From an archaeon (GTDB lineage: Archaea; AGJL01; Methanococci; Methanococcales; Methanocaldococcaceae), in the NCBI GenBank assembly GCA_024278985.1, contig JAJRSC010000005.1, forward strand, positions 11,428 to 75,427: a stretch of DNA of 64,000 bases. Direction: 5' to 3'. The notes under the pieces are model-generated. The model saw only the letters and a program-made list of their open reading frames with translations, made no database searches and had not been told where the DNA came from. Numbering within the stretch: the first letter of the stretch is position 1; each line of letters begins with the position of its first letter. Positions 1-64,000 of this stretch are shown in pieces. The translations under genes were made by a program, and so were the position numbers.

Positions 1-668
1 AGTTTTTCAGTACTTACAACAGCAGCAATTTCATTATCTTTTCTTCTGAAAATTCTTTTTATTGCATATCTTTCATAATCTCCTATTAAAGCTAATAACA
101 TATACATTTCTTCAGGAGTTTCTAAGAAAACCTTTTTATGTCCTATAATATCATGGACCTCAAATTTAAATCCAGATATCATTGATGGGTCAAAAACTAA
201 ACCTGCTGTATTAAACGGGTCTGCAAACATCTTAAACAATGGATAATTAAATGCTGTTGGGTCAGTTTTATCACAACAGAAAATAACAATTGGCTCACTT
301 TTCCTTTCAATAAATTCCATTTCTGCACATCCTGGACCTAAACCTCTAACATTTCCTGAAAAACTATCTGCTAATAAATCCTGTCCAGCACCATAAAGTT
401 TTAATTCTTTGGCTATTTTTGTGGCCTCTTCAAAGGCCTTCCAAGCTAAACCATGAACTTTTTCATTGTCACATCCTAATTTATGAGTCATAATTAAATC
501 AATATCATCTCCACATCTTGTAACATAATAATCAATTAATATCTCATCTACTGCCTCCTCTAAAACTGCTTCACATGCTTCCAATAACTCCTCTGGGGCT
601 AATGTATGCCCACATAATCCTCCAACATCTGCCTTTATAACTGATACAGTTATCTTTTCATTCTCCAT
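1..668 (-). CDS. fbp: Fructose-1,6-bisphosphate aldolase/phosphatase (class V FBPase), N-terminal part; runs off window start
   Basis: Manual translation from ATG at 668: MENEKITVSVIKADVGGLCGH...CGDDIDLIMTH...LYGAGQDLL...GNVRGLGPG...DKTDPTAFN...ADPFNTAGL; not in the ORF track. Confidence 0.93.
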   Translation of the reverse strand, partial: MENEKITVSVIKADVGGLCGHTLAPEELLEACEAVLEEAVDEILIDYYVTRCGDDIDLIMTHKLGCDNEKVHGLAWKAFEEATKIAKELKLYGAGQDLLADSFSGNVRGLGPGCAEMEFIERKSEPIVIFCCDKTDPTAFNYPLFKMFADPFNTAGLVFDPSMISGFKFEVHDIIGHKKVFLETPEEMYMLLALIGDYERYAIKRIFRRKDNEIAAVVSTEK

Positions 669-779
669 TTCAACCCCTCACAATATTCTTTATTATATAT
701 TCTATTCAAATACTTTCATTATAAAACTTTATTTATTATTTCTTATTTATTATTTATTGTACTCTTAAATATTAGTTAG

Positions 780-1403
780 TTGATAATTATGTTCCTCTTT
801 GTAAATTCTGATGAGCAATATATATTAAATAAATTTAAGGAACTGATAGATTTGGGAGTAGTGGAGCTCAATTTATTAAAAGAGTTTATGAAAAATAGAA
901 AAAATACTAAAATAGTTAATAACATTATAATATTAGAAGAAAAAGGTGATTTAATAACTAAAGATATAAAGATACGCTTAGAAAAAGCATTTCTTCCAAA
1001 TATTAGAGGAAATTTATCTAAAGCTGTTGAACTTTTAGATGAGACCTTGGATAATATAAAACATGCCTCACTACTATTAGAGTTAGCTAATAAATTATAT
1101 TTTGAGGAAAGAATTAATGAGATTCTTAATATAACTGAAGAGATGTATTATTATTTAAAACAAATTATTGATATATTTGTTGAAGGTGGAGATATAAATA
1201 ATCCTATAAGAGAAATTAAAAAAAGAGAAAAAGATATTGATATAATTTATTTCAATAAAATATATAAAAATATTATAAACATTGAAGTTAAAACTTTTTG
1301 GGAAGGTAAAATAATAAGTGATTTTATTGGAAATATTGTAAAAATAAGTGATTTAATTGAAGATATTGCTGATGAATTACAAATAATATATTTAAATGTG
1401 TGA
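780..1403 (+). CDS. DUF47/PhoU-like phosphate transport regulator
   Basis: Helical protein with EEKGD...EKDID...DLIEDIAD pattern, overlapping the PiT transporter gene; start may be the ATG a few codons in. Confidence 0.75.
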   Translation: MIIMFLFVNSDEQYILNKFKELIDLGVVELNLLKEFMKNRKNTKIVNNIIILEEKGDLITKDIKIRLEKAFLPNIRGNLSKAVELLDETLDNIKHASLLLELANKLYFEERINEILNITEEMYYYLKQIIDIFVEGGDINNPIREIKKREKDIDIIYFNKIYKNIINIEVKTFWEGKIISDFIGNIVKISDLIEDIADELQIIYLNV

Positions 1404-2277
1404 TAACATAGAGATTCTTTTAGCATATATTCTTCTTTTTATATTAGGAATTAACAACTCTGCCAATGACATTGGATTAGCATATGGATGTAAATTTAGC
1501 TATAAAAGGTTAGTATTATTATTCTCATTTTTTGTTATTTTAGGAACATTTTTTGCTTATAAAGTAGGAAAAACTGTAAATTCTATTTCCACATATCCAT
1601 TTTTATCTTTAACCATAACAACTCTTATATTAGTTGTTTCTAATTATTTAAGAGTTCCAATATCTATTCATACATTAATAATATCATCACTTGCTGGGTT
1701 AGGATTTGAAAAAGTTAATTATAGTATAATTTTTAATATTATACTAAGTTGGATATTATCTCCTTTATTAGCTTTAATAATGGCCTATATATTATATATT
1801 ATATATGAAAATCTTTCTCTACCCTTACTAAAAAAGATAAATTTTATTAAAATTATGCTACTCCTATCTTCAGGATTAATAGCCTTTAATCTTGGAAGTA
1901 ACGACCTACCTACAATTTTAGGATTATATACTACTTCTCTAACATTGTATTTAATAGGTGGATTGTGTATTAGTCTTGGAGCATTATTTGGAAAAAATAT
2001 ATCAGAAACATTAACTAAGATAACAAATTTATCAACTTCGACAGCATTTATTGCACAATTTTCAGGAGGTGTTTCGGTTTTATTATTCACTTATTTAGGA
2101 CTACCTGTTTCAACAACTTATGCAATTGTTGGAGGAATTGTTGGAGTTGGATTAACTAAAGGTATTAAGACAATAAAGTTTAAGATTTTAAAAAAAGTTA
2201 TTTTATGGTGGATATTTGCCCCAATTTTTGCATTCTTATTAGGAGTAATTTTTTCATTGATAATAAAGAATTATTAG
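1396..2277 (+). CDS. Inorganic phosphate transporter, PiT family
   Basis: Hydrophobic, with two PiT signatures (GINNSAND...PISIH; GSNDLP...GLPVSTT..VGGIVGVG). Confidence 0.85.
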   Translation: MCDNIEILLAYILLFILGINNSANDIGLAYGCKFSYKRLVLLFSFFVILGTFFAYKVGKTVNSISTYPFLSLTITTLILVVSNYLRVPISIHTLIISSLAGLGFEKVNYSIIFNIILSWILSPLLALIMAYILYIIYENLSLPLLKKINFIKIMLLLSSGLIAFNLGSNDLPTILGLYTTSLTLYLIGGLCISLGALFGKNISETLTKITNLSTSTAFIAQFSGGVSVLLFTYLGLPVSTTYAIVGGIVGVGLTKGIKTIKFKILKKVILWWIFAPIFAFLLGVIFSLIIKNY

Positions 2278-2393
2278 ATTTAATAATTGGGGTGGTTATT
2301 AAATTCATAAAAATAAAATTTAGAAATATTTTTAAAGAATTTATTTTTAATATTTTTCTAATTCTTTTATTTAAAACATAATAGGGAAAGAGT

Positions 2394-3365
2394 ATGCTAA
2401 AACATATAGTCAATTAGATAAAAAACTTTGAAGGAGTTATACGAAAAAGGGCTATAAAAGATATTATAAAAAATTTGGAAATTTTATATGATGATTATGA
2501 ATTTGATATTATTGTTGATTATGGAGATGATGCAGCAGCTATTGGTATAGATAATGAAACTGCTATATTATTAGCAGCAGATGGTATTTGGGGTAAATTA
2601 TTAGAAAAAGATCCTTGGTGGGCAGGATATTGCTCTGTTTTAGTTAATTGTATGGATATTGCGGCAATGGGGGGGAAACCAATAGGAATGACAAATATCT
2701 TAACTATAAAAGATAAAAATGTCTGTATGGAAGTTTTAAGAGGAGTAAAAGATGGTATAAAAAAGTTTAGTATTCCTATGGTAGGAGGACATACACACCC
2801 TGACGGAGCATGTAATGTTTTAGATGTTGCAATAACAGGAATAGCTAAAAGAGATAAACTACTAAGAAGTGACACTGCAAGGGTAGGGGATAAGATTGTG
2901 TTTGCCTATGATTTAGATGGTAGAATTTATAAATCATTTCCATTAAATTGGGACACTACTACAATGAAACCAAGGAAGTTAATTAAAGCACAGTTGGAGG
3001 CCATGGTCTATATTGCTGAAAATAGATTAGCAAACTCCTGTAAGGATATAAGTAATCCAGGAGCTATTGGAACCTTAGGAATGCTATTAGAGGCATCAAA
3101 TAAGGGGGGAATAGTAAATATTTACAAGATTCCTAAGCCAGAAGATATAGATTTAGTACATTGGTTAAAGGTATATCCAGGTAGTGGTTTTGTTTTAACA
3201 ACAACTGAGGAAAATTTTAAAGAGTTAAAAAAGGTTTTTGAAGATGTTAATATAACAGCTGAAATTTGTGGAGAAGTAAAAAAAGAAAGAAAATTATATA
3301 TTACTGATGGAAATGAAAAAGAGTTAGTGTTTGATTTTGAGAAAGAATATATATGTGGTTGTTAA
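2394..3365 (+). CDS. Methanogenesis marker protein 2 (AIR synthase/SelD/ThiL-like), in-frame TAG at codon 8 (2415-2417)
   Basis: GDDAAA, PWWAGYCSVLVN..DIAAMGG, GGHTHP, KDISNPG motifs; upstream in-frame ATG 2394 gives MLKHIVN*IKNFEGVIRKRAIK. Confidence 0.8.
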
Positions 3366-4090
3366 TCTAAAAAGTTAAATCTTCTTTTAATTCCATTATA
3401 CAAATCAATTATATTACCATTTAAAAATGCACTCATTGTATATACAACTCCAGGTGGAAGAATCTCAATTTTATCTCCATTTTTTATAAAATAAAGATTA
3501 TCAAAACTTAACAGGGCTCCAAATATTACACAAGAAAGTTTTTTTATATCTTCTAACTCTTTAACTGGAATAACAACAACAGGGTCATCAGTTTCATCTC
3601 CAACATAACCAAGTCCTTCAATTTCTTTTTTATTAACTGAAGAAGTAGCATTATATCCAAGTTTTTTAGATATAGTTTCAACATATAGGGCCATGTCATT
3701 AACTAAACTTTCCCCTCCATATGTATCAAAAGCAACAATAATAGCATCCCCATATTTAGATATTGCCTTAGTATAGGTATAAGAAATTCCTTCTTTAGCA
3801 TCATCCTTATTTTTTGAGACTCCCTTTAAGTCATCAAAATTTTTAGCATATTTATATAAAATATCATAAACCAATTTATTATGCTTTTCTAAAAGAGTTT
3901 CATGGATTAAGGAAGTGATGACAATATCATCTCCTGTAATATTAGAGACTCTACTTAAAATATTATATTTTTTAAGCTCTTTTAATGAGTTATCTATTTT
4001 TTTTACTATTTCTTTATCTGCTTCAACATCATTATCAAATATATCCACTCCCATACTGACAATATACATAATTTTCACAAAATTATTCAT
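3362..4090 (-). CDS. Conserved hypothetical protein
   Basis: 242-aa ORF with typical codon usage; motifs SNITGDD, AFDTYGGE, GYVGDETDDP; no family recognised. Confidence 0.7.
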   Translation of the reverse strand: MNNFVKIMYIVSMGVDIFDNDVEADKEIVKKIDNSLKELKKYNILSRVSNITGDDIVITSLIHETLLEKHNKLVYDILYKYAKNFDDLKGVSKNKDDAKEGISYTYTKAISKYGDAIIVAFDTYGGESLVNDMALYVETISKKLGYNATSSVNKKEIEGLGYVGDETDDPVVVIPVKELEDIKKLSCVIFGALLSFDNLYFIKNGDKIEILPPGVVYTMSAFLNGNIIDLYNGIKRRFNFLD

Positions 4091-4153
4091 TATATTAACT
4101 TACTATAATAACCTAATTTATATAAAAGAGTTATTATTAAAAAAAATAAAATT

Positions 4154-5452
4154 TTATAAAAGATGTGGAGGTACTAAATCTTTAGATATTAAATCTGCAT
4201 AAGTTTCTTTTTCTCTTATTATAAAGGTTCCTTTTTTAGAGGTTAAAATCATTCTTGGCCTTCCTCTTGCATTGTAGTTGTTTGCCATACTTATACCATA
4301 AGCCCCAACATCAAAGATAACTAAAATGTCTCCAACTTCTACCTCATCAAGCTCTCTATCCCTTCCAAAAATATCACTACTTTCACATAATCCTCCTGCT
4401 ATACTAACAACCTCTTTTTTATCTTTAACTTTAGCATTTATTATATGATGACATGCATCATACATAGCAGGTCTAAGCATATCATTCATCCCAGCATCAA
4501 CCATAACCCACTTACATGATGTTTCTTTAATATGATGAACCTTAGTTATTAAATATCCAGCTGTTCCTACAATGCTCCTACCTGGCTCTAATATAAGGTT
4601 AGGAATCTCTACCTTATCTTCAAATTCATATATTGTATTAATTATGGCATTTGCATAGTCATCAACAGTTGGAATTTTTTTATCCTTTTCATATGGTATT
4701 CCTAAACCACCACCTAAGTTTAAATCTCTAACTTCAATATTTTCCTCTTTTAATTTTACTATAAATTCCATCATTTTTTTAGTTTCTTCAATAAATGGAG
4801 ATATATCAGTTATCTGAGAACCAATATGGCAATGTAATCCTACAAAATTAACATTTTCTAAGTCATTGGCAAGTTTTATAGCTTTGATTGCCAAATCTGT
4901 TGGTAGTCCAAATTTACTCTTTTTTAAGCCAGTTGATATTTTAGGGTGAGTTTTTGGGTCAATATCTGGATTTACTCTAAAAGCCACATTGGCAACTTTT
5001 CCTAATTTTTTAGCAATATCATTAATCATTAACAACTCAGAAATAGAATCTACATTAAAAGCTCTAATTTCACTCTCAACACCCATTATAATCTCTTCCA
5101 ATGTTTTACAGTTACCATTAAATACAATCTTATCCCTATCAACATTTGATAACTTAGCAATATACAACTCTCCACCACTAACTACATCAGCTCCTGCTCC
5201 AAGTTTAGATAATAATTTTGTTATAGCTAAGTTAGAATTTGCCTTATAGGCATAGGCTAAAATGAACTCTTTTTTATAATTTTTAAAAGCATTAAAATAT
5301 TTTTCACAGTTTATTTTAATTTGTTCCTCTGAAATAATATAAAGAGGTGTTCCATACTTCTCTGCAAGGTCTATAACATCATAACCATCTATTTTAACTC
5401 TACCATTATCAACTGTTAAAGTATCATTTCCTAAAAACATTTTTTTCACCAC
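4154..5452 (-). CDS. lysA: Diaminopimelate decarboxylase
   Basis: YAYKANS (PLP Lys), DVVSGGEL, HCHIGSQ, LEPGRS, LCESSD, GAYG; real start is probably the ATG at 5440. Confidence 0.95.
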   Translation of the reverse strand: MVKKMFLGNDTLTVDNGRVKIDGYDVIDLAEKYGTPLYIISEEQIKINCEKYFNAFKNYKKEFILAYAYKANSNLAITKLLSKLGAGADVVSGGELYIAKLSNVDRDKIVFNGNCKTLEEIIMGVESEIRAFNVDSISELLMINDIAKKLGKVANVAFRVNPDIDPKTHPKISTGLKKSKFGLPTDLAIKAIKLANDLENVNFVGLHCHIGSQITDISPFIEETKKMMEFIVKLKEENIEVRDLNLGGGLGIPYEKDKKIPTVDDYANAIINTIYEFEDKVEIPNLILEPGRSIVGTAGYLITKVHHIKETSCKWVMVDAGMNDMLRPAMYDACHHIINAKVKDKKEVVSIAGGLCESSDIFGRDRELDEVEVGDILVIFDVGAYGISMANNYNARGRPRMILTSKKGTFIIREKETYADLISKDLVPPHLL

Positions 5453-5569
5453 TTTAAAATTTTAGAAGTATTAAAATGAAATAAGTGAGATATTTTTATA
5501 TATCTTTTCTATTTTTTAAGTATTTAACCTAACTACATTAAAATTATATTATATAACCAAGGTGAGAAT

Positions 5570-6844
5570 ATGGGAATGACTATTGTTGAGAAAATATTAG
5601 CTAAAGCATCTGGAAAAAAAGAGGTTTCTCCTGGAGATATAGTTATGGCTAAAATAGATAGAGCTATGGTTCATGATATCACTGGACCATTAACTGTTAA
5701 AGTTTTAGAGGAGTATGGAATTAATAAAGTTTGGGATAATGAGAAAATAGTTATTTTATTTGACCATCAAGTTCCTGCTGATAGTATAACAGCAGCTAAT
5801 AATCATATATTAATGAGAAATTTCGTTAAGAAGCATAATATAAAATATTTCTATGATATTAGAGAGGGTGTATGTCATCAAGTTCTTCCAGAAAAGGGAC
5901 ATATTGCCCCAGGTGAGGTTATTGTTGGAGCTGATTCACACACATGCACACATGGAGCTTTAGGTGCATTTTCTACAGGAATTGGTTCAACTGATATGGC
6001 ATATGTATTTACTACTGGAGAACTTTGGTTTAAAGTTCCAGAAACTTTATATTTCAATATTACAGGAGAGCTTAAACCATATGTTACATCAAAAGATGTT
6101 ATTTTATCAATAATTGGAGAAGTTGGTGTAGATGGGGCTACATATAAAGCTTGTCAATTTGGTGGAGAAACAGTAAAAAATATGAGCATTTCCTCAAGAA
6201 TGACAATGACAAATATGGCAATAGAAATGGGAGGTAAGACAGGAATTATTGAACCTGATGAAAAAACAATACAGTATGTAAAAGATGCTATGAAAAAGCA
6301 TAACACTGAGAGAAAATTTGAAGTTATAAAAGGAGATGAAGATGCAGAATTTGAAGAAGTTTATGAAATAGAAGCAGATAAGATAGAGCCAGTTTTTGCA
6401 TGTCCTCACAATGTAGATAATGTTAAGCAATGTAGGGAAGTTGCAGGAAAACCAATAGACCAGGTATTTATAGGAAGTTGTACAAATGGAAGATTTGAGG
6501 ACTTAAAAATGGCTATTGAAGTTATAGAAAAAGCTGGTGGAATAGCAGATAATGTTAGAGTTATAGTAACTCCTGCTTCAAGAGAAGAATATCTAAAAGC
6601 ATTAAAAGCTGGAATTATTGAGAAATTTTTAAAATATGGATGTGTTGTAACAAATCCATCATGTTCTGCCTGTATGGGGTCTTTATATGGAGTATTAGGA
6701 GATGGAGAAGTTTGTGTTTCTACATCTAACAGAAACTTTAAAGGAAGACAAGGTTCTTTAAATGCAGAGATTTATTTAGCATCTCCTATAACTGCAGCAG
6801 CATGTGCTGTTAAAGGAGAACTTACAGACCCAAGAGATTTATAA
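5570..6844 (+). CDS. leuC: Isopropylmalate/citramalate isomerase large subunit
   Basis: Aconitase family: [39 protein letters not shown]; GGTGA RBS. Confidence 0.9.
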
Positions 6845-6901
6845 ACCCCTTTTTATAATATTAATAAAAAATAAAATATTAAAAATCTTCAAGGTGAGAG
6901 T

Positions 6902-7891
6902 TTGAAAATCTTTTATGACAACGATGTAACTTATGATGCTGTTAAAGATAAGGTTATAGCAGTTATTGGATATGGTAGTCAAGGAAGAGCTCAGTCATTA
7001 AATATGAAAGACAGTGGGCTTAATGTTATTGTTGGATTAAGACCAGAAGGAGCATCATGGAAAAAAGCATTAAATGATGGACACAAAGTTTTAACTATTG
7101 AAGAGGCAGCAAAAGAGGCAGATATTATACACCTCTTAATCCCTGATGAGGTCCAGCCAACTGTTTATAAAAAAAAGATAGAGCCATATTTAACTGAAGG
7201 TAAAACTTTAAGCTTTTCCCATGGTTATAATATTCACTATGGTTTAATTGTTCCTCCTGAAAATGTAAATGTTACAATGGTTGCTCCAAAATCTCCTGGA
7301 GCTATGGTTAGAAAGACATATTTAGATGGTTTTGGAGTACCTGGATTAGTAGCAGTTGAACAAGATTATACTGGAAATGCTTTAGATATAGCATTAGGAA
7401 TGGCAAAAGGAATAGGTTTAACAAGAGTAGGAGTTATAAAAACCATATTTAAAGAAGAAACAGAGACAGATTTATTTGGAGAGCAAGTAGTATTATGTGG
7501 AGGAGTAACAGAACTTATTAAGGCTGCATTTGAGACATTAGTTGAAGCAGGATATAGCCCAGAGATGGCATATTTCGAGACATGTCATGAGTTAAAGTTA
7601 ATTGTTGATTTAATTTATCAAAAAGGATTACAAGGGATGTGGGAAAACGTATCTAATACTGCCGAATATGGTGGCTTAACAAGAAGACAGAGAGTTATAA
7701 ATGAAGAGTCAAGAAAAGCAATGAAAGAGATATTAAAAGAAATCCAAGATGGAAGATTTGCAACAGAATGGAGATTAGAAAATATTGCTGGAAAACCACA
7801 TTTAAATGCTTTGAGAAGATTAGAAAAAGAACATTTAATTGAAAAAGTTGGTAAAAAATTAAGAAAGATGTGTGGATTAGAAAAAATGTAA
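6902..7891 (+). CDS. ilvC: Ketol-acid reductoisomerase
   Basis: [37 protein letters not shown]. Confidence 0.96.
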
Positions 7892-7998
7892 AAAATAAGT
7901 AAAAAATAATTTTATAATCCCTAAATATTAATATTTTTTAAAAAATAAATTAAAAAAATAAAAACAAAAAGAGTAATTAAAAAATCAATTTATTTACT

Positions 7999-8118
7999 TT
8001 ATGATAGTATAACTGATACAATTGTTAAGATAATCATAAATGCCAATATATACCCAAGTATTTTAGCTATTGTACTTCTATATGCTCTTAAAATATCTTT
8101 CTTTATATTGGCCTTCAT
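7999..8118 (-). CDS. Small 39-aa protein with a single C-terminal hydrophobic helix
   Basis: ATG 8118 preceded by GTGAT SD-like site; MKANIKKDILRAYRSTIAKILGYILAFMIILTIVSVILS*; below ORF-track cutoff. Confidence 0.55.
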   Translation of the reverse strand: MKANIKKDILRAYRSTIAKILGYILAFMIILTIVSVILS

Positions 8119-8217
8119 AAAGTATCACTACTAATTTTTTTATTGATTATTATTTTAAAAAACTAATATTTATAGATATTTGTTCATGAAAAATCATGAT
8201 GATAAATAATGACAAAT

Positions 8218-8901
8218 TTACTTAAAAGCACTCATTAATGTCCAGGCTTCTTTTCCAGTTATAAAAGCCCTATTTACTAATCTTTTAAAAATAATCTTAC
8301 ATAATCTTTTTTTATGTTCTGGAAGATTTTTTTTATCTATAAATTCATTAAATTTTTTTATTAGTAGTTCTTTATCTTCTTTTGATGCTTCCCTTATATT
8401 TATATCTTCAAATTTGTTATTTATTTTTTTACAATACAATTCATAAAGCACAACAGCAACAGCATGGGATAAGTTCATTATTGGATATTTTTTAGATGTT
8501 GGAATAGATAAAAGAAGGTCACATTTTTCAACTTCCTCATTTCTTAAACCATCATCTTCTCTTCCAAAAACTATCCCTATATTTCCATTAATAGAGTATA
8601 TTTTATCTGCTAACTCTTTTGGTGTTATTGGAACTCTTTTTAAATTTCTATCTCCACCTCTTGCTCCTGAAGTAGCAATAATAAAATCTAAATCTTCAAT
8701 TGCTTCATCAAAATTGTTATAAAATTTTGCAGATTCTAATATATCTCTTGCATGCATTGCCATCATTTTTGCTTCATCATTTATTATTTCTCTACTCCCT
8801 ACAATTCTTAAATCATAAAAATCAAAATTTTTCATAACCCTACATATACTCCCTACATTCCCAGAGTATTTTGGTTCAACTAAAATAATAGATATGTTCA
8901 T
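8218..8901 (-). CDS. trmJ: TrmJ/TrmH-family tRNA 2'-O-methyltransferase (SPOUT)
   Basis: LVEPKYSGNVGSICR, VFGREDDGL, YPIMNLSHAV. Confidence 0.88.
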   Translation of the reverse strand: MNISIILVEPKYSGNVGSICRVMKNFDFYDLRIVGSREIINDEAKMMAMHARDILESAKFYNNFDEAIEDLDFIIATSGARGGDRNLKRVPITPKELADKIYSINGNIGIVFGREDDGLRNEEVEKCDLLLSIPTSKKYPIMNLSHAVAVVLYELYCKKINNKFEDINIREASKEDKELLIKKFNEFIDKKNLPEHKKRLCKIIFKRLVNRAFITGKEAWTLMSAFK

Positions 8902-9476
8902 CTTATCATCCCATAAATTACATATGCAACTCCAACAATAAATGCCAAATGAGGAATATTAAAAATAGCTAAAACTATTGCCAATAAAAAAATTACAATA
9001 CCTAATTTATTTTTAAATTTAGGATATCTTATATCACTAATCATAAGGAATCCTAATATAAAGGCAAATATTATAGATAACTTTCCAAAGAGTTGTATAG
9101 AAGAAACTAAAATTAAGGCACCTGCTGGAATAGGTAGACCAATAAATTCATTTGATTTAATTATATTAAATCTTGCCAATCTTAAAATACCACATAGTAA
9201 GAAAAAGAGACCTGCAAATATTGAGATTAAAGAAGAGTTATATAAAAAATATGCAGGAACTAAACCAAAACTTATAGCATCTGCCAAACTATCTAAATTA
9301 GCTCCAAACTCACTAACAGTATTTGTTTTCCTGGCAACATACCCATCTAAAGAATCAAAAATAATTGATAAATAAATAAGATTGGGAATATATAAAATAA
9401 GTCCTAAAAAACTAAAAATAACACTTAATAAAGTAATATAGTCAGATATTGTTATTAATTTTCTGATACTTAGCAT
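8898..9476 (-). CDS. pssA: CDP-alcohol phosphatidyltransferase (archaetidylserine synthase-like)
   Basis: DSLDGYVAR...FGANLDSLADAISFG, LRLARFN, FIGLPIP. Confidence 0.85.
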   Translation of the reverse strand: MLSIRKLITISDYITLLSVIFSFLGLILYIPNLIYLSIIFDSLDGYVARKTNTVSEFGANLDSLADAISFGLVPAYFLYNSSLISIFAGLFFLLCGILRLARFNIIKSNEFIGLPIPAGALILVSSIQLFGKLSIIFAFILGFLMISDIRYPKFKNKLGIVIFLLAIVLAIFNIPHLAFIVGVAYVIYGMIR

Positions 9477-9503
9477 AAAATTCCCTACATAATTTAAAGA
9501 TTA

Positions 9504-10022
9504 TTATTTTTTATTTTTTAGAACTTCTAAGATTTTCTCTAATATTATTTTATAAACTTCATCTCTATTACTTAATGTTAAATAATAAACTTTACCATAA
9601 TCTTTAAACTCAGAGACATAGTTTCTATGTAGGGTGTAGATTTGTGGTTTATCAAGTTTTAATAAATCATATATTTTTTCTCTAAATTTTTCACTTTTAA
9701 ATTCCATTTCTCCAAGTTCATCAACTATTATTACATCCTTATCTTTAGCTCTTTCTAAGCAATTTAGTCCAAAAGTTTCAAGATTTTCAATAAACACCTT
9801 ATATTTACCAACTTTTATCTTTCCTTCTCCAACATATGCTAATAATTTCTCTTCTCCAGTCTCCAAATCAACCATTTTAAATCCAACTCTTTTATTATCT
9901 TTTCTAATTTCTTTTGTTATAAATCCTCCCACACTATAGCCCATTTCTTTAAGTTTATTTGCCAATTTTTCAACTAATGTTGTTTTTCCAATTCCTGGGT
10001 CACTGGATATAAAGATTTTCAT
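9504..10022 (-). CDS. Nucleoside triphosphatase, THEP1/NTPase_1 family
   Basis: P-loop PGIGKTT, GGFITKEIR..KRVGF, IVDELGEME. Confidence 0.88.
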   Translation of the reverse strand: MKIFISSDPGIGKTTLVEKLANKLKEMGYSVGGFITKEIRKDNKRVGFKMVDLETGEEKLLAYVGEGKIKVGKYKVFIENLETFGLNCLERAKDKDVIIVDELGEMEFKSEKFREKIYDLLKLDKPQIYTLHRNYVSEFKDYGKVYYLTLSNRDEVYKIILEKILEVLKNKK

Positions 10023-11314
10023 TTTATCAACTCTTCAAATTTAATCATTGCATTAATAACTTTATAATCCTCAAATGGTTTAGCCATTATTTGTAAGCCT
10101 ACTGGAATTCCATTTATTTCTCCAGCTTTAACTGTCCCTGCAGGAAGACCACATAAATTGGCAATAACAGTTAAAACATCATAACTATACATTTCTATAG
10201 GAGTTAATTTTTCTCCAAGTTTATGAGGTAGTTTTGGAACAGTTGGAGCTAAAATAACATCAATATCCTTTAATATTCTACTCATTTCTTTTCTCATTAA
10301 ATTCCTTGCTTTTAATGCCTTTTTATAATATTTTCCACTATACTCTTTTTGACTAATTAAGGAACCTATAGTTATTCTTCTTAAAACCTCTTCTCCACAT
10401 ACCTCTTCTATCCTATATCCATACCTTCTACCATCATATCTTCTTGTTGCTGAGAAAAATTCAACATAGTTAATTAAGTAGTATGTTGGTAGTGCTAAAT
10501 CTACATAAGGATAGTTAAGATATTCTATTTCACAGCCAATATCTTTAAAAATTTCAATACTTTTTTCTATTATTTCTCTTATTTTTTTATCTGCTACATT
10601 TAAAAACTCTTCAACAACTCCAATTTTAAATTTCATATCTTTCTTTTCTATATCAGGAATATTAACTGTTGTTGTATCTTTTTAATCTTCTCCTTTAATA
10701 ATATTCATAATATTTAAGATATCTTCTGAGTTTTTTGTTAAAGGTCCAATTTGGTCCAAACTCATAGCTAAATCTGCTAATCCATATCTACTAACTACTC
10801 CATAACTTGGTTTAAATCCAACAACTCCACAATGAGATGCTGGATTTCTTATACTCCCTCCAGTATCTGAACCTAATGAAAAGTCACATAAATCTGCTGC
10901 AACTGCTGCAGCACTACCACTTGAAGAACCTCCTGGGATTCTATCCTTAGCAACCGGATTTTTTGTTGGACCAAAATAAGAAGTCTCCCCACTACTTCCA
11001 CAAGCAAATTCATCCATATTTGTTATTCCAATTATCAAAGCTCCAGCTTCTTTTAGTTTTTCAACAACTGTCGCATTGTAAGGAGCAATATAATTTTCTA
11101 AAGTTTTAGAAGCACAAGATATTACAAAACCTTCAACATTGATATTTGCTTTTATAGCTACTATCTTCCCATATAATGGTTTTTTCTTTGCTTTTTCATC
11201 TTTTTCTAACTTTTTAGCTTCATTTATAATATTTTTATTAATTTCTAAAAAAGCATTCAAATCTTTATTTTTTTCAATTTTGTCTAAATATTCCTCAACT
11301 TTTTCAACTATCAT
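10019..11314 (-). CDS. gatA: Glu-tRNA(Gln)/Asp-tRNA(Asn) amidotransferase subunit A; in-frame TAA at 10682-10684 splits it into two track ORFs
   Basis: Amidase signature GGSSSGSAAAV..GSDTGGSIRNPA; reading through the stop gives IKGED*KDTTTVNIPDIEKKDMKFKIG in the same frame. Confidence 0.92.
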
Positions 11315-11324
11315 AATATCTCCC

Positions 11325-12317
11325 TCAGCAAACTCTTGGTATTGGGTCACCAATTGGTGGGTCTATAATTCTTTTTCCTATTCCTGTATCTAATAAAACA
11401 CCCTTATGTTCTTTTGTAGCATATCCAATAATTTCTGCATTTTTTCCATATTTATGTTCTCTCAATATTTCTAAAACATCATTTGCATCTTTTTTATCAA
11501 CAGCTATAATCACCTTTCCCTCATTTGCAATAATTAATGGATCTAAGCCAAGAATATCACATATTCCTTTAACTTCCTCACTAATTGGTATTTTATCTTC
11601 ATAAATTGTTATTCCAATTCCACTTTTCTCAGATAATTCATTTAAAGCATTTGCTAAACCTCCCCTTGTTGGGTCCTTCATTGCATGAACATTATAGTCT
11701 AAAATTGGTTCAATCATTTTATTTAATGGAGCTACATCAGATTTTATATTTATATCAAACTCAAAACCTTCCCTTTCTAATAATATTGCTAATCCATGCT
11801 CTGCAATGTTTCCAGATATGATAATAGCATCTCCCTCTTTAATATTACTGTCCTTACATAATTTTTTAACTATTCCAACTCCAGAGGTGTTAATTATAAT
11901 ATCATCAACTCCATCACTAACCTTAGTATCTCCAGTTATAATTGGAACATCTGCCTCTAGAGATGTGTCATTTATTGACTTCATAATTTTTTCTAAAACA
12001 CTTGAGTCAAATCCTTCAGGAATTATAAATGAGAGAGTCAATGCTAATGGTTTAGCTCCAACAACAGACAAATCATTAACTGTTCCTGAAATAGATAACC
12101 TCCCAATATCCCCTCCTCTAAAAAATATTGGTTTTACAGTATAACTATCTGTTGTAATGGCTATTTCATTGTTAAGTATATTTATTGTTGATGAATCATC
12201 TAAATCATCCAAACCTAAAGTTCCGGCTCTTTTTAATGTTAAATTATTTAAAATAATATCTTTTATTAATTCCTGCATTACACTGCCTCCAGCTCCATGA
12301 AGTTTTGTAATCTTCAA
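11325..12317 (-). CDS. hypE: Hydrogenase maturation carbamoyl dehydratase
   Basis: HGAGG, TTDSYTV, GDTKV, KDPTRGG, ANEG, C-terminal PRVC. Confidence 0.95.
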   Translation of the reverse strand: MKITKLHGAGGSVMQELIKDIILNNLTLKRAGTLGLDDLDDSSTINILNNEIAITTDSYTVKPIFFRGGDIGRLSISGTVNDLSVVGAKPLALTLSFIIPEGFDSSVLEKIMKSINDTSLEADVPIITGDTKVSDGVDDIIINTSGVGIVKKLCKDSNIKEGDAIIISGNIAEHGLAILLEREGFEFDINIKSDVAPLNKMIEPILDYNVHAMKDPTRGGLANALNELSEKSGIGITIYEDKIPISEEVKGICDILGLDPLIIANEGKVIIAVDKKDANDVLEILREHKYGKNAEIIGYATKEHKGVLLDTGIGKRIIDPPIGDPIPRVC

Positions 12318-13225
12318 TATACCACCTTACAGTCAAATATTTTAACATTCTCATTAATTAATCTATTTATTAACTCTTTTTCTCTACTTTCATCAACTAA
12401 AATTAAAACACACCCTCCTCCCCCAGCACCAGTTAATTTAGCACCATAACCATATATATTTCCAATTTCAACAATCTTATCAATTTTTGGTGTAGATATG
12501 TTAAGTTTTTTTAATAGTAAATGATTTCTATACATTAAATTACCTAAGATTCTTTTATCATCAATATTATAAAATTCATCAATAAGTGCATCAATTTCTT
12601 TAAAAATAATATCCTTATCCTTACATTTAGCCACGTCTTTTATTATTTCAGATGTTCCTTTTTTTCTGTTCTCTACAAATACCACCAAAAATTTACAACT
12701 TTTTAACAAATCATTGTTTATTTTTTTCATTTTGTTTTTTTTTATTTCTAAGGTTCCCTTATAGGTTATAGTTGCTGTATCTGTTCTACTTGCTTTTCCT
12801 TGGACTTCCTTTTCCACTTGATAACCAAGTTCAGCAATCTCATCATCAGTTAATGAGTATCCAAAAAAATTAGATATTCCTCTAATTAAGGAGAGGGTAA
12901 TAGATGCAGAACTACCTAATCCACAACTAACAGGAATTTGTGAAGATATTTCTGTAAAAATTCCATTATTTATATCTAAATACTCATAAACCTTTTTTAT
13001 AGCCATAAGGGAATATTTAAAATCTCCAAATTTTAGAGGATTTATTGTTTTAAGTTCCTCTAAGTTAATAGTTAATGATTTATTTAGATTATGTAAGTAT
13101 AGTGTTATGTCATTACTCTCTTTAATGTTGACATAAGAGTAAAGGTTTATGGCCATGGATATAGCTCTATATCCATAAACAACTGCATGCTCTCCAAAAA
13201 GTATTGCTTTAGCTGGACTTTTCAT
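12314..13225 (-). CDS. mvk: Mevalonate kinase
   Basis: PAKAILFGEHAVVYG, PVSCGLGSSA, KLTGAGGGG. Confidence 0.93.
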   Translation of the reverse strand: MKSPAKAILFGEHAVVYGYRAISMAINLYSYVNIKESNDITLYLHNLNKSLTINLEELKTINPLKFGDFKYSLMAIKKVYEYLDINNGIFTEISSQIPVSCGLGSSASITLSLIRGISNFFGYSLTDDEIAELGYQVEKEVQGKASRTDTATITYKGTLEIKKNKMKKINNDLLKSCKFLVVFVENRKKGTSEIIKDVAKCKDKDIIFKEIDALIDEFYNIDDKRILGNLMYRNHLLLKKLNISTPKIDKIVEIGNIYGYGAKLTGAGGGGCVLILVDESREKELINRLINENVKIFDCKVVY

Positions 13226-14648
13226 AATTTATCATCTTTTTTAAATTTTCAATTCTTCTTACAGAAATCTCATTATATATTTCTTTAAGAATACTTTTCT
13301 CAAAGTCCATATTTTCAGATAATTTAATTATATATGTATATTTTGCATCAATATTTTTATTTGTTAATATAATTAAATTAAGATTGTCTATTAAAAGAGA
13401 AAAAACTTTTCTTATAGGTATTGAGGAAATAACATTTAAAAACCCTTCTAAATTAAAATCTATGTCTATTGATTCATTGACAATTATAAGAAAATTTTCA
13501 AATCCAATTTCTTTAATATTTTCTAATATACTAATTATTTTTTTATTTTCAAGATTTTCAAAATCTGTTAAATCTAATAGAACTAACATATTTTTTGGAT
13601 TGTTTGTTAGCACTTTATAAAATATTTTATCTTCATAAATTCCCAAGAATTTTATAACTAAACTATATTCAAGATATTTATCTAAAACCTCCTTACTGTA
13701 AAACTTTGTTGAATACCATAGTGGTCTGGTTGTATTAAAAAATAAATTATTATTTACTTTCTTTTTAAGGCTTATAATATTTCTTTTTTCTTCTAAGTGA
13801 TTATATAGAGAATCCAAACTAATTTTATCTCCAAAATTTAAAGATAAAAGATATTTTATTAAGTATCCTTCTTCAAATGTCTCTAATTTGAAAATTTCAC
13901 ATAGATATTTTAATTCTTTATATTCTTCATATTCTTTATATGAGTGAATTCCTAACTCCTTAGCTATATAATAATCCTTAGCACATTCAAATCCTAAAAA
14001 AAGGGCATCGTTATAATCATAGGCATTAGTGAATCCTCTTTTTAGAGCATCAATATATTCATCATAATTACCAAAACCATTTTTAATTGCCTCTAAAAAA
14101 GTATTAAAATCTTTAAAATTGTTCTTAATACAAAATTTATATACATCACAATCATTATTAATAATGGTACTTTCTCTATAACCTTTAAATAAATAATGAA
14201 GTATATATAGGCCATCAAAAGGTTCTAAAATTTTCTCCTCTACTAATTTTCTATAACTTCCTATAAAACCCAATTTTTTAGCTTTAAAGTATTCTTTAAC
14301 ATCTGAAAAGCCTGAATTTTTAAATTTTTTATATTCCTCTAAATCATTAAAATATTTTTTAAAAATATAATATTCTTCTGCATCAAAGCCTAAATTCTTA
14401 GCTTCTATATAGTCATATAATGTTTTAAAACCATTAGCATCAATATAAAAAATTTTCCCATCTTTTAATGTAAAAAAGATATCCATAAATTTATCTTTAT
14501 ATTTAAACACTTTATTATTTGGTAGTATTGATAAAAATGTTTCTATATTGTTAATCTTAAACATTTCATATTCATCAAAGTTAGGAACCTCAATATTTTC
14601 CAATTTTAAAGATTTTATTTTTAATACTACATTCTTAATATTTACCAT
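13209..14648 (-). CDS. Hypothetical protein with two blocks of ~14-aa GF..Y.EY..A.. repeats
   Basis: 479-aa ORF; repeats visible in the translation. Confidence 0.7.
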   Translation of the reverse strand: MVNIKNVVLKIKSLKLENIEVPNFDEYEMFKINNIETFLSILPNNKVFKYKDKFMDIFFTLKDGKIFYIDANGFKTLYDYIEAKNLGFDAEEYYIFKKYFNDLEEYKKFKNSGFSDVKEYFKAKKLGFIGSYRKLVEEKILEPFDGLYILHYLFKGYRESTIINNDCDVYKFCIKNNFKDFNTFLEAIKNGFGNYDEYIDALKRGFTNAYDYNDALFLGFECAKDYYIAKELGIHSYKEYEEYKELKYLCEIFKLETFEEGYLIKYLLSLNFGDKISLDSLYNHLEEKRNIISLKKKVNNNLFFNTTRPLWYSTKFYSKEVLDKYLEYSLVIKFLGIYEDKIFYKVLTNNPKNMLVLLDLTDFENLENKKIISILENIKEIGFENFLIIVNESIDIDFNLEGFLNVISSIPIRKVFSLLIDNLNLIILTNKNIDAKYTYIIKLSENMDFEKSILKEIYNEISVRRIENLKKMINYEKSS

Positions 14649-14800
14649 ATCAATTACCTTAAAAAATCAAAAATTATTATAAAAATTTTAAAAAATAAAA
14701 TAAATACTTTTCTTTTTAATAAGTCTAAAATTTCAATTCTTAAAAAGTTTATTAACAGCTATTTTAGTTATAAAAATATTTAAATAAAGGCTTTATAATG

Positions 14801-16660
14801 CTATTGTTCTTTTATTAGTTCTTTTAATTCATCTAAAAAGTTCTTATAACCAACTCTCTTCATAACATGGGCTAATCTCTCTCTTTGTGGTTTTTGAGAA
14901 TATTTATTATATAAGTAAATAACTCCATCAATTATTTTTATTAATTCATCCAAATCTTTAACTTTTGTATTTACTCCTATAATACTTCCTCTTCCTGATT
15001 TTCCTCCAATATACACCATATAACCATTTTCTTTTATTATTCTTGCTTCATTTGGACAGTTATCTATACACTTACCACAGCCAACACATAAATTGTAATT
15101 TGTGTATGATACTGAACCTCTAATATATATACACTCTGGCTTACACACTTCAAAGCATCTTCCACATCCATTACACTTATCTTCTAAAACTGTTGGATAT
15201 CTTACTCCTACAATTCCAATATCATGAATATCTGGCCTTACACATCCAGAAGGACATCCACTAATTGCAATTTTAAGTTTATTAGGTGTTGGTTTTTCTT
15301 TAAATTTTTCATTTAATATTTTAGCCAACTCTGTTGTATCTATATTTCCATTTGTACAGTTATTTGCTCCAGGACATGCTAATACACTTCTAACTAATGG
15401 CCCCTCTGAACCAGTAGATAATCCTACAGACTTAAGTTCATTTATAATATCTTCAATATCATAACCATTTGCCTTATGAAGTTCAAAACTGTCTCTATTT
15501 GTTAATTCTATTTTTAGATTATATTTTTTTGCTATCTTTAAAACATTTTCTATATCTTCATATGTATAAAATCCTGATGGTTTTGCTCTTAATCTTATAA
15601 AGAATGTTCCATCAGGTCTTTTTTTAACTCCTGGATAATCAGCTGCCCAATAAAATGATATTGGAAGATTATTGTTTTTTCTTCTTTCAACTTCTTTTTT
15701 AAATCTTTTAAGTTTTTTCTCTTCTAATTTTTTAATTTTTTCAATATTAACTCCTTCATATAATTCAATTGCCTTTTTTATTTCTTCTCCTTTTTTAGTT
15801 CTTATAATAACTGTTGAATAACCATCAGGTGAACCAACAGACCCAACAGAAACATCTGCAAGTTCAGCAGTAAAATCTCTACAAATTAAACAACCTTTAC
15901 AAACTTCAAACTCCTCTATTTTAAATTCTTCAACTCTATCCTCTAAATAAACTAAAAATTTACCTCTCTTAATATCAAATTTTTTGACATCTTTAATATT
16001 AATTCCTCTATCTTCTAAAACTTTTTTTAAGCTTTCATATTCAAATTTCTCCATACAAAATAATCCAATTAAATACTCTATTTTTGGCAATTTTACTGGT
16101 TTTCCATCTTTTCCAAGTTCATAATCATGTTTATTAAGATATGCAAAATATTTCAACTTTCTTAAACCATTAATTTGGCAAGGTAATCCAACAACTGCAA
16201 CCTTTTTTAATCCTAATTTACCAGCCTCTTTTAAAGCTTCAAGAGTTGAAACTGTATATTTTGATTTAGTTCCTTTTATTATATCCTCAGATGTTTGAAC
16301 TATCATAGAAACAGGTTTCCAATATTCATTTTTTCCTACAACTATAGCCCCATCTATTTTATTATTCTCAATTAAATACTTTAAAAAAGAACTTACAACT
16401 CCACCATCTTGCCCTTCAATATCACCCTTTCCATAATAATATTCTTCCTTAAAGTTTTCTCTAATTTTTATTTGATATTTTCCAGAAGAAACTCTTGGAC
16501 ATGTCTCAAAACACATTCCATGCCCTTTTCTTAAACATTCTTCTTTTAAGTATGGTCTATCTTTAAAATCTACAATGTTATTGGGACATACAATAGCACA
16601 TACTGAACATTTAGCACACATATCTGTATTAACTATCTTACTCTCTAAAAGCCATTCCAT
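14801..16660 (-). CDS. fsr: Coenzyme F420-dependent sulfite reductase
   Basis: N-terminal ferredoxin plus FrhB/FpoF-like domain (GQDGG, VGLPCQ) fused to a siroheme sulfite reductase domain (ACPG..NC...GCPSGC) with inserted 2x[4Fe-4S]. Confidence 0.93.
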   Translation of the reverse strand: MEWLLESKIVNTDMCAKCSVCAIVCPNNIVDFKDRPYLKEECLRKGHGMCFETCPRVSSGKYQIKIRENFKEEYYYGKGDIEGQDGGVVSSFLKYLIENNKIDGAIVVGKNEYWKPVSMIVQTSEDIIKGTKSKYTVSTLEALKEAGKLGLKKVAVVGLPCQINGLRKLKYFAYLNKHDYELGKDGKPVKLPKIEYLIGLFCMEKFEYESLKKVLEDRGINIKDVKKFDIKRGKFLVYLEDRVEEFKIEEFEVCKGCLICRDFTAELADVSVGSVGSPDGYSTVIIRTKKGEEIKKAIELYEGVNIEKIKKLEEKKLKRFKKEVERRKNNNLPISFYWAADYPGVKKRPDGTFFIRLRAKPSGFYTYEDIENVLKIAKKYNLKIELTNRDSFELHKANGYDIEDIINELKSVGLSTGSEGPLVRSVLACPGANNCTNGNIDTTELAKILNEKFKEKPTPNKLKIAISGCPSGCVRPDIHDIGIVGVRYPTVLEDKCNGCGRCFEVCKPECIYIRGSVSYTNYNLCVGCGKCIDNCPNEARIIKENGYMVYIGGKSGRGSIIGVNTKVKDLDELIKIIDGVIYLYNKYSQKPQRERLAHVMKRVGYKNFLDELKELIKEQ

Positions 16661-16710
16661 AACAATTCACCTAAAAAAATATTATTAATAATAGGAATGT
16701 ATTTTTTCTA

Positions 16711-16818
16711 TTATTTTATACATTATCTATTATATAGCTTATATTTTATAAATTTATATTTTTGTTATTTTATACATTATCTATTATATAGCTTATATTT
16801 TATAAATTTATATTTTTG
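16711..16818. repeat. Perfect 54-bp tandem duplication upstream of fsr
   Basis: TTATTTTATACATTATCTATTATATAGCTTATATTTTATAAATTTATATTTTTG at 16711-16764 and 16765-16818. Confidence 0.9.
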
Positions 16819-17993
16819 TTTATCCATTTATCTAATGTTATTTTTTCTTTATAATAATTTGTTTTAATTGGATAGAAAGATATCTCTCCATACTTTCCTC
16901 CACCACCTGGAAGAATATATATTTTACCTTCTCTAAACAATTTTATAGCTTCTCCAACTCTTTCATGAATTTCTTTTAATTCTTTAATATCTGCATTTAT
17001 TAAGACATCTATTTCATTTCCATATTTGTTAATAAATGTCTCCCATATCCTTTGAACAGATTTTGTAAATATTCCCTTACCAATAGTTAAACTAATAATC
17101 TCAGCTAATGGAATTATTTTAATATATTTAGCCCTAAAATTTGGATGTTCTATTTTTCCATCACTCAACTCTAAAACTCTATCATAAACTCCTTTTTTTA
17201 TTCTTCCTCCACATTCAGGACATTTAAAATTAAATTTTTTAGCATCCTCTAACTTAAATTTTATATAACATTTAGAACAGGCAGTTAAATGATATTTTCC
17301 AAGTTTTGGGTCTAATCCATAATTTGCTATAACTTTTTTATTTTTTATTGCCCTTTTTATTTCTTCAAAGTTATCCTCCAGTCCTCCAATATTATCAACT
17401 ATTAACTGATTAAATTCTCTTCCCAACCTATGGGGATGATAAGAGTGTGCATCAGAATTACTTAAAAATACAAACTCTCTAAGTTCTTTAATCATATCTG
17501 CCATATCAGAATCTGCTGATAATCCTAACTCAATAAAATCTGGTTTTTTTTCATAACATTGATAAATTGAGTCAAAACTCTTATATATTGAAGTCCAAGG
17601 AACAAATGCATGAGCTGGCCCTATTAAAGAATCTGCTTCTCTAACAATCTCTAAAATTTCTCTTCCAGATAGGTATATTTTTGGCCTTCCTTCTTTGTCT
17701 ATATCTTTAGAATATTTTTTAAACCTCTCTCTTAACTCTTCAGCTTTTTCTATATTTGGAACAATAATAAGATGATGTACCCTATCTTTATCTTCTACTT
17801 CAGTAGTTAAAATTATATTTTTATCTTTAAATTCTTTTATTTCCTTTAAATATTCTGGATTTAAACAGTCTCCCGTTCCAACAATATCAAGACCTTTAAT
17901 TTTACTGTATTTTATAATATTTCTTAAATTCATATCTTTAGATGTTCCTCCAGAATACTTAGAGTGTATATGTAAATCTACATTAACTATCAT
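16800..17993 (-). CDS. TIGR00375 PHP-domain protein with Zn ribbon (endonuclease Q-like)
   Basis: DLHIHSKYS, GTGD, PAHAF, ELGLS, SNSDAHS, GKYH..CSKC...CPECGG. Confidence 0.85.
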   Translation of the reverse strand: MIVNVDLHIHSKYSGGTSKDMNLRNIIKYSKIKGLDIVGTGDCLNPEYLKEIKEFKDKNIILTTEVEDKDRVHHLIIVPNIEKAEELRERFKKYSKDIDKEGRPKIYLSGREILEIVREADSLIGPAHAFVPWTSIYKSFDSIYQCYEKKPDFIELGLSADSDMADMIKELREFVFLSNSDAHSYHPHRLGREFNQLIVDNIGGLEDNFEEIKRAIKNKKVIANYGLDPKLGKYHLTACSKCYIKFKLEDAKKFNFKCPECGGRIKKGVYDRVLELSDGKIEHPNFRAKYIKIIPLAEIISLTIGKGIFTKSVQRIWETFINKYGNEIDVLINADIKELKEIHERVGEAIKLFREGKIYILPGGGGKYGEISFYPIKTNYYKEKITLDKWINKNINL

Positions 17994-17994
17994 T

Positions 17995-18852
17995 TTAGTA
18001 TCTCCCCATCTTTTTAGCTAACTCCAATAATCTTTTAATTCTTTCTTCTGTTGGAGGATGTGTTGAGAATAATTTAGCAATAAAGTCTGACCTAAATGGA
18101 TTTACTATAAATAAATGTGCTGTTGCTGGATTTCCTCTTTCAAGTGGATATAACTCAACTCCCTTTTCTAACTTTGCCAATGCATTGGCTAACCATAATG
18201 GATGGGTTAATTTTGCCCCAGTTTCATCTGCTAAAAACTCTCTCTGTCTTGATATAGCAAACTGTATTAATGTTGCTGCTATAGGGGCTAAGATAATTAA
18301 TAAAAGTGTCCCAATAAACTCTAATGGATTACCATCCTCTTCTTCACTTCTAAACATCCAACCAAACCACATAAACCATTCTGCTATATAGGTTATTGCT
18401 CCTGCCAAAGTTGCAACAATTGTGGATATAAGAATATCTCTATTTATGATATGACCTATTTCATGTCCAATAACTCCCTCCAATTCTTCAGGAGATAACA
18501 ACTCTAAAATTCCCTCTGTTACTGCTACTACTGCATTCTCTGGATTTCTACCAGTAGCAAAGGCATTTGGTGTAGCTATAGGAACTAAGGCAACCTTAGG
18601 TTTTGGAATTCCTGCCTTTCTTGCAACTCTTTCAACTATAGAATGAAGCCATGGAAGTTCATCCCTTTCTAATATTTTTGCATTGTAAGAAGCTAAAACT
18701 AATTTGTCAGAAAAAAAGTATGCTATTATGTTTGGGATAAGGGCTATTATTATAGCAAAAAATGGAGGAATATGTAATAACCAACAAATTGCATATATCA
18801 ATCCAGTTAATAATGCCAATAATAGATAAGTTTTTAATGTTTCCCATAACAT
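17995..18852 (-). CDS. htpX: Zinc metalloprotease HtpX
   Basis: PNAFATGRNP, HEIGH, SRQREFLAD, FSTHPP. Confidence 0.95.
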   Translation of the reverse strand: MLWETLKTYLLLALLTGLIYAICWLLHIPPFFAIIIALIPNIIAYFFSDKLVLASYNAKILERDELPWLHSIVERVARKAGIPKPKVALVPIATPNAFATGRNPENAVVAVTEGILELLSPEELEGVIGHEIGHIINRDILISTIVATLAGAITYIAEWFMWFGWMFRSEEEDGNPLEFIGTLLLIILAPIAATLIQFAISRQREFLADETGAKLTHPLWLANALAKLEKGVELYPLERGNPATAHLFIVNPFRSDFIAKLFSTHPPTEERIKRLLELAKKMGRY

Positions 18853-18859
18853 ATATTTT

Positions 18860-20140
18860 TCACCTTCTTAATAGTTCTCTTAATACTGATGTAGCATAAC
18901 ATCCCTTTTTAAGGGAAAATCTTAATATGTAACTATTACTATCTATTGAATAATCTAAATTATATATTTTTTGTATCATTTCTCTCCTATCTCCCTGAAA
19001 GTATCCAAACTTATCAATTTTGAATTTTTCCTTACTTAAGTTTTCTTCTTCATAAACTTCTCTCTCAATTTCTCCCTGAATTCCTGATGCAAATCTAACC
19101 TTATACCCAAATAAAGGTGCTGATGGAAAATTATCGATTAATATATCCCCCTCTAATTTATTAAATCCATATTCATATCTTCTATTAACTATTTCATTAA
19201 ATAAATAGGATTGATAAGCATTGACAAACATACACCTTAAATATGGTGGTAATGCTAAAAATGCCTCTTTATAACTGTTAGTTTTTAAGTAAATTTTAAT
19301 CATCTTTCTTTCATAAATAAAAACTCTTGGGTATTTTCTATATGCCTCTTTAAAATCTTCTTCATCTACCAACTTTCTTGCAAGTTTTGATTTTTCATCA
19401 TCATTAGGTAGAGGAGTTCCACAGTATAGATAAAAAGCATTTTCCCAATCTCTCTCCAAAATAAGTTTTCCAACAATATGAGTTATTGGTCTTTTTTCTC
19501 CAAATCTCTGAATTCCATAGTAGTTTAAAAAAATCTTATATTCTTTTTTAATTTTTTTTAAAAGAGATTTATCTAAAACTTCTGGCTCCCTAACTCTTAT
19601 AGTAAATCTATTACCCCATAAATGTCCAAGTTTAATTTTTTTATTAGTTTTTTGAAAGTCTCTTAAAACAATATTCTTTATTTTTACATTTTTTAATTTG
19701 TTAAGATTAACATTAAAACATCCAACTCTTTGAGTGGTTATAGCAACTTTATCCTTATTCCCAGCAAATCCAAAATGTTTTCTTGAAACTCCTACTCTCT
19801 TAGCAATTTCAACTATTGCATCTAATGTTGTCCAGTTCTTTTTTTCGAGTGTAAAATGAATAAAATTTCCTTTCCAGTTATCAACATCTTTAAATTTAAT
19901 AGATTTTCCTACTTCTAAAATAATCCCTTCAGGAGTTATTTCTTCAACAATAAAATCCTCAGGATATTTTTTTATAATACCCCCAGTATAGAAGTTTGTT
20001 AGATATCTATTTAAATTTAAAGGCATTTTTTTAAAATACTCTTTAATAACTTTATCCCTAAATTTTAATCTAAACCTTTTACTTTTTTCCTTTAAATTTT
20101 TTATAGTTTCTTCTTTTCTTTTTATAATATGAAATTTCAT
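18860..20140 (-). CDS. truD: tRNA pseudouridine synthase D
   Basis: PEDFIVEE, FAGNKDKVAITTQ, GNRF, NYYGIQRFG, AYQSYLFN, KGCYAT. Confidence 0.95.
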   Translation of the reverse strand: MKFHIIKRKEETIKNLKEKSKRFRLKFRDKVIKEYFKKMPLNLNRYLTNFYTGGIIKKYPEDFIVEEITPEGIILEVGKSIKFKDVDNWKGNFIHFTLEKKNWTTLDAIVEIAKRVGVSRKHFGFAGNKDKVAITTQRVGCFNVNLNKLKNVKIKNIVLRDFQKTNKKIKLGHLWGNRFTIRVREPEVLDKSLLKKIKKEYKIFLNYYGIQRFGEKRPITHIVGKLILERDWENAFYLYCGTPLPNDDEKSKLARKLVDEEDFKEAYRKYPRVFIYERKMIKIYLKTNSYKEAFLALPPYLRCMFVNAYQSYLFNEIVNRRYEYGFNKLEGDILIDNFPSAPLFGYKVRFASGIQGEIEREVYEEENLSKEKFKIDKFGYFQGDRREMIQKIYNLDYSIDSNSYILRFSLKKGCYATSVLRELLRR

Positions 20141-20190
20141 AACTAATCCCTATTAACAGTAAATAAAAATTATTGAGGTGAATACCTTAT

Positions 20191-20325
20191 ATGATAAATA
20201 TAAACATAGATAACTTAAATAAATATATAAAAAAAGTCATATGTCCAAAATGTAAATATTCTTTTAAAACAGTTGGAAAAAGAGTTATATGTCCAAAATG
20301 TAAGACTATAATAACAATTCAATAG
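20191..20325 (+). CDS. 44-aa zinc-ribbon microprotein (two CPKCK motifs)
   Basis: GAGGTG RBS at 20175-20180, ATG 20191: MININIDNLNKYIKKVICPKCKYSFKTVGKRVICPKCKTIITIQ*; not in the ORF track. Confidence 0.75.
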   Translation: MININIDNLNKYIKKVICPKCKYSFKTVGKRVICPKCKTIITIQ

Positions 20326-21013
20326 CTATATAAACTGCCTGTATTATTGTTTCATAAAATATGGTTTTATTTTTATATAAGCTTCTTGTTCCTGTTAGTT
20401 GATTCTCTACATATAATCCAAAAGGTCTTAAATTTAAAGTTATCTTATTTTTTTCTCCAGAAACAATTATTTCATTAATATCTTCCTCATAACTCCATTT
20501 TTTTATAATATTATTTTCTTTCATCTTATTTAATATTCTAAAAATCTCCTTTTTTATTTTTTCTAAATCTTTCTTAGACATATATAAAGCATCATCCAAT
20601 TCAAATTTTAACTGAATATATAATCCAACGACAAACTCAACCATTGAGTATATTAACTCCTCTTCAATATTACAAACTACCCTATCGTTGAGTATGGGAA
20701 TATCAAAATAGCTAACTTTCTTATCTTTATATTCCTCTAAATCATATATGTTAATATTTTTTTCTTTTATTATTAAATAATCAAAAACTTCAATCCATAT
20801 TTTTGAAGTTGCTTTAAATACAATAAGCCAAATATCAGATACAATAGCAGCAGTTGTAGACTCAGATTTATATATAATTTTTATGTTATACTCTTTAGAT
20901 AATTCCTTTAATTTTTTATAGATTATATTATTAAAATTAAGATTTTTTATTTTATTAATTATATCCTTATCATACTCCGAAATTTCTATAGGATAATTTT
21001 TTAGGCTATACAT
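20306..21013 (-). CDS. Hypothetical protein
   Basis: 235-aa ORF with GTGA SD-like site; no recognised motif. Confidence 0.65.
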   Translation of the reverse strand: MYSLKNYPIEISEYDKDIINKIKNLNFNNIIYKKLKELSKEYNIKIIYKSESTTAAIVSDIWLIVFKATSKIWIEVFDYLIIKEKNINIYDLEEYKDKKVSYFDIPILNDRVVCNIEEELIYSMVEFVVGLYIQLKFELDDALYMSKKDLEKIKKEIFRILNKMKENNIIKKWSYEEDINEIIVSGEKNKITLNLRPFGLYVENQLTGTRSLYKNKTIFYETIIQAVYIAIELLL

Positions 21014-21075
21014 ATCTTCATCACATATAATATATTATTAAAAATTTTTAAAAGATAAAAGATAAAAAATTATAT

Positions 21076-22173
21076 TTATTTCTCAATTATTGTTTCTTTA
21101 ATAGCCATTCCAAAGTGTCTTGCGTATTCTTCTGGTTTTATTAAAACTTTATCTCCTGGTTTTAAATCAACAACTGATACTGGTTCTCCATTTTCATTTA
21201 CTAATCTTATAGTTTCAGCATTTTGTAATATTGTTCTAATTATGTCTCCTTTATACTCAGCTTCAATTAAAATTAATGGTCTTCTCTCTATTTTAACTCT
21301 CCCTACTATTGCCTCTCTTGCATTCCCCTCTTTATCAACAATTAAAACCTTATCTCCTGCTTTTAATTCACTTAAATATTTTGTTTTATTGCCAGGGACT
21401 AATATATATGCATGAACAGGGCCAGCATTAACTCTGAATGGTCTTGTTTCAACATAAGGATTTTCAACAGTTTCAGAATGTACTAAGAATAATCCCCTTG
21501 AATATGAGCCAATTAACATTCCTTCTCCTATTTTCATTAATGAGCATGTATCAATACAAACTCTGTCCCCACTACCAATAGGTTCAACTTTTGTTATTGT
21601 TGCAACATCCAAATTAATTTTTTCTTTATTAATATCCTCTATAATCTTAGATAATTCCTTTATATCTTCTAAATCTTTTGGTTGTAAAAGAACACCATCA
21701 GTCCCTTTCTCTAAAATTTCATATGATGTTTTTGCATCTTCAAGATTATTTACACTTGCTATAATTTTAACATCCCTGTTAAATAAATCAGCTATTAAAT
21801 TTTCTAAAGGTATTATTTTCCAATCTTTACCTTCAATTATTATATAATCTATAAATCCAAATCTTGCAACTTCTGAAGCAAATTCTTCATCCTCTTTACT
21901 CTCAATTGGAATATATATAGCTGTCTCTTTTCCTTTTTCCTTAGCTTCTTTCAAAAACTCAATATTATCATTCTTAGAAATTAAAACAATATCTGCATCC
22001 AAACTATGTGAAGCAACTTTAATATTTCCTAACTCTTTTATCTTCTTAATATCCTCTGGTTTAGCAACAACAACAGGGATTGAACTCTCTAAAGCCATCT
22101 TTACTTTCTCTTTTCTTTCTTCCCAATTATCTCCATCTGCTAATACCCAACCAAATTTTACCATAACTATCAA
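21076..22173 (-). CDS. 3-dehydroquinate synthase type II (AroB')
   Basis: WKIIPLEN, GDRVCIDTCS, RPFRVNAGPVHAY, ILQNAETIRL, RHFGM. Confidence 0.93.
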   Translation of the reverse strand: MIVMVKFGWVLADGDNWEERKEKVKMALESSIPVVVAKPEDIKKIKELGNIKVASHSLDADIVLISKNDNIEFLKEAKEKGKETAIYIPIESKEDEEFASEVARFGFIDYIIIEGKDWKIIPLENLIADLFNRDVKIIASVNNLEDAKTSYEILEKGTDGVLLQPKDLEDIKELSKIIEDINKEKINLDVATITKVEPIGSGDRVCIDTCSLMKIGEGMLIGSYSRGLFLVHSETVENPYVETRPFRVNAGPVHAYILVPGNKTKYLSELKAGDKVLIVDKEGNAREAIVGRVKIERRPLILIEAEYKGDIIRTILQNAETIRLVNENGEPVSVVDLKPGDKVLIKPEEYARHFGMAIKETIIEK

Positions 22174-22174
22174 C

Positions 22175-22687
22175 CTATAATAAATTGTTATGTTTTTTTA
22201 TTATATCTTTTTCCTTCTTATTTAATATTTTCATTAGTTTAGAAATTATCAAATCCAAATATATTAAAACAGTCTGTTCAAAACAGGTCCCCATAGGAAG
22301 ATATTCATTTTTATCAACATCAATAATTATTGAAATACCTCCTAAATCTTTTATTTTACTTTGTGGGGTAGTTATTACTATAATATTATTATTAATCAAC
22401 TTAGCTTTTTTAATTATACTTGTTATTGTTTCACATTTTCCAGTTCTTGATATAATAATTAGGATATCATCCTTCTCATATGCAGGAGCTTCTGATAAAA
22501 AGAAAACTCTAAAATCTAAATGCATTAGCCTCATGGCAAAACATCTTCCAACATATCCACTTCTACCAATTCCAAATATAAATATTCTGTTAGCTTTTAA
22601 TATACTATCTATAAAAATAGATGTTTCTTTACTATTTAAGAGATTTTTAAGATTTTTAATATTTTTAAGAACAATGTCTAACTCCAA
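22175..22687 (-). CDS. hxlB: 6-phospho-3-hexuloisomerase (SIS domain)
   Basis: GIGRSG, FAMRLMHL, PMGTCFEQ, C-terminal HNNL. Confidence 0.88.
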   Translation of the reverse strand: MELDIVLKNIKNLKNLLNSKETSIFIDSILKANRIFIFGIGRSGYVGRCFAMRLMHLDFRVFFLSEAPAYEKDDILIIISRTGKCETITSIIKKAKLINNNIIVITTPQSKIKDLGGISIIIDVDKNEYLPMGTCFEQTVLIYLDLIISKLMKILNKKEKDIIKKHNNLL

Positions 22688-22747
22688 AATATAACACCTT
22701 TTTAATTAATATAAATTAATAAATATAAAGTCATAAAAAAAATAAAA

Positions 22748-22860
22748 TGGTGGGGGTGCTGGGATTTGAACCCAGGTCCGGGGATTTCTCCTGCCGGGTG
22801 GTCCAGCGCCCTATAGGCAACTGGAGTCCCCGATGATAGACCAGGCTACACCACACCCCC
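22748..22860 (-). tRNA. tRNA-Trp(CCA) with a ~35-nt intron at position 37/38 (22786-22820); CCA encoded
   Basis: Reverse complement GGGGGTGTGGTGTAGCCTGGT...GGGGACTCCAG[intron]ATCCCC...GGTTCAAATCC...CCCCACCA. Confidence 0.92.
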
Positions 22861-22933
22861 AATAAACTAATAAAATGATTAAATTAAAAAAGGGATATAT
22901 AAATCTTTCCTTAATTAATTTTTTTAAAAATTT

Positions 22934-23383
22934 TTATTCTTTATCTACAACTTTTATAATAAACTTTAATTCTTTTCCAGCTAATTCATGATTAAAGTCT
23001 AAAATAACCTTATCGTCAGTTACTTTAATTATTTTTGCAGGAATACCATTTGCAAGAATATGCATTCCTTCCATTGGTTCAAAATCAGCATCATTAAACA
23101 TTTCTTTAGGAATTTCTTGAATTAAAGCTTCATCTCTTTCTCCATAACCTTTTTCTGGAGGAATAATTACAGTTTTTTCTTCACCTACTTCCATTCCAAT
23201 AACTGCCTCTTCAAAACCTTCAATTAGATTACCTTCTCCAACAACAAACTCAACGGGTTTATATTCTCTATCTTCACTATATATATTATATTTTTTAGCA
23301 ACTTCTTCTATAGAAGTATCTAAAACTTCTCCATCTACTTCTAATATATAATCTACCTTAACTTTATCTCCTTTATTTATCAA
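22934..23383 (-). CDS. FKBP-type peptidyl-prolyl isomerase (short SlyD-like)
   Basis: [30 protein letters not shown]. Confidence 0.92.
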
Positions 23384-23548
23384 ATTTTCAACTCCTTACT
23401 ATTTTAATATTTGTGTCTCTTGTCTATTGTATAAATAGTTTTCTAATAATTAAATAATTATATATTCATATAAATTTTGAGAAAATTATTTATATAACAT
23501 ATTATGACATATATATATAGTTTTCGTAAAAGATATATAGGGGATTTT

Positions 23549-23752
23549 TTGAGAATAAAAATTCTCCATAAGACTCCTAAAGGATTTTTAATAGGAAGAG
23601 GTAATGTAAGGGTAGGGTTAGATGTTTATTTTAAACATAAAAAAATTGGGAAAATTGTGGATATTTTTGGTCCTGTAAATTATCCATATGTAAAAATAAA
23701 ACCATATAAAAATATAATTCCTGATTTTGTATATCTCAAAAATAAAAAGTGA
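23549..23752 (+). CDS. gar1: H/ACA RNP protein Gar1
   Basis: [16 protein letters not shown], immediately upstream of tfb; TTG start at 23549 inferred. Confidence 0.8.
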
Positions 23753-24711
23753 TGTTTATGGAATCTCTCCAACTTAAAAAAGAAGAAAAAAAAGAAAATA
23801 ATGAGGAAGAAATTGTTTGTCCTATTTGTGGAAGTAAAGAAATTATTAAAGATTATGAAAGGGCTGAAATTGTTTGTAAAGTATGTGGATGTGTTATTAA
23901 AGAAAATCTTTTTGATGAAGGGCCTGAATGGAGAGCATTTGACCATGAACAAAAAATAAAGAGATGTAGAGTTGGAGCTCCTATAACCTACACTATTCAT
24001 GATAAGGGTCTCTCTACATCTATTGCATGGAAAAATAAAGATAGTTATGGTAAAGAAATATCAGCAAATAAAAAAGCTCAATTATATAGATTAAGAAAAT
24101 GGCAAAGAAGATTAAGAGTTAATGATGCTTCAGAAAGAAACTTAGCCTTTGCTCTATCCCAGTTAGAAAGATTGGCATCTAAATTAAATCTTCCAAAACA
24201 TGTTCATGAACATGCTGCAAGAATTTACAGAAATGCTGTTGAAAAAGGATTAATTAGAGGTAGAAGTATTGAGGGAGTAGTTACTGCTGCAATATATGCT
24301 GCTTGTAGAATGTGTAAAGTTCCAAGAACTTTAGATGAAATAGCAGAAGTTTCAAGAGTTGATAGAAAAGAAATTGGTAGAACTTACAGATTTTTAGCAA
24401 GAGAGTTAGGTTTAAAATTAACTCCTACAAGTCCTATTGACTATGTTCCAAGATTTGCCTCTGAACTTGGACTACCTGGAGAGGTTGAAAGTAAAGCCAT
24501 ACAAATATTAAAAAAAGCAGCTGAAAAAGGTTTAACAAGTGGTAGAGGACCTACAGGTGTAGCAGCAGCTGCAATATATATTGCAAGTGTCTTATTAGGT
24601 TGTAGAAAAACCCAAAGAGAAGTTGCTGAAGTTGCAGGAGTTACTGAAGTAACAATTAGAAATAGATATAAAGAACTAACTGAACATTTAGATATTGATG
24701 TTACTTTATAA
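23749..24711 (+). CDS. tfb: Transcription initiation factor IIB, intein-free
   Basis: Zn ribbon CPICGS..CKVCG, GPEWRAF, two cyclin repeats, [13 protein letters not shown]. Confidence 0.97.
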
Positions 24712-24719
24712 GTGGGAAT

Positions 24720-26801
24720 ATGGGTATTCTTGATAAACTTGGAGGAGGAAAAAAACCACCTAAAAAGAAATTAGATATATTTAAAAAAAATATTGATATT
24801 ATTGAAAAAGATATTCTAAAAGAAGAGACCTTTAATGAGTATATTTTGGATAAATATAATGTAAAGGTTGATGAAATAGAATTTGAGATTATTATTAAAA
24901 GATTAAATGGAGATACATTTTATTATATCCCAGAAATTGAGTATATAAATGAAGCATTATCCCATCTTTCAAAAGAAAACCTAAACTTATTAAAAATACA
25001 AATTGGAGAATTGGGATTAATAGAATATCAACAAATAAAAAATTATACTATTGATTTTTTATCAAGATATAACCTAAAAGTTCCTTATCCTGAATCTTTG
25101 GCAAAGTTTATTTATCTTACATCTGGAAGATTAGGATTATTAGAGATTCCTTTAAATGATGATTTACTTGAGGAAGTCATGGTTAATGGTTATGATGTGC
25201 CTGCCTTTGTTTTCCACAGAAAGTTTCAGATGTGTGAAACAAATATAGTCTTAGATAGAAATGAAGTTAATAGAATTATTGAAAGCATATCTAACTTAGT
25301 AAATAGGCCAATTGACTCAAGAGTTCCAATGTTAGATGCGTTTTTACCTGATGGTAGTAGAGTTAATGCAACTCTACCAGATATAACATTAAATGGGGCT
25401 ACATTAACTATAAGAAAATTTTCTAAAACCCCATTAACTGCTGTAGATTTACTTAAGTATGGAACTTTTAATCTCGATGTTGCAGCATTCTTATGGCAAG
25501 CTGTTGAGGGTTATTTTGGAGCTAAACCAGCAAATACATTAATAGCTGGAGGTACTGGTTCAGGAAAGACAACTCTTTTAAATATATTATCAATGTTTGC
25601 CATGTACAATGAGAGGATTATAACCATTGAAGATACTCCAGAACTTCAAATTCCACATAAACATGTTATAAAAATGGTTACTCGTCCGGCAAGGCCTGGA
25701 ATGCCTGAATATGAAATTACTATGAACGATTTAATTAAAAACGCTCTAAGGATGAGACCAGATAGAATATTTGTCGGGGAGGTTAGAGGAGAGGAGGCGT
25801 ATTCATTACTTGTCGCTATGAATACAGGACATGATGGGGCATTAACAAAAAATGAAAATATCTACTTATCAAATGGAGAAACCATCCATATTAATAAATT
25901 TGATAGATTTTTTAAGGGAGAAAATTCAATTAAAGAAAATAATGGATTTGAGTGGGTAAATATAGCTGACAAAGAAATATTTATTAAAAGCTTTAATAAA
26001 TCAACATTAAAAATGGAAGATAAGTTAATATCAAGAATTTGGAGAAAAAGATATTCTGGAGAAATGATTAGAATAACAACAAAAACAGGAAGAAAAATAA
26101 CATTAACTAAAGACCATCCTGTATATATATTAAAAAATAATATTATATTTGAAATAAATGCTGAATTTGTTAAAATAAATGATAGAATAGCTCTACCAGA
26201 GAGTCATGATAACTATAATACTCCAAATATATTCTGGGATAAAGTTGTCAATGTTGAAGCAATATATTACAATGGCTATATTTATGATTTAACTGTTGAA
26301 GATAACCATACATATATAGCTGGAAGTTCTGGAGGATTTATGGTCTCAAATTGTTCAGGAACTTTACATGCTAATAGTGCTGATGAAGCAATATTAAGAT
26401 TAAAAAGTCCTCCTATGAATGTTCCAGAAATTATGATATCAGCTTTAGATTTTATTATAAATATTCAGAGAATTAGGAGAGGTGGAAAAACATTAAGAAG
26501 AATTTTAGGAATTGTCGAAATAGTAAAAGGAGATAAAGGAGAGGTTGCTAAAACTACATTATATGAATATAATGGACTTAAAGATACATTAGAAAGACGT
26601 GGAGTTTGTATTTGGGAAGAAGAGGTTTGTGATATTGCTGGAATTAAAAGAGAAGACTTATTAATGGATATAGAAAGAAGAAAAAGAGTATTAAAATATT
26701 TATTTGAAAAGAACATAAATAAGTTAGAAGATGTAGGGCATTATATAAAAGAATACCAAATAGATCCTGATGGTTTATTAACTAAACTTAAAGGAGCTTA
26801 A
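24720..26801 (+). CDS. Type II/IV secretion (TadA/CpaF/KlbA-like) ATPase containing a mini-intein
   Basis: GGTGSGKTT, TIEDTPEL, LRMRPDRIFVGEVRG, MNTGHDG|...|CSGTLHA. Confidence 0.92.
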   Translation: MGILDKLGGGKKPPKKKLDIFKKNIDIIEKDILKEETFNEYILDKYNVKVDEIEFEIIIKRLNGDTFYYIPEIEYINEALSHLSKENLNLLKIQIGELGLIEYQQIKNYTIDFLSRYNLKVPYPESLAKFIYLTSGRLGLLEIPLNDDLLEEVMVNGYDVPAFVFHRKFQMCETNIVLDRNEVNRIIESISNLVNRPIDSRVPMLDAFLPDGSRVNATLPDITLNGATLTIRKFSKTPLTAVDLLKYGTFNLDVAAFLWQAVEGYFGAKPANTLIAGGTGSGKTTLLNILSMFAMYNERIITIEDTPELQIPHKHVIKMVTRPARPGMPEYEITMNDLIKNALRMRPDRIFVGEVRGEEAYSLLVAMNTGHDGALTKNENIYLSNGETIHINKFDRFFKGENSIKENNGFEWVNIADKEIFIKSFNKSTLKMEDKLISRIWRKRYSGEMIRITTKTGRKITLTKDHPVYILKNNIIFEINAEFVKINDRIALPESHDNYNTPNIFWDKVVNVEAIYYNGYIYDLTVEDNHTYIAGSSGGFMVSNCSGTLHANSADEAILRLKSPPMNVPEIMISALDFIINIQRIRRGGKTLRRILGIVEIVKGDKGEVAKTTLYEYNGLKDTLERRGVCIWEEEVCDIAGIKREDLLMDIERRKRVLKYLFEKNINKLEDVGHYIKEYQIDPDGLLTKLKGA
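25839..26351 (+). mobile_element. 171-aa mini-intein, KlbA type (Ala1, penultimate Ser, Asn/Cys+1), no endonuclease
   Basis: Begins ALTKNENIYL, block B TKDHP, block F YIYDLTVEDNHTY, ends FMVSN|C; interrupts the TGHDG-CSGTLH motif. Confidence 0.92.
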
Positions 26802-26802
26802 T

Positions 26803-27813
26803 ATGAACATAAAAAAGATTATTTTAAAGATAAAACTAATATTATATAAATTTGGAATAATTTATTTAGACCCTAAAACACTAAAAGAAATTAAAGAATA
26901 TCTAAAAGAAGATAATAAAAAAACAGAAGCTGAAACTTTTAGAATTACTACAGAATATATAAGTGTTCAAGAATTAGATAAGGAAATTGAAGAGATACTA
27001 TTTTCTAATGAAATTGTAGATAAACCAATTAAAACACTAATTGAAGAACTAAAAAAACGTAAAATTTTTGATAAAAGACTATTAATCTATATTGGTTATG
27101 AAGATGAAATAAAATATTTTAAAGTTGTTATTTTTTATAGCTTAATAGCATTTTTCTTAGTGTTTTTTTTTAATGCCTTAGGTAATAATATTATAGGAGG
27201 AATATTTGAGGGAATTTTTGCTGGAGTAATAACAATAATATTGGCTATTTTTTATCCAAGGTTAAAACTTATAATATTTAAAGGGGAAATTAAATTACAG
27301 ATACTTTTTACTACAATATTTATAATATCTATCCTTAGAGCTGGAGCTTCAATTATGGAAGCTTTTGGAAGAATTGCTTCTTCTAAAGAGTTTGGTATTC
27401 TACACTATGAATTTAAAGAAATATTAAAAGATATTAATTTTGGATATACAATAGTTGAAGCATTAAATAGAGCAAAGAAAAGAACAGAGTTTCCATTATT
27501 AAAAATATTTTATGACCAATTAATTATTGGATATAATAAGGGAAATCTTGATTTATTATTAGAAAAATTTTATGAGGAGATTGTAAGGGAATCCTTAGCA
27601 AAATTAGATTCTTCAAAATTTATGATTCAAAATTTAGGAAATCTTGCATTTGGTACTGGAATCATATTACCATTTAGTGGTATGATAATTTCCACAATGA
27701 TGGCAAATCAAGGGGTTGCAGGAGTTATATCAACACTTAATTTATTACTAACAAAAATAGGCCCTATGCTAACTCTAATATTTAGTATTTTAGTTAAAAT
27801 AAAGATTGAGTGA
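26803..27813 (+). CDS. Type II secretion F / TadB-C-like membrane platform protein
   Basis: TM segments, LRAGASIMEAF, GYTIVEAL; downstream of the secretion ATPase. Confidence 0.8.
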   Translation: MNIKKIILKIKLILYKFGIIYLDPKTLKEIKEYLKEDNKKTEAETFRITTEYISVQELDKEIEEILFSNEIVDKPIKTLIEELKKRKIFDKRLLIYIGYEDEIKYFKVVIFYSLIAFFLVFFFNALGNNIIGGIFEGIFAGVITIILAIFYPRLKLIIFKGEIKLQILFTTIFIISILRAGASIMEAFGRIASSKEFGILHYEFKEILKDINFGYTIVEALNRAKKRTEFPLLKIFYDQLIIGYNKGNLDLLLEKFYEEIVRESLAKLDSSKFMIQNLGNLAFGTGIILPFSGMIISTMMANQGVAGVISTLNLLLTKIGPMLTLIFSILVKIKIE

Positions 27814-28726
27814 TAAATTTATGGATATTAAAGAATTATTTGGAATGTTATACAATTTTTTAATATATAGAAATATTATATACCTAAAAAAATCAGGTAA
27901 AAATATTAATGAATATATGTATTTGGTTATTGTAATAGTAATTATATTATTTAGTGTATTTTTAGGACTATATTTTTCATTAAGTATAAGGGGAATTGTG
28001 TTTTTAATTTTTATATATCTTGGAGCTGCATTTTCACTACCTAAAATATGGTATGAGAATTTAATAGAAAAAATAGAAAAAAACATTCCTAAAGCATTAT
28101 ATATTATGATTATTACATTAGAATCTGGAAGGTCTATAAATGAAGCATTGGAGGAAGTTGTAAAAAGTAATATAAAAGGTGTCAGTCCAATATTTAATAA
28201 AGTTCTTTTATTAATGGAAAAACAAAAGTTAAGATTTGAAGAAGCCATAACCTTGGTCTCAAGCTTTTATGACTCTCTAATATTAAGAATGCTAACAAGG
28301 ATAATTATAGAAAATAAAAAGTATGGTGGAGATTTAGCAAATTCTTTAAGAATTTTAGCTAAAACTCTTGAAAACTTTAGTTTATATAAAAGACAGTTGT
28401 TAAGTGTAACTGCCTCTGGAATTGCTACTGGGATAGTTATTTTATGTTTAGTAGTTCCTGCAATTGGTGGATTACTTGGAGGATATATCTCAGCTATTTC
28501 TGTATATATGTCAGAAATTGGAAAAGGAACCTTACAAAATCCTAAGTTATTCTCTGTTGGTTTGGAAATAGTTGAATTCGGAACTGCAATAATTGGAAGC
28601 TTAATGGCTATTGCCATTTTTGGAATTAAATTAGAAAGAATGTTTTTAGTTGCTGCAATAACTATGACTGTTGGGATGATTGCATATTACGGATTATATA
28701 AAGCAGCTGGATTTATCTTTACATAA
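27806..28726 (+). CDS. Type II secretion F / TadB-C-like membrane platform protein
   Basis: IEKNIPKAL, LESGRSINEAL, GGDLANSL, TM segments. Confidence 0.8.
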   Translation: MSDKFMDIKELFGMLYNFLIYRNIIYLKKSGKNINEYMYLVIVIVIILFSVFLGLYFSLSIRGIVFLIFIYLGAAFSLPKIWYENLIEKIEKNIPKALYIMIITLESGRSINEALEEVVKSNIKGVSPIFNKVLLLMEKQKLRFEEAITLVSSFYDSLILRMLTRIIIENKKYGGDLANSLRILAKTLENFSLYKRQLLSVTASGIATGIVILCLVVPAIGGLLGGYISAISVYMSEIGKGTLQNPKLFSVGLEIVEFGTAIIGSLMAIAIFGIKLERMFLVAAITMTVGMIAYYGLYKAAGFIFT

Positions 28727-29218
28727 ACTATTTATTTCATCATTTAATTTTAATATCCTCAAAATTGTTTCTCTTGTTGCTCCTCTATTTTTAAATTTTT
28801 CTATTACTTTATCAATTTCAACTCTTTTATTACCAAAAATTAAATTATCTGCATGAGCAACTATTTTTTCCTCTAATGTTATAGGAATATAATCCTTATA
28901 GGGTAATCCAAAATTTAAAGCCTCCTTCTTAGTTAATCCTGCTCCTATATGTCTCTCTGCTATTAAAACAATCTCCTTAGGAAATCCATATTCTTCTAAA
29001 ATTATTCCTCCTATGATACCATGCTCTATAGTATGGGTTTTACTCCTTCCAATATCATGTAATAAAGCTCCAACTTTAACAAGTTTAGTATCTACATCAT
29101 AACCATTATTTTTTATTATTAATGATAACTCATAGGCATATTCAGAAACTGCTAAACAGTGTTTTACAACTTCTTCATCACATAATTCTTTTAATAGTTT
29201 TAGAGCCCTAAAAAACAT
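28694..29218 (-). CDS. HDIG/HD-domain phosphohydrolase (TIGR00295-like)
   Basis: KHC, ALLHDIG, EHG, ERHIGAG, AHADN. Confidence 0.85.
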   Translation of the reverse strand: MFFRALKLLKELCDEEVVKHCLAVSEYAYELSLIIKNNGYDVDTKLVKVGALLHDIGRSKTHTIEHGIIGGIILEEYGFPKEIVLIAERHIGAGLTKKEALNFGLPYKDYIPITLEEKIVAHADNLIFGNKRVEIDKVIEKFKNRGATRETILRILKLNDEINSLCKDKSSCFI

Positions 29219-29222
29219 AATC

Positions 29223-29777
29223 TCATTGATTTAAGAATTTGTTTTTTTTTAATTCTTCTTCTAAAAATTTTATATATTCCTCTAACTCTTTGATTATTGA
29301 AGAGTTATCAAACTCCTTTAACATAGCCCCACAGCTTGGACAAATAAAGTTATAATCCATAGCCTCATCAAATGTAAATCTTATATTACATTTATCACAA
29401 TAGAAAAATATGTTATTTTTTTCAAATTCTAATTTTTCTTTTAGAGATTTTAAAAGTTCATTTATTTTTTTTCTTGCTGTGTAAGGTAATTTTTCTAATG
29501 TTGGTTTCCATGTGTAGTAAAACCAATTTCTATCTTCTTCTTTCCATTTTTTATAATCAACTAATCTTGCCTCATACAACTTATATAATAATTTCCTCAG
29601 AGTATTTAATTTTATATTCAACTCTTTGGCAAGTTCATCCTCAGTAGTTTCTCCTTTTCTAAGCATAACTTCAATTAACTCATATCCTTTTTCATCTCCT
29701 TCAAATATATTATATAAAACCTCCTGAATTAATGGGTCTGAAAGCATTTCATATATTTTTTCTTTATTTAACTTCAT
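29223..29777 (-). CDS. tfe: Transcription factor E (TFE-alpha)
   Basis: wHTH (TEDELAKEL..LRKLLYKL, WFYYTW) plus Zn ribbon C..C...FICPSCG. Confidence 0.92.
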   Translation of the reverse strand: MKLNKEKIYEMLSDPLIQEVLYNIFEGDEKGYELIEVMLRKGETTEDELAKELNIKLNTLRKLLYKLYEARLVDYKKWKEEDRNWFYYTWKPTLEKLPYTARKKINELLKSLKEKLEFEKNNIFFYCDKCNIRFTFDEAMDYNFICPSCGAMLKEFDNSSIIKELEEYIKFLEEELKKNKFLNQ

Positions 29778-30814
29778 ATTATCTCCATTTTTATTTTTTC
29801 TTTTAGAAGTTTATGTTTATTTTCTGTAATTATTGTTGTAATTGGATTATTTTTTCTTATTATTGCTCCATTTTTTGGTAAATCATAAAAATATTTCATT
29901 CTTGGGACATAATATTTTCCACTACTTTTTGCAAAGATTACCCTCTTTATAATTCTTTTTTTAGGTTTAACAGGATGATTTTTTAAGATTGACAAGGCAA
30001 TATTTTGATTAGAACATATTTCAATTGAGTCATAAGTTCCTAAAATTCTTGGATTTATATCTATAATATATGGATTATTATCCTTAATTAAGAAATCAAA
30101 ACCATTCATTCCTCTTAAATCAAATATGTTTATTAAATCTTCAAATATTTTAATAAATTCCTTTTTGAGAGAATAAGGGACAATATTCCCAGCATAGATT
30201 CCATTAAATAATATTTGTTTATTAAATGTTATAAAACTATTGTTAATAAAGTTAATACTAAAACTGCCTCCTGGAATATACTCCTGAGCTAATATTGGAA
30301 AAGAAATATTTTTTTTTAAAGTATTTAGCTCATCATTTAAAGATATCTTAATAACACCCTTACCATTTAATGGCTTTAAAACAATCTTTTTATGCTCATC
30401 TAAGAATTTTATAAGTTGTTTAAAACTATTTATTTTTTTATATGTGGGAACAAAATAACCAAGATTATAGAGTTTTTTATAAATATATAATTTATTACTA
30501 AGGTTATATATAGTTTTTGGAGAATTTCCAACTATATTCCAATTAACTTTTTTATAGTAATTTTCAAAAACTCCTGAAGTTATAAATACATAATCAACAT
30601 CATCAGCTAATTCATCAGCTTTATTAATTAAATCCTTCTCATTAAAATTTTCCCAAAAATTACCATGATTATCTTTATTAATAAAATAATATTTTTCATC
30701 AGCTTTTAAATCCTCTGGACAGTAATAGGAAACTGATATAACATAATATCCTAATTCCTTTAATGAATTTACTACTGCTCTTGTATTTATTCCAACTACT
30801 AAAACTTTCTTCAT
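29774..30814 (-). CDS. ATP-grasp domain protein
   Basis: VGINTR, VLKP, QEYIPG, GFDF, IDINPR. Confidence 0.82.
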   Translation of the reverse strand: MKKVLVVGINTRAVVNSLKELGYYVISVSYYCPEDLKADEKYYFINKDNHGNFWENFNEKDLINKADELADDVDYVFITSGVFENYYKKVNWNIVGNSPKTIYNLSNKLYIYKKLYNLGYFVPTYKKINSFKQLIKFLDEHKKIVLKPLNGKGVIKISLNDELNTLKKNISFPILAQEYIPGGSFSINFINNSFITFNKQILFNGIYAGNIVPYSLKKEFIKIFEDLINIFDLRGMNGFDFLIKDNNPYIIDINPRILGTYDSIEICSNQNIALSILKNHPVKPKKRIIKRVIFAKSSGKYYVPRMKYFYDLPKNGAIIRKNNPITTIITENKHKLLKEKIKMEII

Positions 30815-31743
30815 AATAGTTCCTTTCTAAGTTCTCCTAAGGTAGTATTTATTTCAGCAAAAGCATTATGCCTATGAATACTCTCAAAATTTATCTGTTT
30901 TATATGAACTTTTGTTTCATCTGGTAGATGGTTGAATTTTTTAACAATTCTGTTTGCCATTTCCCTAACACAATCCTCTACAAATTTAGGGTTAGTATGG
31001 CTTTTTTTAACAACATATGCCTCATCTACTCTCTTCAATATTCCATAAATTTCTGCACTCATTGAATTTTTTATTATATTAATAATATCTAAAATCTCAA
31101 CATAATAATCTTCTGGAATTTCAAGAATTATTTTTCCAATTCCTCTTTGGTTGTGGGTTGCAAAAATAACACTATCCAATATTTTTAAAATATCCTCATC
31201 ACTAAATCCTTTATTTTTTAAATTTTCAATACATATTTCTTTTATTAAGTTCTGAGCACATGGGCATGCAGTTATTCCAACAACTTCTGCTCCTACTATT
31301 TTAGTAATCTTTAAATTATCATTTTCTTTAATTCCTTTAGCCCCTCCAATTATTTTATGAACTTCTTGAGAGATTTTTTTTGAGATTGGACTCTTTTCTT
31401 CTAACATAAAATCACTAATCATTAACACCTCAGCCCTATTTGCATATTCATGTTTCTTAAACAATCTTTTAACAATTTCCTCACATATTGTTTCCATTTC
31501 ATAACTCTCCATTTTTAATGCTTCATCAATTATTTCCTCTATAACTTCTGGATGCCTTGACATATGTATTCCTTTTTGGGAACTTGGTAAATTAACAGAA
31601 ACATCAAAGGTTGGAAGTAATATTATAGGTCTTTTTCCATTTCTTTTTATTCTAACAAGTTTTTTTAAATTAGATATACCAACCTTTGTTAAGGATATTT
31701 TTATATCTGGTTCTATATTTTGTATATCACATTTCCAATTCAT
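30811..31743 (-). CDS. mptA: GTP cyclohydrolase IV (methanopterin biosynthesis)
   Basis: DIQ, KGIHMSR, TACPCA, THNQRG, FVEDCVR, ESIHRHNA. Confidence 0.93.
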   Translation of the reverse strand: MNWKCDIQNIEPDIKISLTKVGISNLKKLVRIKRNGKRPIILLPTFDVSVNLPSSQKGIHMSRHPEVIEEIIDEALKMESYEMETICEEIVKRLFKKHEYANRAEVLMISDFMLEEKSPISKKISQEVHKIIGGAKGIKENDNLKITKIVGAEVVGITACPCAQNLIKEICIENLKNKGFSDEDILKILDSVIFATHNQRGIGKIILEIPEDYYVEILDIINIIKNSMSAEIYGILKRVDEAYVVKKSHTNPKFVEDCVREMANRIVKKFNHLPDETKVHIKQINFESIHRHNAFAEINTTLGELRKELL

Positions 31744-32956
31744 TTTTATCCCCTAATAAAACATCAATTAACTCTCTTGATAGTCTATAATAAACATTGT
31801 TTCCTTTTCTTTCTTTATAAATATATCCCATTTCATAAATATCTGAAAGATGTGTTCCAATAGTTCCAGGAGATTTTTTTAAATATTCTGAAAGTTGTGT
31901 TACTGTTGTACTACCTCCAAGTTTTGCCATAGCCTTAACAATTTCAGATTGAGCAGGAGTTAAATGGTTTAAAATCTGATGTCCAATACTTATTCCCAAA
32001 GAATGTATTGCTTCACTAACAATTTTCTCATCTATTTTATTTAAGTTCTTTTTTATAGCTATTGATATAGATTCTGAACATGTCATTATTATTTTTCTTG
32101 GTATCCCATCACATAATTCAACAATTTTATCAATTGCCTCTCTAGTAAATGGTTCAAATTCTTCAGCCCCTTCTATATGAGCATCTTCTAATCTTCTCCT
32201 AATTAAGTCATATGATTCTTCTGTTGAAAGAGGAGGCATATTTATAATCTTTGGAATTCTATCCTTTATAGGTGGAGATATTTTAGTTAGGTCTTCCATC
32301 AATGTTGGAGAACCTGCTAAGAATGTTAATATTCCTTCTTCATATAAAAAAGAATGGAAAAATTGTAAGAGTGATAAACAACTTTTCTTAGCAAATTGGT
32401 CAGCTTCATCTATTAAGATTATACATAATTTATTCCTATCTTTAACTTCATTAATTAAAAATTCTAAATCCCTCTCTATTCTCTCTCTTGGATAATGTAT
32501 AGGAACTTTATCTCCATAGTTGTTTAATTTTTTGTACATATCAATTATTTTAGAGGAATACTCCAAATAATCAGATTTTATTGTTCCATTTATTGTAAAT
32601 AAATTTTCTGTTAAAATATTGTATAGTAATTGGATTAAAAACTGTCTTGGAGTTATTTGTGATGCTGTAAGTTCTACGACCCAATGACCTTGTTTTTTTG
32701 TAGCATAGTATATAATATTAAGCATTGAACTTTTACCAATTCCTTTAGTTCCTACAATTGCTGCATTGGCAACACTACCATGCATTGCTGACCCTAAAAT
32801 TTCTCCAATTTCTCTTAACTCACTAACCCTTCCAACAAAAAATTTTGTGTTTCCTCTAATAGGCTTTTCTGAAAATGGATTATACTTTAATTTAAGTTTA
32901 TGCATAGTGTTTGTTATCGACCTTGCCGATTCTTGTATAAATTCAATTGGGTCCAT
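31727..32956 (-). CDS. AAA+ ATPase with C-terminal winged helix (MJ0774-like; divergent Cdc6/Orc1-like architecture)
   Basis: NPF...FVGRVSEL, Walker A GTKGIGKSS, Walker B ILIDEAD, KDRI, DGIPR, C-terminal HTH (TVTQLSEYLKKSPGTIGTHL..IYEMGYI). Confidence 0.85.
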   Translation of the reverse strand: MDPIEFIQESARSITNTMHKLKLKYNPFSEKPIRGNTKFFVGRVSELREIGEILGSAMHGSVANAAIVGTKGIGKSSMLNIIYYATKKQGHWVVELTASQITPRQFLIQLLYNILTENLFTINGTIKSDYLEYSSKIIDMYKKLNNYGDKVPIHYPRERIERDLEFLINEVKDRNKLCIILIDEADQFAKKSCLSLLQFFHSFLYEEGILTFLAGSPTLMEDLTKISPPIKDRIPKIINMPPLSTEESYDLIRRRLEDAHIEGAEEFEPFTREAIDKIVELCDGIPRKIIMTCSESISIAIKKNLNKIDEKIVSEAIHSLGISIGHQILNHLTPAQSEIVKAMAKLGGSTTVTQLSEYLKKSPGTIGTHLSDIYEMGYIYKERKGNNVYYRLSRELIDVLLGDKNELEM

Positions 32957-33577
32957 AAACTCACCACTAAATTACTATCGTAATTAGAATATATGCACTT
33001 CGAAAATTAGAAACTTTCTATTTTAGAATTTCGTCAATTAACTAAATTTAAATCTATAAAATAATTTTTTATTTCTTTTAAAAACGTGAATATAATTTTA
33101 TTACATTAAAAATATTGTGAATATAATTTTATTTTTTTGTATTTTATATTAATAATCCCTCAGAAATAAACTTTAATAATTTTACAATAAATATATAAAC
33201 TATTCTTATGAAATAAAGTTTTTTTTAATTCTTCTCATGAGAATAAAAAATACATAAGTAAATATAAATTATCATGAATCTAACATTTTTATAATATATA
33301 AACTATGAATCAAATTTTATTATAGTTATAACAAGTATAAAATATCTGAGATAAAAATAAAATAAAAAAAGAAATCATTTTATATTAGAAATTATGTTGA
33401 GTTTTATCAAATCTATAAAAAATTGAAAATTATTTTCAATATTAACATAGTAATAAAAATCCATAAATTTATGATAGTAAATTATAATATGAATCTAAAG
33501 GTATTTATATGATAAAAAGAAAAAATAATTGAGCAACTGTAAAGATAAAATATAAAATTTTATTAAAAAAATAAAAA
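32957..33577. other. ~620-bp AT-rich divergent intergenic region with repeats; candidate replication origin/regulatory region
   Basis: GTGAATATAATTTTATT at 33086-33102 and 33117-33133; ATGAATCWAA at 33274, 33305 and 33489. Confidence 0.45.
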
Positions 33578-33589
33578 TTGGTGATTAAT

Positions 33590-34117
33590 ATGGAAAGATT
33601 GCCATATGAGGTCGTATCAACTATATTCAGAAAAGCCATTTTACACTATTTAGTAATAACCGGACAAGTATTTCCTACAAAATTATCCAAAGATTTGGGT
33701 ATATCAAAAGGACTCTCATCAGGGTTTTTAAGACTATGTAACGCTTTAGGTGTAGTAAAAAGAGAAAGAAACAAACATAAAGTTTTATATTCACTAACGG
33801 GTAAAGGAGTGGCAGTTTTAAAAAGATTAGCGCCCGAAATATTTGATTTAAGTTTTAGTGAGGTTTTCGAAACACTTTCGAAAAGTAAGTTTTCTACTAA
33901 ACATTACCCATTAGCCAAGTTAGGATTTAGAATAGAGTATGAAGAAGATAACTTCAAGGGAGTGACTTTTTACTTTTATGACTATGATAACAACCTTTTA
34001 GGAACGGTATATAGGAATTCTCAGAATATTTGGTGGTGTAGTATATGTAAAAAAGAGGCATGTAAGCATATCGATTACGCCAAAAAGCTATATAATAAAT
34101 TGAAAAATATAAATTAA
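33590..34117 (+). CDS. wHTH protein with C-terminal SWIM-like Zn finger (MJ0773-like)
   Basis: GGTGA RBS before ATG 33590; N-terminal ArsR/MarR-like HTH (PTKLSKDLGISKG...YSLTGKG); C-terminal WCSICKKEACKH. Confidence 0.8.
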   Translation: MERLPYEVVSTIFRKAILHYLVITGQVFPTKLSKDLGISKGLSSGFLRLCNALGVVKRERNKHKVLYSLTGKGVAVLKRLAPEIFDLSFSEVFETLSKSKFSTKHYPLAKLGFRIEYEEDNFKGVTFYFYDYDNNLLGTVYRNSQNIWWCSICKKEACKHIDYAKKLYNKLKNIN

Positions 34118-34120
34118 TAA

Positions 34121-34497
34121 TTTTCGAGTTTTCGAGTTGCATGTATGTATATGCCACGGTTGTGTATATAGAAAATTTTTAGAAAAAAATTATCACAAAA
34201 ATTTTAGGCAGTAGTATGCTCTTTTTTAGTTTAGATAATACAGTATTTTAGAGATTTTATAAAAATGTCAACAAATATTTTTTTGTTTTTGTGAAAAATA
34301 ATAATTTGACATTATTATATTTTATAATTTTTATTTTATTTTATTTTTTTAATTTAACAAATAAATTTTTTATAAAATTCTTTTATTGTACAAAAACAAA
34401 AATTAATAAAAAATTTTTGTTGTGATAATTTTGGTTTATGTGTTTTGTATATCTTTCCCTTAACCATATACATACATGCAATTCGAAAACTCGAAAA
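34121..34497. repeat. 377-bp non-coding element bounded by 33-bp inverted repeats (32/33), with in-register inner inverted repeats and an AT-rich core
   Basis: TTTTCGAGTTTTCGAGTTGCATGTATGTATATG (34121-34153) vs CATATACATACATGCAATTCGAAAACTCGAAAA (34465-34497); AAAATTATCACAA (34186-34198) vs TTGTGATAATTTT (34420-34432). Confidence 0.9.
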
Positions 34498-34600
34498 CCT
34501 TATTTAAAAAGTGATTATATTTATGTATCAACAATACACAAGTGTTTTTAAATTTCAAAAAAATAGTAATAAAACATTTACCTTAAAATAGAAATATTTC

Positions 34601-35638
34601 CTATATATCACTCGAAAACTCGAAAATACAGCAGTCTAACAGAAATAGTGATATAAAAGAATTGTATTTATTTTTTTTGTATTTCCTCAATAATTCTATA
34701 AACTTAGGAGTATTTTTTTTCTTTAATTTAAACCTAATCTTACCTCTAACTTTGTATTTTGCTAAAATACCCATATTACATAAATCATTTAAGTATTTAT
34801 ATAGTGTTATATATTTAAAATCTACTTTGTTATAAATATCTTCAATTTTAAAACTTTTTAGTTTAATAACTATTTCAACAAGCTTTTTATATTTTCTATC
34901 AACTATGTAGGGAAGTATTTTAAGCCATGGAATTTTTAATTCTCTAATTGTTTTTAACTACCTTTTACAGTGTTTTAATATTATTTCAATTACTTCTAAA
35001 TTACCATTTGTTATATTATAAAGATGTTCTGCTACTTTTCTACTAATACAATAGCCAAGTTTTTTAGCAAAGTATCTAATAACTCCAATAATATTTATTA
35101 TTCCTTCAGGAAAATGTTTTAAAACTTCTTTATGGCACTCTATAGGATACCTTAGAACAACACTTATATTATTTTTTCTTAGTTCTTTAACAAATCTTAT
35201 AAAACTCTTTTTATAGTTCCATTTTCTAATGTCATGAATATCCAAAACAATAATTGGATTTATTGATTTTAATATAGCTAATAACTTACCTCTAACTTTA
35301 TAAAAATCCCAATTTTTGATATTGATAAAAAACTCCTTTATAGCCTTAAACCATGCCTTTTTAGCTCTATAATGTTTTTTAAAATATTTTTTTTCTACAA
35401 TATAATTAAATAAATTTTCAAACCATCCAGAATTTTTATTAACTAAATAATATTTATCTTTTAATAAAAATGCTAATCTTAAAATTATCTTTTTAATGTT
35501 TGGAGTTCCCAATACTCTAAATATTGGAAATTTGTTAAAATAAAATTCACCACCCTCCTCTAAAATATTCTCTCTATGAGTTGGAAATAAATATAATCCA
35601 TTAAAAAATTCTTCAGGTATATCTTTAATTATCATCAT
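34601..35638 (-). CDS. Degenerate ATPase-like protein with C-terminal wHTH (MJ0772-like); in-frame TAG at 34958-34960
   Basis: Frame stays open 118 codons past the TAG (LKTIRELKIPW...FKIEDIYNKVDFKYITLYKYLNDLCNMGIL...) to TAG at 34601; PIIVLD and LYNITNGNL resemble Walker B and helical motifs; no Walker A. Confidence 0.65.
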
Positions 35639-36308
35639 CTTTAATCCTTTTAATTATTGCTATAGAGAGATAGTCAGAAAATTCATCAAAATTTATATTG
35701 TCTATGTTCCCAATAGCTATTTTTTCATCTTCAAATGTAGCCCTTTTAACTAATCCAACAATTATATTTTTATTATTGATTTTTTTTAATACATCTTTTA
35801 AGTTTTTTGTTTTCATTACTATTATAGTATCAAAATCATTAATATACTTTTCAATATCTTTACCATGTGGTAAAATACATAATTTTTCATTACCCTCTAC
35901 TAATGGCATATTTAATGCTTTAGCAGCTGAAAATATGGATGAGATTCCATTTATTATTTCAACTTTAACCCCTTTTTTTGCTAAAATTTTCCAAATATAT
36001 GAGAAAGTACTATATAAAGTAGGGTCTCCAAGAGTTAGAACAGCAACATCTTTATTTTCTTTTAAAATTTTTTCAGCTGCTTTTTCCCTATAATATTTTA
36101 ATTTTTCTTTATATTTAATCATAGGAAATAGAAGTGTTTCAACTTCTTTATCTTTAATATAATCCTTAACAATTTCATAGGCAACTGATGGTTTTCCTTC
36201 TTTTGATATTGGAACAAATATTTTATCAACTTTTTTTAATATATTTAAAGATTTTAGGGTTATTAATTCTTTATCTCCTGGTCCTACTCCAATACCATAA
36301 ACAATCAT
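35625..36308 (-). CDS. cbiL: Cobalt-factor II / precorrin-2 C20-methyltransferase
   Basis: YGIGVGPGDKELITLK, LLFPM, TLGDPTLYSTF, GISS. Confidence 0.88.
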   Translation of the reverse strand: MIVYGIGVGPGDKELITLKSLNILKKVDKIFVPISKEGKPSVAYEIVKDYIKDKEVETLLFPMIKYKEKLKYYREKAAEKILKENKDVAVLTLGDPTLYSTFSYIWKILAKKGVKVEIINGISSIFSAAKALNMPLVEGNEKLCILPHGKDIEKYINDFDTIIVMKTKNLKDVLKKINNKNIIVGLVKRATFEDEKIAIGNIDNINFDEFSDYLSIAIIKRIKDDDN

Positions 36309-36318
36309 TTTAATCCCT

Positions 36319-36501
36319 TTATTCTTTTACAGTTATAGCAAATTTCCCTTTAAAATCTATATTTATTTTTTTGGCAATTTCTGATTTTTTAGGGTCAATA
36401 ATAATTAATAAACCTGTCCAGTTTTCACTTGTTGGAGAACCACATATAGGACATTCATCTTCTTCAGTAAGATATTTACATTTTAAACATGCCTTTAACA
36501 T
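36319..36501 (-). CDS. spt4: Transcription elongation factor Spt4 (RpoE2)
   Basis: ACLKC...CPICG, ENWTG, DPKKSEIA; follows rpoE1. Confidence 0.93.
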   Translation of the reverse strand: MLKACLKCKYLTEEDECPICGSPTSENWTGLLIIIDPKKSEIAKKINIDFKGKFAITVKE

Positions 36502-36502
36502 A

Positions 36503-37075
36503 TTATTTCACCATCATATTCTTCTCTTTCTTCTTTTTCTCTTCTTCAATCCATTCAATTTTTCCTAAATATGGCTGTCTCATGGTTAAAGCTATTTTAC
36601 TACCTCTCTTTCTTTCTGGTCTTAAACTTACTGCAACAATTCTTGCTCTAACTATGTCTCCAATTTCTATAACCTTCCCACTCTCTTTTCCTATTATTGC
36701 CTCTCTTTTTGGGTCATAAACCACATAATCATCCATTATTTGAGAAACATGGACTAAACCATCTAATGGTCCTAACCTTACAAAAGCTCCAAATTCAACA
36801 ACATCAACAACCTCTCCCTCAACAACTTCATATAACTCTGGTTTATAAACTAAGACTTCAAATTCTACAGGATGATAAGCTGACCCATCTCCATGAACAA
36901 CTAATCCAGTCCCTACTTTATTAACATCAACAATTGATAAAACAAACCCAATATCTTTGTCTAATCTACTCTCATATTTATCTATTAAAATCTTTTTTAT
37001 AGTTTCTTTTAAATCATTCCCAAATTCATCTGGAGGAACTTTAACAATATCTAAAACCTTCAATATTTTATACAC
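36503..37075 (-). CDS. rpoE1: RNA polymerase subunit E' (Rpo7)
   Basis: GDGSAYH, S1 domain [28 protein letters not shown]. Confidence 0.95.
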
Positions 37076-37166
37076 TATCCCACCCTAAATTTTTGAAATA
37101 TAAAAAAATAAAAAATAAGATTGAGATGAATAAAAAAATCTAATAAAAAATTGTTAAAATAAAAAA

Positions 37167-37245
37167 TGGTAGCGGGGGGAGGATTTGAACCTCCGATCTC
37201 CGGGTTATGAGCCCGGCGGGATGGACCTGGCTACCCCACCCCGCT
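37167..37245 (-). tRNA. Initiator tRNA-Met(CAT)
   Basis: Reverse complement AGCGGGG...CCGGGCTCATAACCCGG...GGTTCAAATCC...CCCCGCTACCA; A1:U72 pair and three G-C pairs in the anticodon stem. Confidence 0.95.
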
Positions 37246-37329
37246 ACATAAATCCAAAAAAGAGCAATATATTTTTAATAAGAAAATAATATATAAAATT
37301 TTTGTTGTTGTGCTATTTTCCTTCACAAC

Positions 37330-38940
37330 TTATAACATGTATCTTTTTCTTTTTTCAACATCATCCATTAATGATAGGATTAATTTCCAATTTTTAAATT
37401 CTTTTTTATATCCCTCTAAGAACTTTTCCCAAATATTATTATATGTTGAGTAATGTGTTGATTGTATTGCCTTTTTAAAAACTATTAAATCAACAGCTTT
37501 ATCTTCATCTAAGTTAGAATATTTTGATAATCCAAAGTCAATTATATATAAATCATTATCAGCATAAATAAAGTTAGATGTAGTTAAATCATTATGAATA
37601 ATGTTATTTTTATGTAATTTCCCAACAATTTCTCCAACTTTAATAGCCAAATCTATATTGTTATCAATAATATCCTTTAATTTTGACCCCTTTATATAGG
37701 ATAACGTTATTTTTTTATTTTTTAAATCTACATCAAACACATAGGGGGCTTTAATGTTAAAATCTTTAATATATGATAAAAATTTAGCTTCTTTATTTGT
37801 TCTCTCTTTTCTAATTCTTTCATCTAATTCTAAATTCCTATAATTTTTTTTCATTCTTTCTTTAATAACAACATCATAATCTAAATATTTAGATTTTTTT
37901 ATACTTGCTTCAGCTCCTTTTCCTATAAGGTCTTTAGGGAGTTTTCTTTTCCTTCCTTTAACTTCTTTAATCCAACTAACCTCTACCATATCAGTCCTAT
38001 AGTAGGGAATAATTTTAGTATCTTCAATGTTCATCCTTTTTCCACTTTTATACTCTAAAATACCAAGCCATGCAATCATTGCTCCATTATCTCCACAGAC
38101 ATCTTTAGGTGGAATATAAAAATCTGCTCCTTGTTCTTTACTCATTTCCTTTAACATTTCTTGTAATCTTTTATTTACTGCAACACCTCCAACTAATAAA
38201 ACTTCTCCTTTTTCTGTATGTGCTAATGCCCTCTCAGTTATTTCTGTTAGCATAGCAAAAGCATACTCCTGTAAAGAGAAGCAAACATCTTCTTTACTTT
38301 CTCCACCATCATATGCCCTCATACATGCAGTTAATAAACCTGAAAAGGCAACATCCATTCCTTTAACAGTGTAAGGAAGATTTAATAATTTTTTTCCTTT
38401 CTTTGCAAGTTCTTCAATATATGGCCCTCCTGGATGAGGTAGAGATAGATATCTTGCAAGTTGGTCTAAACAATTTCCAACAGCAATATCTAATGTTTCC
38501 CCAAAAACTCTATATTTTTTAGCAATATATGCAATAACTTGAGTATTTCCACCACTTACATAAAGAGTTAAAGGGTCTTCAGCTTTAGTTGTTAATTTTC
38601 CTATTTCAATATGGGCAATACAGTGATTTACTCCAATTATTGGAACTCCTAAACTTAATGCTAATGCTCTTGCAGCAGTAGCTGTAACTCTTAAACTTGG
38701 TCCTAATCCAGGACCCTGAGAAAAAGCAACTAAGTCGATATCTTTTTTATCAACGACATTAAAAGCTTCTTTTATTAATTTTGGAAATGTTTCTGCATGA
38801 TGGTCTGCAGCTTCTCTTGGATTTATTCCCTGTTTAGGAGGGGTGTAAATAACTGACTTATTAAAAAGAATCTCTCCATCATCTGTAACTATACCAACTC
38901 CTGTTTTTTCAGCAGTACCTTCAAGTCCTATACATATCAT
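37330..38940 (-). CDS. kae1: Kae1-Bud32 fusion (t6A synthesis, KEOPS)
   Basis: [38 protein letters not shown], then kinase [19 protein letters not shown]; start set at MICIG. Confidence 0.95.
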
Positions 38941-39033
38941 AATTTTCCCTAATGATGTAGTTTTAAAGTAAAATATATTATATACCAAATACCTTAATTT
39001 AATTTTTGATAAAACTATCTAAAGGTTTTTGAA

Positions 39034-39936
39034 ATGCTTGAAATAGAAATAAAAAATATTAAGTTTAAAAATCCAGTATTTTTGGCAAGTGGAATAATGG
39101 GCTCTACTGGAAAAAGTTTGATTAGAATAGCTAAAAATGGAGCAGGGGCAGTTACTACTAAATCAATAGGTTATTATCCAAACAAAGGACATAAAAATCC
39201 AACTATTGTGGAGCTTGGAGATAGTATATTAAATGCTATTGGCTTATCAAATCCTGGAATAGAGGAGTATGAAGAAGAACTTAAAAAAGCAAAACCTATT
39301 TTAGAAAAGATGAATACTAAAATAATTGGTTCTATATATGGAAAAGATGAAGAGGAATTTATAAAAGTTGCTAAAGTTATGGAAAAATATGTTGATATTA
39401 TTGAACTAAATATATCCTGTCCTCATGCTAAGGGATATGGTGCAACAATAGGACAAAATCCTGAATTAACATATAATGTATGTAGAGCAGTTAAAAAATC
39501 TGTTTCAGTTCCAGTTTTTGCTAAATTAACACCAAATGTTACAGATATTATTGAAATTGCAGAATCAGCATACAATGCTAAAATTGATGGATTTGTGGCT
39601 ATAAATACAGTTAGAGGTATGAAAATAGATATTAAAGCTAAAAAACCAATTTTATATAATAAATTTGGAGGTTTAAGTGGTAGAGCAATAAAACCTATTG
39701 GGGTTAAAATTGTTTATGATTTATATGAAAACTTTAATCTTCCTATTATTGGAGTTGGAGGAATTTTTAATGGAGAGGATGCAATTGAGTATTTTTTAGC
39801 AGGAGCTTCAGCTGTACAAGTTGGAACTGCTGTAATGAAAGATTATAACATATTCAAAAAAATATGTGAAGAGATAAAAAAATATCTAATTGAAGAAGAT
39901 TTAAAATTAAAGGAAATAATTGGAATGGCTCATTAA
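39034..39936 (+). CDS. pyrD: Dihydroorotate dehydrogenase class 1B
   Basis: NPVFLASG, TTKS, NAIGLSNPG, LNISCPH, KLTP, GGLSG, VQVGTA. Confidence 0.95.
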   Translation: MLEIEIKNIKFKNPVFLASGIMGSTGKSLIRIAKNGAGAVTTKSIGYYPNKGHKNPTIVELGDSILNAIGLSNPGIEEYEEELKKAKPILEKMNTKIIGSIYGKDEEEFIKVAKVMEKYVDIIELNISCPHAKGYGATIGQNPELTYNVCRAVKKSVSVPVFAKLTPNVTDIIEIAESAYNAKIDGFVAINTVRGMKIDIKAKKPILYNKFGGLSGRAIKPIGVKIVYDLYENFNLPIIGVGGIFNGEDAIEYFLAGASAVQVGTAVMKDYNIFKKICEEIKKYLIEEDLKLKEIIGMAH

Positions 39937-40496
39937 TCTTTATTATACTCATCTAAGCAATCTTCACAGAGATATCTACCATTATAATATCTTAAAATTC
40001 CATAGTTTCCACAAGATTCACATATTCCTTCTATAACCTCTTCTTTTTCTGATTCTATATTTGATGATGAATATTTAGAATACTCTAAAATGATATCTAT
40101 TATTCTTGGAGCAATTCTAACAATATCACTTTGAGTTACTATTCCTATTACACTTCCATCTTTTACTACTGGAAGACGTTTTATATTGTATTTTGCCATT
40201 AGTTCAGCAGCTTCTTTTATAGGTTTATTATATTCAATAGTTATTACTTTTTTTCTCATTACTTCCTCAACTTTTACATCTTTAGGCTTTAAATTTTTTG
40301 CAACTACTTTTTTAATAATATCTCTCTCAGTAATTATACCAATTGGTTTATTGTTTTCATCAACAACAATAACTGCCCCTATATTTTTATCTTTTAATAT
40401 ATTTGCAACTTCATATATAGTAGTGTCTTTATTTACACTATTTACTGGAAAACTCATTATTTCTGAGACTGGAATATTTAAAGTTTCTTCAATCAT
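39933..40496 (-). CDS. CBS-pair protein with C-terminal Zn ribbon
   Basis: GIITERDI, RLPVV..GIVTQSDI, GICESCG...LCEDC. Confidence 0.85.
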   Translation of the reverse strand: MIEETLNIPVSEIMSFPVNSVNKDTTIYEVANILKDKNIGAVIVVDENNKPIGIITERDIIKKVVAKNLKPKDVKVEEVMRKKVITIEYNKPIKEAAELMAKYNIKRLPVVKDGSVIGIVTQSDIVRIAPRIIDIILEYSKYSSSNIESEKEEVIEGICESCGNYGILRYYNGRYLCEDCLDEYNKD

Positions 40497-40852
40497 AACA
40501 TCTCACCTAAATAACCTCTAAACTAATTAACTTAAGTTAATTTTTATTTATATTTTATTTTATCCTAATAAATTTATATATGTTAATATTCTGCTAATAT
40601 ATTATTATGTATATTAAAATATATATTACTTTGTTAGTAATAATAAAGAAAATAAAGAAACAACTAACAGTATGATTATGGATAAACTATTCTTTATTAA
40701 TTCTTAACTACACTTTTTGACAACTTCATAAAATGATATCCCATTTTTGTGGCTTAAATATTCGATACAATTAAATAGCATCCCTATTTGTTTTAAAAAT
40801 TCGATATTATAATAAATAATTTCCCTTAACGTCTAAAATCGATTTATCTCGT

Positions 40853-41938
40853 TTATGTTTTTCCTCTACTTCTATATTTATAAAATATTCTACACGTTCC
40901 TTCTTCTGAGACCATACAACTACCAACTGGATTTAATGGATTACAAACTTTTCCAAATAACTTACAGTCAGTTGGAAGTTTTTCTCCTCTTAAAATTTTA
41001 TCGCATATACAACCTTTAGGGATTTTTTCTTTAATTTCTGGGATATATTCATGTTCATAAATATCAAATCTTTTATATTCCTCTTTTAAGCCAAAACCAC
41101 CATTTTTAATAACTGGAAATCCTCTCCATCTACATGAAATACTTTCAAAAACCTCATTTATTATTTTTTGAGCTAAAACATTTCCTTCAGGTTTTACAGC
41201 TCTTATATATTCATTCTCAACTTTTGCCTCTCCATTAATTACTTGCTTTAATATCATAATTATAGCCATTAATACATCAATTGGCTCAAATCCAGCAACA
41301 ACCATTGGAGCTTTGTATTTTTCACATAACTTATAATATGGTTTTAAGCCAGTTATTGTTGAAACATGTCCAGGGCAGATAAAAGCGTCTAAATAAACAC
41401 CCTCACTCAGTAAAAACTCCATAACTGGAGGTGTTTGTCTATGACAATTTAAAATAAAAAAGTTGTCAATATCTTTATTTTTTAAATTTATAAGTTCTGC
41501 TCCAGTTGTTGGAGCAGTTGTCTCAAATCCAATAGCTACAAAAATAAATTTTTTATCTCTCTCTTTTTTAGCCATCTTTACAGCATCACTTATACTATAA
41601 ACAATTCTGACATCACAACCCTCAGATTGCTTTTCCATTAATGATTTTTCACTTCCTGGCACTCTATATATATCTCCAAGGGTTGTTATAACATATCCAT
41701 TATCTGCTAAATATATGGCTGTATCAATCTCTTTTTGTGTTGTTACACATACAGGACACCCAGGGCCTGGAACAACAGTTATATTTTTGGGTAATATTTC
41801 TCTAATACCATATTTACAAATTGTATGTTCATGACTACCACATACATGCATAATTTTTAATTTATCAACTTTATTAGAAAGTTCATTTATTTTGTCAATT
41901 GCCTTTTTTATGAGAGTTTTGTCATTTAAATTAATCAT
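40853..41938 (-). CDS. hypD: Hydrogenase maturation protein HypD
   Basis: VCGSHEH, GPGCPVC, GFETT, PGHVS, CMVSEEGTC. Confidence 0.96.
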   Translation of the reverse strand: MINLNDKTLIKKAIDKINELSNKVDKLKIMHVCGSHEHTICKYGIREILPKNITVVPGPGCPVCVTTQKEIDTAIYLADNGYVITTLGDIYRVPGSEKSLMEKQSEGCDVRIVYSISDAVKMAKKERDKKFIFVAIGFETTAPTTGAELINLKNKDIDNFFILNCHRQTPPVMEFLLSEGVYLDAFICPGHVSTITGLKPYYKLCEKYKAPMVVAGFEPIDVLMAIIMILKQVINGEAKVENEYIRAVKPEGNVLAQKIINEVFESISCRWRGFPVIKNGGFGLKEEYKRFDIYEHEYIPEIKEKIPKGCICDKILRGEKLPTDCKLFGKVCNPLNPVGSCMVSEEGTCRIFYKYRSRGKT

Positions 41939-42668
41939 CGTTTCCCTCTAATTTTCTTAGATTTTTAATAACCTCTAAAATTCCCTCAATAGTGTATTTC
42001 TTAGGAATCAGTGGTTTAAAGCCAAAATCTTTAATAACTTTGGCAGTTATTGGACCAATAGCAACAATATAATTATTCTTTATAATATTGGTAAAATCCT
42101 CATCAACATATTTAAAAAAGTTTTTTGCAGTTAATCCACTTGTAAAAGTTAAAATAAATCTTTTATCTTTTAATTCTTCTTTTAATTTGTTAATTTTTTC
42201 CTTTAAATTTTCTGGCTCAACAGATTTATATACAAACACCAAATCAGCATTTAAGTTATTTTTTAAAATATCCCTTGTTGATGGTGTTGTAGGAATTAAA
42301 AATTTTTCATTACTTTTAGCAACTTTTTTAATCTCCTCTAAGAGAGAGTCAGCAGTGTATTCTTTTGGAATTATATCTGGTTCTCTACCAAAATATTTTT
42401 TAAAAGTTTTTGCTGTTTTTTCTCCAATAACTGCAATTTTTTTATTTTTTATTATTTCTTTTTGATTCTTATTTATTATGTTATATAATCCAATAACTCC
42501 ACTTGGTGATGTAAAAACTACCCAATCATAGTTATTTAAACTAACTTCTACATTTTTGTTATAAATAAGTTTTAAAGTTGGAAATATTACTGGCTCAAAG
42601 TTCTCTTTTTTTAATAACTCTGCAAATGTTTTAGCTCTCTCTATAGGTCTTGTTATAATAACTTTCAT
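41931..42668 (-). CDS. hemD: Uroporphyrinogen-III synthase
   Basis: VIITRP, VFTSPSGV, VIGEKTA, FTSG, AIGPITA. Confidence 0.9.
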   Translation of the reverse strand: MKVIITRPIERAKTFAELLKKENFEPVIFPTLKLIYNKNVEVSLNNYDWVVFTSPSGVIGLYNIINKNQKEIIKNKKIAVIGEKTAKTFKKYFGREPDIIPKEYTADSLLEEIKKVAKSNEKFLIPTTPSTRDILKNNLNADLVFVYKSVEPENLKEKINKLKEELKDKRFILTFTSGLTAKNFFKYVDEDFTNIIKNNYIVAIGPITAKVIKDFGFKPLIPKKYTIEGILEVIKNLRKLEGNDD

Positions 42669-43338
42669 AATATATCCCATTATTAATTAAATCTAATTTT
42701 ATTCCATTGAATTCTTGATAAATATAAATCTTATTTCCCATATCAATTACTTTGCAATTAACTGCATTTGTTTTTTGTTTTAAATAGTTTTCAAGTTTTT
42801 CAGTGTCTATTTTTATATTGTTTAATTTTTTAGATACATAAACAAGATATGTTTTATTTGAATTTAAATCATAGTATATGCCAATTACATAATATTTTTT
42901 ATATATAAGAATGTCTTTATAATTTGATGGAACTGTGTTAATTAAATTATTTATCTCAGCTTTACCTAAATCTAATTTATTTGGATTTTTTATAATAACT
43001 CCATTATAGTATTTAAAACCATTAATTGGAAAATACTTAAACAAAAATCCAAGTGGCATTTTAATGCCAATACTTCCATGAGTTCCTATATAAATACCAT
43101 TAATAGAAATTAGAATTTCCTTATACATCCCTGAAATATTTTGATTTTTGTCTTTAATTATCATAAGTGTCTTATGGTCTATATAGGTAAATTCCTTAAA
43201 TGGAGAATTTTCAACAACCTCCTTAACATTCTTTGCACCTCCCATATGGGTATATAGATAAATCCCAAAAATAGGAATTGGAAGAATATTTATTATTAAA
43301 AATATTAATAGCATTATCTTAATTTTTTTATAACTCAT
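42631..43338 (-). CDS. Hypothetical protein with N-terminal membrane anchor
   Basis: Basic then hydrophobic N-terminus, soluble remainder; 3' end overlaps the hemD start. Confidence 0.65.
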   Translation of the reverse strand: MSYKKIKIMLLIFLIINILPIPIFGIYLYTHMGGAKNVKEVVENSPFKEFTYIDHKTLMIIKDKNQNISGMYKEILISINGIYIGTHGSIGIKMPLGFLFKYFPINGFKYYNGVIIKNPNKLDLGKAEINNLINTVPSNYKDILIYKKYYVIGIYYDLNSNKTYLVYVSKKLNNIKIDTEKLENYLKQKTNAVNCKVIDMGNKIYIYQEFNGIKLDLINNGIYYESYYNKTYRES

Positions 43339-43472
43339 CTTCTCACATGATACTTAGATATTAAATTTATTGTTATAATAATTATAAAAAGAATTTTATT
43401 AGGAGGAAATATTTTCTTAATTTTTTTTCTTAATATAAAAGTAACCAAAAATAATATAAAGTAAAAAACTAA

Positions 43473-43499
43473 GTAATAATTTATTATATATTGGTAATA
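43473..43499 (+). promoter_or_regulatory. Putative NikR-type operator upstream of cbiQO (GTAATA-N15-GTAATA)
   Basis: Same motif and spacing recurs upstream of cbiM/nikM. Confidence 0.4.
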
Positions 43500-43544
43500 T
43501 TTATTCATTAAGTTTAATAGTGCTATATTAATTAATGTGAAATT

Positions 43545-44375
43545 ATGAGTAAGTTATTTGATTAAACTATAAAACACATAATAGAGTTTTTAAATGAAAG
43601 TATTTTTTATGAAAAATATACAAGAGTTCAGGGACTTTTGCAAAATATAGAAAGTAGAATTAAAATTATTTCTTTAGTAATATTACTTATAGGAGCTGTT
43701 ATGTCAAAAAACATTATTACTCTTATTATTTTTAATATCATTGCTTTGTTACTTGCATATTTATCAAATATTCCAATTAAATACTATTTAAAAAGAGTGT
43801 ATATTTTTATCCCTATTTTTGCAGGAATTATTTCTATTCCAGTTATATTTAATTTTGTAACTCCTGGCCATGATATCCTTGTTATTCTTAACAATCCACA
43901 TATATCAATAACTTATGAAGGAGTTATTTATGCCATAACATTTACTTTAAGAGTTGCTACATGTGTATCATATGCAATTTTAATTCCTATGACTACACAA
44001 TGGAATAAAGTAACCTATGCTATTGGTAAATTAGGAGTTCCTGACATTGTCATTACAATAACAAACCTTGCTTATAGATATATATTTTTACTTTTAAATT
44101 TTGTTTTAGATATGATGTCTTCAAGAAAATCAAGGTCTATTCGTAAGTTAGGAATGTTAGAAAGTTGGATTTTAGGAGGAAAGGCAATTGGAGCTCTATT
44201 TATAAAAACTTATGAAATGGGTGAAGATACATACTATGCAATGTTATCAAGAGGTTATACTGGAGAAATAAAATATATCTATAATGAAAAAATCACAATA
44301 AAAGATATTTTATTCCTTATCTTTTCAATAATATTAGTTGTTTTATTGTTATTATTTGATAGAGGGATACTATGA
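43545..44375 (+). CDS. cbiQ: Ni/Co ECF transporter T component; in-frame TAA at codon 7 (43563-43565)
   Basis: MSKLFD*TIKHIIEFLNE... in frame with track ORF 43638; LAYRYIF, SR motifs, AMLSRGY. Confidence 0.85.
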
Positions 44376-45205
44376 AAGAAGTGTATAAGTTAATAGATGT
44401 CTCATACAAATACCCTAATGGAGTTGTAGCATTAGAAAATGTAAATTTAACTATATATAAAAATGAAATTGTAACTATTTTAGGTCCTAATGGTGCAGGA
44501 AAGACAACACTTCTAAAAATTTTAGATGGTCTTATATTTCCAAGCAAAGGAGAGGTTTATTTTGAAGGTAAATTATTAACTGAGAAGTTATTAACAGATA
44601 AAAAATTAATGGCAGATTTTAGAAAAAAGGTTGGATTTGTTTTTCAAAACCCTGATGTTATGTTATTTAATCCAACTGTTTGGGATGAAGTTGCTTATTC
44701 TCCACTACATCTTTATTCTAAAGAAAAGGCACTTGAAGTTACTGATAAAGTATTAAAAGATATGAAAATTTACCATCTAAAAGATAGACATCCATATAAT
44801 TTAAGTGGAGGAGAAAAAAAGAAGGTTTCAATAGCATGTATATTGTCTATTGAACCTGAAGTTATTTTAATGGATGAACCTACAGCATCCTTAGACCCTA
44901 AAAGTAGAAATGAAGTTATTAACCTTATAAAATCATTTAAAGAAAAAGGAAAAACAGTTATTTTAATAACTCATGATGTAAATATTGCTTCTTTAGCTGA
45001 TAGATGTTATGTATTAAATAAAAAAATAATATTTGAAGGAACTCCAAAAGAATTATTTTCATTAGATTTAGATGAGTTAAATCTAGATGTGCCTGATGTA
45101 TCAAAACTATTTATTAAATTAAAAAATATGGGATATAACATAAATGAAATTCCATTAACAGTTGATGAAGCTGTTAATTTACTAACTAAAAAATTTAAAA
45201 TTTAG
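44372..45205 (+). CDS. cbiO: ECF transporter ATPase
   Basis: GPNGAGKTT, FVFQNPD, LSGGEKK, MDEPT, ITHD. Confidence 0.92.
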   Translation: MKEVYKLIDVSYKYPNGVVALENVNLTIYKNEIVTILGPNGAGKTTLLKILDGLIFPSKGEVYFEGKLLTEKLLTDKKLMADFRKKVGFVFQNPDVMLFNPTVWDEVAYSPLHLYSKEKALEVTDKVLKDMKIYHLKDRHPYNLSGGEKKKVSIACILSIEPEVILMDEPTASLDPKSRNEVINLIKSFKEKGKTVILITHDVNIASLADRCYVLNKKIIFEGTPKELFSLDLDELNLDVPDVSKLFIKLKNMGYNINEIPLTVDEAVNLLTKKFKI

Positions 45206-45268
45206 AAATAAAAATTTAAATATATTATTTAAAAAATAAAATTAAAAAAATAAAAAAATATAATATTA

Positions 45269-45610
45269 TTACATAGGTTTTGGATTAACTATTTTAACAA
45301 GTATGTAATAAGCTCCAACACATAATGCAACTCCAACTATTGCAGATATAATATAACCAATTGATGCATGAAGAGGGTCATCCCATCCAGGGATATCATA
45401 GTCTGGAAGAGGTGCATAACTCCAAATATCAGCTAAATGTAGCATTCCACTAACTTTTTGTGCTCCTACTTCTTTAGCAAGTTCTGAAGGGTCCCATTCT
45501 CCCCATGCATCTCCATAGTTCCAAACAAGAAGTATCCCTAAAGGACATAAAATTATCATAGCAACAATTAAATAAACAAATTTTTTAACTAAAGGGTCCT
45601 GCCAGTTCAT
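45269..45610 (-). CDS. PDGLE-family Ni/Co ECF accessory subunit (NikN-like)
   Basis: Two TM helices, AWGEW, APLPDY; overlaps the cbiM stop. Confidence 0.8.
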   Translation of the reverse strand: MNWQDPLVKKFVYLIVAMIILCPLGILLVWNYGDAWGEWDPSELAKEVGAQKVSGMLHLADIWSYAPLPDYDIPGWDDPLHASIGYIISAIVGVALCVGAYYILVKIVNPKPM

Positions 45611-46281
45611 GCAGTCACCCCACTAACATGTTGTTGTTTATCTTCTGATCCAAATAAGTCTGGTCTTACTTTTTTTACATACCAAACGACTACAGCAGTA
45701 ACAACAGCTGCTGCAGGACCTGCAGTTACTAAATGAGCAAACGCCATTGCAGGTACTGAAACGGTAAATGGATATGGACAGTAACCTGGTTCTATAAATG
45801 GTTGTAATCCAAATTCAAATCCTGCACATATAGCCGCTGTAACGATACCAACATAAGCCCCAATACCACTTGCAATAATATCTCCAACATATTTTCTTAA
45901 AAACTTATAAACATAATAACCAACAAATGGTAAAACAACTCCCATATTGAAACAGTTAGCTCCAATACAGGTAATTCCTCCATCTCCAAAGAATATTGCT
46001 TGTATAACTAAAACAATAGATATGGCAATAGTTGCAATCCATGGATTGTCCATTAATATTGCTATTAAAGTTCCACCAACCATATGTGCAGTAGTTCCAT
46101 CTGGAACTGGAAGGTTAAACATCATAACTAAGAAAGCAAATGCTGTTAAAACTCCAAGTAATGGTAATTTTCTTGGATCTAATTTTTTGAGTTCTAATAT
46201 ACTTTTATACCATATTGGTATCATTATTAAATAGAAAAAAGCACAGGTTATAGGCCCAAGATAGCCATCTGGTATGTGCAT
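45607..46281 (-). CDS. cbiM: Ni/Co ECF substrate component CbiM/NikM
   Basis: N-terminal MHIPDGYL, GTTAHMVG, FGDGG..IGANCFNMG. Confidence 0.92.
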   Translation of the reverse strand: MHIPDGYLGPITCAFFYLIMIPIWYKSILELKKLDPRKLPLLGVLTAFAFLVMMFNLPVPDGTTAHMVGGTLIAILMDNPWIATIAISIVLVIQAIFFGDGGITCIGANCFNMGVVLPFVGYYVYKFLRKYVGDIIASGIGAYVGIVTAAICAGFEFGLQPFIEPGYCPYPFTVSVPAMAFAHLVTAGPAAAVVTAVVVWYVKKVRPDLFGSEDKQQHVSGVTA

Positions 46282-46309
46282 TTTTTCACCTCATATAATA
46301 ATTATATAT

Positions 46310-46336
46310 TATTACTAAATAAATTATTTGTATTAC
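46310..46336 (-). promoter_or_regulatory. Putative NikR-type operator upstream of cbiM/nikM (GTAATA-N15-GTAATA on minus strand)
   Basis: TATTAC at 46310-46315 and 46331-46336, ~30 bp upstream of the ATG. Confidence 0.4.
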
Positions 46337-46449
46337 TATATAAGTTTTTTTATAATTATAGTATTAACATATTTTATCTTAAGATTTAAATTTATCTTTA
46401 TATGTGTTCATAATATATTTAATTAATATATATAAAAATAATAAATCTT

Positions 46450-46871
46450 AGGAATTTATAGCTTTTAATAAATAAAAATTAGTTCTATTAAATACTTAGA
46501 TAATATTTATCACGCTAAAAACTTTTTATTTTTAGTTTAGAGGATTTTAATCGGTTATTTTTCGATTTTAAGGATTTTTATCAATTTTCTAAGGGTCGCG
46601 TATTTTAATTATTTTAAATATTTGGATGTAGTGAATTATCGAGATTTTTAAAAGATTTTAGACAATTATTTTAAAATTAAAATTTTCCCAATAAACAAAA
46701 CTTATTTTCAAAATTAAAAAGTTTTTAGATTAAAAAATTAGAAAAGAAAGATAAATTAAAAACTTCAGGAGTTTATAAATAAAAGCTATTGCCTACCCCT
46801 TGACAAATTACATAATAGAAAAAGTTATATATTAGAAGAGATATTATACTAAATACGTAAAATTGCCTCTT
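46450..46871 (+). promoter_or_regulatory. CRISPR leader (AT-rich, non-coding); left boundary approximate
   Basis: ORF-free stretch abutting the first repeat, with AGAAAAAGTTATATA (BRE/TATA-like) at ~46817-46831. Confidence 0.65.
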
Positions 46872-47968
46872 GTTAAAATCAGACCGTTACGGTATGGAAA
46901 CCTGATTACTTTAATTTTTTTAACTTCTTTTTTGTCTTGTTAAAATCAGACCGTTACGGTATGGAAACTTATTGATGAATTTGAATATTTTGATTGATGT
47001 ATTGAGTTAAAATCAGACCGTTACGGTATGGAAACTATCTCTTTATTCTCATGCCTCTATCCCTCCATATTTGTTAAAATCAGACCGTTACGGTATGGAA
47101 ACTTTAAATTTAAGAAAAACCCTGAATTATGGAAAAAAAGTTAAAATCAGACCGTTACGGTATGGAAACAAATCAATTAATATATTTTTCTCACCATCAA
47201 TTTCAGTTAAAATCAGACTGTTACGGTATGGAAACGACAATTAATCCTGAAGCCCCAGTAACAGTAATACTGTTAAAATCAGACCGTTACGGTATGGAAA
47301 CCAATAAAAGATAAGAAAATATCAAAGCCATATTATTAGTTAAAATCAGACCGTTACGGTATGGAAACGCAACTGCTATTAATATCCCTGCTCCAAGCAA
47401 TATTGTTAAAATCAGACCGTTACGGTATGGAAACATCAAAATATTCAAATTCACCAATAATAAAAATCAAAAGTTAAAATCAGACCGTTACGGTATGGAA
47501 ACTTAACAAGTTTTTTAGTTTTTGATATTAAATTATCTGTTAAAATCAGACCGTTACGGTATGGAAACAATATTTTTTTTAGATATATAATATATGATGG
47601 GGTAGTTAAAATCAGACCGTTACGGTATGGAAACATCAAAATATTCAAATTCACCAATAATAAAAATCAAAAGTTAAAATCAGACCGTTACGGTATGGAA
47701 ACATTACATTATCATAATGAGAATATAAAAGAGGTGAGGTTAAAATCAGACCGTTACGGTATGGAAACCAGTTTTTTGTATGTTCTTCATATTGTCTTTC
47801 TTTTAGTTAAAATCAGACCGTTACGGTATGGAAACATAAAATTACAGCATTACAACTCTTGCTGTAATAAAGGTTAAAATCAGACCGTTACGGTATGGAA
47901 ACTTTTTTATTGTTGAGGTTAGCATATCCTCATTTGGCGTTAAAATCAGACCGTTACGGTATGGAAAC
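46872..47968 (+). CRISPR. CRISPR array: 17 repeats of 30 bp (GTTAAAATCAGACCGTTACGGTATGGAAAC), 16 spacers of 36-38 bp; no cas genes in the window
   Basis: Repeats counted directly; repeat 6 (47206) has a C>T variant; internal ACCG/CGGT hairpin and GAAAC 3' end. Confidence 0.98.
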
Positions 47969-48060
47969 AATAAAAAAGCACTACCTACGTGGAATTAAAT
48001 TTTTAAAATCTGAAAGTGTCTAAAAAAATATTATAATTATAAAAAAAGATTATTTTAAAT

Positions 48061-48804
48061 TTATCTAAAAACATCCTCTTCTTTTTTTCTTATTAAGTCT
48101 TTACCACTTCCATTACCAAATGGAACATTTACACCTCTAATTATAACTACTGGAATTCCCTCATTTGCCTCTCCCATAACAGCGTTTGCCATACTTGCAA
48201 GTTCATCAGCAATAGCTACTTCAGTACTTTTTAATTCTCTTCCAAATAAATCCTTTTCTCCCTTTCTATCCCATAATGCCAATATTCCACTAACTCCAAG
48301 AGCTATTCCAACTGCTCCCTTTCTGAATGGTCTTCCAACACTATCAGATATTATAACTCCTATTTTTTTCCCTGTTAATTCCTCTAATCTTTTTCTTAAT
48401 TTTTCAGCAGATAAATCAGGATTTTTTGGAAGTGTTTTTATACCTAAAACATTACTTTCATCTACTCCACTGTTTGCCATAACATAGCCATGTTTTGTTT
48501 CAGTAATTATAAAGTTTTTTCCTATTTTAACAATTTCCCTTGCCTCATCTAATATAACCTGAACTACTTTTTCATCTTTATTTGTTATCTTAGCTAACTC
48601 TTTAGCTTTTTTAGATGGGATTATTTTATTTTTATCAACAATACAGCCCTCAAGTTTTGCTATTAATGTTTCAGCAACTACAACAATATCATAATCTTGA
48701 AGAGGAAATTTAGATATAATCTCAGCTAAATCTACCTTCTCATTACCTTTAAATATTGGGAGTTCTAAACCAAAAATTTCAACTTTCTTTTTTATCTTTA
48801 TCAT
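48061..48804 (-). CDS. cofE: Coenzyme F420-0:L-glutamate ligase
   Basis: ETKHG..MANSGVDESN, DSVGRPFRKG, DLFGREL, ADELAS, GEANEG. Confidence 0.94.
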   Translation of the reverse strand: MIKIKKKVEIFGLELPIFKGNEKVDLAEIISKFPLQDYDIVVVAETLIAKLEGCIVDKNKIIPSKKAKELAKITNKDEKVVQVILDEAREIVKIGKNFIITETKHGYVMANSGVDESNVLGIKTLPKNPDLSAEKLRKRLEELTGKKIGVIISDSVGRPFRKGAVGIALGVSGILALWDRKGEKDLFGRELKSTEVAIADELASMANAVMGEANEGIPVVIIRGVNVPFGNGSGKDLIRKKEEDVFR

Positions 48805-48816
48805 AATATAATTCCT

Positions 48817-49443
<627 letters not shown>

Positions 49444-49484
49444 TTAATAAATTATTTTAAAAAATATATAATTTGGGATATAAT

Positions 49485-50357
49485 ATGTATATTATAGCTA
49501 TATGTGCCTTTATATTATCTGTTTTATTTACCTACTATATTATAAAAAGAAGTAAAAAATTTGGATATGACTTACATAAGAGAGAAAAGATAAAAGTCCC
49601 TGAAATGGGAGGATTGGCAATATTGTTATCATTGTTTTTAACTATTCCATTTATAAATATTAAATTTATTTATTCTATCTTATTATCTGGATTTATTGGA
49701 ATTATGGATGATTTATTTTCTTTATCACCAAAGGAAAAATTTTTATTCTTGTTTATATCTGGATTTTTCACTGGGTTATTGTTTAACAACATTTATTTAG
49801 CTATAATTTTAGGAGTTGGATTTATGATATTTTCTAATTTAACCAACATGTTAGCAGGATTCAATGGGTTGGAGATAGGTTTAGGAGTTTTAGTAGGAAT
49901 ATTTATGTCAATTTTATTTTACTTAGATAATAATATGGTAGGTTTTTATTCAGCCTTAACTTTTTCATTGTCCTATCTTGGATTTCTTATATTTAATAAG
50001 TATCCAGCAAAAATTTTTCCTGGAGATTGTGGGACTCTACCAATAGGAGCATTTTTAAGTTTTTTAGCTATATTTTATAAAGAATATTTATTCTTAATTT
50101 TAATGATTCCCTACTTTTTAGATGCTACATTAAAATTTTTATCTGCTGGAGTAATGAGTAGAGATAAGCATAAACCAACAGTTATAGGAGAAGACGGTAA
50201 ATTATATTACACCTCTGGATATTTATCATTACCAAGATTAATACTAAAGTTTAAACCATTAAAGGAGTATATGTTAGTTTTATACATATGGATTTTTGAA
50301 ATTGTTTGTGGATTATTAGCTATATTTATAAAGGTGAATTTATGGATTATTCAATAA
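49485..50357 (+). CDS. aglH: UDP-GlcNAc:dolichol-phosphate GlcNAc-1-P transferase (MraY/GPT family)
   Basis: GYDLHK..VPEMGG, GIMDD, NMLAGFNGLE, FNKYPAKIFPGDCG. Confidence 0.85.
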   Translation: MYIIAICAFILSVLFTYYIIKRSKKFGYDLHKREKIKVPEMGGLAILLSLFLTIPFINIKFIYSILLSGFIGIMDDLFSLSPKEKFLFLFISGFFTGLLFNNIYLAIILGVGFMIFSNLTNMLAGFNGLEIGLGVLVGIFMSILFYLDNNMVGFYSALTFSLSYLGFLIFNKYPAKIFPGDCGTLPIGAFLSFLAIFYKEYLFLILMIPYFLDATLKFLSAGVMSRDKHKPTVIGEDGKLYYTSGYLSLPRLILKFKPLKEYMLVLYIWIFEIVCGLLAIFIKVNLWIIQ

Positions 50358-50581
50358 TAAAACCAAAAGTTAAAAAAGAGGTTATAAAAATAGATATTGG
50401 TTCTTTAAAAACTAAAAGAAAATTTGCATTTCTCTTAGAAGAGGGAGATATTATATTAGAAAACAGAGAATATTATGCAAATGATGATGTAGAGGTTGTT
50501 ATTAGTTATTCATTAACAGAAAGCAAAAGACCAAAAGAAGAGATAACAATATATAAAATTGAAAAAATTGAGAGGTTTTAA
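50342..50581 (+). CDS. Hypothetical protein (79 aa)
   Basis: GGTGA RBS then ATG 50342; packed between aglH and the next gene. Confidence 0.65.
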   Translation: MDYSIIKPKVKKEVIKIDIGSLKTKRKFAFLLEEGDIILENREYYANDDVEVVISYSLTESKRPKEEITIYKIEKIERF

Positions 50582-50584
50582 ATT

Positions 50585-50860
50585 ATGGATTCTGAAGGAA
50601 AATGTTGCTTAATACACTCTATTGGAGGAATTATATTTGGATACTTTGCTAACTATATTTATACTTTAGGATTAGGTATATTTAGTGGGATAGTAACCTT
50701 AATATATTTATTTATTGGAGCAGTTATTTTTGGGCATATAACTGCCAAGATTTTAGGAGAAAAAAGTTTAGGACAAAAACAATGGTTAGCTTCTGGAGTA
50801 TTTCCCTTTTATTTAGTTTCTATAATTGTATGGATTTTAAAATATAATGGTGTCATCTAA
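50585..50860 (+). CDS. Small 3-TM membrane protein, archaeal EMC6-like (DUF5379)
   Basis: IH..GG...GY; KQWLASGVFPFY..VWIL.YN pattern recalled for this family. Confidence 0.6.
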   Translation: MDSEGKCCLIHSIGGIIFGYFANYIYTLGLGIFSGIVTLIYLFIGAVIFGHITAKILGEKSLGQKQWLASGVFPFYLVSIIVWILKYNGVI

Positions 50861-50915
50861 TCTATATATAAAATTTAATAATATTTAATTAATAAAAAAT
50901 TCTTTTGGTGATAAC

Positions 50916-51908
50916 ATGCATAAGATATGTGTTATTGAGGGTGATGGAATAGGTAAAGAAGTTATTCCTGCAACAATTAAAGTTTTAGAGGCAACAGGAA
51001 TACCTTTTGAATTTGTTTATGCTGAGGCAGGAGATGAGGTATATAAAAGAACAGGAAAAGCTCTTCCAGAGGAAACTATAGAAACAGCTTTAGAGTGTGA
51101 TGCTGTTTTATTTGGGGCTGCTGGGGAAACAGCTGCAGATGTTATTGTTAAATTAAGACATATTTTAGATACCTATGCAAATGTTAGACCAGTAAAGGCA
51201 TATAAAGGAGTTCCTTGTTTAAGGGATGATATAGATTATATTATAGTAAGAGAAAATACAGAAGGGTTATATAAGGGAATAGAAGCAGAAATTGATGAAG
51301 GAATAACAACAGCTACAAGAGTTATAACTGAAAAAGCATATGAAAGAATATTTAAATTTGCCTTTGAATTGGCAAGAGAAAGAAAAAAAGAAGGGAAAGA
51401 AGGAAAAGTTACCTGTGCTCATAAGGCAAATGTCTTAAAAATAACTGATGGATTATTTAAAAGAGTATTTTATAAAGTAGCAGAAAATTATAATGACATT
51501 AAGGCAGAGGATGTATATATTGATGCTATGAATATGTATATAATAACTAAACCTCAAACTTTTGATATTGTTGTTACATCCAATTTATTTGGAGATATTC
51601 TATCTGATGGAGCTGCTGGGACTGTTGGAGGGTTAGGATTGGCTCCTTCTGCAAATATTGGAGATGAACATGGATTATTTGAACCAGTTCATGGTTCTGC
51701 ACCTGACATAGCAGGAAAAGGTATTGCAAATCCAACAGCAACAATTTTATCTGCTGTTTTAATGTTAAAATATCTTGGAGAGGTTGAAACTGCTAAAAGA
51801 ATAGAGAAGGCCTTAGAAGAGGTTTTATCTTTAGGATTAACAACTCCTGATTTAGGAGGAAATTTAAAAACTATGGAAATGGCTGAAGAAATTATAAAAA
51901 GGTTATAA
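50916..51908 (+). CDS. leuB: 3-isopropylmalate/3-methylmalate dehydrogenase
   Basis: EGDGIGKEV, VRENTEG, HKANV, NLFGDILSD, FEPVHGSAPDIAG. Confidence 0.88.
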   Translation: MHKICVIEGDGIGKEVIPATIKVLEATGIPFEFVYAEAGDEVYKRTGKALPEETIETALECDAVLFGAAGETAADVIVKLRHILDTYANVRPVKAYKGVPCLRDDIDYIIVRENTEGLYKGIEAEIDEGITTATRVITEKAYERIFKFAFELARERKKEGKEGKVTCAHKANVLKITDGLFKRVFYKVAENYNDIKAEDVYIDAMNMYIITKPQTFDIVVTSNLFGDILSDGAAGTVGGLGLAPSANIGDEHGLFEPVHGSAPDIAGKGIANPTATILSAVLMLKYLGEVETAKRIEKALEEVLSLGLTTPDLGGNLKTMEMAEEIIKRL

Positions 51909-53117
51909 TTCTTTAAGAATATAAACTCTATCTCCTTCTCTAACTTTTTCATCTATTTTTATTCCAACCTTCTCCCCTTTTCTTGCAACATCTACAAATT
52001 TATGATTAATTTGCATTTCCTTTATTTTCTTTTCAATACATCCAGTTGTCTTTCCTATTATTAATATTGTATCTCCAACTCTAATATCTTTATATAACTC
52101 AACTTCAGCAACTCCAACCTTTTTATAGTAATTAACAACTCTACCAACTTCAACCTTTCTATATTTAGAAGCATTTCCTTCAATATTATATTGAAAATCA
52201 TGTTCTTTATCTTTATCTCTAAAATAAAATCCAGTATCATATTCCCTATTGTATATTTTAGACAACTCTTTTTTAAAGTATGGTAGTTTTTCAAAATAGT
52301 CTCCATTATAATAACTATCTATAGCCTCTCTATAAATTTTAACAACTCTCATAACATAGTCAGCATTTTTAGCCCTTCCCTCTATTTTAAATGAATCAAA
52401 GACATCAATAATTTGGGGGATATGTTCAATCATACATAAATCTTTTAGAGAGAGTAAATATTTACCTTCACAAATTAATTCATAAGTTCCATCAAAATGT
52501 TCATTTATTAGTTTCCATTTTCTTCTACATGGTTGTAAGCATTCTCCACAGTTTGCATGTTTATTAAATAGATATGCACTTAAAAAGCATCTTCCACTTA
52601 TAGCCACACATAGAGCTCCATGGACAAATCCTTCCAATTCTAAATTAATATTTTCTTTTTTAAGATTATCTCTTATAGCTTTAATTTGTCTAAGTGTTAA
52701 TTCTCTACTTAAAATTGCTCTATCTGCAAATTTTGAGTAAAATTTAGCTAAAATAGAGTTAGTTATATTACATTGAACACTTGCATGAACCCTTAAATTA
52801 AATTCTTTTTTAGCTATCTCCATTAAAGAAATATCATTTAAAATAACAGCATCAACATCTAAAGAATTTGCTAAATCTATGATTTTTATAGCTTTATTTA
52901 AGTCATCTTCATAAATAACAGTATTTACACATAAATATACTTTTTTATTTTCATTATGGGCTAATTTAATACCTTCCTTTAGTTCTTCAACTGTAAAATT
53001 TCTTACATTAGCTCTCATACTAAAATCCTTTAATCCACAATAAACAGCATCTGCTCCATACTTAAAAGCTGTTACTAAACAACTAAAATCTTTAGCTGGA
53101 GCTAATAATTCAACCAT
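51903..53117 (-). CDS. Peptidase U32 family protein (Fe-S, tRNA-hydroxylation-type)
   Basis: ELLAPA, GADAVYCG, HASVQ, SREL, HGALC..SGRC...CLQPCR, KIEGR. Confidence 0.88.
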   Translation of the reverse strand: MVELLAPAKDFSCLVTAFKYGADAVYCGLKDFSMRANVRNFTVEELKEGIKLAHNENKKVYLCVNTVIYEDDLNKAIKIIDLANSLDVDAVILNDISLMEIAKKEFNLRVHASVQCNITNSILAKFYSKFADRAILSRELTLRQIKAIRDNLKKENINLELEGFVHGALCVAISGRCFLSAYLFNKHANCGECLQPCRRKWKLINEHFDGTYELICEGKYLLSLKDLCMIEHIPQIIDVFDSFKIEGRAKNADYVMRVVKIYREAIDSYYNGDYFEKLPYFKKELSKIYNREYDTGFYFRDKDKEHDFQYNIEGNASKYRKVEVGRVVNYYKKVGVAEVELYKDIRVGDTILIIGKTTGCIEKKIKEMQINHKFVDVARKGEKVGIKIDEKVREGDRVYILKEL

Positions 53118-53509
53118 ATTAATTACCTATTAGATAACTTTTTAGGATAAATTTAGAATTAGAATAAACATAAATTATAATAAAGAAGCAAATTTATATT
53201 TTTTGATATTAAATATAATGTTAGTAGAGAGCTTTTATAAATTTAAGGTATATTAATTTATATTTTTATTGGGTTCTTTTGTACTATTAGAAAAATATAA
53301 AGGCTGTATTTACAATATTAAATTATAAATCAGTCACTATTTTTATAATTCTAATAGAATAATCCCGTATTTAGTAAATAAAGAATAAACTATTAAAATC
53401 ATGCTGTCAGTAAATTATTATATCAGTTAGGAATTATCTATCCGCATTCCGTAAAATATATATATTACCTTTTGACATAATAAGGAAATAAGTAACCGTA
53501 AACTACTAA

Positions 53510-53869
<360 letters not shown>

Positions 53870-53880
53870 GGTGAGATAAA

Positions 53881-55122
53881 ATGGCTACAGCGGAGTTATT
53901 TAAAAATGTAACTGATATACATTCAATAGTTCAGGCATTAACAACATTAGCTAATGCTTCTGATGTTTTTTTCCTTGTAGTCATGGGAGTTCTTGTTTTT
54001 ATGATGCAGTGGGGCTTTGCAATGCTTGAAGGAGGTCAGGTTAGAAAGAAGAATGTTAATAATGTTATGATGAAAAACATGGTTGATTGGTTAATAGCTT
54101 GTGTTTCTTGGTTGTTTATTGGTGGTGTTTTATGTTCTTCAATAAATCCTAGTGATTTTATTAATTGGTGGCAACAAATATTTGGAACAAACTGGCCAAA
54201 TAATGGATTGGACTTAGCAAGTTGGTTCTTTGGTTTAGTCTTTGCTGGAACAGCTGCAACTATTGTCTCTGGAGGGGTTGCAGAGAGAATTAAATTTAGT
54301 GCATATGTAATTCTTTCATTTTTAATTACAGCATTTATTTATCCGTTCTTTGTTTATCTTGGTCCTTGGGGTGCTTCAATAGTTCCATGGCATGATTATG
54401 CTGGAAGTTTAGTAGTTCATGGTTTAGGAGGATTCTTAGCTTTAGGGGCCATAATGGCATTAGGTCCAAGAATTGGAAGATTTATTAATGGAAAACCAGT
54501 TCCGATATTAGGGCATAACATTCCTATGGCAGTATTTGGGGCTTTCGCCCTTGCTATAGGATGGTATGGATTTAACGTAGGTAGTTCTTTATCCTTAAAA
54601 GATATTTCAGGATTAGTTTGTGCAACAACAACATTAGCAATGGCTGGAGGGGGAATAGGAGCTTTAATAGCATCTAAAAAAGATGTTCTCTTCACGGCCA
54701 ACGGAATTGTTGCTGGATTGGTAGCAATTTGTTCAGGAACAGATATTGTAAGTCCAATTGGAGGGTTAATAATTGGATTACTTGCAGGACTTCAAGTTCC
54801 AATTGTTTATAAACTAATAGAAAAAGCTGGCTTAGACGATGTTTGTGGAGTTGTGCCAGTTCATGGAACTGCAGGAGTTGTTGGAGCAATAATGGCAGGA
54901 ATATTTGGAATGCCTGCATTAGGAGGGGCAGGAGATGTTAATTTAATAAACCAAATTATTGCATCAATATTCTGTATTATTTATGGTACTGGTTTAGGTT
55001 ATATATTAGCTAAGATAGTTGATTTAACAGTAGGATTAAGAGTTAGTGAAGAAGAAGAATTAAAAGGATTAGATTTAGCGGAACACAAACTTCCAGCTTA
55101 TCCAGAGGAGGAAGTTATGTAA
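53881..55122 (+). CDS. amt: Ammonium transporter
   Basis: FMMQWGFAMLE, IVSGGVAER, DYAGSLVVH, GWYGFN, DDVCGVVPVHG. Confidence 0.95.
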   Translation: MATAELFKNVTDIHSIVQALTTLANASDVFFLVVMGVLVFMMQWGFAMLEGGQVRKKNVNNVMMKNMVDWLIACVSWLFIGGVLCSSINPSDFINWWQQIFGTNWPNNGLDLASWFFGLVFAGTAATIVSGGVAERIKFSAYVILSFLITAFIYPFFVYLGPWGASIVPWHDYAGSLVVHGLGGFLALGAIMALGPRIGRFINGKPVPILGHNIPMAVFGAFALAIGWYGFNVGSSLSLKDISGLVCATTTLAMAGGGIGALIASKKDVLFTANGIVAGLVAICSGTDIVSPIGGLIIGLLAGLQVPIVYKLIEKAGLDDVCGVVPVHGTAGVVGAIMAGIFGMPALGGAGDVNLINQIIASIFCIIYGTGLGYILAKIVDLTVGLRVSEEEELKGLDLAEHKLPAYPEEEVM

Positions 55123-55234
55123 TTAAATATATTAACTAAATAATAGAAATGTATATAAACCACATTACTATTATTATTTTTATACCGAAAAGGTTATATA
55201 ATGGGTTTGTGGCTATTTTTAATATGTTTATTGT

Positions 55235-55323
55235 GCGGAGGTAGCCAAGCCCGGCTACGGCGTGGGACTGGAGATCCCATGGGGCTTTGCCCCGCGGGGG
55301 TTCAAATCCCCCCCTCCGCGCCA
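55235..55323 (+). tRNA. tRNA-Ser(GGA)
   Basis: GCGGAGG...TGGGACTGGAGATCCCA, long variable arm, GGTTCAAATCC, ends GCCA. Confidence 0.95.
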
Positions 55324-55361
55324 CTTATTTTTTTATATTTATAAATTGTGGAGGGATTGAC

Positions 55362-55826
55362 TTGGTTGAAGTCCAAAACAATGAAGAGTTTAAATATTTA
55401 CTTAGAATTTCAAGAACTGATATAGAGGGTAATAAAAAAATAATCATGGCTCTCCAAGATATTTATGGTGTTGGAGAGGCAATGGCAAGAGCAATAGTTA
55501 GAGTTACAAATATAGATCCAAACAAATTAGCAGGATACTTAACTGATGAAGAAGTTAAAAAAATTGAAGAAGTTTTATCTGACCCTGCTAAATTTGGAAT
55601 TCCCTCATGGATGTTTAACAGAAGAAAAGATTATGTAACAGGAGAAGATAAACACGTTATAGAATCTGATTTAATGATTGTAAAACAAGAGGATATAAAC
55701 AGATTGAAGAGAATAAAATGTTATAGAGGAGTAAGACACGAACTTGGATTACCATGTAGAGGACAGAGAACTAAGAGTACATTTAGAAGAGGTCCAACTG
55801 TTGGAGTTTCAAGAAGAAAAAAATAA
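55362..55826 (+). CDS. rps13: 30S ribosomal protein S13
   Basis: IYGVG, WMFNRRKD, YRGVRH..GLPCRGQRT; TTG start downstream of the tRNA. Confidence 0.96.
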   Translation: MVEVQNNEEFKYLLRISRTDIEGNKKIIMALQDIYGVGEAMARAIVRVTNIDPNKLAGYLTDEEVKKIEEVLSDPAKFGIPSWMFNRRKDYVTGEDKHVIESDLMIVKQEDINRLKRIKCYRGVRHELGLPCRGQRTKSTFRRGPTVGVSRRKK

Positions 55827-55836
55827 GGTGATTTAA

Positions 55837-56391
55837 TTGGGAGATCCAAGAAGAAGATTTAAGAAAAAATATGAAACACCTAATCATCCATGGATTAAAG
55901 AAAGAATTGAAAGAGAAAAAGAACTTTGTAGAAAATATGGATTAAGAAGAAAGAGAGAAGTTTGGAAGGCAGAAACTATATTAAGAAAATACAGAAGACA
56001 GGCAAGAAGATTAATAGGGGATAGATCAGAGCAGGCATTAATAGAAGAAAAACAATTATTTAGTGTTTTAAGAAAATATGGAATTTTAGTAAAAGATAAT
56101 CCTACTCTTGATGATGTTTTATCCTTAACTGTAGAAAATATATTAGATAGAAGATTACAGACACTTGTATTTAGAAAAGGATTAGCAAGAACTCCAAGAC
56201 AAGCAAGACAGTTAATAGTTCATGGACACATAGCAGTAAATGGTAGAGTTGTAACTGCTCCAAGTTATTTGGTTAAAGTTGATGAAGAGGATAGTATAGA
56301 CTATGCTAAAAACTCACCATTTAATGATAAAAATCATCCAGAAAGAGCTAAAATTATTGGAATAATTGATGAATCAGTATTTAATGAATAA
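55837..56391 (+). CDS. rps4: 30S ribosomal protein S4
   Basis: [30 protein letters not shown]. Confidence 0.97.
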
Positions 56392-56403
56392 TGAGGAGAT
56401 ATC

Positions 56404-56790
56404 ATGGCTGAAAAAAAAGAAAAATGGGGAATAGTTCATATATATTCATCTTATAATAATACAATTATTCATGCAACAGATATAACAGGAGCTGAAACAA
56501 TTGCAAGAATCTCTGGGGGTATGGTTACAAGAAACCAGAGAGATGAAGGTTCTCCTTATGCTGCTATGCAGGCAGCTTTTAAATTAGCAGAAGTATTAAA
56601 GGAGAGAGGTATAACAAATATACATATAAAAGTTAGGGCTCCTGGAGGTAGTGGGCAAAAAAACCCAGGTCCTGGAGCACAGGCAGCTATTAGAGCCTTG
56701 GCAAGAGCTGGGTTAAGAATTGGTAGAATTGAAGATGTTACACCAATTCCTCATGATGGAACCACACCAAAAAAGGCATACAAAAAATAA
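56404..56790 (+). CDS. rps11: 30S ribosomal protein S11
   Basis: [38 protein letters not shown]. Confidence 0.97.
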
Positions 56791-56805
56791 TTTAGGTGGG
56801 TTCTA

Positions 56806-57398
56806 TTGTTAATTCTTAAAGAAAAAAAACAAACAAGAATAGGGGAGCAATTTAGATTTATTATGAAAGCTCCCCTTTCTTTTTCTAATGCTATTAGAAG
56901 GATAATGATATCAGAAGTTCCTACTTATGCAATAGAAAATGTTTATATTTATGAAAACACTTCTTCTATGGATGATGAAATTTTAGCTCATAGATTAGGA
57001 CTTATTCCAATAAAAGGAAAACCAGTATCTCCAAATGAAACAATTACTTTTAGATTAAGTGGTGTTGGACCTAAAACACTTTATTCATCTGATTTAGTAT
57101 CAGATAATGGGGAAGTTGCATTTAAAAATATTCCAATTATAAAATTAGGAAAAGAGCAAAAAGTAGATATTGAATGTGAAGCAATTCCAGGAATTGGAAA
57201 AGTCCATGCTAAATGGCAACCTTGTAATGCCGTTTATAAACAGTTAGATGTTGATGAAGTTGAATTTTTTGTTGAAACATTTGGACAATGCCTGCAGAGG
57301 AGATTTTAGAAGAAGCTCTTAAAATATTAAAAAATAAAGCTCAGGATGTTTTAGAGCAAATTTATCAAATTGGTGAGGAAGATGAGAATAAGAACTAA
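56806..57398 (+). CDS. rpoD: RNA polymerase subunit D (Rpo3); apparent 1-bp deletion near 57287
   Basis: [27 protein letters not shown]; inserting one A (CAA ATG) restores [17 protein letters not shown]... to TAA at 57398. Confidence 0.92.
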
Positions 57399-57747
57399 GG
57401 CAACAAATCCAAAAATTTATAGATTAATAAAACACCTTTTAGAAGAAAGTCACAAAAATAAAGCTAAAATTTGGAGAGCAGTGGCTAAAAAATTAGATAA
57501 ACCAAGAAGAAGGAGAATAGAGGTTAATATTAGTAAAATAAACAGATATACAAAAGATGGAGATGTTGTTGTAGTTCCTGGGAAAGTTTTAGGTGCTGGA
57601 AAATTAGAAAAAAAGGTTATTGTTGCAGCATATGGATTTACTGAGACTGCTAAAAAATTAATTCATGAAGCTGGAGGAGAGGCAATAACTATTGAAGAAC
57701 TAATAAAAAGAAATCCTAAAGGGTCAAATGTTAAGATAATGGGGTAG
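57382..57747 (+). CDS. rpl18e: 50S ribosomal protein L18e
   Basis: [24 protein letters not shown]. Confidence 0.95.
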
Positions 57748-57753
57748 ATAAAC

Positions 57754-58173
57754 ATGACAGTTATTGATGCAGATGGTGCAATATTAGTAAGGTTGGCAAG
57801 TATTGTTGCTAAAAGGGCATTAAGAGGAGAGGAAATAACAATAATTAATGCTGAAAAAGTAATAATAACTGGAAACAGAGATTGGATATTAGAAAAATAT
57901 AGAGAAGAAAGAGAAAAGAAAAACGTAGCAAATCCCAGAAGATTTGGACCTAAATTTCCAAGAAGACCTGATGATATTTTAAAAAGAACAATAAGAAAAA
58001 TGTTACCATATAAAAAAGAAAAAGGAAGAACAGCATTAAAAAGAGTAAAGGTATATGTTGGGAATCCTTTAAATCTTGCTGCTGATGAGAAAATAAGCCA
58101 TATTGAAAAGCTAACTACAAATAAATATATTACATTAGGAGAAGTTAGCAAGCACCTCGGAGCAAAATTTTAG
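57754..58173 (+). CDS. rpl13: 50S ribosomal protein L13
   Basis: VIDA...RLAS, NAEK, GPKFPRRPD, MLPYK. Confidence 0.95.
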   Translation: MTVIDADGAILVRLASIVAKRALRGEEITIINAEKVIITGNRDWILEKYREEREKKNVANPRRFGPKFPRRPDDILKRTIRKMLPYKKEKGRTALKRVKVYVGNPLNLAADEKISHIEKLTTNKYITLGEVSKHLGAKF

Positions 58174-58182
58174 GGTGATTAA

Positions 58183-58596
58183 ATGGAAAATAAAGTTATT
58201 TTAACAGTTGGAAAAAGGAAGAGGGCAATTGCAAGAGCAGTTGCAAGACCTGGAAAGGGAAGAATAAGAATAAATAAAATACCTATAGAATTGATAGAAC
58301 CTAAGTATAAGAGAATGAAATTAATGGAACCAATTATATTAGCAGGAGAAGAAATAATTTCTCAGATTGATATAGATGTTACTGTTAAGGGAGGAGGAGT
58401 AATGGGACAAATGGATGCTGCAAGAACAGCAATTGGTAAGGCAATAGTTGAATTTACAGGTAGTAAGGAGTTAAGAGATAAATTTTTAGCATATGATAGA
58501 ACATTATTAGTAAGTGATGCAAGAAGAACAGAACCTCACAAACCAAGTAGGTCCACCAAAGGACCAAGAGCAAAAAGACAAAAATCATACAGATAA
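58183..58596 (+). CDS. rps9: 30S ribosomal protein S9
   Basis: [19 protein letters not shown]-terminus. Confidence 0.97.
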
Positions 58597-58646
58597 ATCT
58601 AATATCCTATTTTTTAATTATTTTAGAAAATTTTTAAGTGATAGCT

Positions 58647-58868
58647 ATGATGTTCCCAATAAGATGTTTTTCTTGTGGTAATGTCATTGGAGAAGTTTTT
58701 GAAGAATATAAAGAAAGGGTATTAAAAGGAGAAAATCCTAAAGATGTATTGGATGATTTAGGTATAAAAAAATATTGTTGTAGAAGAATGTTTATATCCT
58801 ATAAGATTAGTAAAGATGGTAAGGAAATTATTGATGAAATTATAGCCCATGATGAAGTATTTTTATAA
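58647..58868 (+). CDS. rpoN: RNA polymerase subunit N (Rpo10)
   Basis: PIRCFSCG...YCCRRM. Confidence 0.96.
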   Translation: MMFPIRCFSCGNVIGEVFEEYKERVLKGENPKDVLDDLGIKKYCCRRMFISYKISKDGKEIIDEIIAHDEVFL

Positions 58869-58878
58869 ATTTTGTTTT

Positions 58879-58952
58879 GGGGCCGTGGGGTAGCCTGGTT
58901 ATCCTGTGCGCTTGGGGGGCGTGCGACCCGGGTTCAAGTCCCGGCGGCCCCA
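58879..58952 (+). tRNA. tRNA-Pro(GGG), CCA not encoded
   Basis: GGGGCCG...TGCGCTTGGGGGGCGTG...GGTTCAAGTCC CGGCCCCA. Confidence 0.92.
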
Positions 58953-58975
58953 TTAATTATTTTTAGGGTGATACT

Positions 58976-59149
58976 TTGAAATTAAGAAAATATGAATTTG
59001 CAAGAGTCCTTGGAGCAAGAAGTTTGCAAATAGCATCTGGAGCTTATATTTTAGTAGAACCAGAAGAAGATACTGCTTTAAAGTTAGCATATAAGGAAAT
59101 TGTTGAGAATAAAGTTCCATTAAAGCCAGTTAGAAGAAGAGAGGGATAA
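58976..59149 (+). CDS. rpoK: RNA polymerase subunit K (Rpo6)
   Basis: GGTGA RBS, TTG start: MKLRKYEFARVLGARSLQIASGA...KLAYKEI..KVPL; missed by the ORF track. Confidence 0.92.
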   Translation: MKLRKYEFARVLGARSLQIASGAYILVEPEEDTALKLAYKEIVENKVPLKPVRRREG

Positions 59150-59151
59150 AT

Positions 59152-60084
59152 TTGACAATTGTTATAGAAAAAATAACAGCAAGAGAAATTTTTAAAAATG
59201 TTAATAAAAAAATAATGATAACAACAGTTACAAATGTTTCAATAGGTTATGATATAGTTTTTGGTAATTCTGAAGATATATCTGAAATAGAAAATGTTAT
59301 TTCTCCAGAGTTATCTGGTTATTCTCCATTAGATTTAGAATATTTAGATGGAATTTTATCAGAATTGAATGTCAAACCTTCAATATGTACAGGGGTTTCT
59401 ATTAGTATTGCAAGAGCAGCAGCAAATAGTTTAGATATTCCATTTTTCAAATTTTTAGGAGGAGCAATAACTATAGATTTACCAAGTGTTTCATCTGCGA
59501 TATTAAAAGATAATAAAGGAAATGAATTATTTCCAATAATAAATGTTGAAAGTGTTGAGGAAATTATTGACTTTTATTTAAGAGTTGTAGATGAGTTAAG
59601 TGTTTATTACAATACTTTAGCCTTAGATGGAGCATATAGATGTGGAGATATTTTTAAAGAAATTTCAAAGATTAGGGAAATTATAGATATTATTAAAGAA
59701 GATGAAGATATAGATGTTTTATTAGGATTATCTACTAAAAAGGAAAAAATTGATAGTATAGATTTATCAGAAATTGATTACTTAGAGGTAGAGGAACCAG
59801 TAGAATTTGATGGGTTACTATGTACCAATGAAGTTTATGATGTAAGTGATTTTGTTAAAATAAATCCCTATGAATTAAGAGGTTTGACTGAGTTATGTTA
59901 TTACATTGATTATATTTTAGATAAAGGACTTTCTCCTATTATTGTTGGTGATAGTTCATCAATAACACATTTGGGGGTAAGTTATAGAGTTCCATTTATT
60001 AGGGCATCTTTATCATCTAATGTATTAAATGAACTTTTAAACATTGAGAGAACACTAACAAATCCTATTTTGAGAAAGTTTTAG
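59152..60084 (+). CDS. Enolase-like protein (truncated, degenerate)
   Basis: [39 protein letters not shown]; only 310 aa, canonical catalytic motifs absent. Confidence 0.75.
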
Positions 60085-60091
60085 GGAAAAT

Positions 60092-60895
60092 ATGAAACTT
60101 GAAGAAAAAGTTAAAAAAAGTATTGAAAAGTATAAGATGTTAAACAAAGATGAAAAAATTTTAGTATCTGTTTCTGGTGGAAAAGATAGTCATACAGCAG
60201 CATGGATTTTAAAAAAACTTGATTATAACATAGAATTATTTCATATAAATTTAGGAATATCAAAATTTTCAGAAATTTCTCTTAAAAAAGTTAAAGAATT
60301 AGCAGAAATATTAAATGTCCCTTTAAATATAGTTAATCTAAAAGATATAACTGGAAAAACAATAGAAGATTTAAGAAAAAAACACTGTTCTATCTGTGGA
60401 ATTACAAAAAGATATTTAATGAATAGATTTGGTTATGAGAATGGTTTTGATGTTATTGTTACAGGACATAATTTAGATGATGAAGTATCCTTTTTATTGA
60501 ATAATTTATTAAATTGGAGTATTAGATATCTTCCCAAACACTTACCAGTCCTACCAAGTCATGATAAGTTTCTAAAAAAGGTTAAAATTTTTTATGAGAT
60601 AGAGGAAGAGGAAATATTAGAATATGCAGAAAAGGAAGGAATTCCTTTTACAACAGCAAAATGTAAGTTTCAGAAAGATGCTATAACTGTAGAGCATAGA
60701 AAATATTTAAATAAACTCAAAGAATACAACAAAAACATTAAAAAACAGTTTTTATATGGTTATTTAAAATATAGGCATATATTTGAGTTAGAGGAAGATT
60801 TTCAATTTAAAGAGTGTAAAATTTGTGGAATGACTTCAGCAGGAAATATTTGCTCTTTTTGTAGAGTTTGGAAAATAAAAGAGTTTAAATGGTAA
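60092..60895 (+). CDS. TtuA/Ncs6/TtcA-family PP-loop tRNA thiolation protein (TIGR00269-like)
   Basis: [21 protein letters not shown]-terminal CKICG...CSFC. Confidence 0.88.
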
Positions 60896-60896
60896 G

Positions 60897-62492
60897 TTAT
60901 TTATTGCCCAACATTTCCTCTTTTTCTTCTTCTGTTAATATTGAAACAATTTCTTCTGGTTTTCCTACTTTAACTAATTTACCATTTCTCATTAATCCAG
61001 CTCTATCACAAACATTTAGTACAAAGTCCATATCATGAGAAACTATAATATATGTTTGTTCTAATTCAATTCTTGATTTTAATATAGAATTTGCAACAAC
61101 TGTTCTTGTTATTGGGTCCATGGTTCCAGTAGGTTCATCTAATATAACCACTCTTGGCTCTTTAATTAAGATTTGTGCTAATGCAACTCTATGTCTTTCA
61201 CCAACACTTAACTCATTTGGATACTTATCTAATATTTTCTCTGCTTCCTCCTCACTAAATCCAACTGATGTTAATGTATATATAGCTTTCATTCTTGCAA
61301 ATTCTTCAGGAAGCTCTAAACCAATAGCAGCAGTTAAGTTTTCTAATACAGTTCTATAAGGATATAGAGCATATTCTTGGAATAAGATTCCAATATATCT
61401 TTTAGCTCTTCCTCTGTGTAATCCTGGTTTAGTCATATCTATCCATTCATCACCTAATCTAAATAAGTATCTTCCCTTAGATGGTTATAAAACTCCTGCT
61501 AAGATTTTTGCCAATGTAGTTTTACCTGCTCCACTTGGACCAACTAATCCAAAAATCTCCATTTCTCTAATATTAAGTGTAACATTATCAACTGCTTTAA
61601 TAACTCCTCTATCAATAGAACAGTAATGTTTAGAAATATTTTCTAACCTTATAATATCTTCTTTAATCTCAATCTCTTTTTTAACTTTTTCAATACCTTT
61701 TAATTGTTCTAAGAACTTTTCAACAATATCCTCAGATTTTCCAATTTCTTTTATTTCCCCTTTTTCTAACCATATTGCTTTTTGAGTTAATTCTGCAATA
61801 ACTTCAGGCCAGTGAGATGTTAAAATTAAAGAAATTCCTTTATTAATAACTAAATCTTTTAAAGCATTATGAACTAATTTAGCAGTTTTTGGGTCAAGAG
61901 TTCCAGTAGGTTCATCTGCTAAAAATATAAATGGTTCTTTGGCAACTTGTCTTGCTAAAACAACTCTCTGCTTTTCTCCTCCAGATAGGTCTCTTGCTAT
62001 GTGTGTTATTCTATGTTCTAATCTAACCAACTTTAGTAATTCTAAGGCTCTTTTATATGCTTCATTTCCTTCATAACCAGCCTGATATAAAGCATCTAAA
62101 ATATTTTCCAATACAGTTCTATCCCCATATAAAGCAAAAGTTCTTTGGAACATTATAGCAATTTTTTTCTTTAACTGGTAAGAATATTTTTTATCTTCAT
62201 AAAGATTAACATCTATATTAGTCATCTCACTATTACATTTTTTACATATTTTAATAGATGGTCTATCAATGTATCCACACTTTTCACAATATGAGACATG
62301 GTAGATTATTTCCCCTTCTGTTGGTTCATATCCTTCCATTCCTCTTAGCATATGTAATAAAACAGATTTTCCAGCTCCACTTTTCCCTAATATTCCTAAA
62401 CTTTCACCCTCTTCAAGTTCAAAGGATATATTTTTTAATACTAAATTATCTCCAAACTTTTTAGAGACATTTTTAACTTCTAATAAAATCAT
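60897..62492 (-). CDS. atwA: Methyl-coenzyme M reductase system component A2; in-frame TAA at 61485-61487
   Basis: Two ABC domains with a CEKCG..CKKC insert; [25 protein letters not shown] joins both track ORFs in frame. Confidence 0.92.
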
Positions 62493-62848
62493 TATATCCC
62501 TCTACAATGTTTTCCTTTTCCATGTCTATATCTAAAACAGTATTTACATTCCCTAATTTTATAATATCCACCATCAATAACAATTACTTTACCATTTATT
62601 AAAGCATCCACAACTTTTTTTCTTGCAGAAACTAATAAATTCCATAATGTTCTTCTTGATATACCCATTAATTTACTGGCTTCCTCTTGAGTTAGGTCTA
62701 AATAATCTACTAATCTTAAAGCTTCTAATTCATCAACAGTTAAATTTACCTTTTCTAAATTATTAAAATTTATACCTTTTGGCTTAAAAATTTTATATTT
62801 TGGTTCTTCACTTACCAACCTTAAAATTTTTGGTCTTCCTCTTCTCAT
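62492..62848 (-). CDS. DUF134 (UPF0251) DNA-binding protein
   Basis: [28 protein letters not shown]...ARKKV. Confidence 0.9.
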
Positions 62849-62849
62849 T

Positions 62850-63176
62850 TTAAACCCTATTCACAATTACATCAATTATTGGGATTGATATAATAGTGTA
62901 TCTTTCATTTTTTAGTTTTTCGTCAATATATTTTTTAATTTTTAAATATTTTTTATCATTGACAACCGTTCCAATAACTACTGCATTTTTAGCAAGTTTT
63001 TGAATAGCATTAATAGCATTCTCAGGAGCTTCATCTATTAAAAATCCTTCCCAATCTTGAGGTGATAACCCTTTATACTCATATAGGAAAAATCCAGAAA
63101 TCTCTGCTTCAGATAATGCATTTATTGCCTTTCCTATATTTTCAGATTCAACAAATACATAGACCAAAACTTTCAT
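62850..63176 (-). CDS. MJ1244-family P-II-like protein
   Basis: [28 protein letters not shown]; upstream of DUF134-atwA. Confidence 0.7.
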
Positions 63177-63513
63177 AAGTATCCCAAAATATTTTTTTTC
63201 TATTATGAGAGATATTATAAGTCCTTAAAGTATAAATAATATATACATAATTAAAATAACATTTTTAATAATGTCTATTAGTAATATTAATTAATCTTTC
63301 TTGCTTTTATATACACCCTTTTAGATATTGGTACGAGAAATTAATAAAACTAATTTTTTATAAATACTAAACGAATGTTATTAATGGTATCAGATATTTA
63401 AGCTACAAAAATAGAAAATATTATTTTAGTAATAATAATCAATTAGTAATTAGTAATAATAATTAAAAATAGTAGTAAAATAAAATTTCAGTAAAAAAGG
63501 GATAAAGAATATT

Positions 63514-64000
63514 CTAAGGTTTTTCAATTTTTACAGCTTTTCCATCTTTCCATTCTACAAATATCGGTTCTTTTGGTAGATCATCTAATTGTTTAAAGTA
63601 TTCTACTGCTGCTTTTGTTCCCCATCTGTCTGAACCTGCTAATAAGATTAATGTTATATCTCTATATGTTCCATTAACCTTTATTTTAACTTTTGTTACT
63701 TCTATAACTCCTTTATTTTTACCTGGATAGTCATTTGTTACTTTAACTGGGAAATCGTTAATATATTCTTTGGTTATTGAGTTCGCTACTGGTCCTCCTA
63801 CTAAGATGACATAATCACTATTTATATCTTTTAAGTTAATTCCTTTTTCGACATTTTCCCTTAATTCTTTAGCAAATTTATCATCAATATCGCTACCAAC
63901 TATAACTTTTGAGAGGTAAACGATATATTTTATTTTAAATGATTTTATATCTTTAGCAACATCTGATTTTGATATTCTTAAAGCTAGTGGTGTTCCTGTA
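63514..64000 (-). CDS. C-terminal part of a surface protein with an S-layer C-terminal-like domain (partial)
   Basis: Manual translation ...VILVGGPVANSIT...NDYPGKNKGVIE...LLAGSDRWGTKAAVEYF...KAVKIEKP*. Confidence 0.8.
   Translation of the reverse strand, partial: TGTPLALRISKSDVAKDIKSFKIKYIVYLSKVIVGSDIDDKFAKELRENVEKGINLKDINSDYVILVGGPVANSITKEYINDFPVKVTNDYPGKNKGVIEVTKVKIKVNGTYRDITLILLAGSDRWGTKAAVEYFKQLDDLPKEPIFVEWKDGKAVKIEKP

Follow-up and report, generated by a model that had tools for sequence, protein, structure and literature searches.

The 377-bp symmetric element at positions 34121-34497 of the 64,000-nucleotide stretch of DNA analyzed here (the window) probably forms the core of oriC, the site at which chromosome replication starts, in a Methanocaldococcus-like archaeon. 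An earlier note on this DNA had put forward, among other possibilities, an origin-like reading in which spaced protein-binding sites flank an unwinding element, and this is the reading that our analysis favors: the element occupies a single locus, its place and size are conserved, its boxes are separated by linkers of fixed length, and genes for Orc/Cdc6-like proteins lie on both sides of it. Judged by its sequence, the element fits the archaeal ORB/DUE/ORB plan. Its origin function, its binding partners, its unwinding, and the initiation of replication from it are what we infer from the features described below; a literature search returned no experiment, in any member of the Methanococcales, that showed this element to be bound, to unwind, or to initiate replication.

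The anatomy of the element was recomputed from the sequence, and the coordinates of its parts and of the neighboring features are collected in Table 1. The outer arms, each 33 nt long and separated by a 311-nt spacer, are complementary at 32 of 33 positions (97%), just as had been claimed. Two inner pairs had been described as exact and as sharing the axis of the arms. This is true of the pair AAAATTATCACAA (34186-34198) and TTGTGATAATTTT (34420-34432), which matches at 13/13 positions with a coordinate sum of 68618, whereas ATATAGAAAA (34166-34175) and TTTTGTATAT (34443-34452) do share the axis but match at 9 rather than 10 of 10 positions. In the same way, the notion of conserved blocks separated by diverged linkers of equal length holds for the outer boxes and for the ATTATCACAA pair but fails for the other inner pair, which is not kept in relatives. 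The outer box has a bipartite, lineage-specific form, TTTCGRGTTTTCGAR-n4-ATGTATGTATA, made up of the octamer TTTTCGAG twice in tandem and then an alternating ATGTATGTATA tract. The right inner box belongs, in most relatives, to a 15-bp dyad, TTGTGATAATCACAA. Outer boxes and inner 10-mers, the latter ∼67 bp in from the edges, together frame a core of ∼220 bp with ∼90% A+T. The interior of the element is AT-rich and without an ORF, with an A+T content of 83.6% over 34154-34464 and 90% over 34230-34420 compared to 72.6% in the window, in line with the earlier description of the core, and 100-bp windows of 34230-34420 belong to the bottom 0.2% of the 64-kb window in stability. Helix instability is nonetheless not distinctive for the core: the intergenic region adjacent to the Mc-pRIP gene and several others in the window equal it or are worse.

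Table 1. Features of the element and its surroundings (window coordinates)
Feature	Coordinates	Strand	Remarks
Mc-pRIP, divergent Cdc6/Orc1-like AAA+ ATPase with C-terminal winged helix	31727..32956	-	Walker A GTKGIGKS, Walker B IILIDEAD
Fourth outer-box copy, degenerate	32987..33013	-	TTTCTAATTTTCGAA + GTGC + ATATATTC; 31-57 bp upstream of Mc-pRIP start codon
Type A array, five direct repeats TTWKATTCAYRAT..	33078..33498	-	Starts 33078, 33109, 33266, 33297, 33481
175-aa winged-helix protein (ArsR/MarR-like) with C-terminal beta domain and invariant WC..C....C.H (SWIM-like) motif	33590..34117	+	
Left outer box (type B, ORB-like)	34121..34153	+	TTTTCGAGTTTTCGAG + TTGC + ATGTATGTATATG; unique genome-wide
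Left inner box ATTATCACAA	34189..34198	+	Conserved in relatives
AT-rich core, candidate DNA unwinding element	34230..34420	.	90% A+T
Right inner box TTGTGATAAT	34420..34429	-	Inverted ATTATCACAA
Right outer box	34465..34497	-	Inverted copy of left box, 32/33
Third outer-box copy, unpaired	34600..34627	-	TTTTCGAGTTTTCGAG + TGATATATAGG; overlaps p345 gene 3' end
p345, Orc1/Cdc6-like fold (degenerate P-loop, lid, winged helix)	34604..35638	-	345 aa; adjoins element

The earlier note had pointed to genome-wide copy number and to the orthologous position in other Methanococcales as the checks that matter. Within the source assembly (1.107 Mb in 30 contigs, 85.8% complete), the terminal 15-mer, with up to one mismatch, occurs three times and every time at this locus, so that the arms exceed what chance would give and the element is a single locus. 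Across the genus, a 30-nt box pattern (≤1 mismatch) has one forward and one reverse match per genome, that is, one inverted pair, in 16 of 17 genomes; a control pattern gave no match in the same genomes, and the box pattern gave none in viral contigs. In a scan with one genome per species, the box was confined to Methanococcales records (seven stretches), and inverted boxes around an AT-rich stretch are present in 28 further elements. At the orthologous position, the element was found at 26 of the 28 Methanococcales loci that were fetched: these 26 share the gene order Mc-pRIP(-)/winged-helix-SWIM(+)/element/p345(-), with the inverted box pair in the syntenic place. Its length is 360 to 389 bp in 28 of 29 elements (641 bp in G026), and the conservation of place and size spans two families. 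The inner 10-mer ATTATCRCAA, inverted, keeps a constant offset from both edges across the genus, the left box standing 67 to 69 from the left edge in 15/15 genus elements (and in 2/2 of genus g3) and the right box 68 to 70 from the right edge in 14/15. A symmetry test in 10-nt bins detects only the arms in relatives, where the inner-box register differs by 1 nt. What is conserved are thus the outer and inner boxes, joined by linkers that vary in sequence and are fixed in length.

The two loci that depart from this gene order, those of G008 and G013, have Mc-pRIP 446 kb and 192 kb away from the element, respectively, and keep the type A repeats, the winged-helix-SWIM gene, the element, p345, and CbiL as one intact block. 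For G013, we infer a single inversion of 192 kb, broken between Mc-pRIP and the type A region. Over the order as a whole, p345 and the winged-helix-SWIM protein share an identical set of 30 genomes out of 40, where Mc-pRIP is present too; 9 to 10 genomes of the order are without all three proteins and the box, four of them being 96 to 99% complete.

Mc-pRIP, a name given to the MJ0774 family (PMC3531139, PMC4009838), is encoded ∼1.16 to 1.2 kb from the element with one gene between them, and it is treated as a distant Orc1/Cdc6 homologue in the portions of PMC3531139, PMC4009838, and PMC5333045 that concern it. Its sequence matches the domains ATPase_2, AAA_16, AAA_22, and HTH_5; Walker A and B are intact, the match to TIGR02928 (E = 5.8e-10, 38.6 bits) falls below that family's cut-off of 181.3, and identity across 30 relatives is 68 to 92%. 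The gene between Mc-pRIP and the element, which is syntenic in relatives, ends with a stop codon 4 bp before the left box, and a structure search with its winged-helix/SWIM product found generic ArsR/MarR winged helices, none of them at E ≤0.001. On the other side of the element lies p345. The earlier note had placed the element between convergent gene 3' ends, and the genes are indeed convergent, but the end of the right gene has to be moved: the p345 frame is broken here by an in-frame TAG at 34958-34960 and runs past it to ∼34604, overlapping the third box. Searched against Pfam and NCBIfam, p345 has no family that passes the cut-off, with weak matches to Hda_lid (E = 0.11) and to winged-helix families, and its sequence profile finds only winged-helix-level matches among PDB sequences, at E = 0.28 or worse. 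Walker A (GxxGxGK[ST]) is not intact, the P-loop consensus being LATPSLKKT, with the glycines missing. In its predicted model (pLDDT 82.6), p345 is nevertheless an AAA+ domain, a lid, and a winged helix at the C terminus, in Orc1/Cdc6 order, at the level of fold only. The two best Foldseek matches of this model are archaeal Orc1/Cdc6-DNA complexes, 2qby_A (E = 4.5e-4) and 2v1u_A (E = 6.6e-4), followed by eukaryotic ORC subunits; since TM-scores are low (0.18 to 0.21 for the top two, over 337 to 386 columns, and 0.18 to 0.26 overall), the match is one of domain order and local folds rather than one rigid superposition.

The box is not restricted to the arms. Two further outer-box copies, the third and fourth of Table 1, fall outside the coordinates of the earlier note. 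The DNA of the third box translates in relatives as ..IFEFS.. or as ..FRVFG/E.., the frame differing, and because relatives read the same DNA in different frames, this box is conserved at the DNA level; a copy at the position of the fourth is also present in most relatives. The box thus occurs unpaired as well, both upstream of Mc-pRIP and where the p345 gene ends (3'), and its DNA is preserved across reading frames, so that its anatomy resembles that of a binding site. In motif comparisons, the outer box is unrelated to the canonical ORB or mini-ORB consensus and is lineage-specific, and Ori-Finder 2's "Common" ORB motif, TCCASTKGAAAYRAAGGGGT, has no match in the window at ≤3 mismatches. The type A repeats form a separate array, with a spacing of ∼31/157/31/184 that recurs in relatives, and this array may belong to the origin region in an auxiliary role.

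The same repeats, through the published motif, speak for a different reading, which we regard as improbable but worth weighing, namely, that the true origin is the intergenic region next to Mc-pRIP (32957-33589) and that the element is an accessory, such as an operator or a titration site for the winged-helix proteins encoded on its flanks, or a centromere-like partition site, with the opening of the DNA taking place elsewhere. The Methanococcaceae ORB motif of Ori-Finder 2, TT[TA][GT]ATTCA[TC][GA]AT[AT]T[AT]T[AT], is the type A repeat, with five matches in 33078-33498 and none inside 34121-34497 at ≤2 mismatches. The conserved spacing of these sites speaks for the intergenic region as well, as do its A+T content of 85.5% and its helix instability, both on a par with the core of the element, and the fact that it remains in the block in G008 and G013. 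An accessory role would also agree with the SWIM protein, whose winged helix resembles ArsR-type regulators, including the archaeal centromere-binding AspA, although this likeness is generic (E ∼0.05 to 0.07). However, the five type A repeats share one orientation and so lack the plan of inverted boxes around a DUE, and the region must hold two divergent promoters, which could by themselves explain the repeats. The boxes of the element are, in contrast, the longest, the most information-rich, and genome-unique, and since a type B box lies in the intergenic region too, both regions give the impression of a single system.

Very unlikely, in our view, is a structured RNA, in which the arms would pair as a 33-bp stem around a long AU-rich interior and their concerted changes would be compensatory base-pair changes. 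The earlier note had observed that the sole arm mismatch would form a G-U pair in a + strand RNA, which we confirm (G versus T on the + strand); further, variants of the arms (G/A at core position 7) in most cases co-change in both arms across genomes, and folding of the + strand gives −103.8 kcal/mol (z = −11.1 versus shuffles). The inverted repeat by itself accounts for that z-score, and the arm differences in G003 and G014 are uncompensated. The RNA option keeps a low weight, being weakened by the box copies that stand unpaired at two further conserved places, often with the same variants, by an interior that is poorly conserved and AU-rich, and by an Rfam search that matched no family in the element at E ≤1 (two chance-level snoRNA matches were found elsewhere). 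An AU-rich RNA fold would also be unstable in a hyperthermophile. A tRNA scan found no tRNA in the element, and promoter and terminator scans gave matches at chance level only, with a sigma-70 consensus that is inapplicable to archaea.

Nucleotide skew gives mixed evidence, coinciding with the element in G009 (Methanocaldococcus jannaschii) over the first 1.2 Mb, but not in G013. In M. jannaschii, the cumulative G-C minimum at 691,655 (first 1.2 of 1.665 Mb) is 2 kb from the element (693,632-694,007) and agrees with the Z-curve prediction set out in PMC3531139. Over the whole genome of G013, the global minima of GC disparity, RY disparity, and gene orientation fall together at 767 to 770 kb, in an intergenic region with a small CRISPR array of 8 repeats, compared to 105.4 to 105.9 kb for the element; the signal is weak also after correction of the codon-position skews for gene orientation, GC3 showing three shallow minima (∼2 SD) and no peak at the element. 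Synteny between these two genomes is scrambled, with blocks of at most 19 genes, and because the genus is so heavily rearranged, its skew may not be at equilibrium. The G013 minimum lies 2 to 3 kb from the point opposite the element (105.6 + 664.1 = 769.7 kb), which, with the position of the element between convergent genes, could suggest a terminus-associated site, for instance, one for dimer resolution or a fork barrier. We find this hardly credible: in M. jannaschii, the minimum, an extreme of origin type by the bacterial rule, is at the element itself, Orc/Cdc6-like genes flank it, and known dif sites measure ∼28 bp, as opposed to the 377 bp found here.

The element resembles a MITE, an option raised in the earlier note, in its long (33-bp) terminal inverted repeats, its AT-rich, ORF-free, noncoding interior, and its length of a few hundred base pairs, but a relic of a mobile element (MITE or IS ends) fixed at this site is scarcely conceivable, given a single copy in each of 16 out of 17 genus genomes rather than dispersed copies, flanks that differ (ATTAATAA before the left edge, CCTTATTT after the right one) and so confirm that there is no target-site duplication, a constant place and size at orthologous loci over two families and syntenic across the order, and no match in viral contigs. 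Neither of the two outcomes that the earlier note had named as refuting its reading, dispersed copies with target-site duplications and a missing element at orthologous loci, is thus observed. Single copy, synteny, and the missing duplication refute an active or recent MITE or IS outright, and an ancient domesticated element, an unlikely scenario, would leave the present function unchanged.

If the element is the core of oriC, as we think probable, its outer boxes would be this lineage's equivalent of origin recognition boxes. They would be bound by Mc-pRIP, possibly with p345, whose P-loop is degenerate, as a co-binder, and their inverted arrangement would set two initiator assemblies head to head. 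MCM loading on either side would follow, and the core would melt. Accessory or regulatory proteins would have their sites in the inner dyad boxes and in the five type A repeats of the next intergenic region, for which the winged-helix/SWIM protein is the obvious candidate, and the box upstream of the Mc-pRIP start codon would provide autoregulation. We speculate, with considerable doubt, that Mc-pRIP as the active AAA+ protein, p345, and the winged-helix/SWIM protein constitute a three-protein initiation module acting on a two-part origin, that is, the B-C...C'-B' element plus the type A array. Were this true, prokaryotes would have in this module an analogue of a hetero-oligomeric ORC, some of whose subunits are catalytically inert; it would act as a cis-trans cassette that stays together when the Mc-pRIP gene moves by hundreds of kilobases, and the sublineage without the whole cassette would initiate by another route.

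Replication initiation in the Methanococcales is described as "an intriguing unknown," with an origin that is not recognizable, in the relevant passage of Sarmiento et al. (2014, PMC3984812), and the portion of Ausiannikava and Allers (2017, PMC5333045) on this order points to very divergent orc genes and to the lack of genetics. Origins in the order have so far been in silico predictions only, and the Ori-Finder 2 motif points to the neighboring intergenic region. The element adds a precise box of ∼30 bp that is unique in the genome, an inner box that is conserved, and two candidate partners that lack annotation, namely, p345 and the winged-helix/SWIM protein. As a defined fragment of 377 bp, it can be used for ARS, footprinting, and marker-frequency work in M. 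maripaludis, which is tractable, or in M. jannaschii and could underlie shuttle vectors, and the box pattern could locate the origin in new Methanococcales assemblies.

Existing oriC predictions next to Mc-pRIP (Zhang and Zhang 2004; DoriC 5.0; Gao 2014; Ori-Finder 2; Ori-Finder-Arch), as presented in the pertinent parts of PMC3531139 and PMC4009838, concern the same neighborhood and the same initiator, but the Methanococcaceae motif of Ori-Finder 2 (Table 1 of that work) is the type A repeat of the neighboring region and not the box of the element. A recent preprint (10.64898/2026.08.15.744077) states, in its treatment of M. jannaschii, that the oriC of this species fits ORB(-)/DUE/ORB(+), and its Table S4, or DoriC records, may already include the box of the element. 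The Sulfolobus/Pyrococcus-type oriC, outlined in the same preprint as inverted ORBs around a DUE and bound by Orc1/Cdc6, has in common with our element the inverted boxes around an AT-rich region, the single or few loci, and an initiator gene nearby; the element, however, is without the dyad-plus-G-string ORB. The orc7 origin of Halobacterium sp. NRC-1, a verified ARS, is described in PMC1447603 as a near-perfect 33-bp inverted repeat around a 189-bp AT-rich stretch. Its box sequence is unrelated to ours, its spacer is shorter than the 311 bp found here, and its initiator is a canonical Orc1/Cdc6 instead of the divergent Mc-pRIP encoded one gene away; its function was shown by autonomous replication, and that of our element is deduced. 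Despite these differences, the account in PMC1447603 describes the same combination that characterizes the present element: 33-nt arms, an AT-rich spacer, and an Orc/Cdc6 gene nearby.

The symmetry of the 377-bp element at 34121-34497, a proposed replication origin core, is borne out both in the window and in its relatives. As the earlier note had described, two outer arms of 33 nt each (complementarity 97%) enclose 311 nt, and an exact 13-nt inner pair shares their axis; the 10-nt inner pair reported with it does lie on the common axis, but it matches at 9 of 10 positions, falls in the variable linker and is not kept in relatives. The core, rightly called AT-rich, has an A+T content of 83.6% over the interior and 90% over 34230-34420, against a window mean of 72.6%. 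Besides the pair in the element, two more copies of the arm's outer half, overlooked in that note, lie nearby (table). In a 13-sequence alignment of the Methanocaldococcus-like genus (17 genomes, hereafter the genus), the arms are near-invariant and the adjoining stretches variable; the inner box ATTATCRCAA is present in all 15 elements at a left-edge offset of 67-69 and, as an inverted copy, in 14 of the 15 at a right-edge offset of 68-70, the right-side copy mostly within a 15-bp dyad, TTGTGATAATCACAA. Both members of another genus, g3, have this box as well. Because it recurs at constant offsets between variable linkers, the nested symmetry is real and selected, and conserved boxes separated by variable linkers of fixed length look like spaced protein-binding sites.

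Features of the element locus in the window, and separated loci in two relatives
Feature	Position	Strand	Remarks
Outer arms	34121-34153 / 34465-34497		
Inner 13-nt pair	34186-34198 / 34420-34432		
Inner 10-nt pair	34166-34175 / 34443-34452		
Exact unpaired copy of arm's outer half	34610-34627		orientation of right arm
Degenerate box copy	32987-33013		31-57 bp upstream of Mc-pRIP start codon
Type A repeats (five, published motif)	33078, 33109, 33266, 33297, 33481 (span 33078-33498)	-	between Mc-pRIP and winged-helix/SWIM genes
Mc-pRIP	31727-32956	-	409-aa AAA+ ATPase, Walker A and B intact, C-terminal ArsR-type winged helix
Winged-helix/SWIM protein	33590-34117	+	invariant C-terminal WC..C....C.H motif
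p345	34604-35638	-	226-aa ORF and 118-aa continuation beyond in-frame TAG 34958-34960
tRNA-Met gene	37167-37245	-	2.7 kb right of element
Inverted box pair versus Mc-pRIP, G008	G008:C1:864856-865233 versus 1311242-1312447		
Inverted box pair versus Mc-pRIP, G013	G013:C1:105374-105918 versus 297330-298538		

Mc-pRIP has full-length matches in 30 relatives; we compared 6.7 kb around its gene in 28 of them, excluding G006 and G034, whose contigs end beside the gene. The order Mc-pRIP(-), winged-helix/SWIM gene(+), intergenic region, p345(-) is conserved in 26 of these 28 loci, and conservation at the orthologous position, on which the earlier note had made its reading depend, is found in every one of the 26, with an inverted box pair directly 3' of the winged-helix/SWIM stop codon (in the window, the stop is 4 bp ahead of the left arm). 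The winged-helix/SWIM gene itself was detected by tblastn in 24 of the 28 loci, and a profile search added G025, G029 and G030. Of the 29 elements measured core to core, those of the window, G008 and G013 included, 28 are 360-389 bp long; the remaining one, in G026, measures 641 bp. The order-wide consensus of the bipartite arm sequence (the type B box, here simply the box) is TTTCGRGTTTTCGAR followed by 3-4 variable bases and (C)ATGTATGTATA. Most loci have a third copy ~165 bp rightward and a copy near the Mc-pRIP start; the third overlaps the last codons of p345, which encode ..IFEFS.. in the genus versus ..FRVFG/E.. in other genera, so it is the DNA rather than the peptide that is conserved.

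Further box-like sequences were seen in some relatives. In several genomes of the genus, the stretch of the p345 gene that encodes the winged helix contains a 15-mer, TTTCGATATTTCGAA (for example at oriented position 3743-3758 of L035, a fetched stretch of a relative's DNA, at block 3389 of G013 and at block 2833 of G008); at this position the window has no match, whether ≤3 mismatches are allowed against the 16-mer or ≤4 against the 15-mer core. An additional exact box core lies ~1.2 kb past the Mc-pRIP 3' end in two genomes (G009:C1:697677-697691 and G015:C1:1120017-1120031), and the same position in the window has no box core at ≤2 mismatches.

The inverted box pair and Mc-pRIP are 446 kb apart in G008 and 192 kb apart in G013. 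Both genomes still keep the type A region, the winged-helix/SWIM gene, the element, p345 and CbiL together, and in both Mc-pRIP adjoins an unrelated gene without type A or type B motifs nearby; the conserved unit is a cis block, not linkage to Mc-pRIP. The breakpoint in these genomes falls right at the Mc-pRIP start, and the orientations in G013 are consistent with one 192-kb inversion. Across the order, the p345 and winged-helix/SWIM profiles match an identical set of 30 of the 40 genomes, all of which also have Mc-pRIP, while G034 has Mc-pRIP alone of the three, at a contig edge. No Mc-pRIP, p345, winged-helix/SWIM protein or box was found in eight genomes of genus g2 (G017, G020, G031, G033 and G036-G039) or in G004, save one weak partial match in G020, and G017, G020, G031 and G033 (96-99% complete) have no Orc1/Cdc6 match above the cut-off. 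The co-occurrence of the three proteins is suggestive only, because the losses amount to few events on the tree.

Mc-pRIP, which shares 68-92% identity with its counterparts in 30 relatives within the order, matches Orc1/Cdc6 models weakly and under the cut-off; DoriC 5.0 and Gao 2014 use the name Mc-pRIP for its family, that of MJ0774, and, in the parts of these papers drawn on here, consider it a distant Cdc6 homologue (PMC3531139, PMC4009838). The third neighbor, p345, is called "transcriptional regulator" or hypothetical in the sources, has no Pfam or NCBIfam model above its cut-off, and belongs with 23 homologous clusters, all with Methanococcales names or unnamed. Its orthologues are single proteins of 341-402 aa in 26 of 26 relatives, all with a sense codon (GAA, GAG, GAT, GAC, AAT or ATA) at the TAG position, which in the window may be a genuine nonsense mutation, an assembly error or a site of read-through. 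The G001 orthologue was modeled with AlphaFold2 (25-sequence alignment; pLDDT 82.6, pTM 0.77), and the model retrieved, by Foldseek against the PDB, Sulfolobus Cdc6-1 and Aeropyrum ORC1 as its top two matches—both with origin DNA and the only ones at E ≤0.001—followed by ORC subunits of human, fly and yeast. Since the TM-scores are low (0.18-0.26), our claim from this model is restricted to a predicted Orc/Cdc6-like domain order rather than a rigid structural match. The p345 consensus at the P-loop position is LATPSLKKT.

The evidence from compositional skew is mixed. In G009 (M. jannaschii in the source), analyzed over the initial 1.2 Mb of its 1.665 Mb, the cumulative G-C minimum (691,655), the MK disparity maximum (686,171), the RY minimum (706,095) and the gene-orientation minimum (705,785) cluster at the element locus (693,632-694,007), which is an origin-type extreme under the bacterial rule; a published Z-curve claim, in the part of that paper used here, agrees (PMC3531139). 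Over the whole genome of G013, the same extremes fall at 767-770 kb, within intergenic DNA that holds a small CRISPR array; this point is very nearly diametrically opposite the element (105.6 + 664.1 kb). Orientation-corrected GC3 skew in G013 has three shallow minima (~2 SD), located around 50-125 kb, 750 kb and 1200 kb. Gene order is scrambled between G009 and G013. The array itself (8 repeats, period 72-77; L100:7934-8495 in the fetched stretch, G013:C1:767934-768495) coincides exactly with the point where GC/RY disparity and gene orientation reach their global minimum.

The main rival to an origin at the element is an origin in the type A region, with the element as an accessory site next to it. 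Ori-Finder 2 gives TT[TA][GT]ATTCA[TC][GA]AT[AT]T[AT]T[AT] as the Methanococcaceae ORB motif (PMC4164010, Table 1), which a scan of the window did not find within the element; because its five window matches all lie outside, the repeat captured by the published motif is type A, which belongs to the neighboring region and is distinct from the element's box. The layout of these repeats—pair, pair, single, with spacings of ~31, 157, 31 and 184 bp—recurs in relatives across the order, and helix stability does not distinguish that region from the element. The 2026 Ori-Finder-Arch preprint, in the portion consulted, fits the M. jannaschii oriC to an ORB(-)/DUE/ORB(+) plan and extends the family-specific motifs (10.64898/2026.08.15.744077); the element's box may already be used there (Table S4). 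A structured RNA fares worse, since its fold z-score of -11 is a consequence of the arms, Rfam has no match in the element, the interior is not conserved and the box also occurs as unpaired copies. The mobile-element (MITE) option raised in the earlier note is ruled out, with no dispersed copies genome-wide and synteny also against it, because the box is confined to one locus per genome and none was returned from the viral contigs searched with its pattern. In the window's assembly (1.107 Mb, 30 contigs, 85.8% complete), all three occurrences of the terminal 15-mer (≤1 mismatch) are at the element locus. A 30-nt degenerate whole-box pattern (≤1 mismatch) has exactly one forward and one reverse match in 16 of the 17 genomes of the genus, the sole exception being G004 (81% complete), and a reversed control pattern gave 0 matches in the same search. 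The strict 30-nt pattern was matched in 10 of the 23 genomes of the order's other family, and among ~185,000 species, at one genome per species, the exact pattern returned 7 stretches, solely from Methanocaldococcus, Methanothermococcus and "Methanococci" records.

By its plan, we file the element as a putative archaeal oriC, and by analogy it would work like one. This plan is shared with the orc7 origin of Halobacterium sp. NRC-1, as far as the part of that report used here describes it (PMC1447603), whereas the canonical ORB is unrelated in sequence to the element's box and the initiator set at the element is unusual; for these reasons, we class it as a candidate variant of archaeal oriC.
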